Shown here in pieces: positions 1 through 64,000 of a stretch of DNA of 64,000 bases. The translations under genes and the position numbers were made by a program. Positions within the stretch are counted from its first letter, which is position 1. The number at the start of each line of letters is the position of its first letter. Under the pieces are notes generated by a model. The model was given only the letters and a program-made list of their open reading frames with translations. It was not told the origin of the DNA and searched no databases. The DNA comes from Alphaproteobacteria bacterium UBA6149 (GTDB lineage Bacteria > Pseudomonadota > Alphaproteobacteria > Rickettsiales > UBA998): the NCBI GenBank assembly GCA_002423155.1, contig DIUV01000048.1, forward strand, positions 517-64,516. Direction: 5' to 3'.

Positions 1-2
1 GA

Positions 3-1760
3 ATGTATAAGGAAACTAGTCTAATGCCTAAAACTCAAATCTCTGGTGCTAATATCATAATAAAAGCCATTCTTGAACAAGGATCGGATGTTATATTTGG
101 TTATCCTGGGGGAGCGGTTTTGCCAATTTATGATGCTTTATTTCAACAAGATAAGCTAAAGCATATATTGGTACGGCATGAGCAAGCGGCAACCCATGCG
201 GCAGAAGGTTATGCGCGTTCTACGGGTAAGGTTGGCGTGGTGTTGGTAACTTCTGGTCCGGGGGCAACCAATGCCGTTACGGGGATAACTGATGCAATGT
301 TGGATTCTATCCCGATGGTGGTTATTACGGGGCAAGTTCCTAGCCATTTAATTGGGAGTGATGCATTTCAAGAAGCGGACACCACTGGTATAACTCGCGC
401 TTGTAGTAAGCATAATTATTTAGTGCAAAATATTGAGGATATGGCGCGGATTATGCATGAGGCATTTCATGTTGCGCGTACTGGTCGTCCGGGTCCGGTA
501 GTGGTTGATATTCCTAAAAACATTATGAATCAATTAGGTAGCTACCATTCAGCAGAAAATTTCTCGCGGAAATCTTATAAGCCTGTAGCGCCTGCCAATG
601 TATCTTTGATTGAAAAAGCGGTAGCTTTGATGAGCAAAGCGCAACGTCCGATATTTTATGTTGGCGGTGGAGTGATTAATGCAGGTGAGAAAGCTTGTGC
701 AGATTTAACTAAGCTAATTCACTTAACCGGTTTTCCTTGCACCACCACTTTGATGGGGCTGGGTGCGTTTGCTGGTAGTGACCCACAATTTTTAGGCATG
801 TTAGGTATGCATGGTTCGCTAGAGGCCAATATGGCGATGGCGGAATGTGATGTTATGATTAATATTGGTGCGCGTTTTGATGACCGCGTAACTGGGCGTT
901 TGGATGCGTTTTCACAAAAATCGCGTAAGATACATGTGGATATTGATGCATCTTCAATTAATAAAACCGTGCATGTTGAGCTGCCAATCGTGGGCGATGC
1001 AGGCGAAGTTTTATCACAAATGCTAAGTTTATGGAAGATGAAGGAAAAAAACGATATAGGCAAATGGTGGGATAAAATAAATCTTTGGCGGTCGCGGAAT
1101 AGTTTTTCTTATAAACAAACTGGCGATGTTATTAAACCGCAATATGCGATTGATCGTTTATATGAACTAACTAAGGAGCAACATCCTTACATCACTACCG
1201 ATGTGGGGCAGCATCAGATGTGGGCGGCGCAATTTTTGAAATTTGATAAGCCAAATCATTGGATGAGTTCAGGTGGGCTTGGCACTATGGGATATGGAAT
1301 GCCCGCGGCAATGGGAGTGCAAATTGCGCATCCGCAAGATTTAGTCGTTTGTGTAACGGGAGAAGCATCTATTCAGATGAATATTCAAGAACTTTCTACT
1401 ATTATGCAATATCGCCTACCCGTAAAAATATTTTTGTTAAATAATGAATATATGGGCATGGTGCGTCAATGGCAGCAAATGTTCCATGGTTGTCGTTATT
1501 CGGAGTCGTATATGGAATCTTTGCCCGATTTTGTGAAATTGGCAGAAAGTTATGGCATGACGGGTTTGCGTGTTAGTAAGGCTGCGGATTTGGATGCGAC
1601 TATAAAACAGATGTTGGCAATTGATGGACCGGTATTTTTAGACATAATGGTAGATAAATCTGAAAATGTATATCCGATGATACCCGCAGGAGCAGCACAT
1701 TATGAGCTGGTTTTGGGGGCAGAGGAAGATACGGGGAAATTAGATAAGAATCAGGTGTGA
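3..1760 (+). CDS. ilvB: acetolactate synthase large (catalytic) subunit
   Basis: 585-aa ORF with GYPGGAVLPIYDAL, HEQAATHAAEGYARSTGKVGVVLVTSGPGATN and the ThDP-binding GGLGTMGYGMPAAMG...NNEYMGMVRQWQ motifs. The start is ATG at 3 or the in-frame ATG at 24. No ilvN/ilvH small-subunit gene follows. Confidence 0.9.
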   Translation: MYKETSLMPKTQISGANIIIKAILEQGSDVIFGYPGGAVLPIYDALFQQDKLKHILVRHEQAATHAAEGYARSTGKVGVVLVTSGPGATNAVTGITDAMLDSIPMVVITGQVPSHLIGSDAFQEADTTGITRACSKHNYLVQNIEDMARIMHEAFHVARTGRPGPVVVDIPKNIMNQLGSYHSAENFSRKSYKPVAPANVSLIEKAVALMSKAQRPIFYVGGGVINAGEKACADLTKLIHLTGFPCTTTLMGLGAFAGSDPQFLGMLGMHGSLEANMAMAECDVMINIGARFDDRVTGRLDAFSQKSRKIHVDIDASSINKTVHVELPIVGDAGEVLSQMLSLWKMKEKNDIGKWWDKINLWRSRNSFSYKQTGDVIKPQYAIDRLYELTKEQHPYITTDVGQHQMWAAQFLKFDKPNHWMSSGGLGTMGYGMPAAMGVQIAHPQDLVVCVTGEASIQMNIQELSTIMQYRLPVKIFLLNNEYMGMVRQWQQMFHGCRYSESYMESLPDFVKLAESYGMTGLRVSKAADLDATIKQMLAIDGPVFLDIMVDKSENVYPMIPAGAAHYELVLGAEEDTGKLDKNQV

Positions 1761-1878
1761 ATAAAGGGCATTCGCTACGATCATCCTAGGGGCAAGTCCC
1801 GAACCCAGGTTCCGCCCCAAGGGGCGGGGAATTGAACCAAAGAGAGATTAAACCCAAGAGAGATTAAGGAATAAGAAC

Positions 1879-2544
1879 ATGCAAGTTAAAGATGCTTGTC
1901 GTAATTACCAATCTTATGTTGGTTACGTCCGTGATTTGAAACAGTTTTTATTGCATGATTTGTCTCATTTGTTAGCTGCAGGACTTACCGATCCAGACCA
2001 TTTACTTGATTATGATTATGTTAAAAAGAATATTCTTGCTAATCGTATTGCTGGTTATGAGTCGGAACCAATCGTAGCAATTTATGATTATTATTTGCGG
2101 AATTATCCGCGTGATTTAGCTCATAAAGATAGCGCTGATGTGCAAAAAATGTTGAGTGATATAATGCAAAAAATAGAAAAAACAAATAATTATAATTTTG
2201 AGCAGGATTTAAAAGATAGGACCCGCAATATTAATAATATGCAAAAAGATGATTTGTCCTATTGGCAGGGCACTGAAAAACATCGTAAAATGAGAATAAA
2301 ATATGCAACTGGAGCCATTAAAATAATTAATCCTGAAAATGATGAAATGCTATATCATGCTCATGCTGCGAAGGATTTTTGTGATAAATTTAAAGATATG
2401 CATGGTTTTTATCCATCAAGCGTAGCTCCTGATTTTTTATTGGATATGGATATATCTTCGGTATTTTATAAGCATGAATACCCAGAAGGTTTATTGGAAA
2501 AAGTTAAGGAGCGAAATAACAATCATAATGTTGTGTGTAGATAG
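1879..2544 (+). CDS. hypothetical protein, no recognisable domain
   Basis: 221-aa ORF and the only long ORF in this interval. Asn/Lys/Asp-rich, with no TM segment or signal peptide. I recognise no family. Confidence 0.5.
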   Translation: MQVKDACRNYQSYVGYVRDLKQFLLHDLSHLLAAGLTDPDHLLDYDYVKKNILANRIAGYESEPIVAIYDYYLRNYPRDLAHKDSADVQKMLSDIMQKIEKTNNYNFEQDLKDRTRNINNMQKDDLSYWQGTEKHRKMRIKYATGAIKIINPENDEMLYHAHAAKDFCDKFKDMHGFYPSSVAPDFLLDMDISSVFYKHEYPEGLLEKVKERNNNHNVVCR

Positions 2545-2551
2545 GGAAAAA

Positions 2552-3136
2552 ATGGACGAACAAAAAATATATCAAGAATTTATTGCCGCTGAGGCTATCC
2601 TTAAAGGACATTTTATTTTGTCATCGGGGCTGCATAGCGACACCTATTTACAATGCGCCCGCGTTTTGATGGATGCTAAGCGTGCAGAAAAACTTTGTGG
2701 CGAGTTGGCACGCAAGTTACGCGAAAAAATTACTAGTGAGATTGATATGGTTATCTCTCCTGCCATGGGCGGCGTGGTGGTGGGCTATGAAATGGGGCGG
2801 CAACTTGGCGTTCCTGCCATTTTTTGTGAACGGGTAGATGGTAGCTTTGCCTTGCGCCGAGGGTTTGAAATTCCTCTGGGAGCGCGCATATTGTTAGTAG
2901 AAGATGTGGTTACTACAGGTAAATCATCACTAGAAACAGTGCATTGCATTACGCAGCATGGGGGAAAAGTGGTTGCCGAGGCTAGTTTGATTGATCGCTC
3001 TTGTGGTGCGCATGGTTTGCCCTTTCCTTTGGTTAGTTTACTAACTTTAGAAGTTCCTGCCTATAATGCAGATGCGTTGCCTGAACATTTGGCTAATATA
3101 CCGGGAGTTAAACCGGGTAGTCGTTGGTTAAAATAG
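2552..3136 (+). CDS. pyrE: orotate phosphoribosyltransferase
   Basis: HFILSSGLHSDTYLQC and the PRPP-binding loop LLVEDVVTTGKSS. I start it at the internal ATG 2552 (MDEQKIY...) because the track's 2474 start overlaps the upstream ORF. Confidence 0.9.
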   Translation: MDEQKIYQEFIAAEAILKGHFILSSGLHSDTYLQCARVLMDAKRAEKLCGELARKLREKITSEIDMVISPAMGGVVVGYEMGRQLGVPAIFCERVDGSFALRRGFEIPLGARILLVEDVVTTGKSSLETVHCITQHGGKVVAEASLIDRSCGAHGLPFPLVSLLTLEVPAYNADALPEHLANIPGVKPGSRWLK

Positions 3137-3519
3137 AGGTGGTTACTTATATTTATATCGCCTTAGGTGGCGCATTGGGCAGTTTAATGCGCTATCTTAG
3201 CATGGGTTATTTTAGCAAGATATTCGGCAATCAATTTCCCTTTAGCACGCTTTTAGTAAACGTCATTGGCAGTTTATTGATTGGTATTATCACGGGTATT
3301 GGTGCGCATTTCGTTTCTTTTTCCCCTGAAATCCGCGCTTTATTAGTAGTGGGTATTCTGGGGGGCTTTACTACTTTTTCTAGTTTCTCGCTTGATATTG
3401 CCAATCTTTATAGCAAAGGTGATTATTTATTCACCATCATCTATGCGGTTTCTTCCGTAGTTATTTCTTTAATCGCCGTTTTTCTAGGAGTGGCGATTGT
3501 GCGGTTGTTCGCTAGCTAA
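3124..3519 (+). CDS. crcB: fluoride ion channel CrcB/FluC
   Basis: 131-aa four-TM protein with GGALGSLMRY and GGFTTFSSF motifs. The start is TTG at 3124 or GTG at 3139, just after the pyrE stop. Confidence 0.85.
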   Translation: MVKIEVVTYIYIALGGALGSLMRYLSMGYFSKIFGNQFPFSTLLVNVIGSLLIGIITGIGAHFVSFSPEIRALLVVGILGGFTTFSSFSLDIANLYSKGDYLFTIIYAVSSVVISLIAVFLGVAIVRLFAS

Positions 3520-3540
3520 TTGCTATAGTTATGCTGAAAA

Positions 3541-4074
3541 TTATTCCACATTAGATAATGCTTGCAGCCTTTTATAGAAAAAATGCCCAGCGATGGTTTT
3601 TCCACTGACAAACTCATGATAAGGTAAGATTCCCCAGCGTACATAGCCGTTTTCTTGGTATAAGCGTAAAGCCGCGTCTTGTGTTTCACGTACAGATAGT
3701 TTTAACACGGTGAAGCCTTCATTAGCGGCTTCGCGTTCTGCCATTTGTAAAAGCGACTTAGCTATACCATGTCCGCGTGCCCAAGGTGCCACAAAATGCG
3801 CTTCTATCTGGGCGCAAAAAGAGCTGGTTTCCTTGCTGGCTCCAGGGCGAATTAGTTGGATAGCGCCAGCGAGATTGCCGTCTAACCAGCCACCAAATAA
3901 CTCGCGTTCAGGCACTAGCAAAACGCCACGCCAATAGCTTTCCATCACTTCACGCATGGGTGGAGAAAGCCAGTTAAAGCCAATATTATCGTTAATTGCA
4001 TCTTCAGTGGCTTCACAAATATCGGCTAAGTCTCCGCGGTTCCACTCGGTTATTTTACGAATTTCTATGGACAT
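3541..4074 (-). CDS. GNAT family N-acetyltransferase
   Basis: 177 aa with an acetyl-CoA binding-type segment VAPWARGHGIAKSLL...ENGY. Confidence 0.75.
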   Translation of the reverse strand: MSIEIRKITEWNRGDLADICEATEDAINDNIGFNWLSPPMREVMESYWRGVLLVPERELFGGWLDGNLAGAIQLIRPGASKETSSFCAQIEAHFVAPWARGHGIAKSLLQMAEREAANEGFTVLKLSVRETQDAALRLYQENGYVRWGILPYHEFVSGKTIAGHFFYKRLQALSNVE

Positions 4075-4078
4075 TTTT

Positions 4079-4720
4079 CTATATATTCAAAAAATTAGTT
4101 AGTATTTTATCGCCGAGTTTTTGGCTTTTTTCAGGATGGAATTGGGTGCCATAGAGGTTATCTTGGGCAATTATGGCGGTTATTTTCTCGCCATGTTCGG
4201 TGCTGGCGATTACCTCTTGAGGGTTTTCGCAGATTGCATGATAGCTATGCACAAAATAGGCATGTTCGCCTTCGTGGATGTTTTTTAATAGGGGGTGTTG
4301 GGGATTATCTAACAGAAGATTATTCCAGCCCATATGGGGGATTTTTAGTTTTCCGTTCTTTGAATCCATGGAGCGTACTGAGCCTTTTATCCAGCCGAGT
4401 CCTTGGTGTTTTCCGTGTTCATAGCCATATTCAAGCATCATTTGCATGCCTACGCAGATGCCGAGAAAGGGAATTTTGTTTTCTAAAACTTGTTTATTTA
4501 ATTCCTCACGCATTCCTTTTAGGGCACATAATCCGTTCATACAATCAGCAAAAGCACCCACTCCGGGAAGAATTATATGGCTGGTATTTTGTAAGTCACT
4601 TGCTTTTGAGGTAAGTAGGAGTGAATCCTCATGCGCTATACGTTTTAAGGCTGCCATTACGGAATGTAAATTTCCTGCGCCATAGTCGATAATTGCGATT
4701 TTCTTGGTAGGAGAAATCAT
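4079..4720 (-). CDS. hisH: imidazole glycerol phosphate synthase, glutamine amidotransferase subunit
   Basis: IAIIDYGAGNLHSV, GVGAF, catalytic GICVGMQ, and FHPEKS at the C-terminus. Confidence 0.9.
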   Translation of the reverse strand: MISPTKKIAIIDYGAGNLHSVMAALKRIAHEDSLLLTSKASDLQNTSHIILPGVGAFADCMNGLCALKGMREELNKQVLENKIPFLGICVGMQMMLEYGYEHGKHQGLGWIKGSVRSMDSKNGKLKIPHMGWNNLLLDNPQHPLLKNIHEGEHAYFVHSYHAICENPQEVIASTEHGEKITAIIAQDNLYGTQFHPEKSQKLGDKILTNFLNI

Positions 4721-5091
4721 ACCGCTAGTCTCTTATCAAGAAAACGCATATTTGCCTCTGGCTGGCTATTGGCGGCGGTGATGTCGGTTAGCGCATATCC
4801 TTTGGTTTTTAAGCGGTCTTTTATAATGTCGCTGGCAAAAATTCCTAGCAGGAACTGTAAGGCGAGCAACAAAATATCTACACTGGTAGAGCTGAAACCA
4901 TTGTTTTTCATGGTCATTTGCAAAGATGCCTGCAATGCCATCAGCCAAAAAGCGCCCCACCATAGGCGCTGATAAAACAACCATAAAACACCAAAAGCAA
5001 AGGCATATATGTTAAAGCCTTCTTTTACTAAGACCGCTTTTTCTGGTTCTGGTTTATCGGGATGAGTGTAGATACTAAAAATTTTTATCAT
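4717..5091 (-). CDS. DUF2628-like small membrane protein
   Basis: 124 aa with EGFNIYAFAFGVLWLFYQRLWW, as in the small membrane protein often found next to hisH in alphaproteobacteria. It overlaps the hisH start by 4 nt. Confidence 0.55.
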   Translation of the reverse strand: MIKIFSIYTHPDKPEPEKAVLVKEGFNIYAFAFGVLWLFYQRLWWGAFWLMALQASLQMTMKNNGFSSTSVDILLLALQFLLGIFASDIIKDRLKTKGYALTDITAANSQPEANMRFLDKRLAV

Positions 5092-6155
5092 AGTGATATT
5101 TTTGTGAGTTTGCGTTTAGAATATAGTGATAATAAAGGCTTTTCTATAAAAAGATAGTTCAATATGCCAAAAATTATCGCCAAGCCGATGGATGTAATTA
5201 TCCAAATGAAATGTGCCCAAGGAGAAAATGCAGGTAATATTTTTTCTAATATACGCCCAGTAGCGGATAAAACCAGCACATGCGACAGATAAATAGAATA
5301 TGAAGCGTTGCCAATTAATATTAGGGGTTTAGGCCATTTGAAATGGCTTTCTAAGTTGATATTGGCGAGCACTAACAAGGCACAGGGAATTGCCATTAAT
5401 AAACTGCGGGACCAATCTTCGGGTAGTTCTGCGTTATATTTTTGTATTATAATCATATAAACGATGGAAATTGCTAAAGATGGTAAGGCTATTTTGTAGT
5501 TTTTAGGATTAGAGTGCGCCCAATAACCTACTATGCTACCGCAAATGAATTCAAATACTAGGGGGGAGGCTGCGATATGTAGTAAATGGTGGTTTATAAT
5601 AGATTCTGGAAATAACAGGTTGAAAAAACTTACTAAAAATGCCCAAGCGAACCATAAAAATGGCAATGATTTTTTTCCCAGTGCATATACTAGACCAAAA
5701 ACTAAATAAAAATATAGTTCAAAGCTTAAGGTCCAGCCGACGGCTAATAATAAACTATCTTTGGGGGCAGTTAGTAAAAATGAGCCGAGAATGTCTGGTT
5801 GGGTGGTGGATGAGCTATTTACCATCTCTGGTCTGGCTATATATATAGCCAATATAATAATGCTAAATATCCAATAAACAGGGTAAATACGTAATATGCG
5901 ATGAATTAGAAATTCTTTTATTAGCTGGTATTTGTTATATTTGTCCTGAAGTTTCTTGAGCGATATATGGGTGATGATAAAGCCACTCAGCACAAAAAAT
6001 AAATCCACGCCATATAGACCAATCGGCTCAAAAAAACTTAGCCATTCAAAATTGCTATATTTTCTCTCTGTAGAAATAGTGTGGAATATTAGCACCATAA
6101 TTACTGCGATGGCGCGTAATATTTGAATAGAATTTAGCTTGTGGCTGGGCTGCAT
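5088..6155 (-). CDS. acyltransferase family 3 (integral membrane O-acyltransferase)
   Basis: 355 aa and multi-TM. The N-terminal ILRAIAVIMVLIFH...DLFFVLSGFII is typical of acyltransferase_3. Confidence 0.8.
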   Translation of the reverse strand: MQPSHKLNSIQILRAIAVIMVLIFHTISTERKYSNFEWLSFFEPIGLYGVDLFFVLSGFIITHISLKKLQDKYNKYQLIKEFLIHRILRIYPVYWIFSIIILAIYIARPEMVNSSSTTQPDILGSFLLTAPKDSLLLAVGWTLSFELYFYLVFGLVYALGKKSLPFLWFAWAFLVSFFNLLFPESIINHHLLHIAASPLVFEFICGSIVGYWAHSNPKNYKIALPSLAISIVYMIIIQKYNAELPEDWSRSLLMAIPCALLVLANINLESHFKWPKPLILIGNASYSIYLSHVLVLSATGRILEKILPAFSPWAHFIWIITSIGLAIIFGILNYLFIEKPLLSLYSKRKLTKISL

Positions 6156-6156
6156 G

Positions 6157-6212
6157 GAGAATTTTTATTTAGGGAATTTTTATTTAGGGAATTTTTATTT
6201 AGGGAATTTTAA
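6157..6212. repeat. 15-bp tandem repeat GGGAATTTTTATTTA, about 3.7 copies
   Basis: Read directly. It lies in the divergent region between the acyltransferase start (6155) and the lipoprotein gene (6264). A second short direct repeat, CGATAGAAATTAT x2, lies at about 6234-6265. Confidence 0.9.
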
Positions 6213-6263
6213 TGAAATATGATTATAATATAAAACGATAGAAATTATAAAGCGATAGAAATT

Positions 6264-6500
6264 ATGTATAAAATATTATTACCATTATTAGGAATATTTT
6301 GTTTAACAGCTTGTGAGGGAAAGCCCAATCCTGAAGAGGAAGAAGCTAAATGGTGGTGCAGTTTTTATAATAATTGCGACAAAGAAGATGTGGGTATTTA
6401 TGGCCAAGCCAGAGGCAGTGGCAATCAGCCTGATATTGGCGGAGTGCAGGGCGGTGCGCATGATTATGGTAGTTATGGTTCAGGCGGGGAGGGGAATTAA
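6264..6500 (+). CDS. small putative lipoprotein, Gly-rich C-terminus
   Basis: 78 aa with signal peptide and lipobox MYKILLPLLGIFCLTAC. No family recognised. Confidence 0.5.
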   Translation: MYKILLPLLGIFCLTACEGKPNPEEEEAKWWCSFYNNCDKEDVGIYGQARGSGNQPDIGGVQGGAHDYGSYGSGGEGN

Positions 6501-6501
6501 T

Positions 6502-6642
6502 ATGAAAAAAGAGCTTGCGGCAAAGGAACAAACTTCAACCAAAGCGGACTTGTGTGAATTGGAGCTTCGGTTGAAGTTGCATATTGGCAGTATGATTATG
6601 GCACTTGGTGGTGTGCTTATTGCTATTAAATATTTTGCTTAA
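6502..6642 (+). CDS. possible 46-aa tail-anchored membrane peptide
   Basis: ATG at 6502 lies 2 nt after the previous stop. The product MKKELAAKEQ... has a C-terminal TM segment IGSMIMALGGVLIAIKYFA. Support is weak and rests only on the ORF and its position. Confidence 0.3.
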   Translation: MKKELAAKEQTSTKADLCELELRLKLHIGSMIMALGGVLIAIKYFA

Positions 6643-6648
6643 GAACCA

Positions 6649-8487
<1,839 letters not shown>

Positions 8488-8557
8488 CTAGTAGTTGACT
8501 TATTAGCTCTACTATTAGCAGGTTGGCTTAGCTTTGCAAGGTTAGTCTAGGTATTTT

Positions 8558-10249
8558 TTATGCAATAATAAAATTTTCCCGTGGTTTCGGAGGCTCGACA
8601 AAATTGCGGCAAGCTTGTTTGCCAGTTTGGAAGCTTACTCCGCCGACAAAGCCAGTAATTTCTTGCGCGGTTTGGAATATAGCGCGAATATCTTCTTGGT
8701 TTTGGGGTGTTAGAGGGGTTTCACTGCGGATGATTAGCTCAAAGATTTTTTTGGGTAGGGAGTGGCGAACGAAGCCGTCTAATTGCAAGCGACCCAGTTG
8801 TGATAAATGTACTTCTAATAAAAAATGTTCGCTGGAATTCTCGGATTTTTTCTTTTCTGGCTGGTCATCTTTGGGGTGATAGAGCGAAATTTGCGAGAAT
8901 TCTCCTTGGATATAAACGGGGATTAGATATTGCTGCCAGATTTTTCCATCTGGCACTCCCTCATTAGTTTGCTTGGTTTCTAAATGTTGGTGCAGACTAG
9001 TTAAGCCTTGGGTGAGTTTTTCTAGTAAAATAGGGTTCTCTGATTTTAATTTTTCAGATTTCGTACTGTCAATCCAAGTGCTTAAATCGTTTTTCTTAAG
9101 TGCTACAAGAAAAAACAATAATTCCGCAGTAAAATTTTTTCCCAATTGGGGGATAATAGATAAATTGTGGAGTGGATTAGGCGAAGCGGCATTTGCTGGT
9201 GGTCGAGTTAAATCCAGAATTTCTGTGCTACGGAAAATATCTGGTAGTTCATGGGGGGGGGGAGCTATTGGGAGAGAAATTGGTGTTTGCGTCTGAGTAT
9301 GTTCTATGCTTATGTTGATAATAGTTCCCGTGGGTAAGGGGGTGGGGGAGAGTAGGCGCATGGTTCCTACGGGAGTGTGGAGAATAATATCTTCCTGATC
9401 AGGGTGGGAAATTACTTGGGCGCTGATGATGTTTGCCGCATGGTTTGCTAATTGGTTTGCTAATTGGTTTATGCTGGTTTGTTCAGTTAAATGATTGGGT
9501 AAGGTGATGCTGATTAGTTTCAAATCCAATATTGAACCCGCTGGTAAAGCGCTGATTAATTTTAAGGTTTCTGGAGTTGGCGTGGGTAGTTCTACCAGCG
9601 GTAAAATATTTGCGCCTTGTGGAGGTATTGGTTGGGAAGGCGCATGTGGGTTAGTAGTCTGTTGGGGATAGATGTTTGCTGGGGATGCAATATTAGTTGG
9701 TATTTCATTAAATGGTAAAGCTGATATAGTTGAAGTGGTTGTTTTTGCTGTTGCTAATGTCTGTTCTGCTGATAATGAGGGATTAAGCAAAATAGCTTTT
9801 AAGACACTGGTAAGTGCGGATTTTGGTTGGTTTTGGGTTATTATTGAGGGAGTATTTTCGGTAATATCTGCTTCGTTGTTAAAGCTGGAGCGAATTATTA
9901 TATCATCATGGTTGAGCGTAGTTCCATTTAACATTTCCAGATATTTAGGCAGTGATTTTTGGTCAATAGTGACTATTTTTGCACTTATTTCGTTGTTATT
10001 ATGCTGTAGTTGCAGCATAATTTCGCTTCCGTTTTTCAAGAATAATTCAGATTTAAGAAATAAATCTCCATAGATGGTGTGTAATATCGCCTCACCATTT
10101 TGGGTGCGCCCATTGATAGTTCCTTTGAGCATAATTACTCCTGCGGCAATCACCGCAGGGGGAATGCGCAACGCAGTAATATCGGCTTGCGTAGGGGCAG
10201 TTACGCCTTGAATAGTGATAGAGGGAATTTTGGGGATGGATATGTCCAT
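8558..10249 (-). CDS. FliK-like flagellar hook-length control protein (tentative)
   Basis: 563 aa, Pro/Thr/Gln-rich and low-complexity in the centre. The C-terminal block EHFLLEVHLSQLGRLQLDGFV...ELIIRSE...IRAIFQTAQEITGFVGGVSFQ resembles the FliK C-terminal domain pattern. It lies directly downstream of flhF-flhG. Confidence 0.45.
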   Translation of the reverse strand: MDISIPKIPSITIQGVTAPTQADITALRIPPAVIAAGVIMLKGTINGRTQNGEAILHTIYGDLFLKSELFLKNGSEIMLQLQHNNNEISAKIVTIDQKSLPKYLEMLNGTTLNHDDIIIRSSFNNEADITENTPSIITQNQPKSALTSVLKAILLNPSLSAEQTLATAKTTTSTISALPFNEIPTNIASPANIYPQQTTNPHAPSQPIPPQGANILPLVELPTPTPETLKLISALPAGSILDLKLISITLPNHLTEQTSINQLANQLANHAANIISAQVISHPDQEDIILHTPVGTMRLLSPTPLPTGTIINISIEHTQTQTPISLPIAPPPHELPDIFRSTEILDLTRPPANAASPNPLHNLSIIPQLGKNFTAELLFFLVALKKNDLSTWIDSTKSEKLKSENPILLEKLTQGLTSLHQHLETKQTNEGVPDGKIWQQYLIPVYIQGEFSQISLYHPKDDQPEKKKSENSSEHFLLEVHLSQLGRLQLDGFVRHSLPKKIFELIIRSETPLTPQNQEDIRAIFQTAQEITGFVGGVSFQTGKQACRNFVEPPKPRENFIIA

Positions 10250-10278
10250 GATTGCCTAAACTCCCTGTCTAACATTAT

Positions 10279-11088
10279 TTAAGATTTCTGCATCAACTTC
10301 ACGGCGATTGCAGCAGCATCGCTGGCGGCAAGCGTGCCAGAGAAATTGTCTAATATGGATGATTGGCTGCGGATAGCATCGCGCACTTTATTATCTTTGC
10401 GGACTACTCCTAGTAGGCTAGGGGTGAAATGTAGGAAGTTCTGACAGGCTTTTTCAATAGCGGAGAAGGTTTTTTCACCTTCTTTTTGTGAGGCAGCCTG
10501 GTTGATAACTATCTGGATAGAGGTGGTATTTAGCTTGGTTAAGCATAATTTGATAAAGGCATAAGCATCGGTCAAAGAAGTGGGGTCGCTGGTGATAACA
10601 ACAACACAGCGCGAGGCGATGCCCGCCATATATTGTACATGTTGCTCAATTCCTGCGCCGAGATCCATAAACACGCAATCATAATTACGTGCCATTTCCA
10701 ACAAATCTTCTTTGATAGTCTCTAAATTACTGACCGATGCGGAGGCTAAACGAGTAGATCCTGAACGCCCGGCGAGAATGTCGAACCCACCAGCATAATG
10801 AAAAATAATATCTTGTAGTTTGGCTTTGCCAGAAAATACGGTACATAAATCTTTTTCGGGACGTAAACCGAGTTGTACGTCAATATTTGCTAGTCCAATA
10901 TCCCCATCGAATAATAATACCCGACGACCAGAACGTGCCACCAGATGTGACAAAGTAATCGACAACCAAGTCTTACCCACGCCGCCCTTGCCTGAGGCAA
11001 CGGCTATTATGTTATTAGTTAAGTGGCTATCGTTATTGTTCATTTTTGTGGGTATTCTAGCGTTTTTGTTAATGAGTGTTTTGGTCAA
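10279..11088 (-). CDS. flhG: MinD/ParA-family flagellar number regulator FlhG/FleN
   Basis: Deviant Walker A VASGKGGVGKTW. It overlaps the flhF stop by 20 nt. Confidence 0.8.
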   Translation of the reverse strand: MTKTLINKNARIPTKMNNNDSHLTNNIIAVASGKGGVGKTWLSITLSHLVARSGRRVLLFDGDIGLANIDVQLGLRPEKDLCTVFSGKAKLQDIIFHYAGGFDILAGRSGSTRLASASVSNLETIKEDLLEMARNYDCVFMDLGAGIEQHVQYMAGIASRCVVVITSDPTSLTDAYAFIKLCLTKLNTTSIQIVINQAASQKEGEKTFSAIEKACQNFLHFTPSLLGVVRKDNKVRDAIRSQSSILDNFSGTLAASDAAAIAVKLMQKS

Positions 11089-12124
11089 GTTTTAATAAAA
11101 GATTGGCTAATTGTTCAGCCGAGGCGACGGTAAAATCTCCTAATATTTTATCTGTACCAGTAAAATGCGCAAAAGAAAAGTTCGCAGCATGTGCAAGGGC
11201 TAATAATCCACCATAACGTCGGGCAAAGTCCAAACGCGTGATAATTATACGCTCCACACCTAGATATGAGAAAGCATTAGCGATTTCCGTAGCTTCCGCA
11301 GGATCACCACCAGCGGGATAGATTAGGACAGGTTGTATTTCTTGTAAACCAGCAAATTCAGCAAGTTCTTTCATTTCAGTGAAATCATAGGGGTTACTGC
11401 TAGCGCTGTCGATGATTACCCGCGAGTCGCTGGGGCAATCGGCGAGGATTTTTTTTAGTTCTATGCGGTTATCAGCGGTGTATAATCTAGCTCCGAGCAC
11501 GTTAGTGAGGGCAGTTAATTGTTCGGCACTACCTGCTTTTTTATAATCGGTACTGATAACAATCGGAGTATGACCAGCCTTGGTGATGCGTGCTGCCATT
11601 TTCACTGCGGTGAGGGTTTTTCCTGCTCCTGCTGTGCCAATCAGCATGGTGCGTGTGCCTGGACCATCGTAATTTACGGGGGAAAAATTGTAATTAGCGG
11701 CGAGGGCGCTAGCTAGTACTGCGCTTACATCTTCTAAATTTTCAGGCAGCTGCATTTGATTTTGTTGAATGCAGGAAATTATTTTCTCGCTTTGTTCCTG
11801 CGGAGTGCTGTTTATAGCCAGTATATGCGCTATTTTTTCAATAATAGCGGATGAAATGGCGGAATTATTATTTGCTGTTGAATTTGGTTGCAAGATATCG
11901 CTTTGAATAATATCCGCGATTTTGTGGGGGAGAATTGTTTTTCCCACTTGCTCATTGCCAGCTTCCCAATCATCGGGCTCTTCGTCTTGGGCTACGGTTA
12001 CAGAAATACCTTTACCTGCGGTGTTTGGTGCCGAAGATATAATCACCGCATCATCGCCAATTTCTTCGCGAATCAGGCGCATGGCGTCTTGCATGGTGGG
12101 GGCAATGTAGGTTTTTAAACGCAC
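11069..12124 (-). CDS. flhF: flagellar biosynthesis GTPase FlhF (SRP-type)
   Basis: 351 aa with the N-terminal MRLKTYIAPTMQDAMRLIREEIGDDAVIIS typical of FlhF. It has a G1 loop GTAGAGKT and a DSASSNP G3-like motif. Confidence 0.8.
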   Translation of the reverse strand: MRLKTYIAPTMQDAMRLIREEIGDDAVIISSAPNTAGKGISVTVAQDEEPDDWEAGNEQVGKTILPHKIADIIQSDILQPNSTANNNSAISSAIIEKIAHILAINSTPQEQSEKIISCIQQNQMQLPENLEDVSAVLASALAANYNFSPVNYDGPGTRTMLIGTAGAGKTLTAVKMAARITKAGHTPIVISTDYKKAGSAEQLTALTNVLGARLYTADNRIELKKILADCPSDSRVIIDSASSNPYDFTEMKELAEFAGLQEIQPVLIYPAGGDPAEATEIANAFSYLGVERIIITRLDFARRYGGLLALAHAANFSFAHFTGTDKILGDFTVASAEQLANLLLKLDQNTH

Positions 12125-12222
12125 GTTTTAGTCGGTTCGGTTGAGTTGATTAACGATATTTTGGTAAAATTACAACATATTATATAAAATGTAAATTGCT
12201 AACATTTTTTGTGCTTGTTTTA

Positions 12223-12330
12223 TACTAATTCAACTTTAAAATTCCCCATACTAAATTGGAATTAGTATAGGTTTGCGACTGCAAGCCCGCGGCGCGTGCC
12301 GCGTTAGCCTTAATGGCGCTTGAACGACTT
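12223..12330. repeat. about 108-bp structured repeat, copy 1 of 2 (second copy at 55115-55220)
   Basis: By-eye alignment to 55115-55220 gives roughly 90 percent identity. It contains three consecutive hairpins: CTAATTC..GGAATTAG, GGTTTGC..GCAA(G/A)CC and GCGGC-GCGT-G(C/T)CGC. Confidence 0.85.
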
Positions 12331-12332
12331 AC

Positions 12333-12370
12333 AAAAAACCCCACCTTATAAAAAATAAGGTGGGGTTTTT
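12333..12370. terminator. bidirectional rho-independent terminator
   Basis: AAAAAACCCCACCTTAT-loop-ATAAGGTGGGGTTTTT. It lies just 3' of the minus-strand ORF 12394-12729 and also directly follows repeat copy 1 on the plus strand. Confidence 0.85.
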
Positions 12371-12393
12371 GAAAAATATATAGAGCAAAAATA

Positions 12394-12729
12394 CTAAATA
12401 TCGTCTTCCATAAGTACATCTTCATGTACGTTTTCGGAAGAACCTTTGCTAGATTTAGCTTTTGCGCGAACCAATTTGCCTTTTTCATTATCCCAAGTAT
12501 ATTGGTAAACAACGGTTTTAATGCCTGTCATTACAATGTCGCCATCTGCTAATTGCAAAATATCGAAGCCTTTTTGAAGAGCATCGTTGATTAGGGCAGA
12601 GGATTGACGTAGGTAATCCGCGTTCGCCATTACATCTGCACTCGCATTGTAATCAGGAGATGCGCGATCTGCAGCGCCAATTTTAGAAGTCAAATTGATT
12701 TTATTTACTAAACGACGATTATAAGACAT
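12394..12729 (-). CDS. hypothetical protein
   Basis: 111-aa ORF followed by a strong terminator. No family recognised. Confidence 0.5.
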   Translation of the reverse strand: MSYNRRLVNKINLTSKIGAADRASPDYNASADVMANADYLRQSSALINDALQKGFDILQLADGDIVMTGIKTVVYQYTWDNEKGKLVRAKAKSSKGSSENVHEDVLMEDDI

Positions 12730-12972
12730 GGTTTTTCCTAACTGTGGATTTTTAACTACCAGATATTTCTTTGCAATATTTGCTTGATGTTGTCAAAATG
12801 AAACAACATTTAGTTGCCTATTTACCTATAACTCAATATATAGCGAAATCGCCAGCAAAATGCAATAAAAAAATATCTAAGTAGTTAAGATGTTAATTAA
12901 CAATCTTGTGCATTGGTTTAATAAATATGTTGGAGTAAGTCAACAAGCTAATTTTGTTTTTTATGATTTTAT

Positions 12973-13012
12973 AAAAAAACCCATCTCTTTATTAGAAAGA
13001 GATGGGTTTTTT
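12973..13012 (-). terminator. rho-independent terminator downstream of clpX
   Basis: AAAAAACCCATCTCTTT-loop-AAAGAGATGGGTTTTTT. Confidence 0.85.
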
Positions 13013-13025
13013 ATCTTATTAACAA

Positions 13026-14336
13026 TTATTCCTTAGCAGCAGAGTCCTTTGGTTCTTTGGGTTCCTTCGGCTCTTTAGGTTCTTTCTTCTTTGGTGTTTC
13101 GTGCACCAAAACAGGATCAGTTCCTTTAGCTACCACTTCTTCGGTTATAATAACTTCACAAATGTCTGACATGCTGGGCAGGTCATACATTTGATTTAGT
13201 AGCAATTCCTCTAAGATAGCGCGCAGTCCACGAGCACCAGTTTTGCGCTCAATTGCTCGTTTAGCAATTGCATCTAACGCTCCTTCGGTGAAAGTTAAAT
13301 CTACTTCTTCTAATTCAAATAATTTTTTATATTGGCGTACCAGTGCATTTTTAGGTTGAGTTAAAATTTGCACCAAAGCAGGTTCATCTAAATCACGCAA
13401 AGTAGCAATTACAGGTAGGCGACCAATAAATTCGGGGATAAGACCAAATTTCATCAAATCTTCCGGTTCTACTTTAGCGAGCATATCGCCCACGCGAGAT
13501 TCTTCTTTGCTTTTCACATCCGCACCAAAGCCGATGGAAGAGCCTTTGCCACGCATACCAATGATTTTATCTAAGCCCGAGAATGCCCCACCACAGATGA
13601 ACAAGATATTAGAAGTATCTACTTGCAAAAATTCCTGTTGCGGATGTTTGCGACCACCTTGGGGAGGAACGGAAGCCACGGTGCCTTCCATAATTTTTAG
13701 CAAGGCTTGCTGTACGCCTTCGCCCGAAACGTCACGAGTGATAGAAGGATTATCGGATTTACGAGAGATTTTATCAACTTCGTCAATATAAACAATACCA
13801 CGTTGTGCGCGATCGACGTTATAATCCGCTGCTTGTAATAAGCGCAGGATAATATTTTCCACGTCTTCACCCACATAGCCCGCCTCGGTCAGGGTGGTGG
13901 CATCTGCCATGGTGAAGGGAACGTCCAAAATACGGGCGAGAGTTTGTGCCAGTAAGGTTTTACCGCAACCAGTAGGACCAAGAACGAGGATATTTGATTT
14001 GGCAATCTCAACATCGCTGCCTTTTTCCATCAACGCTACGCGTTTATAATGGTTATAAACCGCTACGGAGAGAACTTTTTTAGCATCATCCTGACCAATT
14101 ACATAATCATCCAGCACCTTGCGTATTTCATGCGGGGTGGCGATGTTGTTTTCATCATGCGTAATGATAGTTTTATCCGCAGTGCGAATAATATCCGTGC
14201 ATAATTCTACACATTCATCACAAATGAATACAGTGGGACCAGCAATTAACTTGCGAACTTCATGCTCACTTTTTCCACAAAATGAACAATAACGAGTATT
14301 TTTAGTTTCGCGACCTTTGGACATGCTACCTTGCAC
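13026..14336 (-). CDS. clpX: ATP-dependent Clp protease ATP-binding subunit ClpX
   Basis: Zinc-binding CSFCGK...CDEC, Walker A GPTGCGKT, and IGF-type loop. It carries an extra C-terminal [21 protein letters not shown] tail. Confidence 0.95.
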
Positions 14337-14463
14337 CTTGATTTATTAATATTACCCTATTCATAGACCAGACAAAAAAATTACGCAAAAGCTTATATTG
14401 ATTGTTTCATCATAGGGCAGATTTTTGGTTAGCTGTTACGATTGTGTCACAGTGCTATACACG

Positions 14464-14501
14464 AAAAAACAGGCAGCCTTGGTATAGGCTGCCTGTTTTT
14501 T
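14464..14501 (-). terminator. rho-independent terminator downstream of the RTX-like gene
   Basis: AAAAAACAGGCAGCC-loop-GGCTGCCTGTTTTTT. Confidence 0.85.
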
Positions 14502-14515
14502 GGTTAGTATTTACT

Positions 14516-17500
14516 TTATGCAATAGCTTCAAAGTCGCCAACACTAAAGCTATAGCTACCACCACCATTGGAATAGTTATCAATAGTGAGAATATGTACG
14601 CCAACTCCTGCTCCATTAGCATCGGCATCGTAATATACACCGCCATTAGCAACGTCATATATAAAGGTTGCGGTAGCGCTGGTGGAATTATGCACCCCGT
14701 TAGTTGCAATCATATCCGCCGAAGTGAGCGCAACACCAGCAAATGCGCTGCCAAAGTTAAAGACTGAATCAGAGAAACGAATTGTATCCGCACCCGCAGT
14801 TTTAAAGTCAGTCACATGGTCAACCCCACCACCTGGAGCTACAAAGAAGTCCAGACGATCATTACCTGCTCCACCTGTTAGCGTATCTACACCATTACCA
14901 CCAATGATAGTATCGTTGCCATTACCGCCAGTGATTGAGCTAGCATTACCATTGGCAATATAAACAACACTGTTTGAACCATCCGCGAGATTAGCCGTAA
15001 CAATATTATCGCTAGTGTCGGTTAATACCAGATGGTTGGTAGTGGTAAGATTGGCAGCTGTAATAGTCGTCGCTGTGCTTGCTCCATTTAAGTCCAAAGT
15101 TAGGGTTTTTACGCCACTAACAGCATCCAAATTGCCAATTTCTGTGTTGGCATTGGTGCTGAATATTAAGGAGTTAGTACCAGAAGCACCAGTTAGTTTG
15201 ATGGTTTCGATAGTGGATATATTAGCCCATGTTGTGTCAGCAATGGTCAATCCGCCATTATTAGCATCATCAATAACCAAAACATCGTTGCCAGTGCCAC
15301 CAGCAATACTGTCTGTTGACGCGAGATTTGCATCATTAATGGTAATTAGGTCTTCATCTGCTCCACCGTTTATAGAGTCAACCCCTGTGCCAGCGGTAAT
15401 TGTATCATTGCCCGCATCTGCAGTTACGGTAACACCCGACTTAACTACAGTAGTAAGGTTAATCGTATCTGCAGCTGCTGTACCTTGTAAGGTTAGGCTG
15501 TTTTCACTACCAGAAATTAATCCCAAGTTAGTTGTGCTCGTGTTAGCAACATCGGTAACAATAATATCTACCGTGCCATTAACAGTAAGATTATCTGCCT
15601 GAGTTGCGGTTAGTGTAAACGAATTGGTGGTTGCCGTTACGCTGCTAATGCCAGCGGTTAGCACTGCTGCAATACCCGCAGTTAAATTAGTGCCCGTATC
15701 AGACACTGCAACCGAACCACCAGCGGAAGTAGAGAAAGTCAATCCAGTAGCTTCTGCTACGGTAAGTGTTGCTGCATCGGTGATAATTCCTACAGCAGTA
15801 ACACCAGTAGCGCGAATGGTAGCAATACCAGAATCTACGTTAGAGCCAGTATCGCTGATTGTACCAGTTATAGTACCTGTGGTTAGTGCGTCAATGCTCG
15901 CCAAGTCTGCCACATTCACTGTGCCAGTGATGGCAACATTCACTGAGCCAGTTACATAACCACCAGCGTTAGTAATTAAAGTGGCACTAGCATCAGAGAT
16001 GGCAGTGTAAGTAACTGTATCCGCTGCTGCATCAATATCAGTTATTTGCGCGATAGTTGCGGCATCACTTACCGTAGCATCATGCCCAGCGGTAACGTAA
16101 GTACCTGCACCAGCATTAGTGGCAGCATCAGTTGCAAGGTTGAGGGCCGTATCAGTAACGCTTGTATAGGTAACTGTATCTGCTGCGGCATTAATAGCAA
16201 CTAATTGTGCTAGTGATGCAGTAGTATTTACGGTTACGTCATGCCCAGCGGCAACGTAAGTACCTGCACCAGCATTAGTAGCGGCATCAGTTGCAAGGTT
16301 AGTTGCCGAGTCAGTAACGGTTGTATAAGTAACTGTATCTGCTGCGGCATCAATAGCGGTTAATTGAGCTATTGTTGCAGTAGTATTTACGGTTACGTTA
16401 TGCCCAGCGGTAACGTAAGTACCTGCACCAGCATTAGTAGCGGCATCCGCGGCTAAGTTGGAGGCTGAGTCTGTGATGGAATAAGCCAATGTACCAGTGG
16501 TATAACCATCTATTGTTCCTACTTGAGCTACGGTAGCTGCATCAGTAAAGGTAACATTTACTGCGCCAGTTACAATTGTACCAGCATCGGTCAGTAGGTT
16601 AGCTGTGCTGTCAGAGATGGCAGTGTAAGTAACTACGGTTGCTGCCGCAATAATAATTGTCAATTCTGCAACACTTGCCGTGGTGCTAACAGTTGCATTA
16701 TAACCAGTATCATCAATAACTTTGCTATCGAATGAAGCAATAGTTGTGCTAGCTGTAATGCCAGAACGTACAAAAGTTGCGGTTCCTGCTGCTATAGAAA
16801 TGGTAATATCGCCAGTAGCTGTTCCGCCAAAAGTTAAATGACCAGCAGTATCTGTAACTGTAAAGGTGGTGCTACTTCCGCCACCACCACCGCCACCACC
16901 GCCAGATCCACCGCTAGATCCACCAGTTGCGCCATTTGATTGCGCGATATTTACTAGAGCAGTTATTGCGTTAGTGCCGCTATCGATTGCAGCATTTAAA
17001 GGGGTGAATACATCTTCGTTGAATAAATCTAATAGCCCCTGTACATCGCCAGAGGTGATTTCTGCTGCAGCATCTGAGTGCGTGCGAACATAACCAGCCA
17101 TGCTAAAAAGAGAAGAGGGGTCACGTTGTTCTAATATACCATATTGTAGCCAATGTAATAATGGGTTGATACCAGCAGCAGCAACATCGGTATTATGATT
17201 TAGGTAATAATTCATGTTGAATAATGCATTAGGAGTGCGATGTTCGTTCACGCCATAATTAATCCAATGTTCAAAAGCGTCTATTCCCGCAGCAGCCACG
17301 TCGGTGTTTTGTTGTAAGTAATAAGAGATATTGAAAAAAGGAGACGGGTCACGAGTCTCAAGAGAGCCAAAATTATTGAAATGGTCTAATGGGTTTATGC
17401 CAGCAGAATTTACGTCTGTATTATTTTGTAAATAGAAAAGTGTATTAAAGAACGGGCTGGGATTACGTCCCTCATGCCAACCGTACAAGTTGTAATGTAC

Positions 17501-17572
17501 TAGTGCGTCTATGCCTGCGGCAGCAACATCTGGGTTTTGTTGAAGATAGTAATTTGTATCAAACGTCAGCAT
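14516..17572 (-). CDS. large secreted RTX-type (hemolysin-type calcium-binding) repeat protein, probable T1SS substrate or adhesin
   Basis: 1018 aa. The N-terminus has five ~37-aa repeats (YYLQQN.DVAAAGI....H....G..E.R.P...F). These are followed by a poly-Gly linker GGSSGGSGGGGGGGGGSS, Thr/Ala-rich 53-aa tandem repeats, and then GG.G.D nonapeptides (GGNGNDTIIGGNGVDTLTGGAGNDRL) near an acidic/hydrophobic C-terminus. There is no N-terminal signal peptide. Confidence 0.85.
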   Translation of the reverse strand: MLTFDTNYYLQQNPDVAAAGIDALVHYNLYGWHEGRNPSPFFNTLFYLQNNTDVNSAGINPLDHFNNFGSLETRDPSPFFNISYYLQQNTDVAAAGIDAFEHWINYGVNEHRTPNALFNMNYYLNHNTDVAAAGINPLLHWLQYGILEQRDPSSLFSMAGYVRTHSDAAAEITSGDVQGLLDLFNEDVFTPLNAAIDSGTNAITALVNIAQSNGATGGSSGGSGGGGGGGGGSSTTFTVTDTAGHLTFGGTATGDITISIAAGTATFVRSGITASTTIASFDSKVIDDTGYNATVSTTASVAELTIIIAAATVVTYTAISDSTANLLTDAGTIVTGAVNVTFTDAATVAQVGTIDGYTTGTLAYSITDSASNLAADAATNAGAGTYVTAGHNVTVNTTATIAQLTAIDAAADTVTYTTVTDSATNLATDAATNAGAGTYVAAGHDVTVNTTASLAQLVAINAAADTVTYTSVTDTALNLATDAATNAGAGTYVTAGHDATVSDAATIAQITDIDAAADTVTYTAISDASATLITNAGGYVTGSVNVAITGTVNVADLASIDALTTGTITGTISDTGSNVDSGIATIRATGVTAVGIITDAATLTVAEATGLTFSTSAGGSVAVSDTGTNLTAGIAAVLTAGISSVTATTNSFTLTATQADNLTVNGTVDIIVTDVANTSTTNLGLISGSENSLTLQGTAAADTINLTTVVKSGVTVTADAGNDTITAGTGVDSINGGADEDLITINDANLASTDSIAGGTGNDVLVIDDANNGGLTIADTTWANISTIETIKLTGASGTNSLIFSTNANTEIGNLDAVSGVKTLTLDLNGASTATTITAANLTTTNHLVLTDTSDNIVTANLADGSNSVVYIANGNASSITGGNGNDTIIGGNGVDTLTGGAGNDRLDFFVAPGGGVDHVTDFKTAGADTIRFSDSVFNFGSAFAGVALTSADMIATNGVHNSTSATATFIYDVANGGVYYDADANGAGVGVHILTIDNYSNGGGSYSFSVGDFEAIA
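15998..16474. repeat. three tandem 159-bp (53-aa) coding repeats inside the RTX-like gene
   Basis: The string ATGCCCAGC recurs at 16082, 16241 and 16400, an exact 159-bp period. More degenerate copies flank on both sides. Confidence 0.9.
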
Positions 17573-18073
17573 TGAGTAACTCCTTAAAAATACACGAATT
17601 ATATATGGGCAAAAAATAATGCAGTTTTGTTGTTATCAGAAAAATTATAATAAATCTACTAAAAGCAGGTAAAAAAACGAATGAAGTGAAAGCATAAAAT
17701 GGTGGTTATTAATATTAGATATCTGTCAGAGCTAGATTTGTTAAGTAATGCTGCTTTTTAATTGTAATAAAAATATTTTTTTTAGTAAAAATGTTTTGTT
17801 ATTTGTTCTGTAAAAAACTTCTGTAAAAACATTGTATTACTGCTATGTAGGCAAAAAATCCCTCATAGTTAATTTACTATATATAGTTATTCGTGTTGTT
17901 TTGAATAGCATTATATGGTTTTGCATTTGGAGAATGTGGTTTTTTTGCCGCTTGCCAAATAATTGAAATGCTGCTTTTATGCGCCGCAGGGGAATATTTT
18001 ACCTATCTGGTGAATATTGTTTTATAAAATATTCAATATAAACTGGTCTTATTATATAGGCGGAGCTTACTAC

Positions 18074-19708
18074 ATGAATGCTATGGTACATACATTCCGT
18101 GAAATGGGGCAAGTAAAGTTGCTTGCTTTGGCGGCTGCGGCTTTGTTGCTGCTGGGACTTTTTATGTTTATGGCGATGCATAATCCCACCCCGGCAATGT
18201 CGCCGCTTTATTCTAATGTTTCTTTGGAAGATAGTGGAAAAATTGTTGAAGAGTTAGAAAAAGCTAATACTCCTTATGAGCTGGCAGCTAACGGCACGCA
18301 AATTTTAGTTCCTGCTGATGAAGTGGCGCGTTTGCGTATAAAATTAGCGCAAGGTGGTATGCCTTCTAGTGGCTCTATGGTGGGTTATGAAGTGTTTGAC
18401 AAGGGTGAAGCGCTGGGAACTTCTAATTTTGTGCTTGATTTAAATAAAATTCGTGCCTTAGAAGGTGAATTGGCGCGCACCATTACCTCAATTACTAAAA
18501 TAGAAACGGCGCGGGTGCATTTAGTAATGCCCAAAAAAGAGTTGTTTACGCGGGATAAGGTTGATCCGACTGCTTCGGTGGTGGTTAAATTGCGCGGTGT
18601 TAATGCGCTGGAAAAAAATGAAATAGCTGCGGTTAGACATTTGGTGGCAACTGCGGTTCCAGGATTAAAGCCAACCCGCATTACTATAGTTGATAGTAAG
18701 GGTAGTTTGTTGGCTCGGGGGGTGGATGATGAAAATGACCCAGATGCAATTGCTGCGACCTCCGAAGAATTCCGGTTGAATTTTGAAAATAGAACTCGTG
18801 ATATTGTTGAGCGTTTGTTGGAGCGTTCATTGGGAGCTGGTCGTGTTCGTGCTGAAGTGAATGCCGATATTGATTTTGATAGAGTAGTTACTAATTCAGA
18901 AACTTATGATCCGGAAGGTCAGGTTCCGCGTTCGGTACAAAATACGGAAGAGACTGAAAACTCTAATGATAAAGATGTGAATGCAAATGTTTCTGCTGGG
19001 CAAAATCTGCCAAATGCTAATCAGAATCAGGCGGGCACTACTTCGCAACGTAATACGAAGCGTACGGATGAGACTACTAACTATGAAATCTCTAAAACCG
19101 TAGAAAATCATATCAAAGAAACTGGCACAGTTAATAAAATTTCAGTCGCGGTTTTGGTGGATGGAAACTATATCACTGATAAAAAAGGTGAAAAAACTTA
19201 CGCTCCGCGTAGTGCCGCAGAATTGGCACAGATTGCTGCTTTAGTTAAATCTTCTATAGGCTTTGATGAAAAACGTGGCGATAAGGTAGAAGTGGTGAAT
19301 ATGAAGTTTGCCGTTAATGACGATATTTTAGAAGAAAGTCCTTTGGATTGGCTAAAAGGTAGCGTGGATAGCATTGTACAGACCTTGGTTTTGGGTGGTA
19401 TTGCGGTATTGGTTATCTTGATGATTGTGCGTCCATTAGTATCTCGGGTGCTGGTTACTTCCGACGAAGAGCGCGAAGCAGAAGAGCAAGAGCGTGCTTT
19501 GTTGGGTGGTCCCGGCTTAATTGCTGGTCAGTTGGGCGATTTTAGCTTGGATGGTGAGGAGGATGATTTGTTAATCAGCTTAAATAGTGTTCAAGGTGGT
19601 ATAAAATCATCTAGTTACAAAAAGATAAATGAAATGATTGCTGAACATCCAGAGGAAACTTTAAACGTAATTCGCGGATGGGCATTTACGAATACGCAAC
19701 CACGTTAA
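18074..19708 (+). CDS. fliF: flagellar M-ring protein FliF
   Basis: YSNVSLEDSGKIVEELEKANTPYEL...GYEVFDK and two TM segments. I prefer ATG 18074 (MNAMVHTF..., preceded by GGCGGAG) over the track's start at 18017. Confidence 0.9.
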   Translation: MNAMVHTFREMGQVKLLALAAAALLLLGLFMFMAMHNPTPAMSPLYSNVSLEDSGKIVEELEKANTPYELAANGTQILVPADEVARLRIKLAQGGMPSSGSMVGYEVFDKGEALGTSNFVLDLNKIRALEGELARTITSITKIETARVHLVMPKKELFTRDKVDPTASVVVKLRGVNALEKNEIAAVRHLVATAVPGLKPTRITIVDSKGSLLARGVDDENDPDAIAATSEEFRLNFENRTRDIVERLLERSLGAGRVRAEVNADIDFDRVVTNSETYDPEGQVPRSVQNTEETENSNDKDVNANVSAGQNLPNANQNQAGTTSQRNTKRTDETTNYEISKTVENHIKETGTVNKISVAVLVDGNYITDKKGEKTYAPRSAAELAQIAALVKSSIGFDEKRGDKVEVVNMKFAVNDDILEESPLDWLKGSVDSIVQTLVLGGIAVLVILMIVRPLVSRVLVTSDEEREAEEQERALLGGPGLIAGQLGDFSLDGEEDDLLISLNSVQGGIKSSSYKKINEMIAEHPEETLNVIRGWAFTNTQPR

Positions 19709-19713
19709 TATAA

Positions 19714-19853
19714 CAGGTTGTTTGAAAAATGTTTATGTGAGGTAATTCTTTAGTATTTCTGCACGGAGAACCGCAGTGTAGCGTAGCTACATGAGATCTG
19801 AGTACAGAAAAACGTGAGAAATTACCCATAGAAATCGTTTTTCAAACAACCTG
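19714..19853. repeat. 140-bp imperfect palindrome in the fliF-fliG spacer
   Basis: The ends are CAGGTTGTTTGAAAAA and TTTTTCAAACAACCTG. Inner arms are TTTCTGCAC / GTACAGAAA, and the central hairpin is TGTAGC-gta-GCTACA. Confidence 0.85.
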
Positions 19854-19888
19854 ATAACTAACTATAATTCAGATTAGGGAAGTAGAAC

Positions 19889-20917
19889 ATGGCAGAAGCT
19901 CCCATAGCTCGGGAAGATTATCGATTGCTTACTGGTATGCAAAAATCGGCTATTTTATTGATGGCGGTTGATGAGGCGAATGCTACCAAAATATTTTCTA
20001 TTATGGAAGATGACGAGATTAAAGACATGTCCAACGCCATGTCTAGCTTGGGTAGTATTAGTGCGGATACAATGGAGCGTTTATTCTTAGAGTTTGTTGA
20101 AAGAATGGCAGCTTCGGGCGTGGTGATGGGAACTTATGAAAGTACCGAGAAACTGTTGCTCAAAGCTTTGGGTAAGGATCGGGTGGACTCTATTATGGAG
20201 GATATTCGTGGACCTGCTGGGCGTACTACTTGGGATAAATTGGGTAATGTTAATGAAGAAGTTCTGGCTAACTTCTTGAAAAATGAGTATCCGCAAACTA
20301 TTGCTTTAGTACTTACTAAATTAACTGCTGCTCATGCTGCACGAGTATTATCGGTATTAAACGATGATTTGGCTATGGAAGTCATCATGCGGATGATTTC
20401 CATGGATTCAGTGAAAAAAGAGGTTCTTGAGGGGATTGAAAAAACTCTTCGGGTTGAGTTTATGAATAATCTTACCAAAATTCAGCGGCGTGATACGCAT
20501 GAAGTTATGGCGGAAATATTCAATAACTTTGACCGTAACAATGAAGCCAAATTTATGAGTAAGTTAGAAGAACAGGCGGCGGATGTGGCAGAGCATGTAC
20601 GTTCGTTGATGTTTACTTTCGAGGATTTGTCCAAACTCGATACTGCGGGCATTCAGACTTTGCTACGAGTTATCGACAAAGACAAGTTGGGTACGGCATT
20701 GAAAGGTGCTTCGGCTACTATTAAAACTTTGTTCTTTAGTAATATGTCTGAGCGTGCATCGAAAATTCTGAATGAAGATATGGAGTCTATGGGACCAGTT
20801 CGCTTAAAAGATGTGGACGAGGCGCAAATGTATATTGTTACTACCGCTAAAAATCTAGCGGCTAAGGGTGACATTGTGATTGCGGATGCTAGTGGCGAAG
20901 ATCAGATGGTATATTAA
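19889..20917 (+). CDS. fliG: flagellar motor switch protein FliG
   Basis: LTGMQKSAILLMAVDEANATKIF...EDDEIKDMSNAMSSLG, and a C-terminal torque-helix region. Confidence 0.95.
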   Translation: MAEAPIAREDYRLLTGMQKSAILLMAVDEANATKIFSIMEDDEIKDMSNAMSSLGSISADTMERLFLEFVERMAASGVVMGTYESTEKLLLKALGKDRVDSIMEDIRGPAGRTTWDKLGNVNEEVLANFLKNEYPQTIALVLTKLTAAHAARVLSVLNDDLAMEVIMRMISMDSVKKEVLEGIEKTLRVEFMNNLTKIQRRDTHEVMAEIFNNFDRNNEAKFMSKLEEQAADVAEHVRSLMFTFEDLSKLDTAGIQTLLRVIDKDKLGTALKGASATIKTLFFSNMSERASKILNEDMESMGPVRLKDVDEAQMYIVTTAKNLAAKGDIVIADASGEDQMVY

Positions 20918-21705
20918 TGAAACCGAGCATTTTTGCCAATTCTTTGCCATCTAAGCGGTTCGATTTTTTCGCGCTGCGTGATTTTAATGTGGTTTCTGAT
21001 TGTGATGAAGTTGAAGAAGTTATTGTAGATGAAATTGAGGAGGTTGCGCCGCCACCGCCGGAACCTGTTTTTTATAGTCAACTAGAAGTTGATAGGATGT
21101 TAGAAAAGGCCAAACAGGAGGCGCACGCAGAATTTTTTGCTCAAGCAGTGGAAAAGGCTGGTTTAGATGAAGAAAAATTAGAGCAGGCGTTACTTTTAGG
21201 AATAGAAGCAATGCGGGCGCAGTTGCAGAATTTTCAGGCAGAATATCATAGTTCAGTAAAAGCAAAACATGCAGAATTAGTGGAGCTGGGATTATTGGTC
21301 GCCAAAAAACTGGCAGGTTCTGCGTTGGAGAAGAATCCCACTGCGGCAATTGAGGATATGTTGTCTTCTTGTTTACCATTATTGCTAAAAAAACCTAAAA
21401 TAGTCCTGACTATGCATCCAACTACTTTGAAGTTGTTTAATAAAAAGGCAAAAAATATTTTAGAAAATAAGGGTTTTGAGGGTATTTTAAATATTGAATC
21501 TTCGGATGATTTGTTAGCTAGCGATTGTCGAATTAACTGGGGTGATGGGCAGGCGGAGAAAAATAGTCAAGCTTTATGGCAAGATATTCTTAAGTTATTG
21601 GGACATTGTCCTCCCAATATAACCGCCCCAGAAGCTATAAATGTCAAAAAATCTAAAAACCCTGAAGAAAATATAAATGCCAAAGAAAATATAAACGATA
21701 ATTAA
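20917..21705 (+). CDS. fliH: flagellar assembly protein FliH (FlbE-like)
   Basis: Its position between fliG and fliN matches the Caulobacter fliF operon. It has a coiled-coil Glu/Ala-rich centre and a C-terminal IVLTMHP...DCRINWGDG pattern. TAATG overlap with fliG. Confidence 0.65.
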   Translation: MKPSIFANSLPSKRFDFFALRDFNVVSDCDEVEEVIVDEIEEVAPPPPEPVFYSQLEVDRMLEKAKQEAHAEFFAQAVEKAGLDEEKLEQALLLGIEAMRAQLQNFQAEYHSSVKAKHAELVELGLLVAKKLAGSALEKNPTAAIEDMLSSCLPLLLKKPKIVLTMHPTTLKLFNKKAKNILENKGFEGILNIESSDDLLASDCRINWGDGQAEKNSQALWQDILKLLGHCPPNITAPEAINVKKSKNPEENINAKENINDN

Positions 21706-21722
21706 TATTAAGGAGTAATCTT

Positions 21723-22010
21723 ATGTCTGACGATTTTGCTAATATACTATCGGGTGATAGCGATTATATCTCCCTCGAAGCGGTGCAGGATATTCCTATT
21801 CAGATTTCGGTAGTGCTCGGCAAAACTTCAATGCCCGTTAGCCAATTATTGAAACTCGGACGCGGTACCGTAGTTGAGTTAGATAAAAAAGTTGGGGAAC
21901 CAATTGATATTTATGTAAATAATCGCATTGTTGCTCGTGGAGAGGTGGTGGTAGTAGAAGACCGTATCGGGATTACGATGACGGAAATTATTAAACCAGA
22001 TAAGAAATAG
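21723..22010 (+). CDS. fliN: flagellar motor switch protein FliN
   Basis: 95 aa with the SpoA-type core IQISVVLGKTSMPVSQLLKLGRGTVVELDKKVGEPIDIYVNNRIVARGEVVVV. Confidence 0.9.
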   Translation: MSDDFANILSGDSDYISLEAVQDIPIQISVVLGKTSMPVSQLLKLGRGTVVELDKKVGEPIDIYVNNRIVARGEVVVVEDRIGITMTEIIKPDKK

Positions 22011-22035
22011 GAAATTATAAAAAATACTGTAATAA

Positions 22036-22247
22036 ACGACAATATTATTAATATTATTAAGTTGTTGGGTTCTATGTTAAAAACACTCTCTCCATCGTCA
22101 TCCCCGCTTAAAGAGCGGGGATGACGATGGAGAACATTGATATATATATAAATAAATTTAATTGGACAGTAGTGCGTCTGCACGGGAATGACGATGGAGA
22201 GTGTTGAAATATATAAATATACTGTTGTTAATAATACTGTCGTGTAG
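22036..22247. repeat. modular hairpin repeat element (fliN-flbD spacer)
   Basis: The ends are ACGACAATATTATTAAT (22036) and inverted GTTAATAATACTGTCGTGTAG (22227-22247). Inside are the hairpin CTCTCCATCGTCATCCCCGC..GCGGGGATGACGATGGAGA (22087-22134) and a further arm, ATGACGATGGAGAGTGTT, at 22188-22205. Confidence 0.85.
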
Positions 22248-22334
22248 AATAGTTTAATTGATTAAATCTCTGGGCAGTTAAAACCACTATAAACTCTTTA
22301 AAAAAAGAGTTGAAAATAAAAAAGGAAAAAAGAA

Positions 22335-23672
22335 ATGCGCCTGATGATTGTCGGGGACTTAAAGGGTCAGATTGGAGCTGCGAGCCGCATTGTGCGTAAT
22401 CGCGGAGCGAAGGTAACGCAAGTGGATAATATTGCTTTGGCGTTTGACTGTTTGTGCGCTGGTCATGGGGCGGATTTGTTAATGGTTGATGTTCAACAAG
22501 ATATTGATAAATTATCACAATTATTGCGAACGGAGCGTATTAATGTGCCCATAGTTGCTTGTGGGGTGAACGTAGATGCCAAAACCGCAGCCGATGCTAT
22601 TCGTGCTGGTGCGCAAGAATATATTCCCCTACCTCCAGATGAAGAATTAATTGCGGCCGTGTTAGAAGCCATAGCCGAAGAAAGTAATAATGTGATTTTT
22701 GCCTCCAAAGCTATGCAAGAGGTAATAAAACTTGCCGACCAGGTGGCCACGTCGCCAGCCAGTGTGCTGATTACGGGTGAATCGGGTACGGGTAAGGAAG
22801 TTATTGCGCGTTATATTCATGCAAAATCCAGTCGGGCAGCGCAGATATTTATATCCTTAAACTGTGCGGCAATTCCTGAGAATTTATTGGAATCCGAGCT
22901 GTTTGGGCATGAAAAGGGCGCTTTTACTGGAGCAGCAGCGCGGCGGATTGGTAAGTTTGAAGAAGCGAATAAAGGAACCTTGTTGCTGGATGAAATCAGC
23001 GAGATGGATATTCGTTTGCAGTCTAAATTATTACGTGCCGTACAAGAGCGGGTGATTGATAGGGTAGGGGGAAATACTCCCGTGAAGGTGGATATTCGTA
23101 TTTTGGCAACCAGCAACCGTGATTTATTGAGTGAAGTACAAAAAGGTAATTTCCGTGAAGATTTATATTTTCGTTTGAATGTGATTAATATAAATATTCC
23201 TCCTTTGCGTGAACGACCAGAGGATATTATCCTTTTAGGACAGCACTTTATTGATAAATATTCTCAAGCTAATGCTATTGCTACACGCAAACTTTCGGCA
23301 GCTGCGATGCAGAAAATGCAAAATTATCGTTGGCCGGGCAATGTACGAGAATTAGAAAATTTGATGCATCGTGCAGTTTTGATGGCGCAAGAGTCAGAGA
23401 TTGAGGCGGCGGCAATTAATATTGTTAGCGATGCTGGGCAAAATATTCCTCAAGCAGCAAGCAGAGCAGCGGAAGTTGCGCCGAGTCATAATCAATATCA
23501 AACATCGGATTTTACGCCTTTAGTGGGGCAAACGGTGGCGGATGTGGAGCGTGAGTTGATTTTATGTACGTTAAGCCATTGTTTAGGCAATCGTACCCAT
23601 GCTTCTAATATATTAGGAATTTCTATCCGTACCCTGCGGAATAAATTAAAAATTTATGGACAAGCTGAATGA
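22335..23672 (+). CDS. flbD: sigma-54-dependent flagellar transcriptional regulator FlbD
   Basis: The N-terminus MRLMIVGDLKGQIG...GADLLMVDV...VPIVACGV...IPLPPD..LIAAVL closely parallels Caulobacter FlbD. It has an AAA+ core with GESGTGKE and GAFTGA, and a C-terminal HTH. Confidence 0.9.
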   Translation: MRLMIVGDLKGQIGAASRIVRNRGAKVTQVDNIALAFDCLCAGHGADLLMVDVQQDIDKLSQLLRTERINVPIVACGVNVDAKTAADAIRAGAQEYIPLPPDEELIAAVLEAIAEESNNVIFASKAMQEVIKLADQVATSPASVLITGESGTGKEVIARYIHAKSSRAAQIFISLNCAAIPENLLESELFGHEKGAFTGAAARRIGKFEEANKGTLLLDEISEMDIRLQSKLLRAVQERVIDRVGGNTPVKVDIRILATSNRDLLSEVQKGNFREDLYFRLNVININIPPLRERPEDIILLGQHFIDKYSQANAIATRKLSAAAMQKMQNYRWPGNVRELENLMHRAVLMAQESEIEAAAINIVSDAGQNIPQAASRAAEVAPSHNQYQTSDFTPLVGQTVADVERELILCTLSHCLGNRTHASNILGISIRTLRNKLKIYGQAE

Positions 23673-25828
23673 ATGAAGCCGTAAAAACCGCCGCACCGTT
23701 TAATAATTTTGGTTTTAACCGAATGAATATTTTATGGCGTCCAGATATTGCCTTTGCCCTAGGGGTAGTGGGAATTTTGATGGTATTGCTGGTACCTGTA
23801 CCTAAATGGTTTTTGGACTTTTTATTGGGTATTTCTATCACTATTTCGGTATTGATTTTGATGACGGTGATGTTTGTCGAAAAGCCGCTGAATTTAAGCT
23901 CTTTTCCAACGGTATTATTGATTTCCACCATGTTGCGACTCTCACTTAATATTGCTTCAACGCGCTTGGTTTTGGGGCATGGGCATGAGGGAACCGCATC
24001 GGCTGGACATGTTATTGAGGCATTCGGAAAATTCGTAATGGGTGGCTCGGTATTGATTGGGGCAATTATTTTCGCCATTCTAACCATTATCAACTTCGTG
24101 GTTATCACCAAAGGTTCGGGGCGCATTGCCGAGGTTTCTGCGCGGTTTAGTTTAGATGCAATGCCGGGAAAACAAATGGCGATTGATGCGGATTTATCCG
24201 CAGGAATGATTGACGAAGATACTGCGCGCAAGCGGCGCAAAGAGTTAGAAGATGAAAGTACCTTTTTTGGTTCGATGGATGGGGCGAGTAAATTCGTACG
24301 TGGAGATGCGATTGCAGGCTTATTGATTACCTTTATTAACTTTATTGGCGGTATTATTATTGGTACGGTCATGCATGGTCTGACTTTTAAGCAAGCGCTT
24401 GAAACTTATGCTATTTTAACGATTGGTGATGGTCTGGTTTCGCAAATTCCTGCTTTGATTGTTTCGACCGCTGCGGGTCTTTTGGTTACTAAGGCTGGGG
24501 TTGCTGGTTCAGCAGAAAAAGCGGTGATTGGGCAATTAGGGCGTTTTCCTGCGGCGATTGGTTTGACTAGCTTTTTGCTAGCTTCAATTGCTTTGATGCC
24601 GGGGATTCCCAAGGCTCCTTTTTTATTCATTGCGGTGAGTGTGGGTTTAATTGCTTGGTGGGTGAAGCGCAATCCTGCTTTGCAAGATGGAGAAACTAGC
24701 AAGCGTATTGCTATGGGCGGGCATAGTTATGCTGGTGGTGAAAATCTTCCGGTGCAGTTGGATGAAAACGGTAAGCCTATGCCAGCACCAGCGGCAGAAG
24801 ATTTGGCAGAAGTGTTGAAATTGGATACGCTGCGTTTAGAATTGGGTTATGGTTTGTTGCCGTTGATTAATTATCAAAAAGGGCATCGCCTGACCGAACA
24901 AATCAAGGCATTGCGTAAACAAGTGGCGCGTGAGTTGGGCTTTATTATGCCACCTGTGCGGATTCAGGATAATATGCAGCTGCCTGCTAATAGCTATGTG
25001 GTAAAGGTGAAGGAAATGGAAGCTGGGCGCGGAGAAATTCGCCCTGATATGCTTTTGGTGATGGATCCTAGTGGCAATAAAATTAATTTACCGGGAGAAG
25101 AGACGATAGAGCCGACTTTTGGTTTGCCCGCTATGTGGATAAATGAAACTTACCGTGAAGAGGCTTTGTTTCGTAATCTCACCGTGGTGGATCCGCCGAC
25201 AGTTATTACTACCCATTTGACCGAGTTGGTGAAGCATAATCTTTCTGAGTTGTTGTCTTATGCCGAAACTCAGAAATTACTGGATGATTTGGGGCAGGAT
25301 CAGCAAAAACTTATTGCCGAGACGATTCCTTCGCAGATTTCTATGGGTGGTGTGCAGCGTGTGTTGCAGAATTTGTTGGCAGAAGGAGTATCTATCCGCG
25401 ATCTTTCAACTATTTTGGAGGCTATCGCCGAGGCTTCTCGCGTTACTCAAAATGTGCTGATGGTTACCGAGCATGTGCGTACCCGTTTGGCGCGGCAAAT
25501 TAGCCATGCGGTTACTTGTGAAGAAGGGTATATCCCAATTATTGCTATGTCACCTACTTGGGAGCAGACTTTTGTGGAGTCTTTATCAGGTGATGGTGAA
25601 GAACGCAGTTTGAACTTGGCACCAACGAAGATTCAAGAATTTATTACGGCGATTCGTAATGTTTTTGACCAACAAAATATGAGTGGTGAAAACCCAATTT
25701 TATTAACCAGCCCGATTATTCGTCCTTATGTACGCTCGATTGTTGAACGTTTCCGCGCCAATACCGCGGTGATGTCACAAAATGAAATTCATACACGGGC
25801 GAAAATCAAGACTTTGGGGCAGTTGTAG
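23669..25828 (+). CDS. flhA: flagellar export apparatus protein FlhA
   Basis: 719 aa with FPTVLLISTMLRLSLNIASTRLVL, RIAEVSARFSLDAMPGKQMAIDADL and FVRGDAIAGLLIT. Confidence 0.95.
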   Translation: MNEAVKTAAPFNNFGFNRMNILWRPDIAFALGVVGILMVLLVPVPKWFLDFLLGISITISVLILMTVMFVEKPLNLSSFPTVLLISTMLRLSLNIASTRLVLGHGHEGTASAGHVIEAFGKFVMGGSVLIGAIIFAILTIINFVVITKGSGRIAEVSARFSLDAMPGKQMAIDADLSAGMIDEDTARKRRKELEDESTFFGSMDGASKFVRGDAIAGLLITFINFIGGIIIGTVMHGLTFKQALETYAILTIGDGLVSQIPALIVSTAAGLLVTKAGVAGSAEKAVIGQLGRFPAAIGLTSFLLASIALMPGIPKAPFLFIAVSVGLIAWWVKRNPALQDGETSKRIAMGGHSYAGGENLPVQLDENGKPMPAPAAEDLAEVLKLDTLRLELGYGLLPLINYQKGHRLTEQIKALRKQVARELGFIMPPVRIQDNMQLPANSYVVKVKEMEAGRGEIRPDMLLVMDPSGNKINLPGEETIEPTFGLPAMWINETYREEALFRNLTVVDPPTVITTHLTELVKHNLSELLSYAETQKLLDDLGQDQQKLIAETIPSQISMGGVQRVLQNLLAEGVSIRDLSTILEAIAEASRVTQNVLMVTEHVRTRLARQISHAVTCEEGYIPIIAMSPTWEQTFVESLSGDGEERSLNLAPTKIQEFITAIRNVFDQQNMSGENPILLTSPIIRPYVRSIVERFRANTAVMSQNEIHTRAKIKTLGQL

Positions 25829-25839
25829 ATAAAATATTG

Positions 25840-25878
25840 AAAAAAGCCCCCACGCTTTTGAGGTGTGGAGGCTTTTTT
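25840..25878. terminator. bidirectional terminator between flhA and the convergent ORF
   Basis: AAAAAGCCCCCAC-loop-GTGGAGGCTTTTTT, with one mismatch in the stem. Confidence 0.7.
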
Positions 25879-25884
25879 GCCGTT

Positions 25885-26289
25885 TTATCCCTTCCAATTG
25901 AAGGTAAAAATGGTTTGTTGATTTATGGCATCATAATCCGCCCAATATTCACAATTGGAGCGGTTTATATAGGTAAAAAAACAAATCGCAGATATTTCTT
26001 CGCGCAATTTAATTTTTTTATCAGTCAGTTTTGCAATGTAGATGGTCTTGTCATCTGACTGAATATTCAGAACTTTTCCAGCAAGATCATATAACACAAA
26101 CATCTTGCAAAAAGCATTGCCATTTTGTGCCCCATGAAAAGTTAGTTCGGATTTATCGGTCCGCATTTCGTAATCATGCTGACCATCAAATAGCAAAACC
26201 GCATTGTTGCTAGGAATTAAGAAATTCCATACGTCATATTTTGTTTCTGCTGTTTGAAAACCAATAAAAAATTTGTCGATTCGAGCCAT
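25885..26289 (-). CDS. hypothetical protein
   Basis: 134-aa ORF with its own terminator. No TM segment and no family recognised. Confidence 0.5.
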   Translation of the reverse strand: MARIDKFFIGFQTAETKYDVWNFLIPSNNAVLLFDGQHDYEMRTDKSELTFHGAQNGNAFCKMFVLYDLAGKVLNIQSDDKTIYIAKLTDKKIKLREEISAICFFTYINRSNCEYWADYDAINQQTIFTFNWKG

Positions 26290-26462
26290 ATAGTGCTCCT
26301 AAAAAATGCGCCCTTTTAGAAAAAAAGGTCGCGAATGAGAAAAAGGTTTTTTGTTAAAAAACTTCCCGATAAATATTATGTGTGTACATAATTTAGACCA
26401 AATATAGTCAATTAACGGGGTGATATTATAATTTTGGTGGGGAAAAGCAAATTTATTTTTTA

Positions 26463-26536
26463 TGAATAATACTGTCCGATTAAAATATACATATATATCA
26501 GCACTCTCCGTCGTCAGGGATGACGACGGAGAGTTG
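26463..26536. repeat. short member of the hairpin repeat family, also placed as the metK terminator
   Basis: GAATAATACTGTCCG end module plus hairpin CACTCTCCGTCGTCA-ggga-TGACGACGGAGAGTT (26502-26535), 7 nt 3' of the metK stop. Confidence 0.8.
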
Positions 26537-26542
26537 TTTTAA

Positions 26543-27739
26543 CTACCACATGAAATGTTCTTTTAATTTATCCACTAAGTCTAGTTTCTCCCACGAAAAA
26601 CTGCCATCTGCTCCTGCTTCGCGACCGAAATGTCCGTAGGCGGCGGTTTTGGCGTAGATGGGTTTGTTTAGTCCTAGATGTTCGCGGATTCCGCGGGGGG
26701 AAAGATCCATTAATTCTAATAATATAGTTTCAATTTTTTGCTCATCCACTCGCGCAGTGCCGTTGGTGTTTACATAAAAAGAAGTAGGATGCGAAACGCC
26801 AATTGCATAAGAAATCTGGATAGTGCAGCGACTTGCTAATTTCGCCGCCACCACGTTTTTTGCCAGATAACGGGCAGCATAAGCAGCTGAACGATCTACT
26901 TTTGTGGGGTCTTTACCCGAAAAAGCACCGCCGCCATGCGGAGAAGAGCCGCCGTAAGTATCGACAATAATTTTGCGCCCGGTCAAGCCTGCATCACCAT
27001 CGGGACCGCCAATTACGAATTTTCCTGTGGGGTTTACGTAAAATTTAGCATCTTTGCACCAGCCTTCGGGTAATACGGCAAGTACTTCTTTTTGTACTAT
27101 TTCTTTGATGCGTTCTTGCGAAACATCTTCTTTATGCTGGGTAGAAACCACAATTGCATCGGCACGCACTGGTTTTCCATTGGCATAAACCAGGCTCACC
27201 TGGCTTTTGGCATCAGGCCCTAGTTCAGGATAGGCGCCGCTATGGCGGCCTTTCGCAAGATTTAACAATATATTATTGGCATAACAAATAGGAGCCGGCA
27301 TGAATTGTTCGGTTTCATCACAAGCAAAACCAAACATAATTCCTTGGTCACCTGCGCCTTCGTCTTTATTGTCACCTGCATCTACGCCCATGGCAATATC
27401 GGCGGATTGTTCGTGTAGCAAATTAACAATTTTAAGATTTTTCCAGTGGAAGCCTTCTTGGTCATAGCCAATTTCGCGCACTTTTTCGCGTACTAATTCT
27501 TCTACACGTTCTTTAGTTAGCACTTCTGCACCGCGGATTTCACCTGCTACGGTTACATGGTTAGTGGTTGCCAGAACTTCTGCCGCGCAACGCGCTTGCG
27601 GGTTATGTGCAAGTGCTGCGTCTAGCAAAGTGTCGGAAATTTGGTCACATAATTTATCGGGATGTCCTTCCGATACGGATTCGGAAGTGAAAATATAGCT
27701 TCTGCGCCCCACGCGGCGGTCTTTTTCATATAGTAACAT
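26543..27739 (-). CDS. metK: S-adenosylmethionine synthetase
   Basis: [19 protein letters not shown] and GGGAFSGKD motifs. The start is set at ATG 27739 ([20 protein letters not shown]). The track's 27910 start adds 57 aa that do not resemble MetK. Confidence 0.95.
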
Positions 27740-28050
27740 TACACGTCTCCATTTTTGTCTGTTTATGGTGACGTGGGAACGTGAGTTAAACCCACGAACC
27801 GTGCTTAGTCCGAATATGTCTGTCAAGCACGAGAAATCCCCACATCCAGTTTTTTTATAATTATATAAAACTGAACGCATAGTTATATGGAGATTTACAA
27901 GAACAAGCAAGTATAGATTGTCACATAATCTTCACACAAAAACCCTGATAAATTGCGTATTATGTGAGAATAGGGGTGCTGTCATGAAATATGCGCATGT
28001 CTATATATAGTTGGGGGATGTTGGAAAATTTGAGGAAAAGAATATAAACA

Positions 28051-29472
28051 TTGGAAAATAGCGAAAAATTGTCCCGGATTGATAAGGTTGCCGAGTTGCC
28101 AAAACTGGCATCTAAGGTGGAAACTTTGCGTACCCCTAATTCGCCGATTTTCCACCAAGAAGCGCAGCAAAAAGCAAAAGAACCAGCTGCGACTACGGGT
28201 GAAACGGTTTTCAATTATTCTACTTATCTTGCTGTGGGTTATCTGGCTAATTTTGCGGTTTCGGTGTACACGGCTTATGCGGCGGATCATGGTTGGTTGG
28301 CGCCTAGGGCTGCGAGAGGGGCGCGTTGGACAGGAAATAATTTTTTCCGTCAATCTGGTGAGGAGCTAGAAAACGCTGGCAAGTTGGAAAAAATTGGCAA
28401 CTCGATAAAAGAAACTTTCAATAATATTATTGGTAAAGGCAAAGGTGAATTTTCAGAAGGGGAAATGCACCGCGCGGAGGAAGTATTTAATTATTTTCGG
28501 ACTAATGAAAAATATAAGGAAGCTTTTAAAAATGGAAAAGGTGAGTTTATTCACTCTATTGTTGAAGCAAAGCCAGAAATTATTGCTGAATTAAATACGC
28601 ATTTAAAAAATTCTTCTAACGAAAATTTAAAAAATTTGGCTGAGCTTACTAGTGATAATTACAAAGACATGCATCGGGCGCTTACCAGCTTTAATCGGGG
28701 GAATGGTTTTATAAGTTTTACGGCATTAAATGTGGGCGGTTGGGCGGTTTTGGCTCCCATGCTGGGCTTGGAGAAAAATAAGCAAAAATTGGTGGAAAAG
28801 TATGATAATCATTTCATTGATGGTAAAACTGACCAACAAAAACAAGAAATAGAAGCGCGGCATGAATATTTGAAATGTCAGCCCGAACAAACATTGGGCA
28901 CTATGTTAAGTTCGCGCGTGGTTTCTACGGGGGCTATTTATGCTACCTTGTTTGCAGTGGGTACGCATAATAATTGGTTTACTAAAATTACCAAAATAAA
29001 ATTTAATGGCATTAGTGACTTTTTGGAGAAAAAGGCTACGGAATTTACGCAGATTATTTCTAAGAACGAAAACACCAAAGCTGGGTTTAATAAAGTGGGG
29101 GATATTCTGCTTAAAAAAGAAATTGCAGATGGAGTTGCCGGAGAAAAATTAGCGGATTTGAAAAAAAGCCGAATGGAAAGTTTGGCAACTTATATTTTTA
29201 CTGATTCTGTTTATGCTGGGATTATGGCATGTTACGTGTTTTTGGGCACGCGCTTACTTGCGCCTTTTATGGGATCAAAAAAGGAAGAATTTGCGGCGGA
29301 TTGTGAACAGGGAAATATGCCAAATAATGCTGACTCAGTCACGCCACATAAGCCCAATAATTTTGCACCCGCGAGCCAGCCAGAAAAACCTAACAGTAAT
29401 ATTAGTCAACCTGCTTATGATAATAGGTTGAAGTTGGTGGATTTTAATGGCTTGGCGCCTGCTGCTCATTAA
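28051..29472 (+). CDS. hypothetical membrane protein (about 4 TM segments)
   Basis: 473-aa ORF with hydrophobic segments YLAVGYLANFAVSVYTAYAA, FISFTALNVGGWAVLAPMLGL, VVSTGAIYATLFAVG and IFTDSVYAGIMACYVFLG. Lys/Glu/Asn-rich loops. No family recognised. Confidence 0.55.
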   Translation: MENSEKLSRIDKVAELPKLASKVETLRTPNSPIFHQEAQQKAKEPAATTGETVFNYSTYLAVGYLANFAVSVYTAYAADHGWLAPRAARGARWTGNNFFRQSGEELENAGKLEKIGNSIKETFNNIIGKGKGEFSEGEMHRAEEVFNYFRTNEKYKEAFKNGKGEFIHSIVEAKPEIIAELNTHLKNSSNENLKNLAELTSDNYKDMHRALTSFNRGNGFISFTALNVGGWAVLAPMLGLEKNKQKLVEKYDNHFIDGKTDQQKQEIEARHEYLKCQPEQTLGTMLSSRVVSTGAIYATLFAVGTHNNWFTKITKIKFNGISDFLEKKATEFTQIISKNENTKAGFNKVGDILLKKEIADGVAGEKLADLKKSRMESLATYIFTDSVYAGIMACYVFLGTRLLAPFMGSKKEEFAADCEQGNMPNNADSVTPHKPNNFAPASQPEKPNSNISQPAYDNRLKLVDFNGLAPAAH

Positions 29473-29476
29473 TTTA

Positions 29477-30172
29477 TTATCCTAAATCAAATAATAATAT
29501 TTCGGCTTTGTCCATACAGGTAAGTTTTATTTTTTTCTCCTGCGTGATGCCCGCGCCATCACCAGCTTGCATTATATGGTCATCCATATTTACACTGCCG
29601 CGGAGTATTTGTAGCCATATTTTACGTTCTTCTTTTATTTCATATTCAAAAGGCGAGTTTGCTTCTAAATCGAGAATATAAATATTTGTATTCTGATTAA
29701 TAAACAAACTGTTGCCTTTGCCTTCAGGAGAGGCAATCAGAGTTAAGCCATCGGCTCTTCTTTGTGAGGTGAAATTTCTTTGTTGATAAGCTGGTTCTAA
29801 CCCAGTTCTTTCGGGAGTAATCCAGATTTGTAAGAAATGTACGGCATCATCTTTGGGGTTAAACTCGCTATGTGCGATGCCGGTACCTGCGGACATAATT
29901 TGTACATCACCAGCAAGAATGCTCGAGCCATTTCCCAATGAATCTTTATGTGCTAATTCGCCTGATAATACATAAGAAATTATTTCCATATCCTTATGTT
30001 TATGAGTATCAAAGCCACGATTGGCGGATACTTTATCCTCGTTTATAACTTGTAAAACCCCAAAATTTTGGTGCTCTGGATCATAATAATCGCCAAAGCT
30101 AAAGCTATGACGGCTTTGTAGCCAGGAATTTTTTGTTCTGCCGCGTTCGGTGGATTTTCTTATAGTTATCAT
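29477..30172 (-). CDS. pirin family protein (cupin)
   Basis: RHSFSFGDYY......FGVLQVINEDKV...GFDTHKHKDMEIISYVLSG.L.H.DS.GN is the typical YhhW/pirin N-terminal cupin. Confidence 0.85.
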   Translation of the reverse strand: MITIRKSTERGRTKNSWLQSRHSFSFGDYYDPEHQNFGVLQVINEDKVSANRGFDTHKHKDMEIISYVLSGELAHKDSLGNGSSILAGDVQIMSAGTGIAHSEFNPKDDAVHFLQIWITPERTGLEPAYQQRNFTSQRRADGLTLIASPEGKGNSLFINQNTNIYILDLEANSPFEYEIKEERKIWLQILRGSVNMDDHIMQAGDGAGITQEKKIKLTCMDKAEILLFDLG

Positions 30173-30313
30173 TTTTTACCTTTTTTATTTGGCTTGGCTT
30201 TATTTAGATTGGCAGCTTATATAATGTTTTTTTATAATGCGAGGAGAAATAAATGGAAAAAATCGTTTGGAAGCTTTTAGTGATGGGGTAGTTATTTATA
30301 GTATAAAGTATCC

Positions 30314-30529
30314 CACACGACAGTACTATTAATAAAAGCACTACATATTGATATATAACGTATCTTTATAATAAATATATCCATCGTCATCACCGTCGAA
30401 AGACGGTATCCATGCCTATCAACTAGCTGAAAAGCCAATGGTTTGGCATAGATGCCGCTCTACGTGCTGCATGACAAAGGAGAGTTTTATTGTAAAAAGA
30501 CAAAATTAACGATTGGTGCTTTTGCCCTG
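30314..30529. repeat. modular hairpin repeat element (hybrid ends)
   Basis: The left end is CACACGACAGTACTATTAATAA, the core hairpin spans about 30385-30475, and the right end is ...AAAAAGACAAAATTAACGATTGGTGCTTTTGCCCTG. Confidence 0.85.
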
Positions 30530-30568
30530 AATGTTAATAAATTAAAAATATTCTAAAATAATATAAAA

Positions 30569-31756
30569 CTATCTCCCCAAATGCGGCGGCACATAGCTAT
30601 AATCCCCTTCCGACAAAGCTCCATATCTTCTCCGCGTAAAGCCTAATAGCATCCCAACACCTAGCGCAACACCGATTAATGAAGAACCGCCATAAGAAAT
30701 GAACGGCAAAGTCATCCCCTTAGCGGGTAATAAATTCACTGCCACGCCCATATTTATGATTGATTGCATACCAAATTGGGTTAAAATTCCGGCGGCGGCC
30801 AGCATAACGAATAAGTCCGACTCACGCCATATACGGTAAAAACCACGCATAATTACTGCGGCAAATAATAATACTATGCCTAACGCCATGAACATGCCGA
30901 ACTCCTCCCCCGCGACTGCGAAAATAAAATCGGTATGCGAATCAGGAATTTGCCATTTTACCACGCCTTCACCAGGACCTTTGCCAAATATTCCGCCACT
31001 TTGGAAAGCTTCCAATGCTTTAGAAACTTGATAATTATCGCCCACGGAAGGGTCTAAAAATTCATTTATGCGCTTGGTAACATGGGGAAGAAAACTATAA
31101 GCACCAACTACGCCAACCATGCCAATTGCCCCCATAATCGCCACCCAAACAAAGGACACCCCCGATAAAAATAACTGCACTCCAAACATACAGGTTAGAG
31201 TAAAAGACATGCCAAAATCAGGCTGGATAATGAGTAAAACAATGGAAATAACATAAATAGCAATGGAAATAATATATCCAGGAAAATCAACAATCCGTTG
31301 CCGTTCCGACATCATCCACGCAACCAGCACCGCAAAACAAGGCTTTAAAAATTCCGAGGGTTGCAAAGACATGCCCGCAATATTTATCCAGCGTTTTGCC
31401 CCCTTATTTTCAAAGCCTATGACCGGCAAAAGCATCATCACAATCAGGCTACCCATGAATGCCAGCACCGCCAAACGACGAATTTGCTGCACAGGCAACA
31501 TAGAAACACCAATGACAACAAAAACCGATAATATTAAAAAAACCTGCTGACGAATTACGAAATAAAATGGATCTAATTTAATCCTTGCCGCCACAGGTGG
31601 GCTACCTGCCGTCACCAGCAATGCCCCCAAAGCAACCAGCACACCAAACAAAAACAGGTTCACCCGATCCACCGTCCACCACCATCTACCCAAAGCGGAA
31701 GTATTAGTACGATCAAAATTTATACGATTGCGTGGTTTCATTTTTATTTTTTTCAA
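30569..31756 (-). CDS. ftsW: cell division SEDS protein FtsW
   Basis: 395 aa with 10 TM segments, plus QPSEFLK, PDSHTDFIFAVAGEEFG and LPFISYGGSS motifs. Confidence 0.9.
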   Translation of the reverse strand: MKKIKMKPRNRINFDRTNTSALGRWWWTVDRVNLFLFGVLVALGALLVTAGSPPVAARIKLDPFYFVIRQQVFLILSVFVVIGVSMLPVQQIRRLAVLAFMGSLIVMMLLPVIGFENKGAKRWINIAGMSLQPSEFLKPCFAVLVAWMMSERQRIVDFPGYIISIAIYVISIVLLIIQPDFGMSFTLTCMFGVQLFLSGVSFVWVAIMGAIGMVGVVGAYSFLPHVTKRINEFLDPSVGDNYQVSKALEAFQSGGIFGKGPGEGVVKWQIPDSHTDFIFAVAGEEFGMFMALGIVLLFAAVIMRGFYRIWRESDLFVMLAAAGILTQFGMQSIINMGVAVNLLPAKGMTLPFISYGGSSLIGVALGVGMLLGFTRRRYGALSEGDYSYVPPHLGR

Positions 31757-32049
31757 GTTAGTAAGGTCTGAATATTTCTAAACCCACTTAATACTCTGAC
31801 AATATAAATTGGTTTAGCACTCGCCTCATATATAATAAGATAGTTATAAACTTTCCAGAAGCGAACGTTACGATCTGTCAAATCATCACGTTTATGCCCA
31901 GTAAGAGGGTAATTTTCCAACAATTCAAAGGCAGAAAATATTTTATCTATCACTTTCTCTGCGGCAAAAACATTATCTTGCGCAATAAAATCCTGAATTT
32001 CTATTAAATCAATTCGCGCATCAGGAGAAAGATTTACGTTAAGATTCAT
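31753..32049 (-). CDS. parE: type II toxin ParE/RelE family
   Basis: 98 aa starting at ATG 32049 (MNLNVNLSPDARIDLIEIQDFIAQDN...YLIIYE...IYIVRVLSGFRNI). It overlaps parD by 11 nt and the ftsW start by 4 nt. Confidence 0.8.
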   Translation of the reverse strand: MNLNVNLSPDARIDLIEIQDFIAQDNVFAAEKVIDKIFSAFELLENYPLTGHKRDDLTDRNVRFWKVYNYLIIYEASAKPIYIVRVLSGFRNIQTLLT

Positions 32050-32296
32050 TTCTACGCTGCATAAGTTCTTGGTACACATCATTGCCAGAAACAAACAAAC
32101 CAGCATTCAACGAAGATAGCCCCTTATCAATTTCTACATTTAACCATTCAAGATTGTTCTTAGCAGCTTGCTCATGCTCAGCAAGCAGACGCAGACCATC
32201 CAACACCACCTCATTAGCAGAATGATAAAATCCTCTAGCTATTTGAGAATTGATAAAATTTTCAAATTCTGGGGTTAGCGATATATTCATAAGCAA
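32039..32296 (-). CDS. parD: type II antitoxin ParD (CC2985/COG3609 type)
   Basis: MNISLTPEFENFINSQIARGFYHSANEVVLDGLRLL is the ribbon-helix-helix N-terminus typical of ParD. Confidence 0.8.
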   Translation of the reverse strand: MLMNISLTPEFENFINSQIARGFYHSANEVVLDGLRLLAEHEQAAKNNLEWLNVEIDKGLSSLNAGLFVSGNDVYQELMQRRNES

Positions 32297-32357
32297 ATCC
32301 TAATAATATCTCCTACCATTCTAACATAACCCATCAAATTATCAACCGTAACTGCTA

Positions 32358-32555
32358 CAGGGCAATTTCACCAATCGTTAATTTTGATATTTTTTCACTA
32401 AAACATCTCTTGTCATACAGCACGAAGAGCGGTATCCATGCCTATAAACTAGCGTAGAAGCTAATGGTTTGGCATGGATGCCGCTCTACGTGCTGCATGA
32501 CAATGGAGAGTTTTATTACAAAAAGACAAATTTAACGATTGGTAAAATTGCCCTG
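32358..32555. mobile_element. full-length ~198-bp MITE-like palindromic element with a 10-bp target-site duplication
   Basis: Terminal inverted repeats are CAGGGCAATTTCACCAATCGTTAATTTTG... and ...AAATTTAACGATTGGTAAAATTGCCCTG. It is flanked by GTAACTGCTA (32348-32357) and GTAATTGCTA (32556-32565). The present murD stop lies inside it. Confidence 0.85.
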
Positions 32556-33860
32556 GTAATTGCTAACCAACTCCCGAAAAGCATCTCCACGAGCTTCAAA
32601 ACCGCTCCATTGGTCAAAGCTCGCCGCTGCTGGTGACAGCAAGATAACTGCTTTATCGCTTGAATTTTTTGCCATTTCTGTGGCAGTGCGCGTGGCATTT
32701 TCTAAAGTTTCGCAATTAGTATATGCTAATTTTCCCTCTAAAGTTTTAGCAAACTCTTCCGCGGAAGCACCAATTAAAAATGCATGCTTAATCTGGGGGA
32801 AATATTTTTCCAAGCTGGTAATGCCGCCTTCTTTTGCCAACCCACCAACAATCCAATAAACATTCTGATCATAAGTGTTAAGCGCACATACCGTAGATTC
32901 AGCATTGGTTGCTTTGCTATCATTCACATATAAAATGCCATTTTTGTCGCAAACTCTTTCCATACGATGCGGCAAACCAGCAAAACTCTGCATGGCAGCA
33001 TAAATATCTTCCAAATCCAGCCCTAATGCGCGACAAGCTGCCGCTGCTATTTGTGCATTTTGCCAATTATGCTTGCCTTGCAGCCCCAAACAGTTACGCA
33101 AAGAAAATTCTTTATCATCATCTTTGATTACTTCATCTGCATGTACTTCCATCACTAAATCTTCGGGCAATTTTTTTGCTATTTTCTGGCAATATTCATC
33201 ATCACCAGCGATTACGGCAATATGTTCACCCGCTACTTGACCAGCAAAAATACGTTCTTTTGCAGCAATATAACCTGCCATTCCATCATGCCGATCCAAA
33301 TGGTCGGGAGTGATATTGGTAAGGCAAGCAATATCAAATACCGAGTTAGATAATAAATCTAATTGATAAGAGGACATCTCTAAAACATAAACTTCGCCCT
33401 CGCCCAACATTTCTAATGCCAATGCAGGAGTACCCAAATTACCGCCTATTTGTACCGTGGATTCCTCCCCTTCAATATTTTTAAGAATATGCCCAATTAA
33501 GGCAGTGGTGGTCGATTTTCCGTTAGTTCCGGTAATGCCAACAAAAAAAGCTTCAGGGCAAGCTTCAAATAACAATTCAACTTCGCCAACAATGCGAACA
33601 TTATGTTTTTGCGCCAACGCCAAAACAGGATGCATTTTTGCACATTTATAGGGAACTCCAGGGCTGGCAACCACTATGGATAATTCTTCCCACGGCCAAT
33701 TATTATAATCATCGCCCAAATTTTCATGATTGGTTATTTTATCATCCCAAACAAAAACCTCAGCCCCACTTGCACGCAATGCCTCTACCGCCGCTTGCCC
33801 TGCTTTTCCCAAACCTAAAACGGCGGTTTTTTTATCCGTATATTTTTTTAATTCTATCAT
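32532..33860 (-). CDS. murD: UDP-N-acetylmuramoylalanine--D-glutamate ligase
   Basis: VLGLGKAG, GITGTNGKST and DSKATN motifs. The start is taken at ATG 33860 (MIELKKY), and the track's 33890 is possible. The last 7 codons (QGNFTNR) and the stop are encoded by the inserted repeat. Confidence 0.9.
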   Translation of the reverse strand: MIELKKYTDKKTAVLGLGKAGQAAVEALRASGAEVFVWDDKITNHENLGDDYNNWPWEELSIVVASPGVPYKCAKMHPVLALAQKHNVRIVGEVELLFEACPEAFFVGITGTNGKSTTTALIGHILKNIEGEESTVQIGGNLGTPALALEMLGEGEVYVLEMSSYQLDLLSNSVFDIACLTNITPDHLDRHDGMAGYIAAKERIFAGQVAGEHIAVIAGDDEYCQKIAKKLPEDLVMEVHADEVIKDDDKEFSLRNCLGLQGKHNWQNAQIAAAACRALGLDLEDIYAAMQSFAGLPHRMERVCDKNGILYVNDSKATNAESTVCALNTYDQNVYWIVGGLAKEGGITSLEKYFPQIKHAFLIGASAEEFAKTLEGKLAYTNCETLENATRTATEMAKNSSDKAVILLSPAAASFDQWSGFEARGDAFRELVSNYQGNFTNR

Positions 33861-33898
33861 TTTTATTTCGCCTTTAGAACCTGAGCACAATCTTTTTA

Positions 33899-34093
33899 CA
33901 GGGCGATTTCACCAATCGTTAATTTTGTCTTTTTTCACTAAAATATCTCTTGTCATACCGCCGCAGGGCGGTATCCATGCCTATCAACTGGCGTACAAGT
34001 CAATGGTTTGGCATGGATACCGCCCTGCGGCGGTATGACAATGGCGAATTTTATCGCAAAAAGACAAAATTAACGACTGGTGAAATCGCCCTG
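33899..34093. mobile_element. full-length 195-bp MITE-like palindromic element with a perfect 10-bp target-site duplication
   Basis: CAGGGCGATTTCACCAATCGTTAATTTTGTCTTTTTT ... AAAAAGACAAAATTAACGACTGGTGAAATCGCCCTG. It is flanked by AATCTTTTTA at 33889-33898 and 34094-34103. Confidence 0.9.
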
Positions 34094-34102
34094 AATCTTT
34101 TT

Positions 34103-34220
34103 ATTTCGGCAATTTTTCTCAATTTTGAGCGAAAATAGCAAGATAATTCGAAGCAATAGCTGTTCTATTGCAAGAATTATCTTGCTATTTGCAGCCAAAA
34201 TTGGGGAAAATGGGCAAATA
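34103..34220. repeat. about 115-bp imperfect palindrome, unrelated in sequence to the main family
   Basis: The arms are TTTCTCAATTTTGAGCGAAAATAGCAAGATAATTCGAAGCAATAG and CTATTGCAAGAATTATCTTGCTATTTGCAGCCAAAATTGGGGAAA, centred near 34162. It lies 3' of ubiG. Confidence 0.8.
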
Positions 34221-34232
34221 AAAAGATTGTGA

Positions 34233-34955
34233 TCAGGTTCTTACATAAGCAATCAAATAATTAACATCCACATCCTTAGATAAACTCCAAACATCTTTAA
34301 AGGGATTCCAAACCATACCTCGTAAATCTTCAAAATTCATCCCTTGTTTGCGCACCAGCTCATCAATCTCACTCGGACGCAAAAATTTCCGCCAATTATG
34401 TGTGCCACGCGGCAACCAGCGCAGGATATATTCCGCCCCCACAATCGCCAAAGCAAAAGATTTCGCTGTGCGGTTCATGGTCGATAGCACCAACAAACCA
34501 CCGGGGCGCACCAGACCAGTGCAAGCTTTTAAGAAACTTTCTACATCTGCCACATGTTCTATAATTTCCAAAGCCAGCACTACATCAAATTGCTGCCCTT
34601 CTGCGGCTAACATTTCTGCCGCCGCCACTTGATAATTTATATCTAAATTAGATGTTTGCGCATGTATTTTAGCGACCGCAATGTTTTTTTCCGACGCATC
34701 CACACCGCAAACTTTACCGCCTAAACGGGCTAAAGGCTCACAAACTAATCCCCCGCCACAACCAATATCCAATATTGACAAACCAGATAATCCGCCAAAT
34801 TTTTTGCTAGCAAGTTCATTGATATAGCCAACGCGCACGGGATTTATCTGATGTAGCGGACGAAATTTTCCACGCACATCCCACCATTCATCAGCAATGC
34901 GCGAGAATCGCTCTACTTCTTCTGCATCTACAGAAATTGCTTCTTTTAAATCCAT
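34233..34955 (-). CDS. ubiG: ubiquinone biosynthesis O-methyltransferase
   Basis: WWD..G.F.PLH.INP.R plus the SAM-binding ILDIGCGGGLVCEPLARLG. Confidence 0.9.
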   Translation of the reverse strand: MDLKEAISVDAEEVERFSRIADEWWDVRGKFRPLHQINPVRVGYINELASKKFGGLSGLSILDIGCGGGLVCEPLARLGGKVCGVDASEKNIAVAKIHAQTSNLDINYQVAAAEMLAAEGQQFDVVLALEIIEHVADVESFLKACTGLVRPGGLLVLSTMNRTAKSFALAIVGAEYILRWLPRGTHNWRKFLRPSEIDELVRKQGMNFEDLRGMVWNPFKDVWSLSKDVDVNYLIAYVRT

Positions 34956-34978
34956 GCTGATTGTCCTACATTTCGCTC

Positions 34979-35440
34979 ATGAGCAACTTATATACCCCCA
35001 AGCAAATACGACAAGTATTTTCCTCTGATGCTGCACAATTAGCGCAAATCCATCACGCTTGCCTGCCCACCAGCTGGAGCGAGCAAGAATTTTGCGAGCT
35101 ACTCACCAACCAAAATAATTTTTGCTATGCTCTGGAAACAAACCATCAAATAGTTGGATTTATCCTATGCAACCAAATATTAGACGAATGTGAAATATTA
35201 ACCCTCGCAGTATTAGCGAGTCACCGACGACAAAACATCGCCAAACAATTAATAGAAAAAACCTATCAACATGCGAAAGCACAAAAGGTAAAAAATATTT
35301 TTCTCGAAGTGGCAGAAAATAATTACGCTGCGCAAAATTTATATAAAACATCTGGATTTATACAAATAGGGCTTAGAAAAAATTATTACATAATTGATAA
35401 CCAGCCAATTGCTGCACTGATTATGCGATATGATGTTTAA
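34979..35440 (+). CDS. rimI: GNAT acetyltransferase, RimI-like
   Basis: About 153 aa from ATG 34979 (the track uses TTG 34961). Motifs ILTLAVLASHRRQNIAKQLI and NYAAQNLYKTSGF. The RimI assignment rests on size and motifs only. Confidence 0.65.
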   Translation: MSNLYTPKQIRQVFSSDAAQLAQIHHACLPTSWSEQEFCELLTNQNNFCYALETNHQIVGFILCNQILDECEILTLAVLASHRRQNIAKQLIEKTYQHAKAQKVKNIFLEVAENNYAAQNLYKTSGFIQIGLRKNYYIIDNQPIAALIMRYDV

Positions 35441-35458
35441 AATATTATATTATACCCT

Positions 35459-35709
35459 GCACGACAGCATTATTAACAAGTCATTTATATATTGAAATAT
35501 AATAAATAAATCGCATTATCTCCATCGTCATTCCTGCGCAGGCACACTAATGTCCAATTAAAAATAAAAAGGTTTATATTTTATATGTGTCTGTATTAAA
35601 ACAACTCTCTGTCGGCATCCCCGCCCAACCTTTGTTTAGAAAGATGCGCGGGGATGACGATGGATAAATTAGTAAAAACAACGAAATTAAAGATTTATGA
35701 TTTTGCCCT
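35459..35709. repeat. modular hairpin repeat element (about 250 bp)
   Basis: The left end is GCACGACAGCATTATTAACAA. The internal CTCCATCGTCATTCCTGCGCAGGCACACTAATGTCCAATTAAA matches the reverse complement of 22161-22203. The hairpin is GGCATCCCCGC..GCGGGGATGAC. The right ~55 bp, GACGATGGATAAATTAGTAAAAACAACGAAATTAAAGATTTATGATTTTGCCCT, is nearly identical to 40176-40229. Confidence 0.85.
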
Positions 35710-35799
35710 ATATTAACATTGAACAAATCTTGCCAGCCATAAATGCTTAGTCTATATAATAGGCGTATAATTTATTTATTAATATATTTGCAGGATGAT

Positions 35800-37158
35800 A
35801 TGCCTAGCCTAAATAGCCCCATTGCCAATAGTAATTTCTCGCTACCACCTTTAAGATTAGGAATTGCAGGTCTTGGAACCGTAGGTATGGGGGTGATTAG
35901 TTTATTGAAAGATAATAATAAACTAATAAGCACGCGTTGTGGGCGAGATATAATTATAACTGCCGTTAGTGCTAGGGATGTTGCTAAGAATCGCGGATTA
36001 GATTTATCATCTATCCGCTTCGAAGCTGACCCGCAAGCGCTGGTAAAAGCGGATGACGTAGATGTGATATTAGAATTAATTGGCGGCTCGGAAGGAACTG
36101 CCAAAGAGTTGGTGGATTCGGCAATTATCGCTGGAAAGCCCGTAGTAACTGCGAATAAAGCCTTATTAGCCCATCATGGGGCTACTTTAAGTAAATTAGC
36201 TGCCATGCATAATAGTTCTGTTGCTTTCGAGGCGGCGGTGGCAGGGGGGATTCCGCTGATAAAAACCCTCCGGGAAGGGTTGGGCGCAAATGCTTATACG
36301 CGAGTTGAGGGGATATTAAATGGCACTTGTAATTATATTCTCACCACAATGGAGCGTACTGGCTCCGATTTTGAGCAAACGCTAAAGGTGGCACAAGAGC
36401 TGGGTTATGCCGAGGCAGATCCTTCATTTGATGTAGATGGTATGGATACCGCGCATAAACTAGCCATAATTTCTGCTTTGGCTTTTGGTACTACTCCGAA
36501 TATGAAAAATATTTATGTGGAGGGTATTCGAGATATTAGCCTGCAAGATATTAATTTTGCTAAAGAGTTGGGTTATCGCATTAAATTATTAGGTATAACT
36601 GCGCTTAACCAAACAGGCATAGAACAGCGCGTACATCCGTGTATGGTTCCTCTAACTTCGCCTTTAGCAACGGTGGATGATGCTTTTAATGCCGTATCCA
36701 TAGAGGGTAATTATGTCGGGAGAGTATTTTTAGAAGGAAGAGGGGCAGGGGCAAAAGCAACTGCTTCCGCAGTGGTTGCCGATGTTATGGATATTGCTCG
36801 TTTGGGCTCGATGCCTGCATTATTTCCTGCAAATAGCGCCTTGATGCATGGGGCGGAGGTAGAAACACAGTTGCCAGAGGTTTTATTTTCATCTATGGAC
36901 AAAGTGGAATCTGGTTATTATTTGCGTTTGGGCGTGCTGGATCGTTCGGGAGTATTGTCAAAAGTGGCAGGTGCTTTTGCTAAAGCAAACATTTCCGTAC
37001 GTTCACTCATACAACATGCGCATAAACCGGGAGAACCAGTGCAGATAGTCTTAATAACTCATAAAACTAATGAAGCAGCCATGCGCGAAGCTTTGGAAAC
37101 TATAACGGGATTGGAACCAGTGATTTCCAAACCAAAAATGATAAGGATAGAAGAATAA
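35800..37158 (+). CDS. hom: homoserine dehydrogenase
   Basis: LRLGIAGLGTVGMG Rossmann N-terminus, ILNGTCNYILT and DGMDTAHKL motifs, and a C-terminal ACT domain. The start is set at ATG 35800. Confidence 0.9.
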   Translation: MPSLNSPIANSNFSLPPLRLGIAGLGTVGMGVISLLKDNNKLISTRCGRDIIITAVSARDVAKNRGLDLSSIRFEADPQALVKADDVDVILELIGGSEGTAKELVDSAIIAGKPVVTANKALLAHHGATLSKLAAMHNSSVAFEAAVAGGIPLIKTLREGLGANAYTRVEGILNGTCNYILTTMERTGSDFEQTLKVAQELGYAEADPSFDVDGMDTAHKLAIISALAFGTTPNMKNIYVEGIRDISLQDINFAKELGYRIKLLGITALNQTGIEQRVHPCMVPLTSPLATVDDAFNAVSIEGNYVGRVFLEGRGAGAKATASAVVADVMDIARLGSMPALFPANSALMHGAEVETQLPEVLFSSMDKVESGYYLRLGVLDRSGVLSKVAGAFAKANISVRSLIQHAHKPGEPVQIVLITHKTNEAAMREALETITGLEPVISKPKMIRIEE

Positions 37159-38156
37159 TGTCTGTGCAAAACGTACAATTTACTGAAAATTTTACTATGG
37201 ATCGTAATTTTGCTTTGGAAGCAGTGCGTGTTACGGAAGCCGCTGCTTTAGCCGCAGCACATTGGATTGGCCTGGGAAAAGAAAAAGCCGCCGACCAAGC
37301 CGCTGTAAATGCCATGCGTGAGGCTTTGAATGGTCTGACTATCGAGGGAACTGTAGTAATTGGTGAAGGTGAGCGTGATAAAGCGCCCATGCTATATATA
37401 GGTGAAAAAGTTGGTGCAGGAAATGGACCAAAAATTGATATTGCCTTAGATCCATTAGAAGGCACTACACTTTGCGCTACAGGTGGTCCTAATGCCTTGG
37501 CGGTTATGGCTATGGCAGAAAAAGGCGGTTTTTTGCATGCACCTGATGTATATATGAGTAAAATTGCCGTAGGTGGTGGTCTGCCCGAAGATGTGGTGTG
37601 CTTAGATGCTTCCCCTTTAGAAAATTTGAAGAATTTGGCATTGGCAAAAAAATGTGCAATTTCTGATTTGATGGTAGTGATACTAGATCGCACGCGTCAT
37701 GAAGAGTTAATTGCCAAAACGCGTGAAGCAGGTGCCAGAATACAGCTTATTCAAGATGGCGATGTGGCAGGTGCTATCGCAACTTCTCGCCCTAATACCG
37801 GGGTTGATTTATATGTGGGTACAGGTGGAGCGCCCGAGGGAGTTCTCGCTGCGGCAGCCTTGCGCTGCATTGGCGGACAATTTCAAGGAAGATTATTGTT
37901 TGATAATGAAGAGCAAAAAATTCGTGCTCAACATATGGGCGTAACTGATCCCAATAAAATATATAAATTAGAAGAACTTGCAAATGGAGATGTAATGTTT
38001 GCTGCAACAGGTGTTACCTGTGGTTCTATGTTAGATGGTGTGCGCAGACAATCTGGTGGAGCAACCACACATTCGATAGTGATGCGCTCCAAAACGGGTA
38101 CTGTGCGCTTTATTCATGCCGAACACAACTTCACTCGCAAACCTTGGTTGCCGTGA
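37158..38156 (+). CDS. glpX: class II fructose-1,6-bisphosphatase
   Basis: LEAVRVTEAAALAAA.WIG.G.K..ADQAAV.AMR and GEGERD.APML.IGE.VG. TAATG overlap with hom. Confidence 0.9.
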   Translation: MSVQNVQFTENFTMDRNFALEAVRVTEAAALAAAHWIGLGKEKAADQAAVNAMREALNGLTIEGTVVIGEGERDKAPMLYIGEKVGAGNGPKIDIALDPLEGTTLCATGGPNALAVMAMAEKGGFLHAPDVYMSKIAVGGGLPEDVVCLDASPLENLKNLALAKKCAISDLMVVILDRTRHEELIAKTREAGARIQLIQDGDVAGAIATSRPNTGVDLYVGTGGAPEGVLAAAALRCIGGQFQGRLLFDNEEQKIRAQHMGVTDPNKIYKLEELANGDVMFAATGVTCGSMLDGVRRQSGGATTHSIVMRSKTGTVRFIHAEHNFTRKPWLP

Positions 38157-38315
38157 TTGTTAAGTAGTTGTTTAGATTTTTTGTGATAACATAGTATATG
38201 CTTAGTTATTGTAATATATTGGATGATATCCCTGTTGTTGCAGATAAATAGTTTGTTTTTTTGGTGCTTATATTTATAAAACTAGAGAATTATTTATTTT
38301 TATTTATTTTTTTTA

Positions 38316-38344
38316 TTGCAATATTGGCAATTCTTGGTTAATGT
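38316..38344 (+). promoter_or_regulatory. candidate sigma-70 promoter for the flp pilin gene
   Basis: TTGCAA-N17-TAATGT lies about 65 nt upstream of the flp ATG and is preceded by a long A/T tract. This is a pattern match only. Confidence 0.3.
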
Positions 38345-38408
38345 AACAGACAGCTGGTACTTGCTAGCGTTGTTAATTTTATAAAAAAATTTAGTTTGGA
38401 GAAATATT

Positions 38409-38582
38409 ATGAAAAATTTATTCGCTTTATTGAATGACGAGTCTGGCGCAACTGCAATTGAGTATGCTTTGATTGCTGCTCTTATCTCTATTGCTGCTAT
38501 TGCTGCAATGACTTCTACTGGTACTCAAGTTAGAGGTACTTTTACTGATGTTAAAAACACTCTTAAAGATGCTCGCAACTAG
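38409..38582 (+). CDS. flp: Flp/Fap family type IVb pilin
   Basis: Absent from the ORF track because it is only 57 aa. The product is MKNLFALLNDESGATAIEYALIAALISIAAIAAMTSTGTQVRGTFTDVKNTLKDARN, with the diagnostic G/ATAIEYALI Flp motif. The RBS GGAGAAATATT precedes the ATG, and a strong terminator follows. Confidence 0.85.
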   Translation: MKNLFALLNDESGATAIEYALIAALISIAAIAAMTSTGTQVRGTFTDVKNTLKDARN

Positions 38583-38600
38583 TTCTAGCGATAGTTCTTT

Positions 38601-64000: not shown

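Follow-up and report, generated by a model that had tools for sequence, protein, structure and literature searches.

The 64,000-nt stretch of DNA analyzed here (hereafter the window) carries on its minus strand a murD gene of 442 codons plus stop (32532–33860; ATG at 33860, stop codon at 32532–32534), whose 3′ end is occupied by a repeat element of 198 bp, copy A (32358–32555), recognized by sequence reading and BLAST as a near-palindrome devoid of a transposase ORF. The element is bounded by 24-nt terminal inverted repeats, one of which (32532–32555, minus strand) supplies murD codons 436–442 (QGNFTNR) and the TAA stop, the opposite one lying at 32358–32381 on the plus strand; the two ends read CAGGGCAATTTCACCAATCGTTAA and, reverse-complemented, CAGGGCAATTTTACCAATCGTTAA, and are identical at 23 of 24 positions. 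Copy A is flanked by a 10-bp target-site duplication (GTAAYTGCTA), whose copy within murD, GTAATTGCTA (32556–32565), comprises the last base of a Val codon and the Ser-Asn-Tyr codons, and whose downstream copy, GTAACTGCTA (32348–32357), matches it at nine of ten positions. At the local base composition, the chance that two abutting 10-mers match at nine or more positions is ~4e-5. The sequence-only reading of this DNA had described a 10-bp duplication with one mismatch, which is hence borne out, and our re-reading of positions 32200–32700 returned the same coordinates for the element, the duplication and the stop codons throughout.

When searched with up to three mismatches, the 24-nt terminal repeat was found five times within the window, against an expectation of zero derived from shuffled sequences. 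The two arms of copy A (96 nt each) are 77% complementary, and the murD-sense RNA of the element with both duplicates is predicted to fold into a single hairpin (-115.8 kcal/mol, z = -17.7). An Rfam scan of the whole window matched 0 families. With 198 bp and short ORFs only, copy A falls within the size range of MITEs (< ~600 bp).

The in-silico excision of copy A together with one duplicate restored a 436-aa MurD ending in ELVSNYG, followed by TGA (32342–32344, minus strand) and by TAA as the next codon in frame; according to this reconstruction, TGA is the ancestral murD stop, now stranded downstream of copy A. The present protein ends in ELVSNYQGNFTNR and is followed by TAA, its final seven codons and stop lying inside the terminal repeat of copy A. 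In the predicted empty-site allele, murD would run straight into GGTTGATAA, with the junction GTTAGCA(A/G)TTACGGTTGATAA. Since the reconstructed Gly436 aligns with the final residue of E. coli MurD (1e0d, 437 aa) in an ungapped alignment, this comparison identifies ...VSNYG as a canonical MurD end and places the seven new residues beyond the solved fold. The native end ...VSNYG-TGA and the origin of the last seven codons and stop from the terminal inverted repeat had both been proposed from the sequence alone, and both withstood the analysis, the former through the excision and the E. coli alignment, the latter through the ORF at 32532–33860.

The closest MurD relatives outside the source organism are 51–58% identical to the window protein, and the QGNFTNR tail was found in 0 of 32 MurD relatives, so the proposal also survives a check for relatives sharing the tail without the repeat. 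These relatives terminate 2–38 residues past the conserved LV of the RGDxF..LV motif, and the residues invariant among MurD homologues are all present in the window MurD. By sequence comparison, the net change of one residue lost (Gly) and seven gained is a mild alteration in a tail that is variable among relatives, and the new tail is presumably neutral. The insertion is indeed tolerated in an essential gene, as had been claimed, but this is less remarkable than it seemed, only the final Gly having been lost from a region of such variable length. The locus offers a clean, fully reconstructible case in which a mobile element has given a core gene of peptidoglycan synthesis a new C-terminus and stop codon; how MurD and transposition are understood is unchanged by it.

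Copy A belongs to a family. It was compared by BLAST with the window, and a search with the peptide of a small ORF that it contains uncovered L086 and L088, two more contigs of the same samples, bringing the sequence examined for the same organism to ~100 kb. This amount of sequence holds five full copies, one truncated copy and several copies of the core only. Copy B (33899–34093) is an intergenic copy upstream of murD, 38 nt from the ATG, with a perfect duplication AATCTTTTTA at 33889–33898 and 34094–34103; copy C (40038–40230) lies in the 3′ end of tsaB, with a perfect duplication AAGAACAGAT at 40028–40037 and 40231–40240. The full copy on L086 (9423–9617) sits between divergent genes and has a perfect duplication ATGTGACAAT, and that on L088 (9924–10117), 42 nt after a GGDEF gene, has the duplication TAATTATTTT, one of its junctions carrying an additional base. 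Copy D (about 30378–30529) lacks the left arm, its right terminal repeat (30506–30529) following the ftsW stop at a distance of 39 nt. A duplication of ~10 bp flanks each of the five full copies, every time with an unrelated sequence; as the duplications differ between copies, they derive from the target and are attributable neither to the element nor to chance. The full copies are 81–96% identical, copy A being the most diverged (81–87% to the others). On account of this divergence and of its mismatched duplication, the murD insertion can be regarded, from sequence comparison, as old, and the family may be inactive today.

The insertion of copy C in tsaB, a sister case within the window overlooked by the sequence-only reading, altered its host gene in the same manner. 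The tsaB CDS (40207–40848, minus strand; TIGR03725, 121.8 bits) takes its last seven codons (QGKIINR) and stop from copy C and now ends in KKSVLQGKIINR followed by the stop, whereas its reconstruction ends in KKSVLPLGLPA with TAA at 40007–40009. Copy C therefore replaced the final six tsaB codons and stop (PLGLPA-stop) with QGKIINR-stop, using the same frame of the terminal repeat as in murD, and the tailed TsaB protein has entries from NCBI, JGI and ENA. The murD event is accordingly not unique, a second gene having been altered likewise within the same 64 kb. The reading is built into the element: frame 0 into the terminal repeats gives Q-G-x-x-x-x-R-stop in 10 out of 10 cases (five copies), and also in autonomous ISs, and the TTAA which provides the read-in stop holds, on the opposite strand at the right end, the stop codon of the IS transposase as well. 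The remaining entry frames run for 4–45 codons to a stop, and one frame is open throughout. The terminal repeat of one ISAs1 group thus inherently contains a read-in frame of seven codons and a stop, so that insertions near gene ends are cushioned; for annotation, C-terminal tails of the form QG-x-x-x-x-R in this lineage are to be recognized as element-derived.

The relationship with ISAs1-family insertion sequences emerged from the ends. The MITE termini, CAGGGC-A---CA--A-TCGTTAA, match IS ends in many Alphaproteobacteria. A scan for the degenerate terminus over 185,579 representative genomes, the source genome not being among them, returned 46 loci, of which ~16 share the consensus CAGGGCRAAATCATRAATCGTTAAC and come from a range of Alphaproteobacteria plus a few bacteria of other groups; the whole element was present at 0 of the 46 loci. 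The left end of copy C is identical at 24 of 24 positions to the terminus adjoining the 3′ end of an ISAs1 transposase gene on L049 (NF033564, 272 bits vs. a cutoff of 70). A complete IS of 1,199 bp on L031 has the same termini, encodes an ISAs1 transposase of full length (361 bits) and is flanked by a perfect duplication of 10 bp, CGGCAATAGA. In published data, the termini of ISArsp11, which belongs to the ISAs1 family, read CAGGGCTGATG..., and its direct repeat measures 10 bp (PMC6305408). Together with L045 and L007, these elements share with the window MITE the CAGGGC... termini, the 10-bp duplication and the TTAA holding the transposase stop; they differ from it in that the window element measures 198 bp, has no transposase and is built, around an independent palindrome, of an interior unrelated to theirs, the similarity between MITE and ISs being confined to the 24–27-nt ends. 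A Methylocystaceae MAG (L038, 4603–4758) contains another, unrelated MITE of 156 bp, again with these ISAs1-type termini and flanked by a perfect duplication of 10 bp, which shows that the IS group has given rise to miniature derivatives on more than one occasion. On structural grounds copy A classifies as a MITE whose source was an ISAs1-type IS. By tblastn, the window, L086 and L088 (~100 kb) revealed no gene for an ISAs1 transposase, and the element would have been mobilized in trans. ISAs1 goes unmentioned in a 2024 review of prokaryotic MITEs (PMC10969869), and in literature naming both "ISAs1" and "MITE" we found no description of an ISAs1-derived MITE; the link appears to be previously undescribed, and the present analysis documents a MITE family derived from ISAs1.

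The interpretation we favor, to which we assign a probability of nearly nine in ten, is that copy A is a non-autonomous MITE with ISAs1 ends, transposed into murD by a trans-acting ISAs1-type transposase. What is directly observed is how the element is built, its duplication and its family, the reconstruction of murD, the agreement with ISAs1 in termini and duplication length, and the reproducibility across assemblies. An ISAs1-type DDE transposase supplied in trans would have acted on the MITE and made a staggered cut of 10 bp, which reads TAGCA(A/G)TTAC in the sense of murD and ends at the second-to-last codon (Tyr); the element would have been inserted at the cut, and gap repair would have duplicated the 10 bp. 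Translation would then pass Tyr435 into the terminal repeat (Gln-Gly-Asn-Phe-Thr-Asn-Arg-stop), with Gly436 and the TGA-TAA stops pushed 208 bp downstream, and the insertion would be tolerated in that only the unconserved extreme C-terminal tail of MurD is affected. The proposal that a real transposition event had occurred here is upheld by the terminal inverted repeats, the 10-bp duplication and the multiple copies.

As no unoccupied site was found, we infer the mobility of the element from its structure. The two possible ancestral MurD proteins were absent from 15 billion sequences in an exact look-up, the 90%-identity cluster of MurD proteins held occupied alleles only and no empty-site allele, and a metagenome scan with a pattern for the murD 3′ end fitting both empty and occupied sites gave 0 matches. 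A contrast between an occupied and an empty site was thus not encountered in the assemblies or protein collections, a result compatible with mobility in the past. A further metagenome scan with a subterminal 19-mer returned 36 loci, which were all rejected as chance matches without the element.

Once in place, the insertion could have been retained for a function, its stop and hairpin of -116 kcal/mol stabilizing the 3′ end of the murD mRNA or insulating murD from the parDE-ftsW unit downstream. Such a role, which is compatible with an origin by transposition, seems unlikely to us. It would fit the very stable hairpin of copy A, the identity of the murD and tsaB insertions across all assemblies, and the location of the family members: two of the five full copies (murD, tsaB) lie in gene ends, in frame 0 and 1–6 codons from the native stop, the other three (copy B and those of L086 and L088) being intergenic, and a stop codon precedes two more copies, including the truncated copy D, by ~40 nt. 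The sample is however tiny and does not allow a target preference to be told apart from the survival of harmless insertions, and purifying selection alone would leave insertions just in intergenic positions and at extreme 3′ ends. A scan of the interior of copy A for promoters and terminators gave nothing above shuffle expectation, and the element has no terminator-like T-tract; the terminal repeat is moreover explained by transposase binding, since the autonomous ISs share the QG....R-stop reading.

The palindrome in the middle of the element also has a distribution of its own. Copies of ~100 bp consisting of the core only, with neither ISAs1 ends nor an obvious target duplication, occur in the window at 40908–41016 and 53483–53578, both intergenic, and at 15252–15374 of L086 and 20027–20159 of L088. 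A free-standing gene for a 96-aa GIY-YIG nuclease (57117–57407; PF01541, 54.6 bits), located between iscU-like and iscA-like genes, is bracketed (56949–57523) by two direct, 96%-identical copies of a ~108-bp palindrome corresponding to the core of the murD MITE. From its layout this unit looks like a separate mobile cassette, and the comparison suggests that the murD MITE is chimeric. It is conceivable, and in our estimation quite improbable, that a chimeric module of ISAs1 ends and an independent palindrome is preferentially kept in the final codons of genes, or directed there, as a "stop codon plus giant hairpin" cassette shaping mRNA 3′ ends in a genome with a fragmented cell-division cluster; if so, the indels of the JGI contig described below would represent real, hairpin-driven variation of the C-terminal tail.

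The same palindromes could be taken to mean that the element is of the REP/REPIN or RPE kind, spread for instance by a RAYT-type or GIY-YIG enzyme, with ISAs1-like ends by coincidence. The occurrence of the central ~100-bp palindrome on its own and the pair of copies around the nuclease gene speak for it, but the five full copies all end exactly at CAGGG...CCCTG with 10-bp duplications abutting, their 24-nt ends match bona fide ISAs1 termini at up to 24 of 24 positions, and the core-only copies have no obvious duplication, so that we hold this origin to be highly doubtful. REP/REPIN elements are short palindromes spread by the RAYT (Y1) transposase without target duplication, and a target duplication comparable to that of copy A is not known from REP or RPE elements; copy A departs from REP/REPIN elements in its 10-bp duplications and DDE-type termini. 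RPEs are internal in-frame insertions translated through as peptide segments (PMC10969869), whereas copy A stops translation after seven element codons. The analogy with RPEs drawn in the sequence-only reading stands insofar as both are small palindromic repeats within coding genes of an alphaproteobacterium, which they do not destroy (PMC10969869); it is loose in that the murD element lies at the extreme 3′ end, terminates translation and is a classical MITE, linked to a DDE family and having terminal inverted repeats as well as a 10-bp target duplication.

The junction between murD and the element is identical in three assemblies: the ENA contig L001 is 100% identical over 5.3 kb, the JGI contig L003 shows 99.95% identity over a length of 7.4 kb, and the Logan contig L002, seen in seven runs, breaks 5 nt beyond the TAA, inside the repeat, as expected for repeats. 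A misassembly, which would have overturned the earlier proposal, is therefore unlikely. The JGI contig carries at 4335–4490 (corresponding to window 32358–32555) four single-T insertions, its sole differences in 7.4 kb, all within copy A and none in homopolymer runs, the first of which shifts the frame and yields P0121, a protein of 458 aa ending in VSNYQGQFYQSLNLSFCNKTLLLSCST. Other JGI contigs agree with the ENA contigs within MITE copies, and the four insertions are probably artefactual; we considered the P0121 tail as evidence of an unconstrained tail and rejected it, the insertions being confined to one element in ~40 kb of near-identical sequence. That a multi-copy repeat was misjoined to murD from short reads, the true end being ...VSNYG, could draw on the repeated nature of the element, on the break in L002 and on these odd insertions limited to copy A, but it is barely credible given the agreement of three pipelines, the duplication on both flanks, which a chimeric join would not generate, and the absence of the ancestral-end protein from the 15-billion-sequence collection.

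With copy A understood as a transposed MITE, the donation of a gene 3′ end is an already known kind of event. In Coxiella burnetii, QMITE1 and QMITE2, which have terminal inverted repeats and direct repeats, overlap the 3′ ends of ubiB, pntAA, mutT, nagZ, recN and ruvB, functional genes whose last residues and/or stop they provide (Wachter et al., 2018; PMC5896051). The MITE-derived tail of Coxiella EnhC differs between strains through an indel (PMC5896051), a situation paralleled by the JGI variant P0121. The Coxiella elements reside in a gammaproteobacterial host and have no sequence relationship to the window element and no link to ISAs1; they are a closer precedent than the RPEs of Rickettsia. 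MITEPye1 of Paracoccus yeei (PMC11578231) is likewise small and lacks a transposase; it has direct repeats, terminal inverted repeats resembling those of its parent IS, and a long stem-loop as RNA, and differs in its parent family (IS1182) and in copies reported to be preferentially intergenic (PMC11578231).

The genes around murD form a fragmented cell-division and cell-wall cluster, in which ubiG and a MITE (33899–34955) take the place of mraY ahead of murD, and ddl-ftsQ-ftsA-ftsZ are located on a separate contig (L088, 1–4000). murD and ftsW are separated by a ParD/ParE toxin-antitoxin pair (31753–32345). The best promoter-like site of the region, TTGATA-16-TAGAAT with an upstream TG (32345–32318, minus strand), lies just downstream of copy A, where it overlaps the ancestral murD TGA-TAA. 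On L086 (8745–8871), compared with L087, the ENA and JGI assemblies differ in a tandem coding repeat of GCTGCCACTGCTGG-like units, within an ORF of 324 or 338 aa with no Pfam match on record; this is probably an ambiguity or a variation in repeat number.
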